Source: a virus
DNA: 64,000 nucleotides
Reading direction: 5' to 3' (one strand)
IMG/VR virus record: IMGVR_UViG_3300043446_003158
Location: 64,001-128,000 of that record
This document shows positions 1 through 64,000 of the stretch, piece by piece. The position numbers and the translations under genes are program-made. A model generated the notes under the pieces. The model worked only from the letters and a program-made list of their open reading frames with translations, was not told where the DNA came from and ran no database searches. Position 1 is the stretch's first letter. Each line of letters begins with the position of its first letter.

Positions 1-174
1 GCAGACAAAGCAAGATTAGATTTTGAATTAGTTAGATTATTAAAATGTGGTGAAGCATATAAAAATGGAGTTATGTTTCATCCTGATAGTCCTTACTACA
101 AAATATGTGCCGATGTTGTTGTCAAATATCCAAAAGTTGAGGATGTAGTTAATGGATCCAATCGCACAAATTGA
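1..174 (+). CDS. 3' end of conserved cyanophage hypothetical protein (partial)
   Basis: Open frame from base 1: ADKARLDFELVRLLKCGEAYKNGVMFHPDSPYYKICADVVV...; TGA at 172-174 overlaps the start of the next ORF. Confidence 0.65.
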   Translation, partial: ADKARLDFELVRLLKCGEAYKNGVMFHPDSPYYKICADVVVKYPKVEDVVNGSNRTN

Positions 175-1033
175 TAATCCAAATTTAAAACCAATAATCG
201 GAAATAATCCGATCAATATACCAAATTCAAACATTAATAAAATTACTGGTCCATCTATAATTTCAACTATAGAAAAACCAACAATTTATGATGTTGAACA
301 ACCCGTTGTTCGTGGATTATCCATTCCTATAATTAATGCTCCAAATACTACAATAAACTACCCAGTTATTAATGTTCCAACTCAAGCAGAATTTGATGCG
401 GCAGTAAAGGCAGAACGTGAAAAACAAGAAGCAGAAAAACAAGAAAAAACTAGAGGACTTCCCTCAACACCTACTCCTGCCCCTCAACTGCCACAGGTTG
501 TTCAAACCCCCCCCGTTCAAACGCCAATTGCTGAAATACCAGCAGACAAACCAAACACTACTCCAACCTTTACTGTCGGTGGAATCAATATTAATTTACC
601 TGATCCTTCTCTTGTTGCTACGGCTGGTGCTGTCGCAGTAGTTACTACAGCTTCTACGATGATTGCCACACAAGTATTAAACGTAGTTAAAAATGCGGCA
701 GAACCAGTAATAAGAGAAGCAACAAAAAACAAATTTAAAATTAAAATCAAACAAGTCAAACCTGTTCTCCATTATGTTATGGCAGAAGAAGGGCATGTTG
801 ATATATTTGAATATTCATCAGAGGGAACACGTTTAATAACACAAACTGATAATGTAGAGCAATACATACGTGACCAAGTAGATACAAATTCTCTTTATGA
901 AATAGACAATAAAATTATTATTGATGATGTAATAAAAGACAAATTCACAAAAGAAGGGCAAGAAAGATTTAAATCTCTCTATGCCCCACCACAAAAGATT
1001 GCTAAAAAATTAGCAGCTAGATTATCATTCTAA
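152..1033 (+). CDS. Hypothetical Pro/Gln-rich protein with a hydrophobic segment
   Basis: 293-aa ORF; converges with the minus-strand block at 1030-1033. Confidence 0.75.
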   Translation: MDPIAQIDNPNLKPIIGNNPINIPNSNINKITGPSIISTIEKPTIYDVEQPVVRGLSIPIINAPNTTINYPVINVPTQAEFDAAVKAEREKQEAEKQEKTRGLPSTPTPAPQLPQVVQTPPVQTPIAEIPADKPNTTPTFTVGGININLPDPSLVATAGAVAVVTTASTMIATQVLNVVKNAAEPVIREATKNKFKIKIKQVKPVLHYVMAEEGHVDIFEYSSEGTRLITQTDNVEQYIRDQVDTNSLYEIDNKIIIDDVIKDKFTKEGQERFKSLYAPPQKIAKKLAARLSF

Positions 1034-1185
1034 AGTTCAAAGTTTGAAATAAACCAAGTAATAATTGCTGCTGGAATATAAGCAATTATATTATAAAGTG
1101 CATCAAGCAATACGTTATCAAATTTAGATGACTTTTTTTGAAGTTTTTCTTTCTGTTCTTCTTCAGATAGACTTTTTGCTTGCAT
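1030..1185 (-). CDS. Small protein with C-terminal membrane helix
   Basis: Likely start MQAKSLSEEE within the longer track ORF; C-terminal hydrophobic helix. Confidence 0.5.
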   Translation of the reverse strand: MQAKSLSEEEQKEKLQKKSSKFDNVLLDALYNIIAYIPAAIITWFISNFEL

Positions 1186-1591
1186 TTCGTTTTGCCTCCA
1201 ATAAAGCAAAATCTTTTTTCTTTGTACCACCATCATATTCCCAAGCATATCCTTCAGAAACCATTTGATTGTTAATTGAAGTTGATTCTCCATTTATAAA
1301 CAAATGCCCAATAATACGTCCATACTTTTCCGTACTATCGGGCAATTCTGTTTTGATTATAATATCTTTAGCAAACTCTAATCTATGCTTGAGCCAATCT
1401 TTGACTTCAAGTCCAAGTTTTTTTTCATACGCATCAGTGGTACGACTTTCAGGAGTATCCACACCAGCGAGGCGAATACGTTTAGTGAGAGAAATATCAA
1501 ACCCCAGGTCAATATCAGCGTCAATAGTATCTCCATCGACTACCTTATGAACTTCGCGGATCCGATATATGTATGGGTCTTTATCTGCCAT
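1163..1591 (-). CDS. Thermonuclease (SNase-like) endonuclease
   Basis: VVDGDTIDADIDLGF, RIRLAGVDTPESRT and EKYGRIIG motifs of the staphylococcal nuclease fold. Confidence 0.85.
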   Translation of the reverse strand: MADKDPYIYRIREVHKVVDGDTIDADIDLGFDISLTKRIRLAGVDTPESRTTDAYEKKLGLEVKDWLKHRLEFAKDIIIKTELPDSTEKYGRIIGHLFINGESTSINNQMVSEGYAWEYDGGTKKKDFALLEAKRNASKKSI

Positions 1592-1803
1592 TAGAAAGGA
1601 AACTTAATACTCCCAGTATTTAGTTTAGGAATAGGTAGTTTTTCAAATGCTTTATTCACTTGATTCTCAACAACTTTTCCAACAAACTCTTCTGGGTTAT
1701 TGAGAATTGATTCTGCTTTTTTATAAGTTACATAAGCACCATAACATAGTGCTCCACTAATTGTCAGACTTGTGATGGACAGAATGAGTGCTAGATGTTT
1801 CAT
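1591..1803 (-). CDS. Hypothetical protein with N-terminal membrane anchor
   Basis: 70-aa ORF, stop/start coupled to the nuclease gene. Confidence 0.65.
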   Translation of the reverse strand: MKHLALILSITSLTISGALCYGAYVTYKKAESILNNPEEFVGKVVENQVNKAFEKLPIPKLNTGSIKFPF

Positions 1804-1909
1804 CTTTCATTTCCTCGTTTGCTAATTTTAATATGTAGTAAATGCAATATAATGTAAATAAAAGACCACAAGATAATATTATTACAACTCCCCAAGGAAA
1901 ATCATTCAT
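1757..1909 (-). CDS. Small membrane protein (not in ORF track)
   Basis: Manual translation MNDFPWGVVIILSCGLLFTLYCIYYILKLANEEMKDE..., 50 aa. Confidence 0.5.
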   Translation of the reverse strand: MNDFPWGVVIILSCGLLFTLYCIYYILKLANEEMKDETSSTHSVHHKSDN

Positions 1910-2102
1910 TCCACCATCCCTCCTGTTTATGTATCCAGACTTTTAAATCTTTTACATATTTTCTTAATATGTTTGCTTGCTCTTCATGCCAAAAATCACC
2001 CGTTTCCATAAAGAGACGGGTGTGATTATCTATAGCTTTAAGTATTTGGTGGATTGGAGCATTCCAACACTCCCTCTTTGGAGTGTTCCATTCTCTGGGC
2101 AT
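1902..2102 (-). CDS. Conserved cyanophage hypothetical protein
   Basis: MPREWNTPKRECWNAPIHQILKAIDNH..., 66 aa. Confidence 0.65.
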   Translation of the reverse strand: MPREWNTPKRECWNAPIHQILKAIDNHTRLFMETGDFWHEEQANILRKYVKDLKVWIHKQEGWWNE

Positions 2103-2203
2103 TTGTATTCAACTGTATAAAGTTGGTTTTTATAAATCAAATCTGCTTGGCATAAATTAGGACCAATCATAACATTACCAGCAATCAAAACTTCAACTAA
2201 CAT
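2030..2203 (-). CDS. Small hypothetical protein (overlaps 1902-2102 in another frame)
   Basis: Manual translation MLVEVLIAGNVMIGPNLCQADLIYKNQLYTVEYKC..., start coupled to the upstream stop. Confidence 0.4.
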   Translation of the reverse strand: MLVEVLIAGNVMIGPNLCQADLIYKNQLYTVEYKCPENGTLQRGSVGMLQSTKYLKL

Positions 2204-2310
2204 TACTTCTTTTTACCCCCATTTTTTGCCTTTTTGGCAGTGGCATTTCCACAATTCTGCTTTTTATTATTAGCAGATCCTTTTTTACCTTTATTTGGAG
2301 ATTTAGACAT
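2203..2310 (-). CDS. Small Lys-rich basic protein
   Basis: MSKSPNKGKKGSANNKKQNCGNATAKKAKNGGKKK, stop/start coupled on both sides. Confidence 0.55.
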   Translation of the reverse strand: MSKSPNKGKKGSANNKKQNCGNATAKKAKNGGKKK

Positions 2311-2663
2311 TAGACTCCTGTGCGGGGTTGAACATATCCTTCAGTATCATCAACTTTAGTTTCAAGTGCTTCAACTCTTTCTTCAAGAGTTACTGATGTT
2401 TCTAAAACTGCTGGTGGTTCTGGTGGCGCTTCTACAAATTCTTCTCTACGTGGTTGATCTTTTTTTTCATCATCATCTCCACCTTTTTTCATAGTATTAA
2501 TACCAAAGGTAGCAGCAGAAGCCGTGAAGACCGTAGCAATAAAGGTTGGGTCCATCTTGGATAGGGCACCAGCATAACTAGCGGTGAGAAGGGCAGCAGA
2601 CCATCCCAGAATGGCAATACGAATAACTTGTCCCATACATTTTTCTCTTTTTGTGTTTTCCAT
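2310..2663 (-). CDS. Two-TM membrane protein, holin candidate
   Basis: Two hydrophobic helices followed by a charged tail; directly downstream of the lysozyme gene. Confidence 0.55.
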   Translation of the reverse strand: MENTKREKCMGQVIRIAILGWSAALLTASYAGALSKMDPTFIATVFTASAATFGINTMKKGGDDDEKKDQPRREEFVEAPPEPPAVLETSVTLEERVEALETKVDDTEGYVQPRTGV

Positions 2664-2680
2664 TTGTCCTTAGTGTGAAG

Positions 2681-3349
2681 TTAACCTTTTTTCCAAGCTT
2701 CACCTTCTGCTTTTCTTCTACGTGCTAGTCCTGCTTCTACATTAGAACCAGGATTTCTGTAGAGGTAAAGCGCATCGGGCACCTTATCCCATTCTTTATT
2801 TTTTAAGACACGAGTAATAGTATTAAAATTATCGCCACCATAAAACCCAGCGCCCAAATTATAAGCGAAGGATAGAAGGGCACCTCTTTTGCCATCACTC
2901 ATTTCATTCCAATATGGAATTTTACGAAGTGCTGGTAGGAAATGTTTCTTCGCTTCATCAATCAGTAGCTCATCTGCTTCTGCTTGAGTAATCGTATCTC
3001 CCATCTTGAATGGTGATCCATCCTTCTTACGAGTGCATCCCCAACCAATAGTGATTGGAAGATTACCTGAGAGAGGATCTGGATAAGCATTCAATCTACA
3101 TCCTTCAAACTCTTTCACTAATTTGATTCCCATTTGTGGAACATCATCACCACCTGCTACAGGAGCTGCAGCAGCAGTGGGTGCTGGTGCAGCATTACCC
3201 TTTTTTCCCCTATAAATCTCCGCCCAATCAATATTATCTTCTAGATACTTGACTGGCAGATTATCTTCTAACCACTGTACAGCTTTAACGTGATTAGGAT
3301 TCTTCTCGTCATAAAACTTGAAGAAGTTATGTAAATCAATTCTTGCCAT
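2681..3349 (-). CDS. Phage lysozyme/endolysin (GH24) with N-terminal accessory domain
   Basis: KEFEGCRLNAYPD...TIGWG catalytic region, ALLSFAYNLG, GLARRRKAE. Confidence 0.9.
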   Translation of the reverse strand: MARIDLHNFFKFYDEKNPNHVKAVQWLEDNLPVKYLEDNIDWAEIYRGKKGNAAPAPTAAAAPVAGGDDVPQMGIKLVKEFEGCRLNAYPDPLSGNLPITIGWGCTRKKDGSPFKMGDTITQAEADELLIDEAKKHFLPALRKIPYWNEMSDGKRGALLSFAYNLGAGFYGGDNFNTITRVLKNKEWDKVPDALYLYRNPGSNVEAGLARRRKAEGEAWKKG

Positions 3350-3473
3350 TTTGTCCTCCGAAATACCTTTGATAAAGTTCGTTTGCTTCCTTATGCCTAC
3401 CGTTATTTGTAAGATCCTTAATCACTTTAAGCATCTTTCTTTTAAAATTAGTCGAAGATTCTTCCCCATCCAT
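3336..3473 (-). CDS. Small hypothetical protein
   Basis: MDGEESSTNFKRKMLKVIKDLTNNGRHKEANELYQRYFGG; fills the gap between the two lysins. Confidence 0.5.
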   Translation of the reverse strand: MDGEESSTNFKRKMLKVIKDLTNNGRHKEANELYQRYFGGQNGKN

Positions 3474-4119
3474 CGTTGCCTCCTGGACACCAACGGTGCT
3501 TAAGAACTGCTTTGGTGTAAATGGTTTTCTTGCCATTTGTTACTGGACCCGTGTAGTTGTCATTAAGTGAACCATAAGGATCATTTACATAGTATCCTTT
3601 ACCATCTGGGGTCTTACCAATTACAACACACATGTGCCCACCAGTAGGTGCAGAAAGAGAACCCCTATGGAGTATGCCAATAACAACGGGCTTTCCAGCG
3701 TCCAAACTTTTATCAATATCAGCAAAAGATAAATTGTAACTAAAGTGTGACTTAACACCATAACCTGCCAGAACTTTCGTCTGTACCGCATGGTCAGTTG
3801 TATCACCAATTGCAAATACTTTCTTAACGTATTCGTCATCACCTTTAATGCTTCCTGGCTTGAGGAAAGCAAGGCACATAGCGCACGATGAAGAGTTGCA
3901 AGTTCTATGTGCATCTCTATAATTGTCTACTTGATTGAAGTATGGAACTGCAAGAACTTCTGGTGTAGGTGGTTTAGTTCTAAAAATTCCAATCCATTCT
4001 GTTTCCGAATCATCAAGGAATTGAGCAGGAAGGTTATCTTCCAACCACTGAACTGCCGCCACATGGTTCGCATTACCATCATCATAATATTTGAAAAAAT
4101 TATGAAGATCTAATGTCAT
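3448..4119 (-). CDS. Peptidase C39-like (papain fold) protein with N-terminal accessory domain
   Basis: VPYFNQ, CNSSSCAM (Cys), GGHMCVV (His), VNDPYG (Asp); likely start MTLDLHNFF. Confidence 0.8.
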   Translation of the reverse strand: MTLDLHNFFKYYDDGNANHVAAVQWLEDNLPAQFLDDSETEWIGIFRTKPPTPEVLAVPYFNQVDNYRDAHRTCNSSSCAMCLAFLKPGSIKGDDEYVKKVFAIGDTTDHAVQTKVLAGYGVKSHFSYNLSFADIDKSLDAGKPVVIGILHRGSLSAPTGGHMCVVIGKTPDGKGYYVNDPYGSLNDNYTGPVTNGKKTIYTKAVLKHRWCPGGNDGWGRIFD

Positions 4120-4150
4120 GCCTTTCTCCCGAATGCAACTAAAGTATTTA

Positions 4151-4357
4151 TTAATATGAGTATTCTTCAATCTTATCTAATACTTTATTAAGGTATTGAT
4201 GTGCTAACCATTTTGGATCATAACTAGATTTATCCATCCATTCTCTATCCAAATCTCTTTTAATTTTAAGAACTTCACACTTTATAATATCCCTAGTCAG
4301 TTGTCCGCGTGGCATAGACATAAAAAAACTCTGCTGCTTATTTAGCAACAGAGTCAA
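4151..4357 (-). CDS. Hypothetical protein
   Basis: ORF; likely start MSMPRGQLT. Confidence 0.55.
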   Translation of the reverse strand: MTLLLNKQQSFFMSMPRGQLTRDIIKCEVLKIKRDLDREWMDKSSYDPKWLAHQYLNKVLDKIEEYSY

Positions 4358-4375
4358 ATAATATTACTTATTATT

Positions 4376-4915
4376 TCAAACAGTGGCACCAACTTTTACA
4401 TTTGCAGAAACATATTCAAGAACTTTATCTGGAGTTGTTTCTTCATAAGGATCGGTATCCCCATTATCACGTAAACCCTCTTCAACAAAAAGTTTTTCAA
4501 TAATTCCGTTATCTACAACAGCAGCATATCGCCAAGAACGATTACCAAAACCAAGATTTGATTTATTCACAAGCATACCCATAGAGCGTGTGAAATATGC
4601 ATTACCATCTGGAATTAAAGTAATCTTTTCAATATTTTGGTCCTTTGCCCAGGCATTCATCACAAACCCATCATTAACAGAGATGCAATAAATATCGTCG
4701 ATGCCAAGACCAATAAAGTCGTCGTATTTCTCTTCGAATCCAGGTAACTGATAGGCACTGCAAGTAGGAGTGAAAGCACCAGGCAAACTAAAAATGACCA
4801 CACGTTTATCATTAAACAGTTCTGATGTTGTACGATTTACAAATTCTCCATTTTCCCTGAATAAAAATTGAACTTCAGGAATAGTATATCCTTCGCTACG
4901 CATTTTAACCTCCAT
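4376..4915 (-). CDS. Peroxiredoxin (Prx5-like)
   Basis: FSLPGAFTPTCS peroxidatic motif, CISVND, RSWRYA. Confidence 0.92.
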   Translation of the reverse strand: MEVKMRSEGYTIPEVQFLFRENGEFVNRTTSELFNDKRVVIFSLPGAFTPTCSAYQLPGFEEKYDDFIGLGIDDIYCISVNDGFVMNAWAKDQNIEKITLIPDGNAYFTRSMGMLVNKSNLGFGNRSWRYAAVVDNGIIEKLFVEEGLRDNGDTDPYEETTPDKVLEYVSANVKVGATV

Positions 4916-4925
4916 AATTTTTTTA

Positions 4926-5447
4926 TTAGTTTTTTAATTTTAATCCACAAAAAAGAACTTTTTTTTCTGTTTTACACACATCACCATAATGTCCTAATGA
5001 AGCAAGAAAAAAGATTCCATTTCCTTTTCTAGGTTTAATTGATTTTATTGTTTTTCTTTTTTCATTTAAAGTAAATACAGTTTCCCCACCATCACAATCA
5101 TTTAAATAAATTAAAAACCCAAAATCTTCATTATGATCATGCTTATGAAATTTTTGATATCCTCCAGGATAATAATGTATAATATGAGACCAAAATAATT
5201 CAAATTTTTGTTCAAATTTTTTTTCAAAATCTTGTTTTATAGATTCTAAAAAATTAACTAGGTCATCATCATAATCTAATAAATTATCAGTATGATCTCC
5301 ATTTTCAGTAACAACTTTATTCGCTGGAGAATAGTTTTCTTCATTCCTCCAATAAATTGAATTTTTTTTATAAAACTCCAATTTATCTAATAAAAAATTT
5401 AGAGATTCATCATTAATTTTAAATTCATATAAAGAAGGAAGTTTCAT
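4926..5447 (-). CDS. 2OG-Fe(II) oxygenase superfamily protein
   Basis: HKHD (HxD), YLND..GGET, distal His (GHYG); very AT-rich. Confidence 0.75.
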   Translation of the reverse strand: MKLPSLYEFKINDESLNFLLDKLEFYKKNSIYWRNEENYSPANKVVTENGDHTDNLLDYDDDLVNFLESIKQDFEKKFEQKFELFWSHIIHYYPGGYQKFHKHDHNEDFGFLIYLNDCDGGETVFTLNEKRKTIKSIKPRKGNGIFFLASLGHYGDVCKTEKKVLFCGLKLKN

Positions 5448-5490
5448 TCTAATTATGATATAATATGTTCTCTATATCATATCATATTAT

Positions 5491-5610
5491 TTAAAAAATA
5501 CCAGGAATAATTTGACCAGTGGTAAGATAAGAAGCAACTCCAGCAACAAATCCAATCATCGCAAAACGAGCATTAAGAATTTCTGCTTCGGGGGTAAATC
5601 CAAATTTCAT
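5491..5610 (-). CDS. hli: High-light-inducible protein (short HLIP, not in ORF track)
   Basis: [39 protein letters not shown] carries the ExxNxRxAMIG chlorophyll-binding motif. Confidence 0.9.
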   Translation of the reverse strand: MKFGFTPEAEILNARFAMIGFVAGVASYLTTGQIIPGIF

Positions 5611-5819
5611 TTGTTTTCTCCTTGATAAGAGTGTTTTTGTTTAAGGTCTGGGTTTGGATTACAAACCAGTTTTTGTTTGATAGGTTTAATCACAATAAAC
5701 TTATCACTTTTAAGAGTGCCTGCAATTTTAACTTCTAGTTCTGCATTTTTGTCCCAGGCACCAGTATTAATTAACTCTTGAAGGGCAAGATTAAATTGCC
5801 CAAGCATGTTTGCACTCAC
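5607..5819 (-). CDS. Hypothetical protein
   Basis: 70-aa ORF coupled between petF and hli. Confidence 0.6.
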
Positions 5820-6106
5820 AGATTCTCTTCCTGTTCAGTAAGGATCACACAATCGCTAGTGGGGTATGCTACACAGGTTAGCACCCAACCATCTGCAACT
5901 TGTTCATCATCAAGAAAAGATTGATCCTCATTATCTACTGTACCACTGATAAGTTTACCAGCACAAGCGGAACAAGCACCAGCACGGCAACTGGAAGGAA
6001 GATCTACGCCTGCCTCTTCAGCAGCGTCCATAATATATTGATCTTCAGGACACTGAATGGTAGTTTCAGTTCCATCGGGAGATTGGAGGGTAATGTTAAA
6101 TGCCAT
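5816..6106 (-). CDS. petF: Plant-type [2Fe-2S] ferredoxin
   Basis: [15 protein letters not shown] ... [11 protein letters not shown]. Confidence 0.95.
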
Positions 6107-6192
6107 TAATAAGTCTCACAAATTTTTTCTACAGATGCTGCCAGTAAAACAAAGAAAGCAACACTAGTAATTGTAAAGATAGTTGAAGTCAT
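6106..6192 (-). CDS. 28-aa single-TM microprotein
   Basis: [28 protein letters not shown]; its TAA overlaps the petF ATG. Confidence 0.5.
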
Positions 6193-6206
6193 TGTCAAGC
6201 CCCTAA

Positions 6207-6410
6207 TCAGAAGATCCCGAAGAAGAGTTTGCCAGTGATAAAATAAGAAATAGCACCAGCAAAAATCCCGACCATTGCCCAGCGCCCATTATACATCTCC
6301 GTAGTTTGCATGGGGGTCAGAAGACCTTTACGTTTGTATTCTTGATAAACCATTTCAGGCTCTTTGGCCCACATGTTTTGTTGTCCGTACTCATTAGTTG
6401 TTACAGTCAT
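6207..6410 (-). CDS. hli: High-light-inducible protein with N-terminal extension
   Basis: TEMYNGRWAMVGIF motif; likely start MTVTTNEYGQQ, downstream of the promoter at 6438-6466. Confidence 0.88.
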   Translation of the reverse strand: MTVTTNEYGQQNMWAKEPEMVYQEYKRKGLLTPMQTTEMYNGRWAMVGIFAGAISYFITGKLFFGIF

Positions 6411-6437
6411 TGTAGTTTTGTAAAGAACTGTTACAAT

Positions 6438-6466
6438 ATTATATAGCAAAAATAAAGAGGGGTCAA
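6438..6466 (-). promoter_or_regulatory. Sigma70-type promoter TTGACC-17-TATAAT overlapping a terminator hairpin
   Basis: Minus strand AAAGAGGGTC-TTGACCCCTCTTTATTTTTGCTA-TATAAT. Confidence 0.75.
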
Positions 6467-6505
6467 GACCCTCTTTGTTCGGATATCCTAACACAATAAG
6501 TATAT

Positions 6506-7297
6506 TTACTCAGACGATTTAACAATTGGTATTCTGTTAGCATAAGCATCATAATCAAATATAAAGTTCCAATCTGAAATATCAACTGCTTCATTTCTCC
6601 AAAATTGCCACAGACCCTCATAACTACTTCTATGAAAACTATCTATATGGTCATCATGAATATCGGATCCCAACTCAATTTTATACATAAACAAAGGCAT
6701 TGCAAAAGTATTTCCAGAATTGTAAATTAAATCATCTGCTACTGCTCTTGGTTTTACTCCGTTATCAAGTTTATACTTATCTTCCCTACAATGAAGATTG
6801 ATAAGTTTTTGTGCATGATGACGAGTTATTAAATAACATGCCGTAGAAAAATCATTAACAAATCTACGATGAAGTCTCATATGTATTTGAGATGGATTAA
6901 TAATCGCTAATTGTATTACATCATAATCATAAGGAATCTTACAATAAAAGTCTTTCCAATTAAATGGCCAATGTTTTACAGTATCTAAATCACAATCATC
7001 TTCCATAATTAAAGCAACTTGTTCATTAGAAAATTCTAAAAAATGCTTTAATGCTTTTAAATGTGAAGTAACGCACCCTACTTCTCCAGAATTCATCATA
7101 TCTGGATATCTTCCTTTAAGCAAATGTCCAAGATCATCATCTCTACCATCATAAGCAGATATACGAGTATAATTTTCTATTTGCCAATATTTAAATTGTT
7201 CCTCCATGTATTTGGCACGTTCTTGTTTATCATCTAAATTAATATAATAGATGTGTGGAAGACCCTTAAGTTTATATGCAGATTTATTTTTATCCAT
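6506..7297 (-). CDS. Glycosyltransferase family 25
   Basis: YYINLDDKQER, GEVGCVTSH, IMEDD. Confidence 0.85.
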   Translation of the reverse strand: MDKNKSAYKLKGLPHIYYINLDDKQERAKYMEEQFKYWQIENYTRISAYDGRDDDLGHLLKGRYPDMMNSGEVGCVTSHLKALKHFLEFSNEQVALIMEDDCDLDTVKHWPFNWKDFYCKIPYDYDVIQLAIINPSQIHMRLHRRFVNDFSTACYLITRHHAQKLINLHCREDKYKLDNGVKPRAVADDLIYNSGNTFAMPLFMYKIELGSDIHDDHIDSFHRSSYEGLWQFWRNEAVDISDWNFIFDYDAYANRIPIVKSSE

Positions 7298-7298
7298 A

Positions 7299-8009
7299 TC
7301 AATCTAAATTTTCTAATAAACAACCTTGCCAAGCAAGTGGTAAAACTCTTTCAAAGAAATGAGATTCCATAGGATTTGGATCATAATCAGTATAATCTAT
7401 CATTTTTTGATAAAACTTTTTAGTGTACTTTAAAATATTCTGTTTGGGGACAACAAAATTTGCACCTGGGCAGAATGACAAATATTCTGGAATTTGTTTT
7501 ATAATGAATAAATCTTCCAAAAAATCTTTTATATTTTTTATTCTGGGATAAACTTTTAAATCTTTATTATCTCCCATAAATCTTTCAGTTTTTTCCAAGT
7601 GAGAAGAATCATTTACATAAAATCCTTCTCCCCATGGTTCAAAATAATTTTTTTCTCCAGTTCCTATTGGATCGTTATCTATTGGGACAAACCAATTTGC
7701 ATTCAAAGCATAAATTAATCTTTCCCGATTAGTATAAGTTCTCCAAGTTATATTACCTTTAATTAAAATATTAATATCAGCAAGATCATCATAATTTTCG
7801 ACAATATATCTACCATAATCATATATGTTAGATCCAACATTTGGTGACTCAAATACTTTTCCCAAATGTTTGTATTGATCTACTCCATTTCCACTTCTAT
7901 CATAAATGTAAATATGTTCTGAGGTTATTCCATGATCTTCAAGATCTTTTAACCATTCTAAATCATGACTAGAATGATTTGTGACTACAATTCTTCTACT
8001 TATACTCAT
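7299..8009 (-). CDS. DUF3431-like protein
   Basis: NVGSNIYDYGRYIVENYDDL, PGANFVVPKQNILK, HFFERVLP. Confidence 0.65.
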   Translation of the reverse strand: MSISRRIVVTNHSSHDLEWLKDLEDHGITSEHIYIYDRSGNGVDQYKHLGKVFESPNVGSNIYDYGRYIVENYDDLADINILIKGNITWRTYTNRERLIYALNANWFVPIDNDPIGTGEKNYFEPWGEGFYVNDSSHLEKTERFMGDNKDLKVYPRIKNIKDFLEDLFIIKQIPEYLSFCPGANFVVPKQNILKYTKKFYQKMIDYTDYDPNPMESHFFERVLPLAWQGCLLENLD

Positions 8010-9091
8010 TGTTTCTTAAATTTATTAAATGCAGATTCAATCACAACATGCATATCCATATACTTATATTCAGATAGTCTACCCCCAAATATAGTATTTG
8101 TCAATAATTTAGATTTTTCTTTATACTTATTAAAAATATTTTGGTTATAAAAATCGTTTATTGGATAATATGGTGTTAATCCAATCCTATATTCTATAGA
8201 ATATTCTTTAGTAATGATAGTATTTTTTGTGTTTACGTTTTCAAAGTGCTTATGCTCTACAATTCTAGTCCATTTTTTAGTATCACAAGTATAATTCATT
8301 TGAGAAACTGCTTGATAATTATCTGAATTAATAATTTCAGTATCAAATTTTAATGACCGATACTGTAAATTTCCATACTCATAATCAAAAAATTCATCTA
8401 TACATCCAGTATATACTATAGTTTTTGCCAAGGAATTGTAATAATTTTTGTCAGAAAAATAATCAACACCTAGTTGAATTGGTATTCCCTCAAGCATGTT
8501 TTCAAACATTTTAGTATATCCACCTACTGGAATACCTTGATATCTATCATTGAAATAATTATTATCAAAAGTAAATCTTAAAGGAAGTCTTTTAATTATA
8601 AAGGAGGGAAGATCCTTTGCAGATCTTCCCCAATGTTTTTCAGTATATCCTTTAATTAAAGTGTTGTATATATCCTCACCAACAAGAGCCAGCGCCTGTT
8701 CTTCAAGATTTCCAACAGTTCCCTTAAATTTTTGAGATTCTATTATTGTTTTTACCTGTTGAGGATCTTTAGTATTCCACAATTCATAAAAAGTATTCAT
8801 ATTAAATGGCAAAGAATATAATTTATTCTTATGCCATGCTTTAGGAGAATGTATATAATTGTTAAATTCAGCAAATCTATTTACAAAATTCCAAACTAGT
8901 TTGTTACTAGTATGAAATATATGTGGACCATATTCATGAACATTTATCCCTTCAATATTTTTAGTATAGCAATTTCCAGCAATATGATTTCTCTTATCTA
9001 TAATTAAACAAGACTTGCCATTATCTACGGCAAGTCTTGCAAATGTAGATCCGAACAAACCACAACCAATTATTAAATAATCATATTTCAT
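8006..9091 (-). CDS. glf: UDP-galactopyranose mutase
   Basis: GCGLFG FAD motif, HEYGPHIFHT, YQGIPVGGY, GRLSEYKYMDM. Confidence 0.93.
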   Translation of the reverse strand: MKYDYLIIGCGLFGSTFARLAVDNGKSCLIIDKRNHIAGNCYTKNIEGINVHEYGPHIFHTSNKLVWNFVNRFAEFNNYIHSPKAWHKNKLYSLPFNMNTFYELWNTKDPQQVKTIIESQKFKGTVGNLEEQALALVGEDIYNTLIKGYTEKHWGRSAKDLPSFIIKRLPLRFTFDNNYFNDRYQGIPVGGYTKMFENMLEGIPIQLGVDYFSDKNYYNSLAKTIVYTGCIDEFFDYEYGNLQYRSLKFDTEIINSDNYQAVSQMNYTCDTKKWTRIVEHKHFENVNTKNTIITKEYSIEYRIGLTPYYPINDFYNQNIFNKYKEKSKLLTNTIFGGRLSEYKYMDMHVVIESAFNKFKKQ

Positions 9092-10520
9092 TAAATATTA
9101 ATCTCCAAAATCTTTCAACATGATATGCCATTTGTGGATTATTTGGATTATATCTATTTTTACCATCAAAATATCTTTCATTAACTTGAAGTAGTTTTTC
9201 ATTTACTTCATCATATCCATCAACACTTGGATCGTATTCAAATATTTTAAGTATATTCTTATAAAACTCTATTGGTCTTGAATGTATTGCTTTTTTTGAT
9301 ACGACAAATTGAGCACCAGATGCATAAGTATACGTTTCCCCTTCTGCAGGTAAACGATCAAACACTTTAACATAAGCATCCACTATATTTGGACACTCCA
9401 TATGATACGGTTCTCTTATATATTCATAATCACCAGTTATAACACATGCAAGTATTTTATAAAAATCTCCAATTTGTTTATCATTAAAAATGATATCATT
9501 TAAAAGATTAAAAAGTCTTTCTTGTTGATCCTGATGAGGGTAAATGTGATCAAAAGGATTTCCCTGAAGAAATATAGTATAATTTGCTAGATTATCATAA
9601 TTATTAATAATATGATGCAGGTATGTATGAGGTTCTCTACCAATATTTTTTAAAGGAATTGCATTATCAATTATATCATCCCCTTTATTATAAAGAGTGA
9701 TATAATTTAAATAATTTTTTGTCCATTCAATATTTTCATTATATCTGGCAACAACTATTTCAAAATATTTTTTATCATTATCTTCTATAACATCAGATAA
9801 AATTTTAAATAAAAGGTTTGTTTTTTCAATATCATTTACTTGATATTCATTATGCCAACTACAAGCATTTCTAAAATGTAAAAATTTACCTTTAAAATGA
9901 AGTTCATAATTATATCCATTGGTTAAAGATTTATCTTTTAAATTTAACCCACAGTATTCATCTGGATATTCAACTCCACTATCAAAAAATTTAATTTTTT
10001 GATTACTTAATAAAGAATATGTCCCACCACCTGTGTCTAAAGATTGTCCATCTACAATTTTTGGATAAAAATCAAATTCAATATTTTTTACAGAAGATTT
10101 TTTAAATCCACAAAGTCCAGGCCAAACATATTGAATATTTTTACGGGTTTGCAATAATCCAAATACATCATATTCACCAACTTCAAGATATGGATTAAAA
10201 TCACTAATTAAAAACATATCATGATCTAAAAAAATAACCATATAATCATCATCATCTTTTAAGATCTGATTTTCATAAATCCAACTAATTACCTGTCCAT
10301 TATAAAAACTTGGTGTTTGACCTGGTTCAGATACATGGCAATAAAAATTTACATCATTATTTTGACATATATTTTTAAACTGCTCATAATATTCATTATC
10401 TCTAGTATCATAAACTACATTAATTTCACAATCACCAATTAAAAACTTTTTAATAGAGTTTATTTGATGTTGTAAAATATCTGGTCTATTAAAAACGAAA
10501 GAAAAAATTTTTATTTTCAT
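9081..10520 (-). CDS. GT-A-like domain fused to a DUF3431-like domain
   Basis: N-half has FLDHD (DxD); C-half has VVARYNENIEW, NIGREPHTYLHHI, GAQFVVSK. Confidence 0.65.
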   Translation of the reverse strand: MKIKIFSFVFNRPDILQHQINSIKKFLIGDCEINVVYDTRDNEYYEQFKNICQNNDVNFYCHVSEPGQTPSFYNGQVISWIYENQILKDDDDYMVIFLDHDMFLISDFNPYLEVGEYDVFGLLQTRKNIQYVWPGLCGFKKSSVKNIEFDFYPKIVDGQSLDTGGGTYSLLSNQKIKFFDSGVEYPDEYCGLNLKDKSLTNGYNYELHFKGKFLHFRNACSWHNEYQVNDIEKTNLLFKILSDVIEDNDKKYFEIVVARYNENIEWTKNYLNYITLYNKGDDIIDNAIPLKNIGREPHTYLHHIINNYDNLANYTIFLQGNPFDHIYPHQDQQERLFNLLNDIIFNDKQIGDFYKILACVITGDYEYIREPYHMECPNIVDAYVKVFDRLPAEGETYTYASGAQFVVSKKAIHSRPIEFYKNILKIFEYDPSVDGYDEVNEKLLQVNERYFDGKNRYNPNNPQMAYHVERFWRLIFNEI

Positions 10521-10532
10521 GTTATTAAAATA

Positions 10533-11429
10533 TTAGAGTTGAGAATTAATCCATTCTTCAAGTTTTACAGTTGGTTCCCAACCAAAAGTTTTGCGAAGTT
10601 TTTGATTATTGGCAAGACTTACTCTTGCTTCTCCAGGACGAGGAGAAATATTTATTGAAGGATGTCCAATCATCCTAGCAATTTGATTAATGGAATAATT
10701 ATTGCCAGTTCCAACATTATAAACTTGCCCAAATGCCTCTGAATCAACATTGGTTGTTGCAGCAAGGATATTTGCATTCACAACATCACCAACATAAGTA
10801 AAATCTCTTCTTTGATTTCCATCACCAACAATAGTCAATTCTTCACCTGCTGCACGTTGACGTAAGAAAATACCAATTACGGGAGCATATTGACCACGAA
10901 GTGGTTGTCTTTCACCATAAACATTAAAATACCTAAAGCATATAGTTTGAAGACCATAGAGTTTCGTATACATTTTACATAATTTTTCACCATTTACTTT
11001 TGAAACCGAATATGGATTTAAACAATCGTCGGGTTGAGTTTCTATATTAGGTGGTTCATTCATTCCATATCCAGAAGAAGTAGAAGAATACATTACTCTT
11101 TTCACTCCCGCTTCTCTAGCACATTGAAGAACAGTACAAGTTCCTACAGAGTTGATACTAACTGCTTCAATTGGATTTAAAATAGCAGGTTGAATACGTG
11201 CTTCCGCAGCAAGATGAAAAACATAATCTACACCATCGTAAAGAGGTCGTGTATTTTCATAGTCACGAATATCATACTTGTAATTTTGTGCCCTGTCATT
11301 CCAATAAAAGTGTTCATGAACATCAGAATATTCATTATCAATTACAATTACTTCGTGCCCCAAATCAATAAGACGATCTACAAGATTTGATCCGATAAAT
11401 CCAGCACCACCAGTTACTAAACTCTTCAT
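10533..11429 (-). CDS. NAD-dependent nucleotide-sugar epimerase/dehydratase (extended SDR)
   Basis: TGGAGFIGS, YSSTSS, YSVSK (YxxxK), RYFNVYG. Confidence 0.9.
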   Translation of the reverse strand: MKSLVTGGAGFIGSNLVDRLIDLGHEVIVIDNEYSDVHEHFYWNDRAQNYKYDIRDYENTRPLYDGVDYVFHLAAEARIQPAILNPIEAVSINSVGTCTVLQCAREAGVKRVMYSSTSSGYGMNEPPNIETQPDDCLNPYSVSKVNGEKLCKMYTKLYGLQTICFRYFNVYGERQPLRGQYAPVIGIFLRQRAAGEELTIVGDGNQRRDFTYVGDVVNANILAATTNVDSEAFGQVYNVGTGNNYSINQIARMIGHPSINISPRPGEARVSLANNQKLRKTFGWEPTVKLEEWINSQL

Positions 11430-12064
11430 TTTTTAATCTCCAAAGGTTTCCAAAAATTTCTATTTAAGTTAAAAAAATCAACACTAGGATAAGAACTTAA
11501 TTTCATATCAGTTCCATTTGAACTTGTTTGATAAAACATAGGATCATCAAACGCATAAGCATTATAATATTTTTGAATTTCAGCAAATCCGATATCAAGA
11601 TGATCTCCTATTTGATAAAAATATTTTGCTATATTTTTACATATAGAACAATATTCTTCTGTAAGAAATAGCATAGCATGTGTACTAAGCATATTATATA
11701 TTTTCAATAACCCATTATCTAAAATATCATATTTCACACACGGTCCAGAATGCGAATTCATTCTTCCCCAAGAAGATATTCCAAGATAAATTATATCAGA
11801 ATCATCAGGAACTTCTATAATTGGATGAAAATTTTTAATGTCACAATCATCTTCCAAAATTATATAAGGTGGTTCAAAAGAACTTAATATCGTGTAGTGG
11901 GATGCTGCACATCCAGACATGGGATTTTTATGCTCCAACCCCTCAACTCTAGTAGAATTTGTAAATCCACAATCAGATATTATTTTTTTTATTTTTTTAT
12001 TTTTATCAATATCTTTTTCCATATTGATATAGTAAACTGGAATTTCCAATAAATTAAGTTTCAT
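11426..12064 (-). CDS. GT25-like glycosyltransferase
   Basis: YYINM, GCAASH, IILEDD. Confidence 0.65.
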   Translation of the reverse strand: MKLNLLEIPVYYINMEKDIDKNKKIKKIISDCGFTNSTRVEGLEHKNPMSGCAASHYTILSSFEPPYIILEDDCDIKNFHPIIEVPDDSDIIYLGISSWGRMNSHSGPCVKYDILDNGLLKIYNMLSTHAMLFLTEEYCSICKNIAKYFYQIGDHLDIGFAEIQKYYNAYAFDDPMFYQTSSNGTDMKLSSYPSVDFFNLNRNFWKPLEIKK

Positions 12065-12065
12065 A

Positions 12066-12797
12066 TTATTTTCTAATTTCAGAATGATTTTTTAATAAAT
12101 GAATTATTTTTCTTTGGGTTGGATCAATATTAGGATAATTTAGATCTTTATTCGGATCAATATCATAAACTTCTGGAAAAGAATATTCTGGTCCAAGAGT
12201 ATAAACCCTTTCACTATTTTCCAAGAAAAACTTATTAATATGACTTTCATCATGCCATTCTGCAATTATATTTTTTTCCAAATCTATTTGAATTTGTTGA
12301 TGAAGTTTTTGAATCATTTCAAACACATAAGGAACTCTTCCACCCCATAGAGATCCTTGCCAATACCTACCAGTATCTTCTTCAACATATGCTTGAGAAA
12401 TTCTTCTTTTTTCATAAGGAATTCCTTGAGACTTTTTATAGAATCCTGGGTGATAAACTCCTATGAAATCTTTTTCTGTTAAAATTTCTTCCTCCAAAAT
12501 TTTTTGATTTACTAACATATCAGCATCTAGATAAATCAAATAATCGTAATTAAGTAAATTATTTTTTTCTTTTAAAATAGTTTTAAATCTATGTAAAGTT
12601 GGTAATGGCCATTTCTCAAGTTGGGTTTCAATTATTTTAATATTATTAGGAATTTCTCCTCCAAAATCAGCATCGGTAAAACAAAAATATGTTTTTTCAG
12701 AATTTGTTAAAAAATATTTTTCACAATTTTCATAATATTTTGGAAAGAAATCTGCATACTTTCCAGTTCCAATAAAAATAATAGCAATATTTTTCAT
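12066..12797 (-). CDS. Glycosyltransferase family 6 (ABO-like alpha-1,3-Gal/GalNAc transferase)
   Basis: FIGTGKY, WPLPTLHRF, YLDADM, WHDESHINK. Confidence 0.88.
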   Translation of the reverse strand: MKNIAIIFIGTGKYADFFPKYYENCEKYFLTNSEKTYFCFTDADFGGEIPNNIKIIETQLEKWPLPTLHRFKTILKEKNNLLNYDYLIYLDADMLVNQKILEEEILTEKDFIGVYHPGFYKKSQGIPYEKRRISQAYVEEDTGRYWQGSLWGGRVPYVFEMIQKLHQQIQIDLEKNIIAEWHDESHINKFFLENSERVYTLGPEYSFPEVYDIDPNKDLNYPNIDPTQRKIIHLLKNHSEIRK

Positions 12798-12799
12798 TA

Positions 12800-13495
12800 T
12801 TAATTTCTAAGTTCTTGATGATTTTTCTTTAATGCAATAATTTTAGCATGAAATGGATAATTTAGATTGTCAAGTTGCTCTTCAGCAAAACAATATGAAG
12901 GTGTTAAACTTAATGTTGGGGGATTGTCAATCAAATAACGATTCATATGAGATTCATCATGCCAAAGAGCAATCACTTCATTTTCAAGATCTTTTTTTAC
13001 TTTTTCAGCAATCACTTCTGACATCTCAAGAAACCGTTTGGTAGAACCACCATTGAACCCACCAGCATAATAGTTCTCCCCTTCCTGACCCACAGGCACG
13101 TATGCGAGCGACTGTGGGTTTCTATCGTAAGTCCTCTGTTCCTTTGGATAGAAGGACTGGTAGGGATGCTGAGTGGCAACTAGATCGCTTAGAACCTCAT
13201 CACCGACCTTATCTACCAAACCCATATCCACGTCGAAGTAGAAACAATAATCAAACTGGGAGATAAACTCCTTCTCTTTTATGAAGTAGTTGTACCTTTT
13301 CAGGGTAGGCATTGGCCAAGGTTCGTGATCAATCTGACAAACTCTTACGTTATCAGATGTTTCTACTTCATGGTCAGTAAACAGTAAACACTCAATCTCA
13401 TGTCCATTAAGAAAGTTTTCTTCAATATTATCAAGGAGTCTTTCAACAAACCGAATGTACTTATTTGTAGCAATACACAGGATACAGATTTTCAT
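12800..13495 (-). CDS. Glycosyltransferase family 6 (ABO-like)
   Basis: IATNKY, WPMPTLKRY, FDVDM, YYAGGFNGG, WHDESHMNRY. Confidence 0.9.
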   Translation of the reverse strand: MKICILCIATNKYIRFVERLLDNIEENFLNGHEIECLLFTDHEVETSDNVRVCQIDHEPWPMPTLKRYNYFIKEKEFISQFDYCFYFDVDMGLVDKVGDEVLSDLVATQHPYQSFYPKEQRTYDRNPQSLAYVPVGQEGENYYAGGFNGGSTKRFLEMSEVIAEKVKKDLENEVIALWHDESHMNRYLIDNPPTLSLTPSYCFAEEQLDNLNYPFHAKIIALKKNHQELRN

Positions 13496-13590
13496 ATTTT
13501 TATCAAATTATCTAATATTACGTTATGTTCAATATTATCTATACAGCATTTTTGAGGGGTAATTCTATTTGATTAAATAAACATACAAAT

Positions 13591-14874
13591 TCATAAAGTT
13601 TTATCATTTAATGTTTTATATATTAAATATGTTGGGCACCCATCATTTGTCAAATAACTTATTTGCAATCCCATATTATTACAAAATTCATCTACAGCTT
13701 TTACAACGTCAGGAAACATAATATCGCTATAGTCGTGTCCCATAATTATCCCACCAGTTTTAACTTTTCTAAAAGATAATTCTAAATCTTTTTTTACTGC
13801 TTCATAAGTATGGTCGGCATCAATATAAACTGCATCTAAATATTCATCTTCTAGAGAATTTAGAAAATCTAAAGTATATGATCTAACTATTTTTACGTTA
13901 TCAAAATCTTTAAATTCTTTCAAAATTTGATCATACATTTCACTAAGATTAAGAAAAACAATATTATTTCCATCTTTGTCACCAGAACACATATTTTCTG
14001 GAAATATATCAACAAGAAATAATTCAGAGGGTAATAATTTTTCTAAAATAATTTTAGAAAAATCACCTTTAAAAATACCAAGTTCTGCTATTTTTAAATT
14101 TTTTGGAAGAAAGTCCAAAAGATTATTTCTATTATCTATAGTTTGAATTAAAAATTTTTTCATATAATTATACTTATTATCCGATACTACACCACCAGCA
14201 AAATGATAAATTTTAAACTTAGTTTTATCTAAGATAGAGCTTGGAAAATGAGAAACATGTTGTTGAAGATTATAATTATATAAATTATTTCGTAGCACAT
14301 AAGTTACAAACCCATGTTGATCAACATGAGATCCATAAAATCCAGAGTCTTCACACTCAACAATAAACTTATAAATATCTTCTAAAATTTTATATGCGCT
14401 TTTATTAAATCCAAAAACACCACAACATATACTATTCACATTAGAATATTTTACTAGTTCATCTTCATTTAATAAAGGTCCTGCCCAAAAACTTCCAGTA
14501 ATTTTATGCGGATTTTCTAAATCTTCTGTTGCGAATGATAATTTTCCATCCTCAAAAGATATAAAAATGTCATCAATATTATCAAGAACAAGAGTGTCTA
14601 CATCTAAATGAAGAACTCTATCATAATTTTTCAATAGTTCTTTACCCAAAATTAAGCGATATGCCATACGCTTAGCGTGAGTTTGTGGAAACTCTGTTTT
14701 AATTACATTACAATAAATTTGCAATTCTGGAATATCATACTCACTAAAAACAAAAATATTTTCTTTACTAATAAATTTATTTAAAGAATTAACAGACAAT
14801 TCTAACAATTCTTTATATCTAAAATCACCATAAAAACAATAATAAACACAATTATATTGATTTATATTTTTCAT
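13591..14874 (-). CDS. GT8-like glycosyltransferase fused to a class I SAM methyltransferase
   Basis: LHLDVD and VDQHG in the N-half; AELGIFKG, YIDADHTYE, GHDY in the C-half. Confidence 0.7.
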   Translation of the reverse strand: MKNINQYNCVYYCFYGDFRYKELLELSVNSLNKFISKENIFVFSEYDIPELQIYCNVIKTEFPQTHAKRMAYRLILGKELLKNYDRVLHLDVDTLVLDNIDDIFISFEDGKLSFATEDLENPHKITGSFWAGPLLNEDELVKYSNVNSICCGVFGFNKSAYKILEDIYKFIVECEDSGFYGSHVDQHGFVTYVLRNNLYNYNLQQHVSHFPSSILDKTKFKIYHFAGGVVSDNKYNYMKKFLIQTIDNRNNLLDFLPKNLKIAELGIFKGDFSKIILEKLLPSELFLVDIFPENMCSGDKDGNNIVFLNLSEMYDQILKEFKDFDNVKIVRSYTLDFLNSLEDEYLDAVYIDADHTYEAVKKDLELSFRKVKTGGIIMGHDYSDIMFPDVVKAVDEFCNNMGLQISYLTNDGCPTYLIYKTLNDKTL

Positions 14875-15659
14875 AAAATTTTCCAGTGAGGCAAATACAA
14901 ATCTTTAGTATTGTGATTAATACAATCCCCAGAAAACCAATTTTTAGGAGCAATCACATTTTTACTATTCGCCAACCATGCTCCCCACCAACTAAAAGTG
15001 CTATTACAAATAATATGATAAGCACACTGACTCATAATATACAAATCAAAGTAAGGATTTTCAGTTTCTGAAATTAAAAATCTATCTTCAGAAAACAGTT
15101 CTTGTTTTTTACACCATTCAATATCATCCGAAAAAACAAGAACTGGTAAATCTTGAGGAAACTGTTCAAGAGCATCACTATAATATTGATTATTTTGTAA
15201 AGGATGACTTGGATTTGTTACATAATCATTTCGTCGTATATGAAGTGCTATTGATCCCGTATATTCTTCAACTATTTCTTGACAATCTTCTTGAATATTA
15301 TTTTTAAAAACAAAATCAACAGAACGTAATTCGTCTTCTATACTTTTAAAATATTTTTCTGATTGAAAATACCCAACAAAATTGCAATTACCACTAATAT
15401 TTTCAACTAAATCACTATCATAATGAAAAAATTTTTCATGAATAGAAGAATATTGTTTTAGTTCTCTATCACATTTAATATCAAAACAATCATCAATATT
15501 ACTAAAGAGTCTTTGATAATAATACTTACCAAAAATTTCTTTTGGAGGTATGCAAAAAGTTGTATTATACTTTTTTGCAACTGCTTTAATGAAGGCATAT
15601 TGAAACATTTGATTTCCTAAATGCCCATTATTACCTAACTGATTAAAAGAAAAAGTCAT
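14871..15659 (-). CDS. Glycosyltransferase family 11 (alpha-1,2-fucosyl/colitosyltransferase)
   Basis: GHLGNQMFQYA, GYFQSEKYF, HIRRNDY, FSDDIEW, NSTFSWW. Confidence 0.9.
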   Translation of the reverse strand: MTFSFNQLGNNGHLGNQMFQYAFIKAVAKKYNTTFCIPPKEIFGKYYYQRLFSNIDDCFDIKCDRELKQYSSIHEKFFHYDSDLVENISGNCNFVGYFQSEKYFKSIEDELRSVDFVFKNNIQEDCQEIVEEYTGSIALHIRRNDYVTNPSHPLQNNQYYSDALEQFPQDLPVLVFSDDIEWCKKQELFSEDRFLISETENPYFDLYIMSQCAYHIICNSTFSWWGAWLANSKNVIAPKNWFSGDCINHNTKDLYLPHWKIL

Positions 15660-16819
15660 AATTTTTCTAAAATATTTTTAAGCAAATTAATTTCTTTATC
15701 ACCAATAAAATGATTATTTCCGAGATAAATTCCATTCTCATGAATTAAATCAACATTAAGTTGATCTTTATTTGATATTATTTTATATCCTTCCAAGAAT
15801 GGTTGTTTTAATAAATTTCCACTAATTATAGGTCTATGCTCTACACCATTTTCAGCAAACAATTTTTTAAGTCTATCTGCAATATCTTTAGTCTTACAAA
15901 TTAGAGGAAAACAAAAATTACTACACGTTGGATAATATTTTGGAATAATAAATTTATCTGAATAATTTTTTACAAGATTTATAAAATTTAAATAATTTTT
16001 ATTTCTTATTTCAATATAATTATCTAATCTTTTAAGTTGAGATAATCCTAAAACAGCACCAAGTTCATGATTCCTAAAATTATATCCATCTGTCACAAAA
16101 AGAAATTGATCAGAAATATCTGGATATTTTTCAACATACTCTTTATATCTGGTAGATTCCCTTGCTAAACCATGACTTCTTTTCATCTTCATCAAGTCAT
16201 ACAGTTCATAATTATTTGTAGATACCATTCCACCTTCAACTGTTGAGATATGATGCCCAAAGTAAAAACTAAAAGTTGCACCTAAACTGTCAGATCCTCT
16301 TTTAGATCCATCTGGAGATTTGCATCCATGAGATTCGCAAATATCATCCAAAATTAAAGCATTTGGAAAAAGACTACGATATCTTTCAGTATTAGCAGAA
16401 AATCCAATCAGATGAGTAACAAATATCAATTTAATATCGGGATGTTTTTCTGCAATATATTGAAGATCTTCTTCACAAAAACTAAAATTGTTTATATTAA
16501 TATCGCAAAAGATGGGAGTAAATCCCAATTGAATAACTGGACCAATATTAGTTACCCACGTACAAGAAGGAACTAAAACCTTATCACCATCTTTTAAATT
16601 ATACAGTTCTTTTACTGCAGAAAGAAGTAAATAATTAGCAGTACTTCCAGAAGAAACATACAAAGAGTATTTTGAACCTAACCATTTACTCCATTCACTT
16701 TCAAACTTTTTAACCATTTTACCATTAGTAAAACGATCAGAAGTTAAAACAAATTTAGCAAGATTAAATCTATCACTAAAAGTGATATTATTTTTCATCA
16801 AAGGCCATTTAAATTGCAT
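15656..16819 (-). CDS. colD: PLP-dependent DegT-family enzyme, ColD-type GDP-4-keto-6-deoxymannose 3-dehydratase
   Basis: SSGSTAN, DDICESHG, SFYFGHHISTVEGG (His at the position of the Schiff-base Lys); likely start MQFKWPLM. Confidence 0.75.
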   Translation of the reverse strand: MQFKWPLMKNNITFSDRFNLAKFVLTSDRFTNGKMVKKFESEWSKWLGSKYSLYVSSGSTANYLLLSAVKELYNLKDGDKVLVPSCTWVTNIGPVIQLGFTPIFCDININNFSFCEEDLQYIAEKHPDIKLIFVTHLIGFSANTERYRSLFPNALILDDICESHGCKSPDGSKRGSDSLGATFSFYFGHHISTVEGGMVSTNNYELYDLMKMKRSHGLARESTRYKEYVEKYPDISDQFLFVTDGYNFRNHELGAVLGLSQLKRLDNYIEIRNKNYLNFINLVKNYSDKFIIPKYYPTCSNFCFPLICKTKDIADRLKKLFAENGVEHRPIISGNLLKQPFLEGYKIISNKDQLNVDLIHENGIYLGNNHFIGDKEINLLKNILEKL

Positions 16820-17750
16820 TTTCTTTATACCATTTGTAAGTTGTTTCAATACCATCACGAAGACCAATCTTTGGTTCCCATCCAAGTGCCTTGATCTTAT
16901 CCACATTCAAAACTTTACGAGGAGTTCCATTTGGTTTTGTTTTATCCCATTTAATATTTCCCATAAACTTAACAACATTAACAATTGTTTTGGCAAGTTC
17001 TTTAATCGTTACATCTTCACCAGTTCCAATATTAATATGTCCTGCTTCATCATATTTCTGCATACAAACATAACACGCCTCTGCAAGATCATCAACGTGT
17101 AGAAACTCTCTCATAGCAGAACCATCACCCCAAAGAGTGACACTTTCTCCAGGAACAGCATCATGAAACTTCCTAATCATCGCAGGAAGCACATGGGATG
17201 ACTCCAGATCAAAGTTGTCATTCGGACCATAAAGATTTGTAGGCATCAGAGAAATGGCATTAAATCCATATTGCTGACGATATGCTTCACACATCTTCAC
17301 ACCAACTATTTTTGCAAGAGCATATCCTTCATTAGTTGGTTCTAAAGGACCAGTCATCAACTGATCTTCAGTAATTGGTTGTGTTGCCATCTTAGGATAG
17401 ATGCAGGATGAACCAAGGAACAGAAGTTTCTTTACACCCCAACGATAAGAAGAATCAATAATGTTGGTTTGGATGCGAAGATTTTCAGTCAGGAAATCTG
17501 CTTTATAGTTATTGTTTGCCATAATGCCGCCAACCTTAGCAGCGGCAACAAAAACATAATCAGGTTCTACGGATTGAATATACTCATCAGTTATTAATTC
17601 ATCCGTAAAGTCTACATATTTACGAGTTGCTTTAATAATGTTTGTATATCCTTTTTGTTCAAGGTTTCTCACGATTGCAGAACCAACCATTCCATTGGCA
17701 CCACAAACTAATACTCTAGAATCACTGTCCATAAATGCACATGTCCTCAA
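16809..17750 (-). CDS. fcl: GDP-L-fucose synthase / ColC-type epimerase-reductase
   Basis: [47 protein letters not shown]; likely start MDSDSR. Confidence 0.9.
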
Positions 17751-18723
17751 CTAATTGATTAAATGAAATCTTAGGTTGCCAACCTAATTTTTCTTTTGCC
17801 TTAGTGGCATCACCTAATAAGGTCTCTACTTCAGCAGGTCTAAAATATTTAGGGCTCACCCTAATAACCTCTCTTTTGGTGTGTTTATCAATACCAACTT
17901 CATCCAATCCTTCACCTCTCCAAATGATGTTCATACCAAAATAAGGAGCAGCAGTTTCAACAAATGCGCGAACGGAATATTGCTCCCCTGTGGCAATCAC
18001 ATAATCATCAGGTTCATCCTGCTGAAGCATCAACCACATTGCCTCTACGAAGTCTTTAGCGTGTCCCCAGTCACGTTTGGCGTTTAAATTTCCGAGATAT
18101 AATACGTCCTGTTGCCCAGTTGAAATTCGTGATAGTCCGCGAGTGATTTTTCTTGTGACAAAAGTTTCTCCTCTGCGAGAGGATTCGTGATTGAAAAGAA
18201 TTCCAGAACTTGCATGTAGTCCATAAGACTCTCTGTAGTTTTTGACGATCCAGTATCCATAAACTTTTGCAACTCCATAAGGTGAACGAGGATAAAAAGG
18301 TGTAGTTTCTGATTGAGGAATTTCTTGAACCTTACCAAACATTTCAGACGTTGATGCCTGATAGATTCTTGTTTTTTTCTCCATTCCCAGAAGACGAACT
18401 GCCTCAAGAATACGAAGAGTTCCAAGGCCATCAACCATACCCGTATATTCAGGTATCTCAAAAGACACTTTTACATGACTTTGAGCGCCAAGATTATATA
18501 TTTCATCTGGTTGAACTTGCTGAATCACTCTTACAAGATTTGTAGAATCAGTAAGATCACCGTAGTGAAGTTTAATTTGATCGTAAATATGATCAATCCG
18601 ATAGGTATTAATCAAAGATGCTCGACGAACAATACCATGAACTTCATATCCTTTTTCTAAAAGAAGTTCAGCAAGATAAGATCCGTCTTGTCCAGTAATT
18701 CCTGTTATTAATGCTACTTTCAT
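17722..18723 (-). CDS. gmd: GDP-mannose 4,6-dehydratase
   Basis: [40 protein letters not shown]. Confidence 0.95.
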
Positions 18724-18743
18724 AAAGCAAAGTACTTTTCAAC

Positions 18744-18772
18744 ATTATACTAAAAAAGATGAGTTTATGCAA
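18744..18772 (-). promoter_or_regulatory. Sigma70-type promoter TTGCAT-17-TATAAT embedded in a terminator hairpin, upstream of gmd
   Basis: Minus strand AAGATGAG-TTGCAT-AAACTCATCTTTTTTAG-TATAAT. Confidence 0.7.
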
Positions 18773-18786
18773 CTCATCTTTAAACA

Positions 18787-19458
18787 TTATAAATTTGGAT
18801 TATCAAATGGTGGAGTATTATTTCTAACCATTACTAAAAGTTTGTCATTATCAAAAGGTTCTGTAAATTTATTTTTATGTTCAGTTTCTACAAATGAGAT
18901 GTGATTATAATATAACATATGATTATACATCCAAATTTGACTTGAATAATCATCTTCGTTTTTAAATCTATCAATATCTTCAATAATAAGATATCCTCCA
19001 GGATTTAAATACTTATGAGCATTTCTAATTATTTTAATTTGATCCCAAAATTCATGACTAGAATCATCAATAATAACATCAAATTTAACATTAGTTTTTT
19101 GAAAAGATTCGTTAATTGATGTTTCTTCCTTAACGTTCATATAATCATAATGAACGTTTTCTAATTGTTGATTTTTAGCATACTGTAAAAATTCTTCAGA
19201 GTGGTCCCACCCGTAAAGAATAGCATTTGGAAAATATTTTCTCCACATTTGCATGGAAGTATTTTTAAAAATTCCTATTTCACCAAAAACTATTGGTTTA
19301 TATCTAATTGGAGAAAAAATTAAATCATAAAAGGGAGTGTAAGCATGTTGCCACTTTCTTGGATTATATGGAGATTTATCTGCTTCAAAGATAGCACCAA
19401 GTTTACATAAATCAGTACTTGAAGTTTGGGAATTAAAAATAACCTTATTATCAATCAT
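18787..19458 (-). CDS. Class I SAM-dependent methyltransferase (sugar O-methyltransferase-like)
   Basis: GEIGIFKNTS, FDVIIDDSSH, PGGYLIIED. Confidence 0.75.
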   Translation of the reverse strand: MIDNKVIFNSQTSSTDLCKLGAIFEADKSPYNPRKWQHAYTPFYDLIFSPIRYKPIVFGEIGIFKNTSMQMWRKYFPNAILYGWDHSEEFLQYAKNQQLENVHYDYMNVKEETSINESFQKTNVKFDVIIDDSSHEFWDQIKIIRNAHKYLNPGGYLIIEDIDRFKNEDDYSSQIWMYNHMLYYNHISFVETEHKNKFTEPFDNDKLLVMVRNNTPPFDNPNL

Positions 19459-19459
19459 A

Positions 19460-19678
19460 TCAAGATGCTACTTCAATAGATTCAAGATCTTGATACAAGT
19501 ATTCCATGAGCATCTCATAATCATCCAAGGGATCTCCCGAAAATACTACGCCTTCATTTTCATAAAAACGACGAACTTTCTTATAAAGTTTTGGACTTTT
19601 TACATCAAGGTAGATTTCGCCATTAGCAGCAAGGCGAAGAGTGTTTACATCTTTCTTGAATTTTTGAATCAGAGACAT
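19460..19678 (-). CDS. Conserved cyanophage hypothetical protein
   Basis: 72-aa ORF behind a consensus promoter. Confidence 0.7.
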   Translation of the reverse strand: MSLIQKFKKDVNTLRLAANGEIYLDVKSPKLYKKVRRFYENEGVVFSGDPLDDYEMLMEYLYQDLESIEVAS

Positions 19679-19701
19679 TGTTTTGAATTGTTTACCCTAG
19701 T

Positions 19702-19730
19702 ATTATAAAAGTTAAAAACGTTTTAGTCAA
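19702..19730 (-). promoter_or_regulatory. Sigma70-type promoter TTGACT-17-TATAAT
   Basis: Consensus spacing read directly; palindromic motif lies just upstream of the -35 box. Confidence 0.8.
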
Positions 19731-19755
19731 GTGGTCCAATTAAGAAACTGGACAG

Positions 19756-19829
19756 TCGGGATGATAGGATTTGAACCTACGGCCCCTCGCTCCCAAAGCG
19801 AGTGCTCTACCAAACTGAGCTACATCCCG
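19756..19829 (-). tRNA. tRNA-Pro(UGG)
   Basis: Cloverleaf CGGGATG...CATCCCG; anticodon loop TT-TGG-GA; GTTCAAAT T-loop. Confidence 0.93.
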
Positions 19830-19834
19830 TTTAA

Positions 19835-20359
19835 TCATTCCACAAGAGTGAAATTAATTTGCCCCCCTTTAACCCAACAATGGGCAGTTGGACTACCAGA
19901 AGTATAATCATAAACTAAAGTATATTTTGATGTACTTAGTTTAAAAGGATCTTGAACATGTATATCTCTCCAACTTTGTCCAGAAAAATTAATTTCTTTC
20001 CAAAGTCCTCCAGACCAAATATCAAAACTTTTTCCAGAAGTTGGATATTGATTAGAACTATTTTGACTCTTATATGTTATATAATTATAATAAGGATTAT
20101 CATCTAAAGCAATATCATACCAAGTTTCTCCTGCTGGCCAATTTTTAACTCCATTTGTGGAATCAGGACTAAATGTATAAGTTTGACCAGAAACAACAAC
20201 ATCTATATCAGCAGGGCGAGCAGAAATTGCTGGAAGATCAGGATCAATATTAAGTAATGTTCCCGTCCATCCTAAAAAAACTCCACCACTCATTCCCTGT
20301 CCACCTTCTAATATTTCAGCACCACTTACTGAAGTGATTTCAAAAGTTACATTTGCCAT
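19835..20359 (-). CDS. Hypothetical protein (beta-rich, possibly a virion or fibre domain)
   Basis: 174-aa ORF rich in G/S/T and aromatic residues. Confidence 0.6.
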   Translation of the reverse strand: MANVTFEITSVSGAEILEGGQGMSGGVFLGWTGTLLNIDPDLPAISARPADIDVVVSGQTYTFSPDSTNGVKNWPAGETWYDIALDDNPYYNYITYKSQNSSNQYPTSGKSFDIWSGGLWKEINFSGQSWRDIHVQDPFKLSTSKYTLVYDYTSGSPTAHCWVKGGQINFTLVE

Positions 20360-20372
20360 GTTTTATTTAAAC

Positions 20373-20489
20373 TTATTTTCTATTATGTATATATGCAATT
20401 CCCATAATAGGAACTACAATTATACCAAATCCACAAAGTCCTAACCAAATTGGACTATTTGCAAGTGTTTCTACTATGTGAAAAATCAT
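20373..20489 (-). CDS. Single-TM microprotein
   Basis: MIFHIVETLANSPIWLGLCGFGIIVVPIMGIAYIHNRK. Confidence 0.5.
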   Translation of the reverse strand: MIFHIVETLANSPIWLGLCGFGIIVVPIMGIAYIHNRK

Positions 20490-20578
20490 CGTGGATAAGC
20501 ATGTGTAAGACCCCAATAAATCCAAGACCCAATAAGTATAGCATAAATCAGCGTAGAAATCAAAAGTGTTTTAGTCAT
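20486..20578 (-). CDS. Single-TM microprotein
   Basis: MTKTLLISTLIYAILIGSWIYWGLTHAYPR; ATGA coupling to the next ORF. Confidence 0.5.
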   Translation of the reverse strand: MTKTLLISTLIYAILIGSWIYWGLTHAYPR

Positions 20579-20771
20579 CTTCCTCTTTAATTATTTTATC
20601 TTTTAATAGTTCTTCTAATCTTTTTCTCATGTTATTGCTATCTTGCTTCATGTAATCGCGTAAAGAATAACCACGTTGATTTCTTAAAATACATGTACCT
20701 TGATAAAACATTGTTGCTGCAAATACCAACAACAATACAATACCAATTATTTCAGGGTAATGTTGAGCCAT
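20571..20771 (-). CDS. Small membrane-anchored protein
   Basis: 66-aa ORF with N-terminal TM helix. Confidence 0.6.
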   Translation of the reverse strand: MAQHYPEIIGIVLLLVFAATMFYQGTCILRNQRGYSLRDYMKQDSNNMRKRLEELLKDKIIKEEDD

Positions 20772-20950
20772 GGTAAAAGCGGAGGAATAACACCTACTAA
20801 CCTTAAAAGTCCTTCAGCAAATAAAGCAAGAACCACCCAACCGACGCACATACTAATGATAGAAGCATTACGGTTGTGTCGTCGTATTGCTGCATCAATC
20901 ATCTCCTGAACTTCAGAACGTGTAATAAACTCTTCCTGCTCATACATCAT
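20747..20950 (-). CDS. Small membrane protein
   Basis: VQEMIDAAIRRHNRNASIISMCVGWVVLALFAEGLLRL. Confidence 0.6.
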   Translation of the reverse strand: MMYEQEEFITRSEVQEMIDAAIRRHNRNASIISMCVGWVVLALFAEGLLRLVGVIPPLLPWLNITLK

Positions 20951-21095
20951 TTCTCATCTCCAAGAATTTTGCAAGGGGATCTCTGCGGGTTTTTACAATT
21001 TCCACTGCTCTTTTATAAAACATATTGTCCGTATTACCAGACTCTTCAAATGTTGCCTTGATCTTCACCCAATTATCATAGGTGTGCTGATCCAT
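20940..21095 (-). CDS. Small hypothetical protein (not in ORF track)
   Basis: MDQHTYDNWVKIKATFEESGNTDNMFYKRAVEIVKTRRDPLAKFLEMRNDV. Confidence 0.6.
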   Translation of the reverse strand: MDQHTYDNWVKIKATFEESGNTDNMFYKRAVEIVKTRRDPLAKFLEMRNDV

Positions 21096-21198
21096 AGGAT
21101 TTTAAGTTGAATACTACTAGTTAGTCTAGTCAGTAGTTTCAACTTGTCAACTATGTGTTGGTTTCAAGAAAGTGATTAAGAAATTATTAAATTTAAAA

Positions 21199-21282
21199 CG
21201 GAAGTGGTTGGATTCGAACCAACGGTGCTATTAACACGCTTGTTTTCAAGACAAGTACCTTAAACCACTCGGTCACACTTCC
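21199..21282 (-). tRNA. tRNA-Ser(UGA)
   Basis: Class II cloverleaf with long variable arm; anticodon loop CT-TGA-AA. Confidence 0.92.
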
Positions 21283-21291
21283 AAAAAGTCC

Positions 21292-21549
21292 TCAACGAAC
21301 TTCAAAATCTAAACGTCTTACTTTACGTTGACGACGTGCCTCTTGCCAGGCAATATCTTCATTTGTAAGAACACCTTTTTTAGATTTATTATTTATAGAG
21401 TTTAGCATAACAATTTGTGATAAGTCAACTGCTGAGATAACTCCTCCACGAATTGTTGCCATATTAGGACAACCACATGTTACAGTTTTAGTAGGATGCC
21501 CCTCTAACTCCCTACCACAGGAGCGACATCTGATTCTTAAATTTTCCAT
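21292..21549 (-). CDS. Zn-ribbon hypothetical protein
   Basis: CxxC ... CxC pattern. Confidence 0.65.
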   Translation of the reverse strand: MENLRIRCRSCGRELEGHPTKTVTCGCPNMATIRGGVISAVDLSQIVMLNSINNKSKKGVLTNEDIAWQEARRQRKVRRLDFEVR

Positions 21550-21557
21550 GATACCAT

Positions 21558-22091
21558 CTATTCTTCTATTTGTTCTTCAGTATTTTCTTTTATTTGCTCT
21601 TCAATAATTTCTTCTATTACTTCTTCTTCTACTTCTTCTTGAACTTTTTTGGATCCAGAATCAGAGAATGAACGAAGCATCCATACAAATTTACCATGAG
21701 ACTCCATTAAATCTTGAACTAGATTTGCAGTCGCATATGATTTTTGTTGTTCAGATTCTTCGGATATTTTAGACATCATATCACAAAAATCAATATTTGA
21801 TTGAAGAAGATCGGAAATCATATTTTCCGCATTTGCAGAACTTGATGCTTCTTTGATTTTAGAAACTTCAAGAACACGATTTAAACTACTCAAAGGTTTT
21901 ACATTCAAGTATCTCATATGTTCTGATAATCTATCTATCTCTTCAAACATGGTCTCATATTGACCACCAAAAAGAGTATGAAGTTGTTGAAAATCTTGTC
22001 CAACAACATTCCAGTGATAAACCCAAGTTTTATGAAATAGAACGAAAAGAGATGCCTGGGCATCACTTAACAGTTTAAACAGTGTTTCCAT
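21558..22091 (-). CDS. dps: Dps/ferritin-like DNA-protecting protein
   Basis: KTWVYHWNVVG..FQQLHTLF, IDRLSEHMR, ESHGKFVWML; start METLFK follows a late promoter. Confidence 0.88.
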   Translation of the reverse strand: METLFKLLSDAQASLFVLFHKTWVYHWNVVGQDFQQLHTLFGGQYETMFEEIDRLSEHMRYLNVKPLSSLNRVLEVSKIKEASSSANAENMISDLLQSNIDFCDMMSKISEESEQQKSYATANLVQDLMESHGKFVWMLRSFSDSGSKKVQEEVEEEVIEEIIEEQIKENTEEQIEE

Positions 22092-22107
22092 TATACCATT
22101 TTTTAGG

Positions 22108-22115
22108 TATTTATA
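22108..22115 (-). promoter_or_regulatory. T4-type late promoter TATAAATA (dps)
   Basis: Exact gp55 -10 consensus 17 nt upstream of the dps ATG. Confidence 0.7.
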
Positions 22116-22118
22116 AAG

Positions 22119-22190
22119 TGGGCAATATCGGATTCGAACCAATGACCAACTGCGTGTAAAGCAGCTGCGCTACCGCTGCGCTAATCGCCC
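22119..22190 (-). tRNA. tRNA-Val(UAC)
   Basis: Cloverleaf; anticodon loop TT-TAC-AC. Confidence 0.92.
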
Positions 22191-22198
22191 ATAAAAAA

Positions 22199-22363
22199 TT
22201 AATTTTTGTCCATCATATATTCTACGGTATTTGCCACATCATTCATGGCATCGCGTAAATTTTCTCTTTGTCCAGATTCTTGTTTAATGATTGGTCGATG
22301 ATCGTCGGTTAAAGTCCAACGCCACTGCTTCATATCTTTGCAATACCAAAGATTAATTTTCAT
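22199..22363 (-). CDS. Small hypothetical protein (not in ORF track)
   Basis: MKINLWYCKDMKQWRWTLTDDHRPIIKQESGQRENLRDAMNDVANTVEYMMDKN. Confidence 0.6.
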   Translation of the reverse strand: MKINLWYCKDMKQWRWTLTDDHRPIIKQESGQRENLRDAMNDVANTVEYMMDKN

Positions 22364-22385
22364 TCATTTCTCTCTTTCCTTATAT

Positions 22386-22420
22386 AGGATACATTAAAAA
22401 GGGGAGTTTGTCAACTCCCC
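22386..22420 (-). promoter_or_regulatory. Terminator hairpin containing promoter TTGACA-17-TATCCT
   Basis: GGGGAG-TTGACA-AACTCCCC-TTTTT then -10 box. Confidence 0.7.
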
Positions 22421-22444
22421 AATCTTACCTTATAAGGTTAAGTA

Positions 22445-22816
22445 TCAGAAAGCATAACGAACTTTCAGTTCGCCACCGAGTCCAAACACTTCGGAATCAA
22501 AACCATACTCACCAGCAACTTTGAATTTGCCAGTCAGTTGATTAGCAATAGGGAAGTTGATACCGACTTCACCAACAGCAACGCCTTGACCATCTTGACC
22601 ATTACGCCACTCATAACCAGGACCAATTTCACCAAACACAGTTACACCATTAGTGCTAACTTTTTGCTCATAACCAACACGAAGTTCGGTTTGAGCGCCA
22701 GTGTAATCACCGTCAACAAGAGCAGTGGTAGTCTTGCTTTCTACATAAGGGCCAGCAAACGCAGCCGAAGCAAGGAAAGGAGATGCAGCAACAGCTGCGA
22801 TAGCGGGTTTAAACAT
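22445..22816 (-). CDS. Exported outer-membrane beta-barrel-like protein
   Basis: Signal peptide ending ASAAFA|GPYV, alternating beta pattern, C-terminal aromatic motif YAF. Confidence 0.65.
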   Translation of the reverse strand: MFKPAIAAVAASPFLASAAFAGPYVESKTTTALVDGDYTGAQTELRVGYEQKVSTNGVTVFGEIGPGYEWRNGQDGQGVAVGEVGINFPIANQLTGKFKVAGEYGFDSEVFGLGGELKVRYAF

Positions 22817-22930
22817 AATAGTACCTCTATAGTTTCTCGCAGAGTAATACCTGCGGATGTAAGGAGTTTCGACAAACTCCGTTTATTTCAGTGAGTCAAC
22901 GAGTATTTGAGGTCTCATCACCTGAACATA
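22817..22930 (-). ncRNA. Structured 5' leader RNA, resembling my recollection of the manA motif
   Basis: Hairpins GGAGTTT-GTCG-AAACTCC and CGCAG-GTATTACT-CTGCG plus a TTCAG..GTGA/TCAC..CTGAA stem, behind a TTGACA promoter. Confidence 0.55.
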
Positions 22931-22990
22931 TTTATTTTAACATTCTCTTTGGGATCATGTCAAGTGGGGGGAAAACCGTACTTTTAAAAG

Positions 22991-23062
22991 AGCGGGGTAT
23001 CGGAATCGAACCGACGACATCTAACTTGGAAGGATAGCGTTCTACCGCTGAACTAACCCCGC
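22991..23062 (-). tRNA. tRNA-Gly(UCC)
   Basis: Cloverleaf; anticodon loop CT-TCC-AA; U73. Confidence 0.92.
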
Positions 23063-23109
23063 AAAATGGGAGAAATCTCCCAGCACATTTCCTTCACACG
23101 GATAGGAAT

Positions 23110-23138
23110 ATTATATAGTAATTTTTAAATTATGTCAA
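23110..23138 (-). promoter_or_regulatory. Sigma70-type promoter TTGACA-17-TATAAT driving tRNA-Gly
   Basis: The -35 box lies in the last codons of the upstream oxygenase gene. Confidence 0.75.
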
Positions 23139-23699
23139 GTCGTTTGCAACTACAGAAAAATTTAAAATACATCTTGGATTTTTTTTAGGAATTCCTGCAG
23201 CATGATATAAAGATCCATCAAAAACAACGACTCTACCTTTTTTTGGACATACTTCTTGCAATATTTTTGGTTTATAATCTTTTGGTTTAATTAAACATTT
23301 ATTTTTTTCAAATTTTTCTTTAGAAATAATAGTATTTCCATCAGAATTATTTACATAATACAAATAAACTAAATGTGGTTCATCAATATCAACATGAAAT
23401 AAGTCATTATATTTAGAAGAACGTGATGGTATCTGTAAAAAACTTCTACCATGTATTGCGGAAATATTAATTTTTATTTTATTAGAAATTTGATTAACTA
23501 AAGAAATTACATGCTCATATGCTGGACTCTTATTTTTTTTATCCAAAGTAATCAAAGAATGAGAAAATCCTACTCCAGAAAATTCCCCACCACCAACTAT
23601 ATCAGAAGTAAAAAACCAAGGAAAATTTGTTCCTAAAAAATAGGTTTCTAATTTATCTTGGTAATCTTTTGGTATAACGTTATCTATTATTCTGATCAT
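23130..23699 (-). CDS. 2OG-Fe(II) oxygenase superfamily protein
   Basis: FHVD (HxD), YLYYVNNSDGNT, FDGSLYHAA, R near the C-terminus. Confidence 0.78.
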   Translation of the reverse strand: MIRIIDNVIPKDYQDKLETYFLGTNFPWFFTSDIVGGGEFSGVGFSHSLITLDKKNKSPAYEHVISLVNQISNKIKINISAIHGRSFLQIPSRSSKYNDLFHVDIDEPHLVYLYYVNNSDGNTIISKEKFEKNKCLIKPKDYKPKILQEVCPKKGRVVVFDGSLYHAAGIPKKNPRCILNFSVVANDLT

Positions 23700-23715
23700 A
23701 TCAATTTTTTTTAGA

Positions 23716-23787
23716 AGCCCCCGACTGGATTTGAACCAGCGACCAACGGTTTACAAAACCGTTGCTCTACCACTGAGCTACAGAGGC
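23716..23787 (-). tRNA. tRNA-Thr(UGU)
   Basis: Cloverleaf; anticodon loop TT-TGT-AA. Confidence 0.92.
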
Positions 23788-23791
23788 GAAA

Positions 23792-23892
23792 GGTGATGAG
23801 TGCCCATCACCCGCAGAAGACACTTTCTGCAAGTTTCACTGCATTAGAGGGCAGTGAAAATATGATAGAATCGAACATTTCCAACCCTATCA
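23792..23892 (-). ncRNA. Candidate ncRNA: four hairpins with a kissing-loop pair, between tRNA-Asn and tRNA-Thr
   Basis: Stems TGATAGG/TCTATCA, TTTCACTGC/GCAGTGAAA, GCAGAA/TTCTGC and GGTGATG/CATCACC; loops AGTGTC and GGCACT are complementary. Confidence 0.55.
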
Positions 23893-23893
23893 A

Positions 23894-23966
23894 CTCCCCC
23901 ACCTGGACTCGAACCAGGAACCCCAGAGTTAACAGCTCCGTGCTCTGCCAATTGAGCTATAAGGGA
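23894..23966 (-). tRNA. tRNA-Asn(GUU)
   Basis: Cloverleaf; anticodon loop CT-GTT-AA; G73. Confidence 0.92.
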
Positions 23967-23970
23967 ATAA

Positions 23971-24053
23971 TGGTAGGAGGGATTTCTATGTGCCGACAGA
24001 ATCACCTTTCACATCATCCAGTCTAAACCAGCGAGAGGTGTTGCACTTCCTAC
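23971..24053 (-). ncRNA. Candidate structured RNA of tRNA size in the tRNA operon
   Basis: Terminal stem GTAGGA/TCCTAC enclosing CACCT/AGGTG and TCTGT/ATAGA stems; no anticodon arm. Confidence 0.4.
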
Positions 24054-24141
24054 ATTTGATGGAGTAAGTGTGATATACCTCATAAGGATATAACAGGGAC
24101 TTACCCTCTATCACTTTTATATATGGAGAATAATTCTCCAA

Positions 24142-24215
<74 letters not shown>

Positions 24216-24241
24216 ATTGTGGAAGAGCAAATTCTTCCAAA

Positions 24242-24313
24242 TAGGACTGCAGAGAATTGAACTCTGTTCACACCGTTATAAGCAGTGGGCTTTAACCAAT
24301 AAGCAACAGTCCC
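24242..24313 (-). tRNA. tRNA-Ile(UAU)
   Basis: Cloverleaf; anticodon loop CT-TAT-AA; A73. Confidence 0.85.
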
Positions 24314-24400
24314 ATAGGGACCTCTCTGTTTGTGCATTGTTAAGAGGCATGAGAGGGGCGGGTCTTATGCGAGGGTTGGAACCCCGCTGCCCATAAGAGT

Positions 24401-24429
24401 ATTATAAGGGATGGTAGTAAGGTTGTCAA
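24401..24429 (-). promoter_or_regulatory. Sigma70-type promoter TTGACA-17-TATAAT driving the Ile-Arg-Asn-Thr tRNA operon
   Basis: Perfect consensus read directly. Confidence 0.85.
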
Positions 24430-24435
24430 GGGTCC

Positions 24436-25134
24436 TTACCAAACGCTAGTTAAGCAATGGCGAGTAAAAAATTGAGTGTTAGTTTCAATTAAAGTATAAA
24501 ATTCATCTAATATTTCTTTATACTTTTTAGAAGTATAATCACTTCCAGCATTATTAAATTGATATTTTGGAACTTGATAAAATCTCTCTTTTGGTAAAAT
24601 TCCAATTTCATCAGTAATTAATTTGGACATATATTTTGGTCCAAAAGAATTTAAAATAAAATCAACTTTATTAAAAGACAAATTTGAATTTTCAATAATA
24701 TCAAAATTTATAATACTATTTTTCATACAGGTTTCCCAAAAATTATGTTTTCTGACAGATGCCATCAAACAATTAGAAATTTTTTCTCCCCAATTAGGCC
24801 AAGACTCTATGAGATAAACACTTTTGTATTGTAAAAAATTATAAAAATTAGAGTAACAATACATATCCATATCTGCATATATTCCCCCATACTTATGAAG
24901 AATGCAAAATCGTGCAAAATCAACTCTCATAATATGATATGGCCAAGAATCATAGTATTCTAAAAATTCAGAATACTCAACTTTAACAAGATTTCTAAGA
25001 TCATCATCACTCCACATTATGTACTCAAAATCTTTAAATTTAGTTTTCCAAGATTTTTGGCACTCTTTCCAAATAGGATGCCAATCTTTTTCATGATCTG
25101 GAGCAGTTTGATGAATTATTTTTGGTATTTTCAT
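24436..25134 (-). CDS. Glycosyltransferase family 32 (DXD sugar-binding region)
   Basis: IPKIIHQT, RVDFARFCILHKYGGIYADMD. Confidence 0.85.
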   Translation of the reverse strand: MKIPKIIHQTAPDHEKDWHPIWKECQKSWKTKFKDFEYIMWSDDDLRNLVKVEYSEFLEYYDSWPYHIMRVDFARFCILHKYGGIYADMDMYCYSNFYNFLQYKSVYLIESWPNWGEKISNCLMASVRKHNFWETCMKNSIINFDIIENSNLSFNKVDFILNSFGPKYMSKLITDEIGILPKERFYQVPKYQFNNAGSDYTSKKYKEILDEFYTLIETNTQFFTRHCLTSVW

Positions 25135-25704
25135 TTATGCAAAAGGTGGCCCACCATACCACCCAACTAAAGAAATTCTTCTTCCCCAAGTTGTTTTTTT
25201 TACCCTATGAGAAACTATTGAAGGAAAAATAACAACGTCACCAGCGTCTAATTTAAAACTAATCGTTTTTTTTGTTGGATGAAACAATTCTAATTCTCCT
25301 CCCCCATAATCATTTTGAGAACTTAAACACATAACAATACTTAATTTTCTAATTTCATTAAATCCATTTGAATCTAACATGTCAATGTGCCATCTATAAT
25401 GACCATCTGGTGGTTCATATACAGTAAACTGTATTTGATCTTTCCAATCAGTCAAATTAAAATGATAATATTCTATATTTGCTGATCTGATAAAATGGGA
25501 AAGCATAGAAGCAACCCATGTATCTTTGTCAAGCCAACGTTGATTAGACTTTCTAATTTTTGTATTTAAATTGTTGTTTTTAGAATGTAATAATGATGGT
25601 TTCAAAAGTCTTTCATCATAAAAATCTTTTACAATGAGATCACATACATCCTTACTCATTTGAGAAGGTATATAATAATGCCCTAAAATAGGTTTATCTC
25701 CCAT
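25135..25704 (-). CDS. 2OG-Fe(II) oxygenase (PKHD/prolyl-hydroxylase-like)
   Basis: YRWHID, RKLSIV, YGGGEL, FPSIVSHRV, RISLVGW. Confidence 0.85.
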   Translation of the reverse strand: MGDKPILGHYYIPSQMSKDVCDLIVKDFYDERLLKPSLLHSKNNNLNTKIRKSNQRWLDKDTWVASMLSHFIRSANIEYYHFNLTDWKDQIQFTVYEPPDGHYRWHIDMLDSNGFNEIRKLSIVMCLSSQNDYGGGELELFHPTKKTISFKLDAGDVVIFPSIVSHRVKKTTWGRRISLVGWYGGPPFA

Positions 25705-25755
25705 AAAATAAACTCACAAGATATTTAAAAAAATTACATCAATCTTAAATTAAAT

Positions 25756-25947
25756 TTAATTTTTATTTTCTTTTCTGATATTTTTTTCTTGAGAAATTTC
25801 TAACCTACGAGTTTTAACAAGTTTAGAAATTTCTTGCAATGCTTTACGTGCTCTAGTTCCAGCAGCATTATTACCGTTTACAAACTTTTCATCTTCAGTT
25901 TGCCATGTTGCAAACAAAGTGGTAAGTTCTTGAATACTTTGTGACAT
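25756..25947 (-). CDS. Histone H1-like (Hc1-type) small basic protein
   Basis: GNNAAGTRARKALQEISK motif; likely start MSQSIQE. Confidence 0.6.
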   Translation of the reverse strand: MSQSIQELTTLFATWQTEDEKFVNGNNAAGTRARKALQEISKLVKTRRLEISQEKNIRKENKN

Positions 25948-26031
25948 AATAATCTCCAAAAAATAAGATATATCTATATAGCACACTTTTATTTTAGTGT
26001 CTTGAAAAATTTAAATTTAAAGTAAACTTAA

Positions 26032-26559
26032 TTATATTGGAATTAAACTTAACATACTATTTGGTTGTTGATTATCAGTTATAGAAACTTGAACATCAAA
26101 CCCTAGAGTAATTCTTGGTTCTTCATACTCTTCATCAACAATTACTTTATGTTTTCTATATCCAGGTCCTATGTAAATATTTCCAACCTCATTAATTATT
26201 TCATAATTTTCAAAGATTGTTCTTGTTTTTTTAGGATCAATGCAAATATATCCATGATAATCCCAATAATGATCATGCCAATCTAAAACTTGATTTGAAT
26301 GATGATAATTCAACCAACTTTGCATCCATTTTGTTTCGTTTGGTACATATTCAGTTATAATATTTTTTAATTCCTGAAATAAATTATTGAATAAAATTGA
26401 AGGTGAAGATAAAGCAAAAAAATTATATTGAGAATATGTCCAAGTTGAATCTTTACCGTTAAAGTATTGTTGATGTAACTGGTGGCAGTGATGAATTTGA
26501 TTTATTAATTCTTTTTGATTTTCAATAATAAAATCAGACTTATATATTTTAAAATCCAT
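26032..26559 (-). CDS. 2OG-oxygenase-like (double-stranded beta-helix) hypothetical protein
   Basis: QSWLN...DWHDH, HKV, RITLGFD. Confidence 0.55.
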   Translation of the reverse strand: MDFKIYKSDFIIENQKELINQIHHCHQLHQQYFNGKDSTWTYSQYNFFALSSPSILFNNLFQELKNIITEYVPNETKWMQSWLNYHHSNQVLDWHDHYWDYHGYICIDPKKTRTIFENYEIINEVGNIYIGPGYRKHKVIVDEEYEEPRITLGFDVQVSITDNQQPNSMLSLIPI

Positions 26560-26576
26560 AAATTAATTATCAACTA

Positions 26577-26602
26577 AAGGGGGAGTATGCTCCCCCTTAT
26601 TT
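26577..26602. terminator. Intrinsic terminator hairpin
   Basis: AAAGGGGGAG-TATG-CTCCCCCTTATTT with A/T flanks. Confidence 0.7.
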
Positions 26603-26613
26603 ATTCTATTGTA

Positions 26614-27237
26614 TCAAACTTCTACCGTGATCAGTCGGTTGGCATAATCATGTGCATAAGATGTACGGGCACCATGATGCCCCCAACCAATCCAACTATA
26701 CGCATAGTCCATGTAACGATTGATAGATTTACCAGGAATTTTCATCCTATCTTCAATCTCTTTCCATTGGACTTCATTTGTTAGATAACGAAGTTGCGTG
26801 TGAAGCGATGATGGTGAGCCACCAAACTTCTTAGCAAAATCACCCAATCCATAATAACGGTTGGCAGATGTCCATTGAATCAGACCATAACCACCCCAGC
26901 AGGAATGATATGCTCTGATACTACCACCTTCGCAAATATTAGGCACGAACGTAGATTCTTGCCTAATATTGCCCATGATAGTAGCAAGGGCGTTTCTGTC
27001 TTTAATTCCAATGTCCTGAAAATAACTCAGGGCAACATTTTCATTTTCATTACACCCTTTACAAATTAACCTTTTTTCTTTTGGCTTCGGTGGAGCAACC
27101 TCTAGGATCGCTGTCTTCTCTGGTTCAAACTCCTTGATAATAGAATATGAAGGAGCACTAGCAGATGATGGCAGTGTTGCCGAAATGGTTGTAACCGTTG
27201 CCAGAAGGGGCAAGGCTACTGTAAGGAATTGTTGCAT
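26614..27237 (-). CDS. Exported phage-tail-lysozyme-like (Phage_lysozyme2) muramidase
   Basis: Signal-like N-terminus, IMGNIRQES, GYGLIQWT, QLRYL. Confidence 0.75.
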   Translation of the reverse strand: MQQFLTVALPLLATVTTISATLPSSASAPSYSIIKEFEPEKTAILEVAPPKPKEKRLICKGCNENENVALSYFQDIGIKDRNALATIMGNIRQESTFVPNICEGGSIRAYHSCWGGYGLIQWTSANRYYGLGDFAKKFGGSPSSLHTQLRYLTNEVQWKEIEDRMKIPGKSINRYMDYAYSWIGWGHHGARTSYAHDYANRLITVEV

Positions 27238-27247
27238 TAAAATTAAT

Positions 27248-27360
27248 TGAACTCTACATCCGTATAGGCAAAGGAGTAGTTCCCCTTCTCAGGGGCAGTG
27301 CCCACGGCTCTAATTGTCACATCAAAATCTCATGATGTTTACCCTACTCATAATAGGGAT
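27248..27360 (-). ncRNA. Structured cis-regulatory RNA candidate upstream of the muramidase gene
   Basis: Nested stems GAGC/GTTC, CCGT/ACGG, GGGCA/TGCCT and CCCCT-GAGA-AGGGG; two further hairpins upstream. Confidence 0.55.
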
Positions 27361-27390
27361 TTTACATAATAAGTGATTATTTATCGTTTG

Positions 27391-28119
27391 TCAACCCGAT
27401 GTGGATTTTATTTGAAAATCCCCAATACATCCTTTCTGTAATGGAAGTCTTAGATCATGGTCATTAAATTCTAAACTATGAACAAAAAAAACTTGAGTTA
27501 ATCTTTCTTTTGTCCCAAAACTTGGAACACCATGCTCTTCATATCCATCAAATAATATACATCTATTAAAAATATTCTCAATCCTAACAGATTCTAGATA
27601 TCTTTCTCTATGTGTATTCCAAGTATTAATTTCTTTTTCACTTAAATCTAAATTATTGTTATGATATTTAAATTTTAATTCATTAACATATCCATTAAGA
27701 TAATCATCAGTTTGCAGTTTATTTTTGATAGAATATATTGAAGTTCCAGTTCCTTCTTCTGAATTTGGATCCAAGTAAATAACTCCACCAAATACTGTTG
27801 AATCACTATGAATATATCCACGATTATGTGGATGATTTTTATCTTTATTAAAAGGTTTAATGTGTTGGAAATGAGTATCTATAGAAATACTTTTTATATC
27901 ATGTTCACTATAAAATAATGACAAAATTTTTTTAATCATAAATTTTGTCATTATTAATCCTTGCTCATCAATTTTATTAATGTGGTTTGTTCTTGCTCCA
28001 GGCCACCTACCAGTTTTATTAGGATAAAAATTTTGAGATAAAGCGTAATTTCTTACTTCATATGGATCTGGATAAAAATTATCAATAATAGTTACGGGAA
28101 AAGATTTATTATAAAACAT
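27391..28119 (-). CDS. 2OG-oxygenase-like protein (DUF6445-like)
   Basis: IIDNFYPDP, WPGART, YIHSD, GGVIYL, GTGTSIY, RLTQVFF. Confidence 0.65.
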   Translation of the reverse strand: MFYNKSFPVTIIDNFYPDPYEVRNYALSQNFYPNKTGRWPGARTNHINKIDEQGLIMTKFMIKKILSLFYSEHDIKSISIDTHFQHIKPFNKDKNHPHNRGYIHSDSTVFGGVIYLDPNSEEGTGTSIYSIKNKLQTDDYLNGYVNELKFKYHNNNLDLSEKEINTWNTHRERYLESVRIENIFNRCILFDGYEEHGVPSFGTKERLTQVFFVHSLEFNDHDLRLPLQKGCIGDFQIKSTSG

Positions 28120-28128
28120 AAATTTATT

Positions 28129-28305
28129 TTATTCTCCGATATATTCTAAAGAGTATATATCATGATCCTCAATATCAGGATTCAACCATTCACTAAACTC
28201 TAATTGAATAGCACGAGCATTTTCAAGATCTTGTTCAGATAGTGTATGAATCCTATCAACTGCCCAATCATGAGTTTGGCGAAGTGTTTGCTCCAAAGTT
28301 ACCAT
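28129..28305 (-). CDS. Small acidic hypothetical protein (not in ORF track)
   Basis: MVTLEQTLRQTHDWAVDRIHTLSEQDLENARAIQLEFSEWLNPDIEDHDIYSLEYIGE. Confidence 0.6.
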   Translation of the reverse strand: MVTLEQTLRQTHDWAVDRIHTLSEQDLENARAIQLEFSEWLNPDIEDHDIYSLEYIGE

Positions 28306-28717
28306 AATCTTTTCGCATATAGCGTCCTAGAATATTACTATTGTAGTATGCTGGTGTTCCGTCGTCAAGTGCTTCTTTTAATACATTATTCAAAAAAAGT
28401 TGTTTTGTTTCTTCGTAGTTACAATCTCCTTTTGTTTTATGAAGAGACAATATCTCTCTATTGAAAATATCTTTATTACATTTCTTATAATCTTCCTTTA
28501 ACTCTGGACAAGAACCATAATACTTTTTCCAATCAGATTCTTGCTTTACTCTTCTTTTTTTACCTGGAGGAGTTCTATAAGACCAAAAATATTTTCTACC
28601 AATATACTTTCTTCCTGTAACTATATTAGTAATCAAATAAACAAATCCAAAGTATTCGTTAATATCATTAGAGTCGAATACTTCACCATTATATTTCCAA
28701 GGGTTCTCATAGCTCAT
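28268..28717 (-). CDS. Seg-like GIY-YIG endonuclease
   Basis: GFVYLITN...KYIGRK, YYGS, E in NYEE, YNSNI. Confidence 0.82.
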   Translation of the reverse strand: MSYENPWKYNGEVFDSNDINEYFGFVYLITNIVTGRKYIGRKYFWSYRTPPGKKRRVKQESDWKKYYGSCPELKEDYKKCNKDIFNREILSLHKTKGDCNYEETKQLFLNNVLKEALDDGTPAYYNSNILGRYMRKDYGNFGANTSPNS

Positions 28718-28822
28718 ATAGTAATCTTTAAGAGCTATTATTTATCTTTCAACCCTAGCAAAGCGATTCTAGCAATAAAAAAGGGGGTTTGTCAACCCCC
28801 TTGCATCAAATTAAAATCAAAT

Positions 28823-29836
28823 TCAATCGTTGTCAGCTCTATCAATAATTCTATTAGTTTTATTGTAAACTACATGAGCAATTTTTTCTCTTCTTCTTCT
28901 GTTTCTGTTCGCCGTTTCATGATCTCCTTCACGTTCAGCTTTCCACTGAGCAGATTTTGCTTTTGAGTGAGCACCAATTGCTTTCAATTCTGGGGAAGTT
29001 TTTCTCTGTCTACCAGTTCTAGGATTTTTTTCAGTCATTGCTTGATCGAATCCACCAGCATGTCTGCCAGTTGAAAATGAAACTCCCTTTGTTCCTTTAG
29101 CAAGTTTTTCAGTTAGAGTTTCTTCAACAATTTCATTTCTCCACTCTTCACTCATATTTGTCATAATGACGAGTGCTGCTTCATTAGTATCTGCATACCC
29201 TTCAGCAACCAAGTACTCAAGAATGTAATCAAAAAGATCTGCCTCTTCTCCAAGTCTTTCAGCAGCTCTACCAGCAGCAGCACCTGCCTTACGTGCCTTT
29301 TGAGCAACTGCACCAGCAGCGCCTGCTGCCTTGCGTAAACCCTTTCCGAGCAAGCTCTTAACGCCTTTCTTTACTTCTGCCTTCTTGGCGCTTGCAGCAG
29401 CATGAACGGCAGATGCTGCCTTTTGAACGCCGTGAGCGGCAGCACGTCCTGCTCTTCTTGCCTCGTCCTTGGCAATAGAACCAGCGATACCAGCAGCTGC
29501 CTTAACACTCTTTGCCTTTGCCTTAACACGCTCTACAGCGCCTTTTACGGCAGCTTTACGTGCCTCTCCACGCTTTGTGGAGGTAGTTGATTTTTGATAT
29601 GCTCTTGCTTCTTTTGAACCTGCTGGAGCATATGGATTGAGTTCCATCAGATATTCAGTTGCTGCTTCTTCTACAGCCTCTGCTGCTTCATCAAGTTCGT
29701 AACCAAATTCTACAAATTCTTCAATAAGTTCTTCTACAACTTCTTCAATCATTACATCGGTAATATCGTCAACTTCTCCAAGATATACCTGTCTGTAAGT
29801 TTCGGTAAGTTCTCTATGCTGTGATGGTAATAACAT
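28823..29836 (-). CDS. Late, probably virion-internal protein (acidic module plus Ala/Lys-rich helix)
   Basis: TATAAATA late promoter at 29862-29869; paralogous modules shared with 54751-55707. Confidence 0.7.
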   Translation of the reverse strand: MLLPSQHRELTETYRQVYLGEVDDITDVMIEEVVEELIEEFVEFGYELDEAAEAVEEAATEYLMELNPYAPAGSKEARAYQKSTTSTKRGEARKAAVKGAVERVKAKAKSVKAAAGIAGSIAKDEARRAGRAAAHGVQKAASAVHAAASAKKAEVKKGVKSLLGKGLRKAAGAAGAVAQKARKAGAAAGRAAERLGEEADLFDYILEYLVAEGYADTNEAALVIMTNMSEEWRNEIVEETLTEKLAKGTKGVSFSTGRHAGGFDQAMTEKNPRTGRQRKTSPELKAIGAHSKAKSAQWKAEREGDHETANRNRRRREKIAHVVYNKTNRIIDRADND

Positions 29837-29861
29837 TGTCTCTACAAAATACCTTTCTAGT

Positions 29862-29893
29862 TATTTATAAAAAAAGAGGGTCCTAGGACCCTC
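29862..29893 (-). terminator. Terminator whose U-tract runs into late promoter TATAAATA
   Basis: Minus strand GAGGGTCC-TA-GGACCCTC-TTTTTT-TATAAATA. Confidence 0.75.
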
Positions 29894-30053
29894 ATGTTAC
29901 ATCATCATTTTTTTTACCTAACCACTCTTTTTCATAATCATAATCACCAAACAAGAAATCATCGCATTCTGCTGCTTCTCTATAAGCATTTAAAATTTCT
30001 TGTTCCACCCATTCATCATAGTTGGAATCCTGAGAAAGTATCTTTGGTAACAT
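29892..30053 (-). CDS. Small acidic hypothetical protein overlapping the nrdB 3' end
   Basis: MLPKILSQDSNYDEWVEQEILNAYREAAECDDFLFGDYDYEKEWLGKKNDDVT. Confidence 0.55.
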   Translation of the reverse strand: MLPKILSQDSNYDEWVEQEILNAYREAAECDDFLFGDYDYEKEWLGKKNDDVT

Positions 30054-31200
30054 CTTGCTTAATCCCACCTACTATGTAGGACTCAACTTCGGTTTCTTGT
30101 GGAGCAACTTGAAGTCCTTTTGAAGAAATCCAATGTTCAGTCCAGGGAAGAGGATTGTTCTTTGCAGAAATATCATAAAGAGGTTTCAGTCCAATCGCTT
30201 TCATTCTACGATTAGCAATCCATTCAACATACTGCTGCAACAGTTTGTCATTTAGACCAATCATAGAACCATCCTTGAACAGATACTCTGCCCAAAGTTT
30301 TTCTTGGTTTACAGCAGTTTCAAATGTTTTATAAACCCACTGCTCTTCTTCCCTAGCAATACGTGCCATCTCGGGGTCATCACCTTCTTTCCATTTATTC
30401 ATAATGTTCTGGGTAATGACTAAGTGCTGATTCTCATCACGGGCAATTAGTGAGATGATTTTTGCACTTCCTTCCATAAGTTTGAGTTCGCCAAAAGCAA
30501 AACTGCAAGCAAATGACACGTAAAAGCGAATACCTTCAAGAATATTAACGTTTGCAACTGCTCTGAAAAGTTTGCGCTTGAGTTCATACCTTGCCTCTTG
30601 TGCGTATGGGACTTGTTCTAACGCATGAATCCATTCATTAGAATTATCATAATGATGAGCACTATTGATGAAGTCGTTATATGCTTGAGTTACACTCACA
30701 GCACGTTCCATAATACGATCCTCTTTTAGAATCGTATCAAAGACTTCAGAGGGATCTGAATAGACGTTTTTGATGATATAGGTATAGGAGCGAGAATGAA
30801 TCATCTCCATAAATTCCCATACCTTCATACACGCTTCCAGTTCAGGAAGAGAGCAGTAAGGCGCGAACGCCATACCAGGACCTCTTCCTTGAACGGAGTC
30901 AAGCATAACCTGATACTTCAGGTTACTGGTGAAGATGTGTTTTTGCTCTGGGCGTAGCATATGATAATCGCTACGGTCTTTTTGAAGAGAAACTTCTTCG
31001 GGTCTCCAGAAATAACCCAGTTGCTGTGTTGTTAATTTATCAAAAATTGGATACTTGTAAGAATCATATCTTTGTATTCCTAATGGTTGTCCAAAAAACA
31101 TTGGTTGCTTTTTGGTATCTACTTCACTGGAATTAAAAACGGTCATGGATTCAACCATTTTTTTATCCTCTAAACCTGTTTTAAATCTTACAAGACTCAC
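30016..31200 (-). CDS. nrdB: Ribonucleotide reductase class Ia beta subunit
   Basis: FWRPEEV, EMIHSRSY, LEGIRFYVSF, ARDENQH; true start probably downstream of the track start. Confidence 0.95.
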   Translation of the reverse strand: MSLVRFKTGLEDKKMVESMTVFNSSEVDTKKQPMFFGQPLGIQRYDSYKYPIFDKLTTQQLGYFWRPEEVSLQKDRSDYHMLRPEQKHIFTSNLKYQVMLDSVQGRGPGMAFAPYCSLPELEACMKVWEFMEMIHSRSYTYIIKNVYSDPSEVFDTILKEDRIMERAVSVTQAYNDFINSAHHYDNSNEWIHALEQVPYAQEARYELKRKLFRAVANVNILEGIRFYVSFACSFAFGELKLMEGSAKIISLIARDENQHLVITQNIMNKWKEGDDPEMARIAREEEQWVYKTFETAVNQEKLWAEYLFKDGSMIGLNDKLLQQYVEWIANRRMKAIGLKPLYDISAKNNPLPWTEHWISSKGLQVAPQETEVESYIVGGIKQDVTKDTFSGFQL

Positions 31201-33490
31201 AATCTTCCTCCTCTGCTTGTTCTAGTTGAGAAATTAAATCTTCAAGAGACTGACGGGTTTCTTCAACCTCATCATTCTTCATGTCGTGTGTATTCTGATA
31301 ATAGCTGGTTTTCCAGCCGTACTTATATGTAGTCAATAGGTCCTGTGCCATTATTGAAGTAGGAACTTCATTATCTGGATAATTTTCTGGATTATAGGAC
31401 CAGTTTCCAGAAATCGCTTGATCGAAGAACTTTTGCATAACTGCAACAATATTAATATACCCACGATTGCTAGGCATATCCCACAGAAGCGTGTAATTGT
31501 TCTTAAGTGTTTGATACTGGGGAACAACTTGCTTAAGCGGTCCTTTCTTTGATTTTTTAATGGACAAGTACCCTCTAGGCGGTTCAATTCCGTTTGTGGC
31601 ATTTGACACAACGGAACTGCTCTCCGAAGGCATTTGTGCGGACAACGTGCTGTTCCGTACTCCATATTGCTTGACACGCTCACGAAGTGCTTCCCAATCA
31701 TACTTGAGTGTATTAGGTACAATTTCGTCTACATCTTTCTTGTAAGTATCTATAGGAAGAATACCATGTCCATATTTGGTTCTATGCGAATATTCACATG
31801 CACCTTTTTCTTGAGCAAGATCAACCGTTGCTTGAATTAGATAATATTGAAATGCTTCAGTAAGATCATGAACCAATTTCCAAGCACCAGAATCATCATA
31901 ATTTTGCCCATGTTTGGCAAGGTAGTGTGCTAAACCAATAAATCCTACTCCAAGCGAACGACGTGCTCTGGTGGCAATTTCTGCTGCTTTGACGGGGTAT
32001 CCCTGAAAATCAATGAGTTCATCAAGACTCCTAACAGCAAGATCACAAAGAACTTGAAGATCTTCGTTATCCCTAATTTTTCCAACGTTAATAGCAGAAA
32101 GAATGCAGAGAGCAATTTCACCATCAGGATCGTCAATATGTTGAATAGGTTTAGTTGGTAGAGTAATTTCTTGACACAGATTACTCATCTCTACTTTATC
32201 CATAAAAGATGAGTGCGAATTACAATGATCAATATTCATAATGTAAATACGACCAGTTTCTGCACGTTCTTTCAGGAGGTCCAAAAAGAGTTCTTGAGCA
32301 CCGATAGTTTTTCTTGGAATAGACTCATCTCGTTCATAAGATACATACAACTCGTCAAATCGATCAGTGCCAAAAGCATCATACAAACCAGGAACGGAGT
32401 GGGGAGAGAAGAGTGAAATCTCCTCGTTGCGGATGAAGCGTTCATAGAAGAGTTTAGAGATTTGGATAGAATAGTCTAACTTACGAACACGATTATCTTC
32501 GGTTCCTTTGTTATTTTTTAATACTAGGATATCTTCTATTTCTTGGTGCCAGATGGGGAAGTGGACAGTTGCGCTTCCACCTCTAATGCCATTTTGTGTG
32601 CAGCATCGGACAGTCGCCTCAAACTTCTTGAGGAAAGGGACAACACCTGTATGTTGAACTTCTCCACCTCTGATTTTACTGTTGATGCCCCTGATTCGAC
32701 CTGCGTTGATACCAATTCCTGCTCTTTGTGCAACATAGCGACCAATTGCCATATCAGAGCTGAAGATGCTATCAAGGGTGTCATCAACATCAACAAGAAC
32801 GCAACTCGCATATTGACGAAGTGGGGTTCTAACACCTGCCATGATTGGCGTAGGAATGTTGATTTTGTGCTTTGAGATTGCATCGTAGTACTTCCTCACG
32901 TAATCTAAACGTGTTTCTTTTGGATACTTGGAGAAGATAGTTGCCGCAATCAGAAGGTACATAAACTGTGGCGTTTCGTAAAGTTCACCAGTGCTTCTAT
33001 CTTGCACGAGGTACTTATCAACGACTTGACGTAGACCTGCGTAAGTGAACAAATAGTCACGACTATGATCAACAAACGACTCAAGTTTATCAAACTCTTC
33101 ATCGGTATAAAGTGTGAGAATTTCGGAGTCATAAACACCTCTACCAACGGCACGAAGTACGTGTTGTTTAACTGTAGGGCAATCATGCATACGCCCAAAC
33201 AACTGCTTACGAAGAGCAAACAAAAGCAAACGAGCAGCAACAAACTGATAGTTTGGATGATCAAGATCAATCAAATCTGAAGCAGAACGAATCAAAATCT
33301 CTTGAATTTCTGCTGTAGTAATACCATCATAAAATTGAATACCCGATTGCATTTCTACTTGAGATGCTGATACACCTGCTAGGTCTTTGCAAGCTTCTTC
33401 AACCATAACATGCAATTTATTCAAATCAAGAGATTCGGTTTTGCCATTTCTCTTAAAAACTTTTGTTCCGTTACTCATACCTTCTTCCAA
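31181..33490 (-). CDS. nrdA: Ribonucleotide reductase class Ia alpha subunit with ATP cone
   Basis: PTPIMAG, QYASCVL, SNLCQEI, ALCILSA, KTSYYQ; no intron or intein-sized insertion. Confidence 0.96.
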   Translation of the reverse strand: MEEGMSNGTKVFKRNGKTESLDLNKLHVMVEEACKDLAGVSASQVEMQSGIQFYDGITTAEIQEILIRSASDLIDLDHPNYQFVAARLLLFALRKQLFGRMHDCPTVKQHVLRAVGRGVYDSEILTLYTDEEFDKLESFVDHSRDYLFTYAGLRQVVDKYLVQDRSTGELYETPQFMYLLIAATIFSKYPKETRLDYVRKYYDAISKHKINIPTPIMAGVRTPLRQYASCVLVDVDDTLDSIFSSDMAIGRYVAQRAGIGINAGRIRGINSKIRGGEVQHTGVVPFLKKFEATVRCCTQNGIRGGSATVHFPIWHQEIEDILVLKNNKGTEDNRVRKLDYSIQISKLFYERFIRNEEISLFSPHSVPGLYDAFGTDRFDELYVSYERDESIPRKTIGAQELFLDLLKERAETGRIYIMNIDHCNSHSSFMDKVEMSNLCQEITLPTKPIQHIDDPDGEIALCILSAINVGKIRDNEDLQVLCDLAVRSLDELIDFQGYPVKAAEIATRARRSLGVGFIGLAHYLAKHGQNYDDSGAWKLVHDLTEAFQYYLIQATVDLAQEKGACEYSHRTKYGHGILPIDTYKKDVDEIVPNTLKYDWEALRERVKQYGVRNSTLSAQMPSESSSVVSNATNGIEPPRGYLSIKKSKKGPLKQVVPQYQTLKNNYTLLWDMPSNRGYINIVAVMQKFFDQAISGNWSYNPENYPDNEVPTSIMAQDLLTTYKYGWKTSYYQNTHDMKNDEVEETRQSLEDLISQLEQAEEEDCESCKI

Positions 33491-34473
33491 TTGTTAAACT
33501 TAATTTTTGCTTCTAAACCTGTGTATGTATTTGATTTTAACATATCCATAACATTAAGTCCAGCAAGAACCATATCATTAATGTCTTTTTGCTGAATGTT
33601 ATTTGGCCAAATAATTACCTTATGGTTTTGTCGTATGGTTTTAGCAATACGCTCGACGATTTGTTTGTTGCGTGGTTCGTTATCATAAACCCAAACAGGA
33701 TCGTAAAAATTCCAGTTACTAATATCAACATCAGCTCCGCACATAGCAATTGAGTTGCAAATGAACGTGGAGTCGAATGGTCCTTCTGTAATGTAGACTG
33801 TTTCATTTTTCTTTACTGTGTTCAATCCGTAAATTTTTGGTACATCATCATAAAGCATTACGGTGATGTATTTATTTGCCGAAGGACCAAGTGCTCTTCC
33901 TTGAAATCCTATTAAATTATTTTCCTCATCATACATCGGTATAATAATGCGACTTTCATCTTTATGAATAGTATCAAATGTTAATTTTTGAGTATTTGTC
34001 CATTCTTTAAATTTGTGAGCAAAGTAAAACTTTTCAGGATTTAATTTTCTCTTTTCCAAATATTCTTTGGCAACTGGAACTTCTGATGCTTTGGGCAAGT
34101 CTAACTTTTTCAGGTTTTTGGAATTTTCACGTTTTGTGAAAAAGTCTGGTTTTTGAAAATTAAACTTGGGTTCTTCAACTACAAAGTTTCTGCCCGTATG
34201 TCCTTCTTTAAATTTTTCTAACGTATATTGTTTATGCAGTTCAGAATCTAACTCTTTTAAAAAATTATTAAAAGATAAACTTGCTCCACAATTATGACAC
34301 TTAAAGTTTGTGTTGTTCTTTACAGGGTAAATATATCCCCTGGTTTTGTTTTTGTTCTTTTGAGAGTCACCACAAAGAGGGCATCGGAAGTTGTAGAGAT
34401 CTGCCTTAACTCTTTTGAATTTTTGTAAACGCGACGAAACAAGACCAATGTACTTGGAATCAATAAAATCCAT
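33475..34473 (-). CDS. gp61: DNA primase (T4 gp61-like)
   Basis: CPLCGDS...CHNC zinc finger, ITEGPFDS TOPRIM motif, YDNEPRN. Confidence 0.93.
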   Translation of the reverse strand: MDFIDSKYIGLVSSRLQKFKRVKADLYNFRCPLCGDSQKNKNKTRGYIYPVKNNTNFKCHNCGASLSFNNFLKELDSELHKQYTLEKFKEGHTGRNFVVEEPKFNFQKPDFFTKRENSKNLKKLDLPKASEVPVAKEYLEKRKLNPEKFYFAHKFKEWTNTQKLTFDTIHKDESRIIIPMYDEENNLIGFQGRALGPSANKYITVMLYDDVPKIYGLNTVKKNETVYITEGPFDSTFICNSIAMCGADVDISNWNFYDPVWVYDNEPRNKQIVERIAKTIRQNHKVIIWPNNIQQKDINDMVLAGLNVMDMLKSNTYTGLEAKIKFNNWKKV

Positions 34474-34483
34474 TATCAGAAAA

Positions 34484-34840
34484 TCACTTCGTGCGCTCTA
34501 TTGTAGCAGAGCTTGGAACGTTGGTCAACATCCTGGGAACAAATGCATTTATAATTCCAATCAGAGCAACAATTACTGCAATTACTCCTCCAGCTTGCCA
34601 TCTAAATTTATATAAACCATCTACTTTACCTTCTATATCTTCTACTTTCTTACAAAGATCTCCATCATCTTTACCACATTGATCTATTCTTTCATCATGT
34701 ACAGCAAGCATTTTACAAATATTTTGATTAGTTTCACTTAAGGTTTGAATTGCAGTATCAACCTTTTCAATAATCTGTTCATGAGCTTTAAATCTTTCTT
34801 GCAACACCGCTAGTTGTATTTTAGATTCGTTGCTGAACAT
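34484..34840 (-). CDS. Coiled-coil protein with C-terminal TM helix
   Basis: 118-aa ORF. Confidence 0.65.
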   Translation of the reverse strand: MFSNESKIQLAVLQERFKAHEQIIEKVDTAIQTLSETNQNICKMLAVHDERIDQCGKDDGDLCKKVEDIEGKVDGLYKFRWQAGGVIAVIVALIGIINAFVPRMLTNVPSSATIERTK

Positions 34841-34841
34841 T

Positions 34842-35075
34842 TTATTTCCCCTTTAAGAAATCTAACCAGGGTTTTCTAGACCTATATCCACCTGTAGCAT
34901 AATTTCCTCTACGTTGAGTTTTTCCAAGTTTTGGAGTGATACCTGCATTTGGTCCTTGTGCTGGTGATTTTTCACTATATCCAGCAATAGGGCCAGAACT
35001 TCCAGTTGTCATTCCACCAACAACTGCATCTTCTTTTAATTCTCTAATTATTTTTATAATTCTTTCTATGTCCAT
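34842..35075 (-). CDS. Hypothetical protein
   Basis: 77-aa ORF, stop/start coupled. Confidence 0.6.
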   Translation of the reverse strand: MDIERIIKIIRELKEDAVVGGMTTGSSGPIAGYSEKSPAQGPNAGITPKLGKTQRRGNYATGGYRSRKPWLDFLKGK

Positions 35076-35446
35076 TAGATGTAATTTAAAACAGAACTAC
35101 AATATTCATCTTCATCTACTTCATTAAGTCTAGTTTTAGGATATTCTGGAATTCTATTTAAAAATATCAAAAAACTTTTTAAAGAAGGCCAAAGATCTTT
35201 TTCTAAATTATAAAACAAAAGAGGAACAGCAGCATCATCAAAAACATTAAAAAGAACTGTTAGGTGATTTAGTAAAAGATGAGATTTTAGAATCCCATCT
35301 TTTTTATATTTTCTCAACAACTTTTTGATATAGCGAATTCTTTTCAAATCTTCATCAAAATCTTCCTTGGTCACCGCTTGGGGATTGTTATAAAATTTTA
35401 TAGCAAAGAGTAAATAATTACTCTCATTCAACTCATCAAATCTCAT
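35075..35446 (-). CDS. Conserved T4-like phage hypothetical protein
   Basis: FAIKFYNNP...EDLKRIRYIKKLL...LLLNHL. Confidence 0.75.
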   Translation of the reverse strand: MRFDELNESNYLLFAIKFYNNPQAVTKEDFDEDLKRIRYIKKLLRKYKKDGILKSHLLLNHLTVLFNVFDDAAVPLLFYNLEKDLWPSLKSFLIFLNRIPEYPKTRLNEVDEDEYCSSVLNYI

Positions 35447-35452
35447 ATATTA

Positions 35453-36052
35453 TCAAGTATCTGGGAATCTAGCGTCGTCTACATTATCATTTTGAATTCC
35501 ACCATTTCCAGCAGAATCTTTGCCCATAGCAACTAGAGTTTCAGACTTAACTCTCAAATTACCATGACAATCAACATAAGTTGTTACACCAACCCAACCA
35601 GCATGTCCAACACCAAAAGCACCTGCTTTACCACCAAAAGTTGTGGTTCTAGCAACATCTGCTTCTGCAGTATCAACACCAAAAACAGTTCTTGTTAAAG
35701 GATTTGCAGAGAAACCAGATGTTCTTACTTCTGGTGCCTGGTATGTAACGTTTTCCAGTGAAGAAATTGGTCTTTGTGTAATATAATAAGATGCTGCAGT
35801 AATAATTCCAGTTGTTGGATGTGGAATTAGATATTGAGTAGTAGCAACAGATGCAACTGTATTACTAGTAACCGATGATATTACTGCATGACCATAAGTG
35901 GCACCAGCGCCAACAACAATAACATCACCCTCATTAACTTCAAATCCAGAGGTTGAAAAAGTAGTTCCAGTTCCAGTAACAACTTCTGAAGAAAGGTTTA
36001 TCCAAACAGTTCCACCATTTCCGACTAGATCTTTATTGCCCCAAAGAGCCAT
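35453..36052 (-). CDS. Probable virion structural protein
   Basis: MALWGNKD start, HAGWVG C-terminal motif; late promoter TATAAATA at 36083-36090. Confidence 0.65.
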   Translation of the reverse strand: MALWGNKDLVGNGGTVWINLSSEVVTGTGTTFSTSGFEVNEGDVIVVGAGATYGHAVISSVTSNTVASVATTQYLIPHPTTGIITAASYYITQRPISSLENVTYQAPEVRTSGFSANPLTRTVFGVDTAEADVARTTTFGGKAGAFGVGHAGWVGVTTYVDCHGNLRVKSETLVAMGKDSAGNGGIQNDNVDDARFPDT

Positions 36053-36082
36053 GTGCCTTACCTATAATTCTTTTTCTATTGA

Positions 36083-36117
36083 TATTTATAAAAAAAGGAG
36101 ACCTTTGTCTGGTCTCC
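36083..36117 (-). terminator. Terminator fused to late promoter
   Basis: Minus strand GGAGACC-AGACAAA-GGTCTCC-TTTTTT-TATAAATA. Confidence 0.72.
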
Positions 36118-36144
36118 CATGTTTTTGGTTTTCTAATGAGATTT

Positions 36145-37428
36145 TTAAACTCCTTTATCAGCACCGCTCTTGGTTTTGTGACTCTTATATCCTTTATTTT
36201 TCATAAACCAAGCAAGAGCATAAATGTTCTTATCTTTACCTTCTGAAGTTTTTCCTTTAGAAAGTTCGGGATACTTCTTCATCGCTTTAACAGTTCCTTC
36301 AAATCCTGGAGGAGCAACTTCCTGAATATCATCACCCTCTTGAGTATTATCTTCAGAATAATTTAAAGGAAGTCTACCAGATCTTTGCAATTGCATCGTT
36401 TGACGCTGGCGAGTGAGTGCCATTTGAACTTGCTGCTGTCTTAATTTGAGTTTTTTCTTTGCTTCTTCATCTTCTGGTTTTTTTGTAGCAACTGGAGGTT
36501 CAGCCTGCTCCATCGTTGGTTTTGTATTAATGTATTTTGAATTATTAACTCCTTCACCAGTAATAGCATCGCTAGAATTTTTTTTCTTTGCTTTTTTTGC
36601 TTCACCAATATATTCTTCTTTTTTTACTTCTCCTTTTTCCCAACCAATACCATCACCATCATCATCCCACCATCTTTTTACTTTAGGTTTTACTTTACTT
36701 TTCTTCTTCTCATCAAGCATTTCACCTTCTAATTCATAAGAAGCAGAAACAGTTCCTCTTTTTTTAATAGCATTACCTATTGCAGCACGACGCTTTAGAA
36801 GATACTTATCATTTTTATCTCTACTTGCTGGAATACCATCATTATCAAGATCACCCTTTGGATCTTCTTTACCAACAGGATCTAATCCTTTACCTGCTTT
36901 TACTTTTGCAGTTTTTTGTCCTTTAGTATCATCCTTATTTTCTTTTGGATGATACCCAGTCATTTCAACTCTTCTAATATTTGGATTTGAGCGAAGCTCT
37001 GCCATTTTTGCACGAGTTGCTTTACGACGATAAGTATTTCCAGTTTTCTTATCAGTAACAACTACCCAATATTGCTTTTCATCACCTTCGGTTATATCTT
37101 CGGTTTCTTCAGAATTAACACCCTCAACAAACACTTTAACAAGAGCATTTACTGTAGATTTTCTTGCAAGTTCAGGAATTCCATATTGTTCCGAAACACC
37201 AATTTTAAGTTTTTTTCTTGCAAGTGCTTTTACTGTTGATGGTGCTGGCGATGAAGCAAGTTGCCTCTCATATGCCTGTGCAACTTGAGCAGGATTCATG
37301 TCTGTATGTGAACCCATTTTTTCTTTAACTTTAAGTTTAACATCAGATGCTAACTGCGATGCCTGCTTCTCAACATCAGTATCTCCAGCAGCATGTCCAC
37401 GATGAGGACCACCTATATTTACAGCCAT
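36145..37428 (-). CDS. Large basic mosaic hypothetical protein, probably virion-internal
   Basis: 427 aa, Lys/Glu-rich; late-type TAAATA upstream. Confidence 0.7.
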   Translation of the reverse strand: MAVNIGGPHRGHAAGDTDVEKQASQLASDVKLKVKEKMGSHTDMNPAQVAQAYERQLASSPAPSTVKALARKKLKIGVSEQYGIPELARKSTVNALVKVFVEGVNSEETEDITEGDEKQYWVVVTDKKTGNTYRRKATRAKMAELRSNPNIRRVEMTGYHPKENKDDTKGQKTAKVKAGKGLDPVGKEDPKGDLDNDGIPASRDKNDKYLLKRRAAIGNAIKKRGTVSASYELEGEMLDEKKKSKVKPKVKRWWDDDGDGIGWEKGEVKKEEYIGEAKKAKKKNSSDAITGEGVNNSKYINTKPTMEQAEPPVATKKPEDEEAKKKLKLRQQQVQMALTRQRQTMQLQRSGRLPLNYSEDNTQEGDDIQEVAPPGFEGTVKAMKKYPELSKGKTSEGKDKNIYALAWFMKNKGYKSHKTKSGADKGV

Positions 37429-37465
37429 GGAATTTTTGTAATTTACTTTTTTCTATACTTATTTA

Positions 37466-37903
37466 TTAATTACCAGTTGTTTCAATAACATCTTTGATCC
37501 ATGATTTAAACATAACACTATCTTCAGTTACACAGATTAAATGATTTGTTCCTCTGCGAATTATTTTTCCAGTCATCCCAGTAATTAAACTTTGTACAAA
37601 ATCACCCTCTTTAAATATTTCGCCACTAATATACTTTTCTCTCAATTCCTGTTCACCAATTACTGGAGAATTTTGAGAAGTTTTTATTGATAAATTTTTT
37701 TCTTTGGATGTTTGTCTAGGGTCTTGCTGCCCAAACCGTTGCCTTTTATTATAAAACTGTAGTCTACCACCTATAGTTTTTGCTTCAAATTCTCCTGTTT
37801 TGTTATTATGCCAATCCCCATGCCCATTTCCAACAAGACCTAATCTTTTTGCATGAAAAGATGCTAGAGATGCTTCTTCTAAAAATTGAGAAAAACTTTT
37901 CAT
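37466..37903 (-). CDS. Short form of the cyanomyovirus cytidylyltransferase-like gene, apparently lacking the catalytic domain
   Basis: N-terminal KRLGLVGNGHGDW joined directly to C-terminal LREKYISGEIF...RRGTNHLICVTED; no HxGH motif. Confidence 0.55.
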   Translation of the reverse strand: MKSFSQFLEEASLASFHAKRLGLVGNGHGDWHNNKTGEFEAKTIGGRLQFYNKRQRFGQQDPRQTSKEKNLSIKTSQNSPVIGEQELREKYISGEIFKEGDFVQSLITGMTGKIIRRGTNHLICVTEDSVMFKSWIKDVIETTGN

Positions 37904-38133
37904 TACTTATGTTTACAAATTTTAGAGGTTATTACTTTTTCATTTGCCATTATGTATTCTAAAACACCAAACCTCATCTTTTTATATTTATTCTTTATTT
38001 TTTCTGTCTTGCAAGTTTTTATTTTATCGTCAAAAGTTTTATAAACGTGAGTAATAAAATCTTTATATTTTGCTGTAGACGTTTTAGATTTAGTTTCAAA
38101 TGAATTAATAATGTCCGAAATTATTGAATTCAT
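37903..38133 (-). CDS. Hypothetical protein
   Basis: Start MNSIISD; the track's upstream extension overlaps tRNA-Leu. Confidence 0.6.
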   Translation of the reverse strand: MNSIISDIINSFETKSKTSTAKYKDFITHVYKTFDDKIKTCKTEKIKNKYKKMRFGVLEYIMANEKVITSKICKHK

Positions 38134-38157
38134 ATCAAACTTTTTATTTTTATTTAG

Positions 38158-38230
38158 TGCCCGTGAGAAGATTTGAACTTCCACTGTATGGATTCTAAGT
38201 CCACCCTCTCTACCGTTGGAGTACACGGGC
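38158..38230 (-). tRNA. tRNA-Leu(UAG) with short variable loop
   Basis: GCCCGTG/CACGGGC acceptor stem, A73, anticodon loop CT-TAG-AA, 73 nt. Confidence 0.85.
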
Positions 38231-38233
38231 AAA

Positions 38234-38304
38234 TGGAGAATAGGAGAATCGAACTCCTAATAAGTGCTTGCAAAGCACCCGTTATACCGTTTAACTAATT
38301 CCCC
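38234..38304 (-). tRNA. tRNA-Ala(UGC)
   Basis: Cloverleaf; anticodon loop TT-TGC-AA; G3:U70 identity pair intact. Confidence 0.92.
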
Positions 38305-38328
38305 AGTAAACCCCGAAGGGTTATTTAT

Positions 38329-38844
38329 TTATTTTCCCCAAATTTGAATAGTACATCTCATATCTTCACAATGTGGAGATACTTGAGTTACAAAATGTTC
38401 TTGAGTTTCATCATTTAAAACTAGCATATTTTGTTTTGGAAGAATTGCTTTGAAAAAATTTTCTGGGCACTCATCATCTTTCCAAACAAATAAACCACCA
38501 TCACTAGTAGAACTAGGAGTATTCAAATATAAAGTTGCTCCAAATTTATATTTGGCATCAGAGTGCGATGAAATTGCGGAATATGGGTGCCAAATATAAT
38601 ATTGAAATAGTAGTTCGTCATAAGAAAACTCTTTAAATATTGAACTTAATTCAATTTTAAGATCTTCTAATATTTGTTTATTATCTAATGGTGTCACAGT
38701 ACAAACACCATCAACATTAACCATTATATTCTCTTCCCAAAAAAAATGATTAGATCTCCAACACGATTTTTTTGTTTTTTCTATAACATCATTCCTACAG
38801 GCATTAAAAAGACGATCAGATAAAACTTCTTCGTAAATTTTCAT
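38329..38844 (-). CDS. 2OG-Fe(II) oxygenase (prolyl-hydroxylase-like)
   Basis: ISSHSD, TLYLN, DGGLF, EHFVT, RCTIQIW. Confidence 0.8.
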   Translation of the reverse strand: MKIYEEVLSDRLFNACRNDVIEKTKKSCWRSNHFFWEENIMVNVDGVCTVTPLDNKQILEDLKIELSSIFKEFSYDELLFQYYIWHPYSAISSHSDAKYKFGATLYLNTPSSTSDGGLFVWKDDECPENFFKAILPKQNMLVLNDETQEHFVTQVSPHCEDMRCTIQIWGK

Positions 38845-39023
38845 TGTACTTGCTTTTCAATTTCAGAATCTAGATTATAAATTACAGCACGAATATCAGA
38901 AATCCTAGGAGGAACACTTACCTCATCATAGGTATATCTTTTTTGTGCATCAAAAAGAATTTGCCGAACTGCAGCAGCAGAACGAACATCCATTTTAATT
39001 GTTACTTGTTTTTCTTTAGTCAT
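38841..39023 (-). CDS. Small hypothetical protein
   Basis: 60-aa ORF coupled to mazG. Confidence 0.6.
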   Translation of the reverse strand: MTKEKQVTIKMDVRSAAAVRQILFDAQKRYTYDEVSVPPRISDIRAVIYNLDSEIEKQVQ

Positions 39024-39436
39024 CGGTCGTCAGCAGCACGGTTTTCGGAGAAGTAAACATCAAAAGCACCTTCAGGATAACGCTTCAGAAGTTTTTGAAC
39101 ATTACGAGCAACTACATCATCAAGAGTTACTTCAAGTGCCATACAGGCTTGAGCAACATACCACATAATATCACCAAGTTCAATAATCAAATGTTCACGA
39201 TTATCTTCATTAAAAGGTTTGCCCTGGAAAATCATTTTTTTAACAATCTCCATAAACTCACCACCTTCGGCATTAATACCAACAGCAGAAGTTAGAAGAC
39301 GTTCAATATTTGCACCTTTCTCATCAAGAGCAACTAGGCGATCAGAAAGAGAAAGAAAGTCTTTAGATGCATCAGAAGTTACAGCATCTACAAACTCTGC
39401 GTACTTATTAAAATCAACGTGTTTTGCAGTTTCCAT
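39020..39436 (-). CDS. mazG: MazG-like NTP pyrophosphohydrolase
   Basis: GINAEGGEFMEIVKK, ELGDIMWY, NVQKL. Confidence 0.9.
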   Translation of the reverse strand: METAKHVDFNKYAEFVDAVTSDASKDFLSLSDRLVALDEKGANIERLLTSAVGINAEGGEFMEIVKKMIFQGKPFNEDNREHLIIELGDIMWYVAQACMALEVTLDDVVARNVQKLLKRYPEGAFDVYFSENRAADDR

Positions 39437-40842
39437 TAAAATTTAAATCCTTCAAACGACTTTTTAGGTTTCTGTTCTTCATAATTATACTCTTCATCTT
39501 GTCCAGAGTCAAGTATATCTTTTTGTGCAGTTTGCTCACAATCATACAGTCTCATTTTAGCACGGTCAATACCAACAATAAATCGTTTATAAATTGTGGG
39601 GTCATTATAACGATTTTTAAGTTGTTTTACCATAATCTGCCCAAGTCCTTCCAACTCTTCAGTACTAATAAGGGCAAACATAAGATCAGCAGTAGCAGGG
39701 AGACCAAAGGACTCGCTAGTATCAGTAAGTTCAACATCGCTATTGCCATAACCTGAACGAGTGGTTTGAGTAGCAGATACGATTGGTACGTTGAACTCAA
39801 CTGCAAGTCCCCGTAACTCTTCAGCAATTGCTTTAATATACGAATATGAATTGACAGAAAGGTTTGACTTATACCTGCTGGAAGCACAAATATTAAGGTA
39901 ATCAATGAAAATAATATCAGGTCTAAATGACTTCTTAAGTGCAAGTTCATTAAGAAGTGATTTAAAGTGTCCACTATGTGCAGATGCTGTAGGATATTCT
40001 TTAATTATAAGAGTTCCTTGTGTTTTCTTTGCAAGATTTGTAACCTTGTTTTCAAACATCTGGCGAGGAAGTTCTACTAATTGTTGAATTGGAACATTTA
40101 AAAGGTTTGCATCAATACGTTCAGCAATTTTCTCCTCTGCCATCTCCAGTGTAATGTAAAGCACATTACGTCCGTCAAGCACACAGGAGCTAGCCATATG
40201 ACACATGAAAAGAGACTTACCAACACCTGTCCCAGCAAGAGCGATGTTAAGAGTCTTGTTAGGAAGACCACCTTTCGTAATTTTGTTAAAATATTCCAAA
40301 TCAAACGGAATACGATTTTCTTTTCTGTGATAAGACTCATATCGTTCCTCATAATCTTGTAAGTAATCATGACCAATATGATTATCAAAAGATACTGCTA
40401 GAGCATTTGAAAGAATGCTTGGAATAGCATCTCTATTCTTCTTTTCATCATTACCATCTGCAATATGGATTGATTCCATAAGAGCGAGATAGATTGCACG
40501 ATCACGACACCACTTTTCAGTAGTATCAAGCAACCATCTTTCATCTACAATAGAATCGTGAAGTGATTTAGAAATTTCTCTAATTTCTTTGACTTCACTA
40601 TCTGATAAATCTGTACGATTTTCAATTTCAATATTAAGTGCCTCAAGTGTAATTGAGGAACCATATTTAACGATAAAATTTACAACTTCTTGAAAAACTA
40701 CTTTTTCTGTTCTTTGTTCAAAATAATTTGGTTGAATAAAAGGAATTACTTTCCTAGAATAATTTTCATTAAATACAAGGTTTCGCAGAATAGTAGTTTC
40801 AATTCGTTCCATAAGAGAATTCTTGTTTTGCAATTTCGTCAA
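39436..40842 (-). CDS. gp41: Replicative DNA helicase (T4 gp41-like)
   Basis: AGTGVGKS Walker [21 protein letters not shown]; likely start MERIET. Confidence 0.95.
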
Positions 40843-41806
40843 GTTTTTGCATTACTTCTTCGGTAAAGTAATCTTCTGGATTCGCAAGAATTTGCTTTCC
40901 ATAGATTTTCTTACCGTCAATTTCGTAACGCCCTGCTACGTTTTTCCAAAGTCCGCCAATTTCACCGAGTTCAAGAAGACCATAATATCTATCAAGACCA
41001 CGATGATCGTAATAAAGGCGTACTTCAACATCTTTATTTTCCTTACTTAAACGTGATTTAGCAGTTTTTGCTTTGATAATATTCCCAATAACTTCAGTTC
41101 CGTCTTTTTCCTTTTTCTTGGAAAGATAGATAATGCTAGAAGCAGCATATTTTAAACCACTTCCACCACCCATTTCTTTTGTTGGAACATAAGCACCAAT
41201 AACATCATAGGTGTGATTAGTTACAATCATAGGAATGTTTGCCTGCCCCAACTTGAGTGTAAGCATACGGAAGGCACCTTTTACAAGTTGTGATTTAGTC
41301 ATGTCACGAACTTGCTTATCATTAAGAGCATCAGTAATCTCCTTTTCAGTTGAAAGCATACCTAAAGAGTCTAACACAAACATACAGGGTTTGCGTTCTT
41401 CTGCAGGTTTCTTTAAGTAAATATCAACTGCCTTTAGTGCCTTACCACGAAACTCTTCTACGGTGACAACATTAACCACGACAAGACGAGATGTGTCGAT
41501 GCCGCGTGACTCCAAGAGTGATTTAGTAATGGCAGCTTCAGTATCAAAGTAGAGACAATAACCATCGGGGTGAGTATCAAGAAAATTCTTAACCACAGCG
41601 ATAGAGAAAAAAGTTTTTCCAGTAGAAGACTCTCCAGCAATAGCAGTAATCTTATTCCCAGATACACCACCAAATATGCTACCTGAAACCAGTGCATTAA
41701 AAATGTACGAACCTGTGTCAACATAAGTTTCAGTCTCATCTATATCAGAAGCGAGAGAAGCATATTCTCCCCCAACCTCTTTAATTATATCCTTTAGAAA
41801 ATCCAT
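40799..41806 (-). CDS. uvsX: RecA-like recombinase
   Basis: [23 protein letters not shown]. Confidence 0.92.
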
Positions 41807-41930
41807 TCTTCTTTACCTTAAGTATGTTTATTTTATAAGACCAAAGTTTATTATAAAGTTTGGGATTAGAAAACTTTATTGTTTCAATAATAATGTCTAG
41901 TTCTTTTTCATTAATAGGAAGTTTTATCAT
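41781..41930 (-). CDS. Microprotein, paralog B (not in ORF track)
   Basis: [33 protein letters not shown]... Confidence 0.5.
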
Positions 41931-42091
41931 GCAACTATCCCATATTCTTCTCGGAGAATTTTTTTATAAGGCAAACCTTGATCTTTAAGTTCTTTTACAA
42001 GTTTTAGTTTATGATAAAGAGCAGCATCTCCACCAAAACCAAGTGCTTTTACAATAGTATTCAGTTCTTTATCATTAATAGGCAAATCCAT
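41927..42091 (-). CDS. Microprotein, paralog A (not in ORF track)
   Basis: [54 protein letters not shown]. Confidence 0.6.
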   Translation of the reverse strand: MDLPINDKELNTIVKALGFGGDAALYHKLKLVKELKDQGLPYKKILREEYGIVA

Positions 42092-42094
42092 AAA

Positions 42095-42214
42095 TCACTC
42101 AAACTTATAATGTGAATATTGAGATTTAAAAATTTCTACCTGTTCTTTAGTTTTAAAGAACTTAAAAAGGACAGTATTTGGAAATTCTTTAAGTTGATAT
42201 TTGACTTTAATCAT
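42095..42214 (-). CDS. Microprotein (not in ORF track)
   Basis: MIKVKYQLKEFPNTVLFKFFKTKEQVEIFKSQYSHYKFE; start overlaps the gp43 stop. Confidence 0.5.
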   Translation of the reverse strand: MIKVKYQLKEFPNTVLFKFFKTKEQVEIFKSQYSHYKFE

Positions 42215-44715
42215 TAGGAAAAAAATAGTTCAAGGTTTACAGTTTTTTCTTCTTTCCACCCAATAATATTCAAAATTGTTTTGAGTGGATCCAAGAATGC
42301 TTTTTCAAATTGTAGTTCATAGTCAATATATTTGTCAAGACCAAGTTCAGTAGGAAACTGTTGAATGAATGAAATTACATTTTCCTGAATAGTGTTTGGT
42401 TTTTTAAGAAAAATAAATTTGACTTTTTCACCATTATTAATAAGTGAATATTTATTGGTAAGTTTTTTTTGTTTTATATAATAATTAAAAAGGAGTGCTC
42501 CGCGAACTTGAATTGGTGTTTTAGGAGCATAAATGTCAGATGAAGAATAATACTTACGAACATCGGAGGCAGTTCTTGGAAAAGCAATCTGTTCTGGCGG
42601 AAGACTCTTAAACTCTTCGCGGCACTTATCAATAAATTCAATCATATCATTTTCGGATCCGCTCATCATAATGTTAAAAGATTCTTTTAACATCTTGCGA
42701 CAGGGAGCAGGAGTAGAAGATTTAATTGCTTCAATTCCTTTAATTTTCAGTTTAGGTTCTTCATAACGAACACCTTCACTATCCCATACACTCAAGATGT
42801 ATCGCTTCTTCGCAGTCCAAATACCACGTTCAGCAATACATTCACGCTTCATGAACATCTTTTGATCATAAGCATTTACATACTCAGCCAGTTCTTGGTA
42901 AGAACTTTCAATATACTTTTCAAATTCCATCCGACAGACCTTATCAAGGAACGAAACAACGCCTTGAGTAGTTTTCTCTCTTCCCTTGTATACACTTTCA
43001 ACCAAAGGACCCATATTAACGTAAAGAGAATCAGTATCTGAAGCAATAACATAATCTACATCTCCACTCTTAAGAATTTTGTTTAGGTATTCATTTACCT
43101 TATTCATAATCCAATTGATTGAAACCTGCCCAGAAAGAGTGATTGCTTCTGCATTCGCCAACTTAAAGTATCGGAAATACTGATTACCAATTGCACCATA
43201 AGCAGAGTTTAATTGAATCTTACGTGCCATTTGGATGTTATTGCACCGAGCAATCTCTTTTTCCAACTCCTTTGTCTTTTTCTTTTCGTATGCTTGTTCT
43301 GCCTCAAGCATTTTCTTTTTGAAAATCACACGTTCATTATAGATTTTCTCCATAAGTTCTGGTAGAAATCCACGAATATCCTTACGATACATAGCACCAT
43401 TTGCACATACCGCATAATCCTTATACATCTCAAAGTTAATGCTCTGATTCAGAATCTTATCAACATTAACTGATGGATGTCGCTCTTCAACCAGAGTTTC
43501 TGGGGAGATGTTATATTGCATAATCAAATGTGGATATAGGGAGTTAAGGTCAAAACTCACCACCCAATCATACATTCCAGGAATTGGTTCTTTTACATAG
43601 GCACCTTCATACTTGGAATCCTTATCAGAACGCTCTTTAGGGGGAATCACAATATTTCTCTTTTTAAGATAATTGTAAATGATTGTATCCCACATACGAA
43701 CTTGAGAAAACACGTCCTCATAGTTTGCCTTGGCATCATATGCCATCGTAAGAGCAAGTTCAATTAGTTTCATCTTGTCTTCCAAACGGTCAACAAGTTC
43801 CACGTCCTTGATGTTATATTCTACGAACTTTTGCCAACCTTTTGTATAGAAATCCTTGAACGTATCAAACTCAGAGTGATCCAGTTTCTTTTGCTTAAGT
43901 TCAACCTCGGCAATATAATCTAGGCGATAAGATTCTTGTGCCTTGTAAGTAAATTTCTTATAAAGATCAAGATAGTCTAACTGTGAGATTCCACCAATAT
44001 CATAACAAAGATGTTCACGCCCAGAAATATAAACCTTATCTTCAGTCACCAACCCCCAAGGAGACAATCGTTTCATTAATTTTTCACCAAGAACACGATC
44101 AATACGCCGAACAAGATATGGAATATCGTACAGTTTACTATTCCATCCAGTTACAACTTCTGGAATATTTTCTTCAATCATCCACCAGTGAATAAAATCA
44201 TTCAAAAGATTATATTCATTAGAAAATGAACGATAAGAAACGTTCTTTTGATTATTTTGAAATGGTCCTTTTCCCCAAGTACGAATTTGTTTTGATGAAT
44301 AATCCTGAACAGTAATCAAAAGAACTTCTTCCGATGCAGATTCCACATCAGGAAATCCATTTTCAGAAGCAACCTCAATATCAATTGTAGTTACTTTAAT
44401 CTTGTTAATATCAAACTTAAGTTCTTCTTCTGGATAAATGTCAGAAATATATTGGTAGATATATTGAGTATTTCCAAAGATTTTGAAATTTTCTACGTTC
44501 TCATATTTTTTAACAAATTCCCTACAATCACGCACGGAACCAGGTTGAACTGATTCAACATATTCTCCACCTAAAGTTTTATATTTTGTTTTATTATTTG
44601 AAGGGACAAAAAGAGTCGGGTTAAACTTTTCACGGGTCATGAAATGTTTTCCATCTTCATAACCACGGACAAGAAAGTTGTCCCCGACCATTTGAACGTT
44701 AGTATAAAATCTCAT
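42214..44715 (-). CDS. gp43: Family B DNA polymerase (T4 gp43-like)
   Basis: DIEV exonuclease motif, SFDLNSLYP, KIQLNSAYG, ASDTDS. Confidence 0.97.
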   Translation of the reverse strand: MRFYTNVQMVGDNFLVRGYEDGKHFMTREKFNPTLFVPSNNKTKYKTLGGEYVESVQPGSVRDCREFVKKYENVENFKIFGNTQYIYQYISDIYPEEELKFDINKIKVTTIDIEVASENGFPDVESASEEVLLITVQDYSSKQIRTWGKGPFQNNQKNVSYRSFSNEYNLLNDFIHWWMIEENIPEVVTGWNSKLYDIPYLVRRIDRVLGEKLMKRLSPWGLVTEDKVYISGREHLCYDIGGISQLDYLDLYKKFTYKAQESYRLDYIAEVELKQKKLDHSEFDTFKDFYTKGWQKFVEYNIKDVELVDRLEDKMKLIELALTMAYDAKANYEDVFSQVRMWDTIIYNYLKKRNIVIPPKERSDKDSKYEGAYVKEPIPGMYDWVVSFDLNSLYPHLIMQYNISPETLVEERHPSVNVDKILNQSINFEMYKDYAVCANGAMYRKDIRGFLPELMEKIYNERVIFKKKMLEAEQAYEKKKTKELEKEIARCNNIQMARKIQLNSAYGAIGNQYFRYFKLANAEAITLSGQVSINWIMNKVNEYLNKILKSGDVDYVIASDTDSLYVNMGPLVESVYKGREKTTQGVVSFLDKVCRMEFEKYIESSYQELAEYVNAYDQKMFMKRECIAERGIWTAKKRYILSVWDSEGVRYEEPKLKIKGIEAIKSSTPAPCRKMLKESFNIMMSGSENDMIEFIDKCREEFKSLPPEQIAFPRTASDVRKYYSSSDIYAPKTPIQVRGALLFNYYIKQKKLTNKYSLINNGEKVKFIFLKKPNTIQENVISFIQQFPTELGLDKYIDYELQFEKAFLDPLKTILNIIGWKEEKTVNLELFFS

Positions 44716-45002
44716 CAGGAAATAATATCAATATATTTTTTAATAATATCAGAGTTTGGATTGATAATTGTTAAGATGCTGTCAGAATTGACTAAAAATT
44801 CATCTTGTTTTGTGTAGTCACATAACCAGTTTTGTAAGTAAACGTCTTCTGTTATTCCTTTTTTTATTTCACAAGGTTTAATTAGTTTACAATTTGGATC
44901 TCCTAATTCTGATTCAACTTCTTCAATTTGAGATATAACTATTGTACCATTTTTAAATACAATCGTCTTAATTGTTGCTTCCATCTTCAGTCTCCTGACC
45001 AT
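44715..45002 (-). CDS. Sm-like-fold hypothetical protein
   Basis: IKTIVFKNGTIVISQIEE; resembles the neighbouring gene. Confidence 0.6.
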   Translation of the reverse strand: MVRRLKMEATIKTIVFKNGTIVISQIEEVESELGDPNCKLIKPCEIKKGITEDVYLQNWLCDYTKQDEFLVNSDSILTIINPNSDIIKKYIDIIS

Positions 45003-45312
45003 TCACGTCTTCGTTGTTAGTTCCTTCTGGATCATACATTTTTGCAAGAGAATCAATTGGATCTACAATTGTAACAATCCAATCAAAAGGAACTACCATT
45101 TGATTACTTTTAGATAAAAGCATCCATTTGGTTAGAGATACATTTACAACACTTGAATTTTTTTCCTCTTCGGGAACTAAAACTGGTGAATCATAAAAAA
45201 CTCTTTGGGGATTGGTAAACAAATATCCATAAAGTTTTTCTTCCTGGTGAACTTCTTTAACATCCGCAATCACGGTTTCACCAGATTTTAACAAAACTAA
45301 TTTTACTGTCAT
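44968..45312 (-). CDS. Sm-like-fold hypothetical protein
   Basis: VKLVLLKSGETVIADVKE...DWIVTIVDP. Confidence 0.7.
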   Translation of the reverse strand: MTVKLVLLKSGETVIADVKEVHQEEKLYGYLFTNPQRVFYDSPVLVPEEEKNSSVVNVSLTKWMLLSKSNQMVVPFDWIVTIVDPIDSLAKMYDPEGTNNEDVNGQETEDGSNN

Positions 45313-45335
45313 TTTTTTTAAAGTTTCCTCTATCT

Positions 45336-45386
45336 ATTTTAGCAAGAAAAAAAGGAGGTGTCAACTGGATTTTGCCAGTTACCTCC
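45336..45386 (-). promoter_or_regulatory. hsp20 terminator containing promoter TTGACA-17-TAAAAT
   Basis: GGAGGTAACTGG-CAAAAT-CCAG-TTGACA-CCTCC-TTTTTTT-CTTGC-TAAAAT. Confidence 0.72.
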
Positions 45387-45418
45387 CGTGGCATAGCGCC
45401 GACGATATTCAATTTTAT

Positions 45419-45853
45419 TTATAGATAATCTTTTCGTTTGTGATACTCTGGAACAATTCTACCAAGCACAACGGTTAGAAGCCCATCCTCAAAATCAACT
45501 GATCGTACTTCCGTATCATCAGAGAGTGTCCACGCTCTCTTAAAACTCCGTTGAGCCAAACCCTTGTGGAGATAGTTGGACTCCGTTTCTTTATCTTCCT
45601 TTTGGCCCTCCACAAAGAGTTTACCGTCTTGTGTGTAAACATAAACTTCTTTTTTCTTAAACCCAGCAAGTGCAATCTCTAGTCGAGATTCTACATTATT
45701 TACCTGAACTAGATTGTAAGGTGGATAATTTGTTGTAGTTTCATGAAGGTTGAATAGACGATCAAAATATTCATCCATTCCAATACTATTACGAGTAATT
45801 TTATCTAAAAGAGTAGGCAAATCAGTAGTAGTATACCTTGAGAGGTTAGTCAT
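45419..45853 (-). CDS. hsp20: Small heat-shock protein
   Basis: NYPPYN, LAGF, YLHKGLAQRSF, DGLL. Confidence 0.93.
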   Translation of the reverse strand: MTNLSRYTTTDLPTLLDKITRNSIGMDEYFDRLFNLHETTTNYPPYNLVQVNNVESRLEIALAGFKKKEVYVYTQDGKLFVEGQKEDKETESNYLHKGLAQRSFKRAWTLSDDTEVRSVDFEDGLLTVVLGRIVPEYHKRKDYL

Positions 45854-45960
45854 TATAGTAGCTCCTTAAAAAGCGAGTTTGTGTTTTGTGGATCCTTTCG
45901 GCATCCGTATATAATTATAACAGAAAGAATAAAAAAGGGAGTGTTGAACCCCCTACAAAA

Positions 45961-46401
45961 TCATTCGGTTTCTTCTACCCTTTTCTTTTTAGATCCAATA
46001 TTATATTTTGTTTCTAAAATCCATTCTCCCTTATCTTTATAAGAAAGAACTTTAATTTGATTTAATGGTGCAATATCTTGAATTTTTTCAAGATCTACAA
46101 TTGTAATTAGACCCCAATCCGCAAGAAGTTGGGCAATACGATTGCGACGCTGAACATCATTTACAGTAAGGTTTGCATGTTTGCCATCCAGGGCAAACAG
46201 TTCTTTAAAATGAACTAGATAATATCTACCTTGCTTATGTAAAATATGGCAAGATTGGTAGATTTTCTTTTCCTTTCTTGAAGCGACTCCGATACGAGTC
46301 AAAGTTTCACGCACTTTCAAAAAGTCATCAGGTTCATTAAGAACCACTTCAACCATTTGATTTGGCGTCCACTTCACTTCAGGTTCTTGAACGACACTCA
46401 T
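45961..46401 (-). CDS. regA: Translational repressor RegA
   Basis: DDFLKVRETLTRIG, QSCHILHKQG, HFKELF. Confidence 0.95.
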   Translation of the reverse strand: MSVVQEPEVKWTPNQMVEVVLNEPDDFLKVRETLTRIGVASRKEKKIYQSCHILHKQGRYYLVHFKELFALDGKHANLTVNDVQRRNRIAQLLADWGLITIVDLEKIQDIAPLNQIKVLSYKDKGEWILETKYNIGSKKKRVEETE

Positions 46402-46778
46402 TTTGTTCCTCCAGTTTCAAATTTTGATTTAATAAAATTAAGTTGTTCTGTAGTAAGAATCCTCAAAGCTTGTTTTGCCTTCTCATTACTATACCCATAA
46501 TAACGTTTGACATAATCAAGATCTTTGATTTTATCTTGTCGGAGCCAGGGAGAAAATCTCTTCTTTTTCCTCAGACTATTTATAAAAAACTCATATTGCA
46601 TCTTCTTTGGAAGAAAATGATATCGGTTCATTTCATTCGCAAACATAATGCAATCAACATGTCCAGACAAACAACGATTGATAATATAAGGTGCATATTC
46701 CTTCTCAAGTGAAGGATCTTCTTCAATCAGATTCTGTTTCGTTTGATTGATCGAGTTTAACCAGTCCTTCAATTCCAT
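46398..46778 (-). CDS. gp62: Clamp loader small subunit (T4 gp62-like)
   Basis: PYIINRCLS, MQYEFF, VKRYYGYSNEKA; start MELKDW. Confidence 0.88.
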   Translation of the reverse strand: MELKDWLNSINQTKQNLIEEDPSLEKEYAPYIINRCLSGHVDCIMFANEMNRYHFLPKKMQYEFFINSLRKKKRFSPWLRQDKIKDLDYVKRYYGYSNEKAKQALRILTTEQLNFIKSKFETGGTK

Positions 46779-47598
46779 AATTAAAAAGCAGTAGTTCTTT
46801 ACGTGTTTTTTGATCTCGCATATATTCACCAACTGAACGCATCGTATAAGTCAAATCAAACTCCGCAGCATTCCAGTTCTTAAAGCGATCTTTGACAAGT
46901 TGATCAGAATTATAACTCACTAATTGATCCATGTTATTAGCATCGCAATCAGCAGCAAACTTATCGTGATCAAATCCTTTGTGCATTGATCCTTTTCTGC
47001 CATAGAGATTATCCTTAATGTCATAAGGAGGATCAAGATACATAAAAACACCCATATTTGCATCCATCAAATAATCATAAGAATAATTAGTTATACTCCA
47101 ATTTTTAATTATCTCAGAATACCCAGGCAGTTTTTGAATTCCCTGCAAACTAAAGTTGGAGTTGGATGCTTGTGGTGAAAATGATGAACTCTCTGTGAGA
47201 CCACTGAAACTACACTTATTGACAATATAGAAAGCCACAGCACGATCAAAATTTGACACAGTTTGGTCATTGATCCGCTCCTTTGACTGGAGAAAAAGTT
47301 CTCTTGCTAAATCAGGAGTATTATTTGCCGTCTTTAAATCTACCAATTCGCTTTTTAAATCATATCCAAACATCTGGAGTTGCTGCCAGAAATTTACAAG
47401 AGGTTCATATAAATCATTTACCCAAATATCTAGGTTAGGATATTTCTTCGTGATATAAATCGCAACACTTCCTCCACCAAGAAATGGTTCGCGGAATTGA
47501 TCATAATTGCGAAGGTCTGGGAAATAAGGTGCCATCTTTTCACAGGCACGGGACTTACCACCAGGATAACGAAGAGGGGTTTTTAAAGATTTCATCAA
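46723..47598 (-). CDS. dam: D12-class N6-adenine DNA methyltransferase (Dam-like)
   Basis: LRYPGGKS, EPFLGGGS, YLDPPY. Confidence 0.88.
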   Translation of the reverse strand: MMKSLKTPLRYPGGKSRACEKMAPYFPDLRNYDQFREPFLGGGSVAIYITKKYPNLDIWVNDLYEPLVNFWQQLQMFGYDLKSELVDLKTANNTPDLARELFLQSKERINDQTVSNFDRAVAFYIVNKCSFSGLTESSSFSPQASNSNFSLQGIQKLPGYSEIIKNWSITNYSYDYLMDANMGVFMYLDPPYDIKDNLYGRKGSMHKGFDHDKFAADCDANNMDQLVSYNSDQLVKDRFKNWNAAEFDLTYTMRSVGEYMRDQKTRKELLLFNYGIEGLVKLDQSNETESD

Positions 47599-48197
47599 AG
47601 GTGCTCCTCAATCAAAGAAAACATATCATCAACATTACAGTCTTTTTCAGCAGGAATGACATTTTCAACAATCATAGTATAATCACCCTTCTTCAATGCA
47701 CATTTGGGGTCCTTTGCATTCTCATCAATACATTCGTAAACTTTATCCCATGTGGTATAACCCACAGACATAGCCTTAGTATCAACTAAAAGTAGATAAT
47801 CAAATGTTTTAATTAGATCTTCTTTTTTCCATTCTGTTTTATCTTTACTAGAAGGATGAAAATTTTTCAATACAAATGGCCTGCAGTCACCACGGCAGTC
47901 TTTACCAGTTTTGTCTTTACCTGTTTTAAACAGACCAAATTGACTTTTCATTTCAACAGGTTTTTTCGTTTCTTTTAGAATAAAATCCCTGCCAGTTTGA
48001 AAAAGTCCCACATGGTCCAATTGATCATCGGACCACTTACAAAAAGACTTCTCAGTATAATGGGCACGAAGTCCCCTGAATGCGGAACTTTTCATTTGTT
48101 TTGTATTGGATGCATTTACCCATCCAAAAAATTGCTCAAAGTTAACGCGAGAAAAATCAATACTCATAATCAGGTTTGTTATACTTAAGGTATTCAA
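47595..48197 (-). CDS. Hypothetical protein with possible PD-(D/E)xK nuclease core
   Basis: E...GRDF..x..VEMK pattern; start probably MSIDF. Confidence 0.5.
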   Translation of the reverse strand: MNTLSITNLIMSIDFSRVNFEQFFGWVNASNTKQMKSSAFRGLRAHYTEKSFCKWSDDQLDHVGLFQTGRDFILKETKKPVEMKSQFGLFKTGKDKTGKDCRGDCRPFVLKNFHPSSKDKTEWKKEDLIKTFDYLLLVDTKAMSVGYTTWDKVYECIDENAKDPKCALKKGDYTMIVENVIPAEKDCNVDDMFSLIEEHL

Positions 48198-48363
48198 AAA
48201 AAGTAAGTTTCATTTCCTTCTGCGTCATGCCACAGTGGGCAGCAGCAGCAGGCAAAGTCATTTTAGCACGAAAAAGACCTTCGTTTGCCTCTTGCACATT
48301 TGCAGGAGTTGTTTTTACTGGAACTACATATAAGGTTTTGTAATCGATTTTGTAAAAACTCAT
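48157..48363 (-). CDS. Small HTH-like hypothetical protein
   Basis: MTLPAAAAHCGMTQKEMK. Confidence 0.6.
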   Translation of the reverse strand: MSFYKIDYKTLYVVPVKTTPANVQEANEGLFRAKMTLPAAAAHCGMTQKEMKLTFFEYLKYNKPDYEY

Positions 48364-49304
48364 TTGAATTCACACTCCACCATAATTTCTGTTAGTGCTG
48401 CTAAGAGGTTAATTTCTTGGTCAGCCACGAACGCACATTGGTATTGATACTTAGCAATAACAAGAACGGCAGCGGGAATAGATTGGGGTGAAAGGCAATC
48501 GTAACAGGCGTCATACACCCTACGAAGTAAACTAGAAGCATCGTTGTCCAAGTTCCCGACCACCCACTTTCGTACTTCCGAAAAGTTTTTTTCTTTGAGA
48601 TTTTTAACGAGTTCATTTACACTAATATCAGAGAAAGATGCAAGAATGCCAGAATCAATTTTACCTCCAGTTGAATATCTTTGACATTCATTTAAAACTC
48701 TTCGGAAATCTGGAAAATGCTTGGAGATTATTTCAACAAGAACTTTTTGATCATACTCAATTTTTTCCTGATCCAAGATCGTTTGGAGACGTTTGAAGAA
48801 AGATCCTGCAAGTTGTGCTTTTTGTTTTCCTTTAATTGTGAAGTCAATAACTGCACATCGGGAATGGAGAGGTTCAATAATTTTGTTTTTGTAGTTGCAG
48901 GTAAAAATGAATCTGCAGTTGTTATAAAATGCCTCAATATTCGCCCGTAATAGGAGTTGTACGTCGTTGCCCGTGTTATCTGCCTCATCGATGATGATGA
49001 CTTTGTGTTTAGAAGATCCCGTAAGTGAGACGGTCGAAGCAAAGTTTTTTGCTTGGTTCCGTACAGTATCCAAGAAACGTCCTTCGTCGGATCCGTTGAT
49101 GACATAATAATCTGCTCCTAGTTCGTTACATAATGCCTTTGCAATTGTAGTTTTACCAATACCAGGAGGTCCTGCAAGAAGAAGGTTAGGAATCTCACCC
49201 TTCTCCACAAACTCCTTGAATGTTTTTTTAGTATCATCGGGAAGAATACAATCCTCAATCACTTGAGGGCGGTACTTCTCCACAAAAAGAAATTCACTTG
49301 TCAT
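48360..49304 (-). CDS. gp44: Clamp loader large subunit (T4 gp44-like)
   Basis: EKYRP, GPPGIGKT, IIDEAD, SRC. Confidence 0.95.
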   Translation of the reverse strand: MTSEFLFVEKYRPQVIEDCILPDDTKKTFKEFVEKGEIPNLLLAGPPGIGKTTIAKALCNELGADYYVINGSDEGRFLDTVRNQAKNFASTVSLTGSSKHKVIIIDEADNTGNDVQLLLRANIEAFYNNCRFIFTCNYKNKIIEPLHSRCAVIDFTIKGKQKAQLAGSFFKRLQTILDQEKIEYDQKVLVEIISKHFPDFRRVLNECQRYSTGGKIDSGILASFSDISVNELVKNLKEKNFSEVRKWVVGNLDNDASSLLRRVYDACYDCLSPQSIPAAVLVIAKYQYQCAFVADQEINLLAALTEIMVECEFK

Positions 49305-49307
49305 AAT

Positions 49308-49820
49308 TTAGATCCAATCAGGTTTTCGTTGCGGCATACGAAGATAATTAGATGCAACCCAAGGTTTGGATGCGATATACATCTTGTAAGCAGTAAAAGT
49401 GTCAATGCTTGTGTCAAGTTTATACTCATCTGGCATAGCACGGGCAAATGGACTTACTTCTGTAATCTTCCCCTTAGGAAACAAATAATATGCTTGCAAC
49501 AAAGTATTATAACATGAGTGTTGTTTACCATATCGCAAATTATATTCATCGGCAAGATTCATACCATGTTTAATTAACCAATAGGCATTATGAATACTAT
49601 CCAGCGCCCATTTAGTACAAGGATGATTGCGAAATGCACCTTTTTCAGTTTTATAAGGAGTGCCATCACTCTTGTGTAGAGGACCATATCCATGACCCCA
49701 TTTGTCAGATGCCACAATAGAAAGCATTTGGCAGCACTCTAGAGGCATCTTAACGATGTGTTTGTCAGGAAGGCAAATGGCACTTTCAGCAGGCCAAGGG
49801 GAAGTTACAAAAATGTTCAT
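49308..49820 (-). CDS. Pyrimidine-dimer glycosylase family (Pyr_excise-like) protein
   Basis: MNIF, DKHIVKMPLECCQML, NHPCTKW. Confidence 0.7.
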   Translation of the reverse strand: MNIFVTSPWPAESAICLPDKHIVKMPLECCQMLSIVASDKWGHGYGPLHKSDGTPYKTEKGAFRNHPCTKWALDSIHNAYWLIKHGMNLADEYNLRYGKQHSCYNTLLQAYYLFPKGKITEVSPFARAMPDEYKLDTSIDTFTAYKMYIASKPWVASNYLRMPQRKPDWI

Positions 49821-50503
49821 CCGAAGGTTGAATCAGGTTCCAGAGCAATATAATACTTCAGATTGTACTTGGTGTTCGTGAATTGTGACAAAAGTTTAGA
49901 AGACACCACAACGTCATACGCACCAGGAATAATCTTGATGTTTTCTACTTTAAAGTTAAAGGTAAACTCGGTATCAGTTTCACCAACAACGATAGCATAT
50001 TCATTAGAAGTATCATTTTTCTTATCACGAACCACAAGTTTAATGACACCCGCCTCACCAATGGCAGAAAAATCTGGAAGTTGATAAACTGCTGCTGCCT
50101 TTACCAGTTTTTCAAGAGATGTGCTATCAAGTTGAAAGCAAACATCTTTTGAAGGTAATTGAATATCCTTTTCAGGAGGAGAAACAATTACGTTAGGATC
50201 TGCGAAGAAATACTTTACTCGCCTCTTACCTTCACGAATGCTCAAATAAGATTCTTCCTTAAAGTCCAGATCTGGATCTTGGTGAAGTCCAAGTCCATTC
50301 AAGAACTGATTAAGATCATAAATGGCAAAATCACGAGGAAACTCTTCAGTAATCTCTGCTTCTGCCAGGATATTTTTTGCCACGGAAATAGTACGAAGGC
50401 GATTTCCTCCTTTTACAAGAATTGAATTGTTAATACTTGCAAAATTCTTAAGGATAGTCAACGTGTTATCGGAAAGTTTCATAGTTTCTGGTTTTAGTTT
50501 CAC
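49817..50503 (-). CDS. gp45: Sliding clamp (T4 gp45-like)
   Basis: ILKNFASINNSI, FAIYDLNQFL, YYIALE. Confidence 0.93.
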   Translation of the reverse strand: MKLKPETMKLSDNTLTILKNFASINNSILVKGGNRLRTISVAKNILAEAEITEEFPRDFAIYDLNQFLNGLGLHQDPDLDFKEESYLSIREGKRRVKYFFADPNVIVSPPEKDIQLPSKDVCFQLDSTSLEKLVKAAAVYQLPDFSAIGEAGVIKLVVRDKKNDTSNEYAIVVGETDTEFTFNFKVENIKIIPGAYDVVVSSKLLSQFTNTKYNLKYYIALEPDSTFG

Positions 50504-51027
50504 TTGTTTTCAATAAGATTAAGGTGATTAATTAGAAGAATAGTATAGTGTAAAACCTTGAACAAATCAGCACGAGGAGTGCCCTTGGTGTCATAGCGAT
50601 CAATATACTTGGTTACATTACCTGCACAGAATCCTTCGCGGCGATTATGTTTGATTTTGTCAAGAGTTTGCTCCTTTCCACCACCAGTGCGATCCACATA
50701 ATGCTGCCTATATGTGCTAGCAATATATTCTTCAAGTTGTTTAAGAATTTTATCTTCGTTGTATTTCCAAAAACCGTTTTTGTTAGTATCTTCAGGCATT
50801 TTAATATTATAAGAATTTAAAGAAAAAGTATCAGAAGACGCAAAAGGATTACCAGTCAAACTAATACCATCATAATTCCAAAAATCTTGGGAATGGTCTA
50901 CCATTCCACCAGGAAGATGAGATCCAGAAAAAGAAATGGTATCTGATCCACTTGCACCAAAAATGGTTGATTTTCCAGTGGAAATGTAGTCTGAATAGTT
51001 TGTTTCAAAATTTTGAGAGGCGGTCAT
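50500..51027 (-). CDS. DUF3310-like protein with Ser/Gly-rich N-terminal extension
   Basis: TYRQHY, FCAGNVTKYIDRY, DLFKVLHY; likely start MTASQNF. Confidence 0.65.
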   Translation of the reverse strand: MTASQNFETNYSDYISTGKSTIFGASGSDTISFSGSHLPGGMVDHSQDFWNYDGISLTGNPFASSDTFSLNSYNIKMPEDTNKNGFWKYNEDKILKQLEEYIASTYRQHYVDRTGGGKEQTLDKIKHNRREGFCAGNVTKYIDRYDTKGTPRADLFKVLHYTILLINHLNLIENK

Positions 51028-51083
51028 AATTCTCCATAGTAAAAAAACAAAGGGAAGGCATATCTTTACCTTCCCCAATTATA

Positions 51084-52214
51084 TCAGAACGGAGCAGGTT
51101 GGTCAATATATTCAACCGTCAATTCAGGTTGAGTAGGCATCTGGAAATCAGCATCAACCTTGTCGTAAAGTTCAAGAAAAGATTGCTTAGTTGCATCATC
51201 AAAACGATTGATGCAAACTTGAATTGCTTTTGCCTTGTCATTAAAGATGCTGTAAGCACGGATAATATGAGTCAGGCGGCGGGTGCTGATAATTTCTTCA
51301 ATGGCACCTTCATAGAAGGTTTTACGAATTACATCTGCCCAATCCACCAGACGCTTGCAGAAATCACGGTCTTCCACGCCAAGGTCTAGAGCGATGCCTT
51401 CCAGGATCTTCTGCTCGGTTGCAGGAGCAGGATAGGACTGTTCAAAAGTCACAGGGAAACGCTCCAGGAATGCCTCATTGAGCACGTTGGTGCCGATGAA
51501 GCGCCCATCATCAGAACCCTTACCCTTGGTGTTGGCGGTGGCGAACACGTTGAACCCAGCAGCAGGTTTTACGAACTTACCAATCTTCTTCAGGAATACA
51601 CCCTTGCCTTCCAGAACGGATTGAAGACAGAGGATTTTGTTAGAGGCAAGGTCAATCTCATCCAGCAGAAGAATTGCACCACGCTCAAGTGCCTCAATCA
51701 CAGGACCATTGTGCCATGCAGTGTTCCCATCAACAAGCCTAAAACCACCAATAAGGTCATCTTCATCAGTCTCAATCGTAATATTTACACGAATCAATTC
51801 ACGCTTAAGTTGAGCACAAGCTTGCTCAACACTGAACGTTTTGCCATTACCCGAAAGACCCGTAATGAACGTAGGATAAAAAAGATTGGACTGAATAATC
51901 TTTTTAAGATCGTTAAAATTACCAAACTTGACGAAGGTATCATCTTTATCTGGAATGAGGTTTTGTTCCACAGAAGGAAGGGCAGCAGGAGCACTAAAAG
52001 AACGTTCAATTTCTTCTACACGTTCTTGAGTTACTTCAAGATTCCAGCGCCCACGATCAGTTTTAAATTGTTCCAAACGGCGTGTCACAGTAGGATAAGA
52101 AAGGTTGCGAGAAGCACAGAAACCACGGATGTCTCCCGCAGAAAGTTCGGTGCCGTAAAGAGTTTTGAGTGATTCAATCAGTTGTTCGTCGCTCACAGAA
52201 ATTTTACGAGGCAT
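51084..52214 (-). CDS. CobS/MoxR-like AAA+ ATPase
   Basis: GLSGNGKT, LLDEID, ATANTKG, NEAFLERF, ISTRRL. Confidence 0.9.
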   Translation of the reverse strand: MPRKISVSDEQLIESLKTLYGTELSAGDIRGFCASRNLSYPTVTRRLEQFKTDRGRWNLEVTQERVEEIERSFSAPAALPSVEQNLIPDKDDTFVKFGNFNDLKKIIQSNLFYPTFITGLSGNGKTFSVEQACAQLKRELIRVNITIETDEDDLIGGFRLVDGNTAWHNGPVIEALERGAILLLDEIDLASNKILCLQSVLEGKGVFLKKIGKFVKPAAGFNVFATANTKGKGSDDGRFIGTNVLNEAFLERFPVTFEQSYPAPATEQKILEGIALDLGVEDRDFCKRLVDWADVIRKTFYEGAIEEIISTRRLTHIIRAYSIFNDKAKAIQVCINRFDDATKQSFLELYDKVDADFQMPTQPELTVEYIDQPAPF

Positions 52215-52305
52215 GATTTAGTTGGGTGATTTGTTTCAACAAAGTAATTATACAAGCAAAAAGGGGGCAGGTAAGTGCCCCCTGTGACAGTTTAGAAATT
52301 GGTCG

Positions 52306-52479
52306 TCAGTCCATAGTAAACTTCTTTTTTGGAAGTGGTTTTTTAGGAGCAGGAACTGCTTCAACAACAGGTGCTGGTTCTACTACAGAAACTGCTTCAA
52401 CAACAGGTGCTGGTTCTACTACAGGTGCTGATTCTACTACAGGTGCTGGTTCTTGAAAAAAATCTGTAAATCTACTCAT
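52306..52479 (-). CDS. Pro/Val-rich repeat microprotein (not in ORF track)
   Basis: MSRFTDFFQEPAPVVESAPVVEPAPVVEAVSVVEPAPVVEAVPAPKKPLPKKKFTMD. Confidence 0.6.
   Translation of the reverse strand: MSRFTDFFQEPAPVVESAPVVEPAPVVEAVSVVEPAPVVEAVPAPKKPLPKKKFTMD
52353..52452. repeat. 18-bp tandem repeat, about 5.5 units, coding (E)PAPVV
   Basis: Units GTGCTGGTTCTACTACAG and GAACTGCTTCAACAACAG. Confidence 0.85.
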
Positions 52480-52509
52480 TAGATGCGATAGAATTCTATA
52501 AATTATTTA

Positions 52510-54663
52510 TCAAGCAACAAGTTCTACAAACTCACCAAGAATTTTCTTATTCATTTTTTTAGTCTTCAAACTTTTCACAAATGCACTTTTAATCTGTGCT
52601 TTTGTAGCATCTTCAGCAACAGAAAATTCAGATTCTTGAGAAAGAGCACTAGAAGAAAGACCAAAATAAGAATGATATCCTGAACTTTTGATGGAAAATG
52701 CTTTTTCCTTTTTCCAAGAAGTCATTACTTTATCATACTCACTTCCATAATAACCACAATAACGGCGAATAAAATTACCAGCATCACGAGATTCAAGAAC
52801 ACGAATTCCAATAAAATTAATATCCGCAAATTTATCCCTCAAGTTGCGAAGAAGAATATTAGTAAATTCATGCCATTCACAATCACACGAATAAGTCATT
52901 CCAGTTTTACGATCACGAAGGAATGCACTAGGTCCGATATGAGAAGTTCCAATATAAGGTTCATCTTCCCAACGGCGATGAACTTCACGGTGATACTTAA
53001 CAGGGCAAGCTTCACCATCGGTTAGAACAACACACTGAACCTTCTGTAGTTTGTTTTCTTTTTGAAATTTAGGAAGAATTTGGTGCATGGAAATAAGCGC
53101 CTCATTCAAAGGAGTTCCAGAAAGACTCATACCAGTAGGAACATTATACCTGGTATAAGATTTATAACCAAAACTTGCAGCAAGACGAAAGACGTTTTTC
53201 ATCTGTTCCTCAAGTACTTTACCATTTACTTTACTAGTAAACAGATTCATCATGGAGAACCATTCACCAACTTGAACAAGTCCATCTTTTTTCTTGTAGG
53301 CAAGTTGCCGAATGTTTGCCTTCCCATTTTCATCATAGGACCAAAGAGGATAATCTGTCGTAAACGCATAGACATCAAAAGGAATAGAAACTTTTTTACA
53401 GAACCAAATCAAGTTAAAAAGTTGTTTGACAGTATCCATCATAACTTCTTGCATGGATCCAGACCAGTCAAGAATAAAAATCAGACCATGGTTCTTACCA
53501 TCGGCAAGTGTTGTAACCTTTTTAAAAATATCTTCGTTATATTTGTAGGTATGAAGTTTGGAGCAGTCCAGAACACCCGTGCGGGCAGTAGAAGCACGAG
53601 CATAGGAGTCTGCTGCTTTACGGCATTCAAACTCTTTTACCAGATAGTTGACTTCCTTTTGAGCAGAACGCTTGAATTCAACAAACTGTTTGTCAACTTC
53701 TCCAAAAAGATCTTCATGAGTGTACCCAACATTCTCTGCATAGTCTGACCAACTTTTTTTGCAATTAGAATGAATCTCCTCATTTGGAACAATAACCTTA
53801 TTCAAATCAAGTTGAGGAAGTTCAAGATAAACATTCTCGTAACCATCAGAATTTACAAGATCCTTAAGTGCATCTTCAAGTGATTCCATCGTTTTTACTT
53901 CAGGATCACTTTCTTCACCACCTTCAATAGATGAAGAAGGTTTTTTCTCTTGCTCTGGAGTTTTTTCGTTTGAGGCAGAACCTTGCGATCCTTCAGAAGA
54001 AGGTTGGTCGTTTTCACCTTCTTGTTGATCCGTAAAATCAGATGCAGGTTGTTGACTTGCCCCACCCTGTTGAGATTCCAGATTATCAATCTGAATTTTA
54101 GTTTCTTCTTGTTGCTTTTGCTTACAATATTTGTACAGTTCTTCTGCCGCAATCAAAACATCGGCAAACGTTTCAGTTTCTGCAATCAAATTAATGATTT
54201 CAGTTTCTTGCCCACGCTCAATCGGAACATTTACATAATTACCAATCTTAAACCACAGGTTTGCACGGTCGGCAAGAGTATAAGTTTCCAGATTATCATC
54301 TTTAATTTGAAAGAAATCTTCGTCACAGAATTCCTTATAACCGTTATAAAAGGTCTTGGAAAGACCAGGATAACGGCGCTTCATCATCTTCTCAATACGT
54401 GCATCTTCTACGATGTTCACAAATTGGGGAGGAACTTTTACGTTTTTAGTCCAATCCTCATCAGGAGTATAGAGAGCATGTCCAACTTCGTGACCCACCA
54501 GAAGATCATACACGGTGTTGCTTGCCTTCTCCCACATAGGAAGTGTAAGAACACGGGTGTGAACGTTAAAGCAGGCAGTTTCTACCTTCTTGTGCTCAAC
54601 CACAAGGTCTTCGGTGGCAAGCAGTTTGGCAAGTTGAGACTTGATTTCGTGGCGAACGGTCAT
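52510..54663 (-). CDS. Zn-metallopeptidase (HExxH) plus vWA domain protein (CobT-like partner)
   Basis: GHEVGHALY, IVEDARIE, acidic linker, LDWSGSM MIDAS motif, SGTPL, LTDGE; start MTVRHE. Confidence 0.8.
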   Translation of the reverse strand: MTVRHEIKSQLAKLLATEDLVVEHKKVETACFNVHTRVLTLPMWEKASNTVYDLLVGHEVGHALYTPDEDWTKNVKVPPQFVNIVEDARIEKMMKRRYPGLSKTFYNGYKEFCDEDFFQIKDDNLETYTLADRANLWFKIGNYVNVPIERGQETEIINLIAETETFADVLIAAEELYKYCKQKQQEETKIQIDNLESQQGGASQQPASDFTDQQEGENDQPSSEGSQGSASNEKTPEQEKKPSSSIEGGEESDPEVKTMESLEDALKDLVNSDGYENVYLELPQLDLNKVIVPNEEIHSNCKKSWSDYAENVGYTHEDLFGEVDKQFVEFKRSAQKEVNYLVKEFECRKAADSYARASTARTGVLDCSKLHTYKYNEDIFKKVTTLADGKNHGLIFILDWSGSMQEVMMDTVKQLFNLIWFCKKVSIPFDVYAFTTDYPLWSYDENGKANIRQLAYKKKDGLVQVGEWFSMMNLFTSKVNGKVLEEQMKNVFRLAASFGYKSYTRYNVPTGMSLSGTPLNEALISMHQILPKFQKENKLQKVQCVVLTDGEACPVKYHREVHRRWEDEPYIGTSHIGPSAFLRDRKTGMTYSCDCEWHEFTNILLRNLRDKFADINFIGIRVLESRDAGNFIRRYCGYYGSEYDKVMTSWKKEKAFSIKSSGYHSYFGLSSSALSQESEFSVAEDATKAQIKSAFVKSLKTKKMNKKILGEFVELVA

Positions 54664-54750
54664 GGGTTTGTTGCGTATGGACCCATAATACAAAAAAAGA
54701 GGGTGGTAAAACCCTCCAGTGTGCCAGTTTGAAAAGTGGTCCCAATATTT

Positions 54751-55707
54751 TTACATAAAGTTTTTTCTACCACCATGAGCAGCCATTACTGAAGCAATTG
54801 CTTGGCGAGAAACTTCTCTACGTCTCTCATCAGCGGCTTTACGTTCAGCATCACTCATGGGTTTTGCTGGTTTTTGTGGTTTTGTAGATCCTCTACCAGC
54901 ACCAACTCCACCTCTCTCAAGTCTTCTATCATTTGCTCTATCAGACTCTTCCTCACTAATCATAATATTTTGTTTCCATTCTCTACTCATGTTTTCTAGA
55001 ATTGCAAGTGCTGCTTCTTCAGTATCTGCATAACCTTCATCAATTAAATATGCCATAATATACTCATCATTTAAACCTTTCCTTGCTACATGACCAGCAA
55101 GTTTAGCAGCACCAGATGCTCCCTTTCCAACTTCTTTTGCAACTCCACCAACATGCCCTGCTGCTTTTTTAATAGTTTTTCCAGTTTCTTTTGCAGCATT
55201 CATAGCAGCATTATGTCTTGCAATTCCTCTATTAATTGCACCAGCAACACGATCTAATACACCTGGTTTTTTAGGCTGTTTCTTTGCAGCAGCAGAAACG
55301 GCAGATTGTCTCTGTAAAGATGCCTTCATTCCTGATGGTTTTGCTGCAGATGCTTTTGATTCTGCATCTCTTCTTGCTGCCTTTTGAGCACGAAGTCTTT
55401 CAAGAGACTTACCAGTTGGTTTACCAGATTTGAACTTTTGCCCCTTTGCAGTCACAGGTTCAATTCTAGTACCACCTGCTCTTGCCTCACTCAAAACATA
55501 TTCTTCAGCAATATCATAAACAAACTCGGTAAATTCTTCATCACCAAGTTCTTCAATCAAAATATCAATACCTTCTTCGTTTAAACCCATCTCATAGAAA
55601 TATTGTGCAGCAATTTCTACTTCTTCTGAAAATTCTTGCGTTACATCTTCCTGGGCATATACATTTTCATATGCCTCAAATAAGGATTGCATTTCCGTTG
55701 CTTTCAT
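54751..55707 (-). CDS. Late, probably virion-internal protein, paralog of 28823-29836
   Basis: TATAAATA at 55729-55736; shared EGYADT.EAAL.I..NMS.EW module. Confidence 0.7.
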   Translation of the reverse strand: MKATEMQSLFEAYENVYAQEDVTQEFSEEVEIAAQYFYEMGLNEEGIDILIEELGDEEFTEFVYDIAEEYVLSEARAGGTRIEPVTAKGQKFKSGKPTGKSLERLRAQKAARRDAESKASAAKPSGMKASLQRQSAVSAAAKKQPKKPGVLDRVAGAINRGIARHNAAMNAAKETGKTIKKAAGHVGGVAKEVGKGASGAAKLAGHVARKGLNDEYIMAYLIDEGYADTEEAALAILENMSREWKQNIMISEEESDRANDRRLERGGVGAGRGSTKPQKPAKPMSDAERKAADERRREVSRQAIASVMAAHGGRKNFM

Positions 55708-55743
55708 TTTTATAAAAACGTTTTTAGTTATTTATAAAAAGAC

Positions 55744-55962
55744 TCATTCTTCATCCGCATGAGGATTTGCTTTTTTATCAGTTTTTACTGTATTTCTATA
55801 CTTGTTAATTGCGGTAGATAGTTTATCAAAATGTGATCTAGCTTGAGATGCTGTTTGTTGTGCGGCAGCATCTGTAGCATCACTCCTTTTTTTCAAATTT
55901 TCTAATCTATCTTTAAATTGTTGAGATTTACTTTCAATTTGAAATTCTTGAAAGGTTTTCAT
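55744..55962 (-). CDS. Small late protein with T4 internal-protein-like leader
   Basis: MKTFQEFQIE; TATAAATA at 55981-55988. Confidence 0.65.
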   Translation of the reverse strand: MKTFQEFQIESKSQQFKDRLENLKKRSDATDAAAQQTASQARSHFDKLSTAINKYRNTVKTDKKANPHADEE

Positions 55963-55975
55963 TTTAATTAATTTT

Positions 55976-56119
55976 TTAGATATTTATAAATGAAGAAGCG
56001 CCCCCTTGGAGGCGCTTCTTGAGTGCTTGGCGTCGTGCCTTTGCTTGTCGGAGTGCTTGAGGTTTAAGTTTCCTCTTCTGTTCCTTTTTGGAGTGGTGTT
56101 GCCAGTTGGGGGTGTTCAT
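55976..56119 (-). CDS. Small basic protein (not in ORF track)
   Basis: MNTPNWQHHSKKEQKRKLKPQALRQAKARRQALKKRLQGGASSFINI. Confidence 0.55.
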   Translation of the reverse strand: MNTPNWQHHSKKEQKRKLKPQALRQAKARRQALKKRLQGGASSFINI

Positions 56120-56120
56120 T

Positions 56121-56909
56121 TTAGGTTACGGCCCAGTCTATGACCGTGCGAATTTGTTGGTTGTAAGACCATACAGACTTTAGCATATCAGCATCCACTC
56201 CGTGGGTTTCCATTTGAACTATGAGGGAATTCAGATCTTTAGGGAAGCAGGTGCCACCAAATCCACGATCATTATCAAATCCAGGAACTTGAGTATGAGA
56301 TTGCCCAATTCTACTATCGGAAGTTACACCAGAACACACCGTATCATAATTCATCCCTACTGCTTCGCAGAGATCATACATTTTATTAAAGTATGCAACC
56401 TTCAGTGCTAGGAAACTATTGGCAAAATATTTAATTGCCTCACTTTCATCAGAAGTAGTTATAACACTTGGAATTTCTGGAAATATAGTTTTAAAGAAAT
56501 TTACAAATTGCTGACAAATATTTTTGTCTCCACCAACAACATTTCTTTCAGAATTTCTAAAATCCTCAACAGCATTTCTTGCAGTTAAAAATTCTGGATT
56601 ATGAATAACTTTATATTTTTTAGAATATTTTTTAGTAGTTCCAATAGGTACAGTTGATTTAATTACAAAAATACCATCAACAGTTTTTGGAAGATCTTTA
56701 AAAAAATTATCTAAAATTGAAAGATCACATTCTCCAGTACTTTTCATGGGAGTGGGGAGACAAACAAAAATAAATGCTTGTCTTAAAACTTCATCTAATG
56801 TATTGAAAGATTTATTTTTATCTACATCAAAAACTTTACAAGTTACTTTATCTCTTAAATTTTGATATACTGCATTTCCAACAAATCCATTTCCAATAAT
56901 TCCAATCAT
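56121..56909 (-). CDS. UDP-glucose/GDP-mannose dehydrogenase family protein lacking the C-terminal domain
   Basis: GNGFVG, VCLPTP, KSTVP, NPEFL, GFGGTCFPKD; only 262 aa. Confidence 0.8.
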   Translation of the reverse strand: MIGIIGNGFVGNAVYQNLRDKVTCKVFDVDKNKSFNTLDEVLRQAFIFVCLPTPMKSTGECDLSILDNFFKDLPKTVDGIFVIKSTVPIGTTKKYSKKYKVIHNPEFLTARNAVEDFRNSERNVVGGDKNICQQFVNFFKTIFPEIPSVITTSDESEAIKYFANSFLALKVAYFNKMYDLCEAVGMNYDTVCSGVTSDSRIGQSHTQVPGFDNDRGFGGTCFPKDLNSLIVQMETHGVDADMLKSVWSYNQQIRTVIDWAVT

Positions 56910-58618
56910 ACACTAATCCTACTAAATCCTTTTACTTTATCAAATTTTATCACATTTTCAAATTTATCGTGCAAATCTGTTTTATGAGAGATCACAAAGA
57001 TATTAGCATCTTTGATCACATAACGGATAATCTTAAGAAACTCATCAGTTCCGAATCCATCAAGCGATGAATCAAAGACCTCATCCATAATCAGCAGATT
57101 GGTATTGACGGAGTTTTTGACTCGGGCGACTTCTCTCCAAGTGAAGAGAAGGGCAAGGTCGATTCTCATTTTCTCACCCTCACTAAAGGAACTATAAGAA
57201 AAGTCTTCGTGAATGGGTGATTTTACTGTTTCATTAAATTCTTCATCCAGATGAAAATTAATATAAAAGTCCATCATCTGAAGATAACGATTCACCTGCT
57301 GATTTATGAACGGAAGATACTTCTTAATGATCTTCGTTTTAACGCCATCGTCCTTGAGTAAGGAATAGGCAAAATCGTAATAAACGATTTTTTGTTTTTT
57401 GTTTGAAAGGTCTTCTATTGTGTTTTGGAGATTAGTTTGAAATTCTTCTAGCTTCTCATGTTCAGTATTTCTGTTTGCAAGGTTTTTGGTAATAGTTTGA
57501 ATTTCAGATTCAAGTTCTCGTATTTGTCTCTGGTTGAGTGAAATGCGAGTATTGTTTTGAGAAATCTCATGGTTGAGTTTTGTAATCTCCTTGGAAAGAA
57601 CTGTAAATTGACGCTCTCGTTCTTTTTCTAATTCTATTGCCTCCTCAAGTTCTTGAAAACCTTTCTGGAGTTCCTTTGCTTTATTTTGAGCATCTACAAT
57701 TCTATTTAACCGAAATTCTTCTTCTATAGTTTGAGTGCAAGTAGGGCATACCGTATTTTCAGTAAAAAACTTATGCTCTTTGGTAATAGTAAATACTTTT
57801 TGAGATAATTTCCCCTTTAAATTGTTAAGCTTTACTAACTTTTCTTCTGCACCAATAACTTCTTCTTGCTCTTTAATGTACTTAAAAATACTTTCTTCAA
57901 TAACAGAATTATCTGTCATATAAACACCAACTTCATTATCTAAATTGGCAATCTTTTCTTTATTGGCATTTATATTGGCATTTCCACGATTCTCAAGTTC
58001 TTCAATAAAATCTTGTTGCATTTTAATTTTGTCTTTAAAATTTTCTTTTGCAACATTTAAAGATTTAATTTCATCCTTTTGAGCACGAATTTTATCTTTG
58101 ACAATATTATTCATCGCAGAAAAAATACGAATATCTAAAAGATCTTCAATTACCTCACGTCGATTTGCAGAAGTCAACTGCATAAAAGGAACAAATGCAC
58201 TACTTCCCAAAATTACAATCTGGGTAAAAGATTTATAATTTACTTTAAGAATATTCTCTTCAAGAATTCTTTGATTAGCACGATCATCCGCTTCTTTGTG
58301 AAGAGGTTGACCATTTACTTCAATATCAAAAACATTTGGTTTAATTCCACGGCGAACCAAATAATCTCTACCATTAACAGAAAATTCAATTTCAACTAAA
58401 CAATCTTTTTCGTTTACAGTATTGACTAACTGTGGTTTATTAATTTTACGAAAAGGTTTATTAAAAAGAACAAACGTAAGAGCATCAAGGATTGTAGACT
58501 TTCCTGCTCCGTTTGTTCCAATAATTAAATTTGTATTGTTTGATTCTAAATTAACTTCAGTAAATTGATTTCCAGTTGAAAGAAAATTTTTCCACTTGAT
58601 TTTATGAAATACTAACAT
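56906..58618 (-). CDS. gp46: Recombination endonuclease subunit (Rad50/SbcC-like, T4 gp46)
   Basis: GTNGAGKS, CPTC hook, FSEGEK, MDEVFD, SH. Confidence 0.95.
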   Translation of the reverse strand: MLVFHKIKWKNFLSTGNQFTEVNLESNNTNLIIGTNGAGKSTILDALTFVLFNKPFRKINKPQLVNTVNEKDCLVEIEFSVNGRDYLVRRGIKPNVFDIEVNGQPLHKEADDRANQRILEENILKVNYKSFTQIVILGSSAFVPFMQLTSANRREVIEDLLDIRIFSAMNNIVKDKIRAQKDEIKSLNVAKENFKDKIKMQQDFIEELENRGNANINANKEKIANLDNEVGVYMTDNSVIEESIFKYIKEQEEVIGAEEKLVKLNNLKGKLSQKVFTITKEHKFFTENTVCPTCTQTIEEEFRLNRIVDAQNKAKELQKGFQELEEAIELEKERERQFTVLSKEITKLNHEISQNNTRISLNQRQIRELESEIQTITKNLANRNTEHEKLEEFQTNLQNTIEDLSNKKQKIVYYDFAYSLLKDDGVKTKIIKKYLPFINQQVNRYLQMMDFYINFHLDEEFNETVKSPIHEDFSYSSFSEGEKMRIDLALLFTWREVARVKNSVNTNLLIMDEVFDSSLDGFGTDEFLKIIRYVIKDANIFVISHKTDLHDKFENVIKFDKVKGFSRISV

Positions 58619-58871
58619 TTTTAGGGGGAATTACGATATCGTCAGGAGTAATTACAGCGTATTTGTAATTATACATCTTGCAAGTTTTTATTGCAAGTTC
58701 GTCGTCAACCTCAACAACGTCCATCTCTGTTTCTTCTTGATCTTCAAGCATCAAAGCATAACGTGTTGCATCATCCTCTTCTTCAAAAAGAAATAAAACT
58801 TTTTGACCGTACTGATCTTGTACGGCATATGCTCCGTCGTCTTTTTTATCTTTTAGAGTTAAAAGAAACAT
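58602..58871 (-). CDS. Conserved hypothetical protein
   Basis: 89-aa ORF between gp47 and gp46. Confidence 0.7.
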   Translation of the reverse strand: MFLLTLKDKKDDGAYAVQDQYGQKVLFLFEEEDDATRYALMLEDQEETEMDVVEVDDELAIKTCKMYNYKYAVITPDDIVIPPKNVSIS

Positions 58872-59909
58872 TTACTCTACTTCGCAAGCTTGCTGGTATA
58901 AATCTTGAAAAATTTCTTTAATAATTGTTTTATCAAATTGAAATTCAGATTCATCAATATACCGATTAAGAATTGAAATTGTACTTTCTTCTTCTTCAAT
59001 TTGAAAATCTTCATTTTCTATAATATCAAAGTTTTCTACAATTTTAAGTTCTTGAACTTTTGCAGAATAAAGTTTATCAATAAATTTTTCAAAATCTTTT
59101 GGTTTAGATTTTTTACGAACAATCACTTTAACAATTTTATCTTCATACTCCGTAGCATCAAATAATTGATAAGGAGTATCTTCATAATAAATGTTATAAA
59201 ATAATTTATAAGGATTGTTAATTGGAGTATGAGTAAGGGTTTCCGTATCAAAAATATGAAATCCTCGCGTATCGTTTACATCCGTCCAATACATTTCATA
59301 AGGATTACCGAGATAGAAGATACTTCCATTATCAGAACGAGTGTGGTAATGACCAGAAAATACCTTTTTGAACTTTGAAAAAATAGTCGAGTCCAGTCCA
59401 TGATCCTCCATAACAAGATTGCGATTTACCCGAAAACCTTGAAACTCAAGGTGTCCCATAGCAATTTTTGCTCTTGTTTTTTCAATATGATTTAAAGTTT
59501 CGTCATAGTTTTCACTACAAATCCAGGGAACCATCATGATGTTTAGACCACCAACATTAATGGTTTGAGGAGAACTATAAGTTTTAATATTTGGATAAGT
59601 TTGAAGAAGCAAACTTGGAGAATTGACAGTATTCGTATTTTTATAGTAACAATCATGATTACCAATAATCATGTGAACCTCATAGTTCCGCAGAGGTTCA
59701 AATACAACTCTCTTTGCCCATTCAAGACTTTGGTAATCAATTGATTTGCGACTATCAAAAGCATCACCCATATGAATGACTGCTTCTACCCCGTGTTCTT
59801 TTAAAGCAGGGAAAAATACATTCTTATAAAAGAGTTCAAAATAATCGTGGAGATATTTTGACCCTTTACGAGCACCATAATGGGTATCTGTAATGATGGC
59901 AACCTTCAT
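58872..59909 (-). CDS. gp47: Recombination endonuclease subunit (Mre11/SbcD-like, T4 gp47)
   Basis: DTHYG, MGDAFD, GNHD, GHL, SGHYH. Confidence 0.95.
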   Translation of the reverse strand: MKVAIITDTHYGARKGSKYLHDYFELFYKNVFFPALKEHGVEAVIHMGDAFDSRKSIDYQSLEWAKRVVFEPLRNYEVHMIIGNHDCYYKNTNTVNSPSLLLQTYPNIKTYSSPQTINVGGLNIMMVPWICSENYDETLNHIEKTRAKIAMGHLEFQGFRVNRNLVMEDHGLDSTIFSKFKKVFSGHYHTRSDNGSIFYLGNPYEMYWTDVNDTRGFHIFDTETLTHTPINNPYKLFYNIYYEDTPYQLFDATEYEDKIVKVIVRKKSKPKDFEKFIDKLYSAKVQELKIVENFDIIENEDFQIEEEESTISILNRYIDESEFQFDKTIIKEIFQDLYQQACEVE

Positions 59910-60379
59910 CGGGTTTTATATTGGATGTTGTCTTTGATGGTATTATAGTCACTGCTGGTACCAAAAAGCAAGCCCTCATCCACCATCATCACTTCATCAA
60001 AACCACTTCTCTCAATAATTTTAGATTTTATTTCTAATTGCTTCTTTTCTTTTTGAATTCTTCTCAAAAAAGCATAATGAATGATTTGGGTAAAGTAGGC
60101 AAATGGATTACTACTTTTATTTGGATCAAAATTATGAATATACTGAATACAATTTTCTACGCCATCCGAAATCATATCCTCACGAAACATATAATTCACA
60201 AAATTTGGTTTATATGATAAGTGGGTTGCAATTTTCAAAAAGCAATCTCCCAAATAATTTGATATTTGAGGTTTTGCCATTCCATTTTCTTTGGACTTAA
60301 TATATTTTTGACGATAAACAATAAGTTCTTCTAATAATTGCTTATTATTTACATAATGCTCTGATTTCTTTTTGGACAT
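59906..60379 (-). CDS. gp55: Late transcription sigma factor (T4 gp55-like)
   Basis: HYVNN, HLSYKPNF, MISDGVENC, NPFAYFTQI. Confidence 0.93.
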   Translation of the reverse strand: MSKKKSEHYVNNKQLLEELIVYRQKYIKSKENGMAKPQISNYLGDCFLKIATHLSYKPNFVNYMFREDMISDGVENCIQYIHNFDPNKSSNPFAYFTQIIHYAFLRRIQKEKKQLEIKSKIIERSGFDEVMMVDEGLLFGTSSDYNTIKDNIQYKTR

Positions 60380-60446
60380 AACATTGCTTTTTTAAATTAA
60401 AAATATTAATTACTATTATATCATCATTTTTAAATATTTTAAACTC

Positions 60447-60475
60447 TTGACAAATCTCTTGAAAATGAGTAGAAT
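60447..60475 (+). promoter_or_regulatory. Sigma70-type promoter on the + strand, antisense to the local operon
   Basis: TTGACA-aatctcttgaaaatgag(17)-TAGAAT. Confidence 0.7.
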
Positions 60476-60501
60476 GCCTTTGTTAGGTTTGAAGATGAGA
60501 T

Positions 60502-60921
60502 CTAGCTTTCTTTATGATCTTTATTATTTTTAAATATATTTTCTAGTTTTTTACGAGCTTCTTCTACTGACGAAAGATATCCCATTCTGTCGGATAGTTT
60601 AACTTTACCACTTTGAGTGGTTACTGGCATTTCTTCATCATCACTTTCAATATAATTATTATAACAATTTATTACTAGTTGATTATTAACTTCTGTCATA
60701 GTAATAATTTTATCTAATCTAATAATAAAAAAATCATCAGATGGTATTTCCATCCATGGTTTTATTTTTATCATTTGACCAGAATGATTTGTAATAACTT
60801 TAATTACAACTGGATTTTGCAACACTACAATAGGATCTCCATCATTTTCATCAATTGATACTAATGAAAATATTTCTTCTCCACTAACTAATTTAATGCT
60901 GCTATAGAACTCTTCTCCCAT
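60502..60921 (-). CDS. Conserved Sm-like-fold hypothetical protein
   Basis: SIKLVSGEEIFS, IKPWM. Confidence 0.75.
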   Translation of the reverse strand: MGEEFYSSIKLVSGEEIFSLVSIDENDGDPIVVLQNPVVIKVITNHSGQMIKIKPWMEIPSDDFFIIRLDKIITMTEVNNQLVINCYNNYIESDDEEMPVTTQSGKVKLSDRMGYLSSVEEARKKLENIFKNNKDHKES

Positions 60922-62384
60922 TAGTTTTTAATCGGTATGTTTACAATATCGTAGTTAAAATTTTCTTCGTTATAAACTTTAATTCTTTCTATTAAATGAT
61001 TGAGTGTATAATTTTTTCTTGATTTATAACTGATATCATCAGCAATATCATATAAAGTTGCTTTTGTTTTGTTGTCGCTTTTTCTTAAGACTCTTCCGAT
61101 TGATTGGAGGTTTCTGATTCTTGATTTACTAGGGGAAGCAAAGATAACATTATGTAGATTTCTGATGTTAATACCAGTAGAAAAAGTACCGTAAGAAGCA
61201 ACGATGATTGCATTATTTTCCTTTTCAGTAATTTCTCTGACTTGTTCTCGGTCTTCAGTATCCACACCACCATGAACAAAAAATACATGGCGATTATCTG
61301 TGATGCTACTATTTATGAGTTCGTATAATGGTTGTCCATGACCTTCAACTCTTGAAAAAAGAATTAAAGTATTACCCTTAAGATCAAGAGCAAGATTGCG
61401 AATAAACTTGTTTCTACGTTCATGATTAATAATATATTGAACTTCTTCTTCAAAAGTTTCAAATTTATTTGGTGGGTGTTTCAATAGAAGAATATTAATA
61501 TCTAACTTTGCAACGTGACCTTTCTGCATCAACTCATCAGTACGAATAATTTTATAAGAAGGTCCAAATAATCCTTCTAAAACCCATTTATGAGTTTGAG
61601 ATCCATCAAGAGTTCCAGTAAAACCGTAACGATATTTTGCATCAGAAAGTTTTGTCATTATAGATACTAATGACTTTGATTTAAACTGGTGTGCTTCATC
61701 TCCAACAACCACATTAAATCTTGAAAAGTATTGACGGGGAAGTTTGTAGATAGACTGCCAGGTTGTAATGATGACCTGTGAGTCTGTTTCTCTTTCTTTA
61801 CCCGCATATATCTTGTGGCAAAATGAACCAACATCCCACCCATAATCTGCAAAATCTTTATACATCTGCTCTACAAGGGATGTCGTTGGAACGACTATCA
61901 ACGTATTTTGCCCTTTCTCAACGTAATATCTCACAATTGAGTATATCATCAGAGACTTTCCAGAAGCAGTTGGAGATATCAACAACTTTCTATTATGTCT
62001 TAAAGCGTCGTATACTCCCTCAACTTGGTACTCGCGGGGAGAATACTTGCAGATAGAATTCATGTAATCTTTGACACCTTCCTTTGAAATCATGTCATTA
62101 ATTTCAAAAGGAAGACCATAGAATTTATTGTTTATAAATTCATAAGTATAATTATGATTTTCACAAAATCTTATCAGTTTATCTAATAACCCAACATATA
62201 TTTCTCCAGTTTGGGTATTAAATAAACGAATTTTTCCATCCCAGTATTTGTTGCGAAACTGGGGCATAAACTTTGCGCCTGGTACATCAAAGGTAAACTG
62301 ATCTTGAAGTTCGTAATAAACGTGAGGTTCTGCCTTTACCTGAAGATATACTTCATTCTTTTTTGAGATAATCAAATGAGTCAT
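60921..62384 (-). CDS. uvsW: SF2 DNA helicase UvsW
   Basis: PTASGKS, DEAH, TGT, STGINI, QSIGRVLR. Confidence 0.95.
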   Translation of the reverse strand: MTHLIISKKNEVYLQVKAEPHVYYELQDQFTFDVPGAKFMPQFRNKYWDGKIRLFNTQTGEIYVGLLDKLIRFCENHNYTYEFINNKFYGLPFEINDMISKEGVKDYMNSICKYSPREYQVEGVYDALRHNRKLLISPTASGKSLMIYSIVRYYVEKGQNTLIVVPTTSLVEQMYKDFADYGWDVGSFCHKIYAGKERETDSQVIITTWQSIYKLPRQYFSRFNVVVGDEAHQFKSKSLVSIMTKLSDAKYRYGFTGTLDGSQTHKWVLEGLFGPSYKIIRTDELMQKGHVAKLDINILLLKHPPNKFETFEEEVQYIINHERRNKFIRNLALDLKGNTLILFSRVEGHGQPLYELINSSITDNRHVFFVHGGVDTEDREQVREITEKENNAIIVASYGTFSTGINIRNLHNVIFASPSKSRIRNLQSIGRVLRKSDNKTKATLYDIADDISYKSRKNYTLNHLIERIKVYNEENFNYDIVNIPIKN

Positions 62385-62418
62385 ATACCCATAATATTAC
62401 TTATGAGTATTTATTTGC

Positions 62419-62850
62419 TTAATTAAAACCTGCTTGGAACCTGTGCCATTCAATTGCGTTCTTGATTTGGAAAGTTCTATTTGAAATTGTTTTTATAATT
62501 TCTTCAAGAAACTTAAGCATAATATCATAATATCTAATTTTAAGATCTATTTTATTTAATCTTTCGTCGGCATCCATATGCCTCTGTAATGCTTCTTTTT
62601 CTCTAACCTTATATGGGAAAGGATCTTCCACGTAAACCTCTGCTGGTGCCTTTCCTGTGTAGTAATTGTAGCGTTCTAAACGGACTTTATTATAAGTTTC
62701 TCTTGCTTTTTCTCTCAAAAGAGTTATTGTATTATAAACTGTATAATATTTTGAATGTAGTTGGGGAATTTTTAAAGATTCGTCGTGTAAATTATCAGGA
62801 TCAATTACAGAATCTTTTTCCCACATTTCCTGAATTTGTTCAAGATTCAT
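62419..62850 (-). CDS. uvsY: Recombination mediator UvsY
   Basis: ESLKIPQLHSKY, YYTGKA, FQIKNAIEW; canonical position. Confidence 0.9.
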   Translation of the reverse strand: MNLEQIQEMWEKDSVIDPDNLHDESLKIPQLHSKYYTVYNTITLLREKARETYNKVRLERYNYYTGKAPAEVYVEDPFPYKVREKEALQRHMDADERLNKIDLKIRYYDIMLKFLEEIIKTISNRTFQIKNAIEWHRFQAGFN

Positions 62851-63395
62851 AATAGTTTATTATCTTTATCAAATATATTGTACATAGTATACTTGAAAGT
62901 TGCTTCTGCTGTAAAGTAATTAATATCATTATCAGTTGCCTCAAATTCTAACGAAGTTAAAGAAACTGGATATAAACCTCTAAAAACAACATTTGCAGTT
63001 GTTCTATAGTTGCTGTTTAGTATCTGTAAAGTTCCATTACTAAATTGTAATTTTGGATCTTCCATTCCATTTTCATCTGTGATTAATTTTTTAAATTGTT
63101 CATGATTTTCTGGAAATCCTAATCCAGTTATCCAATTATGAATCGCCATATAATTGGACATATCTTCATCAACAAGAAATCTTAAATAAAAATCACCATA
63201 TTCAATTTGATCACCTGGAATATCAATAGATTTAAAATAATTACTTTGTACTGCTGTATTTAATGTAATATCTGGAATTCTGCAACCATTAGAGAAAAAA
63301 GAAACTTTTTGATATTTTTGTAGAGTAAATTTAAATCCTACTGGTGATAAAAAGTTTCTATTTTGTATCTGATTACTAAAAACAGTATTCGCCAT
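62847..63395 (-). CDS. gp3: Tail tube terminator/completion protein (T4 gp3-like)
   Basis: FLSPVGFKF, FLVDEDMSNY, LYPVSL; position after gp23. Confidence 0.8.
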   Translation of the reverse strand: MANTVFSNQIQNRNFLSPVGFKFTLQKYQKVSFFSNGCRIPDITLNTAVQSNYFKSIDIPGDQIEYGDFYLRFLVDEDMSNYMAIHNWITGLGFPENHEQFKKLITDENGMEDPKLQFSNGTLQILNSNYRTTANVVFRGLYPVSLTSLEFEATDNDINYFTAEATFKYTMYNIFDKDNKLL

Positions 63396-63413
63396 TTTTA
63401 TTTTTATTTAGAT

Positions 63414-63439
63414 AAAAAAAGAGGGTCCGAAGACCCTCT
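63414..63439 (-). terminator. gp23 intrinsic terminator
   Basis: AGAGGGTC-TTCG-GACCCTCT-TTTTTT followed by CTAAATA. Confidence 0.85.
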
Positions 63440-63458
63440 GGAAATATGTGGCAATTGC

Positions 63459-64000
63459 TCACATGAGGTTGAGAACCTGTACTCTTCTGTAGTAGCGGTT
63501 GCTATTAACAGTAAGTCTACCAAGACCCTGGGTTGTTCCTTCAGCAAATGGGTTAGCAACAAGACCGTAACGGGTTTTAAAGCCAATCTTGGGCTGGAAG
63601 GTGTTCTCACCAACGGCACGAACCATTTGGAGAGGAACATATGGGCAATAGAAGAGACCAGCGTCATAAGGTGAAGAACCCTTATAACCAACAACGTAAT
63701 ACTGACCACCAGAAGCACCTGGGTTTGAACCACCCGAATATGGGTCAATATATACGCGATACTTACCTTGGAGAACACCAGCGAAGGTGTTGCCAGTGTC
63801 ATCAACCTGAAGGTTAGCGTTAAGAGCTGGGGTGTAATCAAGAACGCCTGCCATGGTGAGTGCCGAAGCAACGTCAGCAGAGCAAAGGATCATGTTACCC
63901 TTTCCTCTACGAGTCTCAACTGCGATTGCGTTAGCATCACGCTCGATTTGGAAGATAAGACCCTTAAACTTCTCAACAGACCAACGACCGTTTGAGTCAA
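63459..64000 (-). CDS. gp23: Major capsid protein, C-terminal part (continues beyond the window)
   Basis: YDAGLFYCPYVPLQM, FQPKIGFKTRYG, YYRRV. Confidence 0.95.
   Translation of the reverse strand, partial: DSNGRWSVEKFKGLIFQIERDANAIAVETRRGKGNMILCSADVASALTMAGVLDYTPALNANLQVDDTGNTFAGVLQGKYRVYIDPYSGGSNPGASGGQYYVVGYKGSSPYDAGLFYCPYVPLQMVRAVGENTFQPKIGFKTRYGLVANPFAEGTTQGLGRLTVNSNRYYRRVQVLNLM

Follow-up and report, generated by a model that had tools for sequence, protein, structure and literature searches.

What is encoded in the spacer that separates tRNA-Asn from tRNA-Thr in the tRNA operon of a T4-like cyanomyovirus? The spacer, referred to herein as the element, is 105 nt long and occupies positions 23788-23892 on the minus strand of the window, a stretch of 64,000 nt (positions 64,001 to 128,000) within the 177-kb IMG/VR record IMGVR_UViG_3300043446_003158. 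Among isolates, S-SRM01, a freshwater Synechococcus phage, is the closest; its DNA is about 80% identical across nrdA, nrdB and the primase gene. Phage tRNA clusters are increasingly regarded as anti-defence loci. To our knowledge, no function has emerged for their non-tRNA RNAs in the fifty years since T4 RNAC and RNAD. The first-pass annotation described the element as four hairpins in a row with a loop-loop pseudoknot between the last two.

Organization of the tRNA operon

On the minus strand, the operon runs in the order abiF motif, tRNA-Ile, tRNA-Arg, a 173-nt structured spacer, tRNA-Asn, the 105-nt element and tRNA-Thr. The coordinates are collected in Table 1. CCA is not encoded in either of the two tRNA genes that flank the element. 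No plausible small ORF was found in the spacer, and the proteins encoded nearby gave no RNA-related clue.

Table 1 Features of the element and its operon, in order of transcription (window coordinates).
Feature	Position	Strand	Evidence or remark
Promoter at the head of the operon, sigma-70-type consensus TTGACA-17-TATAAT	24401-24429	(-)	12/12 matches
abiF RNA motif (RF03085)	24320-24356	(-)	Rfam, 49.9 bits (gathering score, 37)
tRNA-Asn (GTT), upstream boundary	23893-23967	(-)	ARAGORN; Rfam tRNA, 60.5 bits
H1, apex GGAAAUGU	23863-23892	(-)	Predicted fold; begins 1-2 nt past tRNA-Asn
H2, 8-9 bp, conserved 8-nt loop CCUCUAAU	23834-23859	(-)	Fold and covariation
H3, 6 bp, near-invariant loop AGUGUC (23819-23824)	23813-23830	(-)	First half of the constant core
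H4, 8 bp, loop GGCACU (23799-23804)	23791-23812	(-)	Second half of the constant core
UUC tail of 3 nt, adjoining the tRNA-Thr 5' end (predicted RNase P cut)	23788-23790	(-)	
tRNA-Thr (TGT), downstream boundary	23716-23787	(-)	ARAGORN; Rfam tRNA

The abiF RNA (RF03085; AbiFr; RCd22) is a protein-binding antitoxin of the AbiF HEPN RNases (10.1101/2025.04.15.648962; PMC12737573), and an abiF match was reported in the genome of cyanophage S-CREM1 (PMC9964418). The covariance model comprises 37 positions with an outer stem, a 3-bp inner stem, an 11-nt loop and a 6-nt bulge. In the window, the motif ends 5 nt ahead of tRNA-Ile at the head of the operon, and no AbiF toxin gene is located nearby. The same placement, 5-6 nt before a tRNA, was also observed in loci L001, L046, L048, L064 and L083. 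The motif before tRNA-Ile is probably a decoy by which the phage imitates the AbiF antitoxin RNA.

Further structured parts were observed in the same array. The Arg-Asn spacer (23968-24140, minus strand) holds two more conserved modules. The 5' module is common to S-SRM01 (L001:1208-1290), and the second is a closed-stem RNA, GUAGGA...UCCUAC-CA, that ends 4 nt ahead of tRNA-Asn. A perfect second promoter, TTGACA-17-TATAAT, is found at 23110-23138 (minus strand) ahead of tRNA-Gly (22990-23062), and an ORF of 189 aa without a Pfam match (23130-23699) splits the tRNA array. The second promoter and the intervening ORF indicate that the array is divided into separately promoted units.

Folding and conservation of the element

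The four successive hairpins on the minus strand are present as first described. The spacer folds with a minimum free energy of -43.6 kcal/mol, compared with -23.2 +/- 3.4 kcal/mol for shuffled sequences (z = -6.1), and 0 of 200 shuffles were as stable. H4 is indeed a hairpin; its pairing had been drawn too short and is better described by 8 pairs, GGGUGAUG/CAUCACCU. H4 adjoins H3 through a linker of 0-1 nt in 75/75 distinct cores. A T-loop-like GTTCGA had also been read in H1. This sequence is paired in the consensus fold and appears as GTCCGA or GTCTGG in most relatives, and thus it is not a conserved T-loop. H1 is terminator-like by a scan of the window. H4 was also considered as a terminator and was rejected, since the scan does not flag it.

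When the spacer was compared with 50,697 phage records by BLAST, it was matched only in S-SRM01. H2-H4 of this phage are about 94% identical with unchanged loops, compared with about 80% for nrdA, nrdB and primase DNA, and the two hairpins of the core each carry a compensatory change (GCAGAA/TTCTGC to GCAGGA/TCCTGC in H3, GGTGATG/CATCACC to GGTGACG/CGTCACC in H4). Pattern scans of IMG/VR and metagenomes then extended the set of conserved relatives to 156 loci on viral and metagenomic contigs, with 75 distinct H3-H4 cores. These relatives were collected with patterns that lie inside the element, and the loop statistics for H3-H4 rest mainly on the scans anchored in H2. The mean identity of the core was 92% versus 71% for the flanking tRNAs, a contrast that is inflated by the element-internal search patterns.

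Compensatory changes were identified in every stem: 5/11 pairs in H1 (alignment A5, 42 sequences), 5/9 in H2, and, among the 75 distinct cores, 3/6 in H3 and 6/8 in H4. In the stems, 98.7% of alignment cells were paired, versus 33-50% when the partners were slid. G-U pairs are frequent in the stems and reach 39/75 at one H4 pair, which assigns the structure to the tRNA strand and points to RNA rather than duplex DNA. The loops are retained even where the stems are exchanged. L066, L089 and L067 have an entirely different H3 stem but retain the loop AGUGUC, and the H2 stem of L046 is CGCCGT/ACGGCG with its loop unchanged. The covariation in 4/4 stems and the homologues in S-SRM01 and metagenomes verify that the element is a conserved, strand-specific structured RNA, as the first-pass annotation had proposed.

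A constant core with exchangeable modules

The relatives do not share one fixed four-hairpin molecule; H1 and H2 are separable modules around the H3-H4 core. The element is a mosaic in which H3-H4 is constant, H2 is usual but replaceable, and H1 is common but dispensable. H3 and H4 were never found apart among the loci. H1 is absent where H2 abuts tRNA-Asn (L044, L049, L054, L096, L121 and L151). About a dozen loci, including L006, L007, L031-33, L040 and L050-52, carry unrelated hairpins in place of H2, and L021 lacks H2. Other modules of up to about 150 nt can sit between H1 and H2. A covariance model of H3-H4 detected one copy per locus and one in the whole genome.

An inverted H2 was observed in L091 (1467-1544, minus strand), where the same stem carries the loop AUUAGAGG directly after tRNA-Asn and H3-H4 is intact. 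This inversion has the appearance of a flip in which the hairpin recombined across its own inverted repeat.

The position beside the tRNAs is also well defined. tRNA-Asn is the upstream neighbour in 66 of the 83 distinct contexts, and H1 or H2 starts 1-2 nt past it in most loci. The 3' end of the element usually lies 3-5 nt ahead of a tRNA or of an acceptor-like stem with a terminal CA, and H3 starts 43-45 nt ahead of a tRNA in 57/83 distinct contexts. The downstream tRNA in the relatives is Thr, Val, Leu, Met or Ala. Most of the remaining contexts have a closed-stem RNA, GUAGGUG...CACCUAC-CA, at the same spacing, which resembles the module in the Arg-Asn spacer of the window. In L067 and L095, the element is present with no tRNA downstream.

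Other structured RNAs were detected around these operons. Permuted cyanobacterial-type tmRNAs (RF01851) were found in L085 (1366-1640, plus strand; 99.9 bits) and L038 (367-622, minus strand; 79.4 bits), in the same tRNA operon and a few genes past the element; none was found in the window. Group I intron matches of about 64.7 bits lie near tRNA operons in L083 (3595-3789, minus strand) and L009 (4978-5172, minus strand), and wcaG RNA motifs were detected in L041, L004 and L063.

Family membership

The search against Rfam 15, including the small self-cleaving ribozymes, assigned the spacer to no family; the best scores were 8-17 bits with E-values of at least 1. The first-pass annotation could not match it to a known family, and this was upheld even when the search was narrowed to 121 nt. 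It is also not a tRNA, as had been stated, with no tRNA or tmRNA call by ARAGORN and no tRNA-clan match in Rfam in 23788-23892. Two exact-pattern scans of 185,579 cellular genomes did not find the element. Its sequence was not found in the papers searched, and the IMG/VR structured-RNA catalogue (PMC10690425) might list it. The element is an undescribed RNA family. It constitutes a non-tRNA structured RNA gene within a tRNA operon, on the same strand as the tRNAs and abutting them, and is a candidate for a stable RNA of the T4 RNAC/RNAD kind.

Two possible mimicries of H2 were considered separately. The sequence TTCACTGCC of the H2 region is presumably common to type I-F CRISPR repeats. H2 as a mimic of such a repeat and H2 as a mimic of an anticodon arm (CUA) were both dropped, as neither the stem nor the loop has a fitting size.

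Do the H3 and H4 loops pair?

The complementarity of the two loops was verified. AGUGUC (23824-23819) and GGCACU (23804-23799) pair in antiparallel orientation with 5 Watson-Crick pairs and 1 G-U pair. The chance of such complementarity is 0.4-1% for the H3 and H4 loops, and about 22% for at least 6 contiguous pairs between any two of the four loops. The H3 and H4 loops hardly vary, their hairpins always occur together, and the G-U pair in the commonest form fits pairing in RNA. At the single variable pair, UG, UA and CG are all seen. These features speak for a kissing-loop RNA, in which loops 3 and 4 would pair within one molecule or as dimers and chains.

The changes within the loops give it no clear support. 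Across the 75 distinct cores, 0/6 of the proposed loop-loop pairs were altered on both sides. Seven one-sided changes are compatible with pairing (UG to UA in 5, UG to CG in 1, GC to GU in 1), and six break the pair (UG to UU in 4, UA to CA in 2), so that 6 of the 13 variants lose a pair. Loops that vary so little offer covariation analysis little to act on, and an external partner would explain this near-invariance equally well. Where loops never vary, their complementarity alone is no evidence of pairing, and this corrects the kissing-loop reading. Overall, a kissing-loop RNA of either form is considered unlikely.

The geometry bears on the form that such pairing could take. In solved kissing complexes of six pairs, the loop-loop helix has a stem stacked on either end, and the bases of the stems are about 20 pairs apart. 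A linker of 0-1 nt cannot span this distance, which by geometric reasoning renders an intramolecular six-pair kiss sterically implausible. The intramolecular pseudoknot proposed in the first-pass annotation is therefore not sustained by the 0/6 compensatory changes, the 7 versus 6 one-sided changes and the short linker. If the H3 and H4 loops pair at all, pairing between molecules is more likely than pairing within one. It is conceivable, and in our judgement quite improbable, that H3-H4 self-associates after release, with loop 3 of each molecule bound to loop 4 of its neighbour so that dimers or chains form. If true, such chains might serve as a scaffold or sponge during infection and would add a new class of RNA assembly in phages beyond that of the phi29 packaging motor.

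Discussion

A proposed small RNA excised from the tRNA operon

The following route is proposed for the element. The early sigma-70-type promoter would drive a polycistronic tRNA precursor that contains the element. In cyanobacterial tRNA maturation, RNase Z cuts after the discriminator and RNase P cuts at the tRNA 5' end. A cut by RNase Z, or by another 3'-processing enzyme, after tRNA-Asn and a cut by RNase P before tRNA-Thr would set free a separate RNA, about 100 nt in length, that carries a 5' phosphate and ends in a 3' hydroxyl. The location of the spacer directly between the two tRNAs fits the release by tRNA processing that had been suggested earlier.

In the excised RNA, the stems would only hold the shape, and the loops CCUCUAAU, AGUGUC and GGCACU would be the working surfaces for a protein or RNA partner. 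The conservation pattern, with fixed loops on drifting stems, points to this division of roles. The released RNA would most likely act in trans, as is presumed for T4 RNAC and RNAD. As a decoy or sponge, it may occupy a host factor, which could be an anti-phage one; the sole basis of this guess is the toxin-less abiF antitoxin motif with the same pre-tRNA placement in the same operon. The presence of this motif, a protein-binding antitoxin RNA, suggests that these operons are a source of small decoy RNAs. The sequence comparisons give no indication that the element imitates a known host RNA, since the two exact-pattern scans revealed no relative or mimic in the cellular genomes. Taken together, we regard it as an evenly balanced proposition that the element is a small RNA cut from the tRNA operon, probably trans-acting through its invariant loops and maybe serving as a decoy or sponge.

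Alternative explanations

The element might instead serve only the tRNA precursor as a cis-acting punctuation or stability element and then be degraded. Its hairpins might set the order of the RNase P and RNase Z cleavages or assist them, or they might act as a barrier to exonucleases and RNase E. The steady 3-5 nt between H4 and the RNase P-type site, the start of H1 1-2 nt past tRNA-Asn and the terminator-like nature of H1 in the window are compatible with this role, and no trans target was found. The constant spacing to the RNase P site fits the trans and cis readings equally well. However, the element occupies just one of at least 8 tRNA junctions per operon, and a mere structural block would not need near-invariant loops on drifting stems. 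The single copy, the fixed loops, the persistence in L067 and L095 without a following tRNA, and the free variation of the downstream tRNA identity favour a trans-acting gene over a processing signal. The cis-acting role alone is considered unlikely.

The abiF motif at the head of the operon raises the possibility that the element is itself an antitoxin RNA of the abiF type, diverged or rearranged, which neutralises an AbiF-like HEPN RNase of the host. The apex of H2, UGC-CCUCUAAU-GCA, resembles the abiF apex UGC-CUCUUAACAAU-GCA. However, the Rfam abiF model gave no match on the spacer (121 nt searched, E up to 10), the local alignment was not significant (p = 0.08), and H2 is a replaceable module outside the constant core. 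Kinship to abiF was rejected on the covariance-model and alignment results, and an antitoxin of this type is very improbable. A new self-cleaving ribozyme would agree with the fixed place beside a cleavage site and with the highly conserved unpaired bases. A DNA element, such as an operator AGTGTC-N14-GGCACT, an origin or a homing site, would agree with the inverted repeat that the two loops form in DNA. Known ribozyme families were not matched, and RNase P makes the tRNA 5' ends anyway. The stems show covariation of the RNA type, and their many G-U pairs would be A-C mismatches on the opposite strand, which argues against a DNA element. A ribozyme or DNA element is considered extremely improbable.

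Significance

The element carries invariant loops and is conserved above the neighbouring tRNAs, a difference inflated by the search patterns. With S-SRM01 and Synechococcus sp. KCZYC6, it is available in a phage and host that can be cultured, and its operon also contains a toxin-less AbiF antitoxin motif. The culturable phage-host pair and the operon shared with the abiF motif make the role of such RNAs directly testable.

Comparison with known systems

Among known kissing complexes, phi29 pRNA, HIV TAR-TAR* and ColE1 RNAI/RNAII are nearest to the element. Like the element, phi29 pRNA has two mutually complementary loops within one RNA, and its geometry forces the loops to pair between molecules. 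In contrast to phi29 pRNA, the element has no link to DNA packaging, oligomers are not indicated, and covariation does not support the pairing. The abiF motif also forms a small hairpin whose loop is conserved, and it lies in the same operon a few nt before a tRNA, but it has no counterpart of the constant H3-H4 core.

The T4 RNAs RNAC (species 1) and RNAD (species 2), from the genes rnaC and rnaD, are cut from the tRNA transcript and have no assigned function (PMC3014915, PMC9697503). A side observation concerns rnaD (L167:1554-1672, minus strand), which contains a hairpin UGAUG-CCCUCUUA-CAUCA followed by GCAGAAA. The loop CCCUCUUA recalls the H2 loop CCUCUAAU, and GCAGAAA recalls the start of H3; the likeness may be due to chance. 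The abiF and other models gave no match to this hairpin.

The element shares no sequence or structural homology with RNAC and RNAD, and homology to rnaC and rnaD was rejected by the comparison at both levels. T4 rnaC has a tRNA-like T arm, whereas the element has none, and the element, unlike the two T4 RNAs, is a mosaic of swappable hairpins. The likeness lies in the setting. RNAC and RNAD are likewise non-tRNA structured RNAs in the tRNA cluster of a T4-like phage that abut a tRNA, and rnaD begins 1 nt past tRNA-Arg. By this analogy, the element resembles T4 RNAC and RNAD both in the kind of gene and in where it is located.
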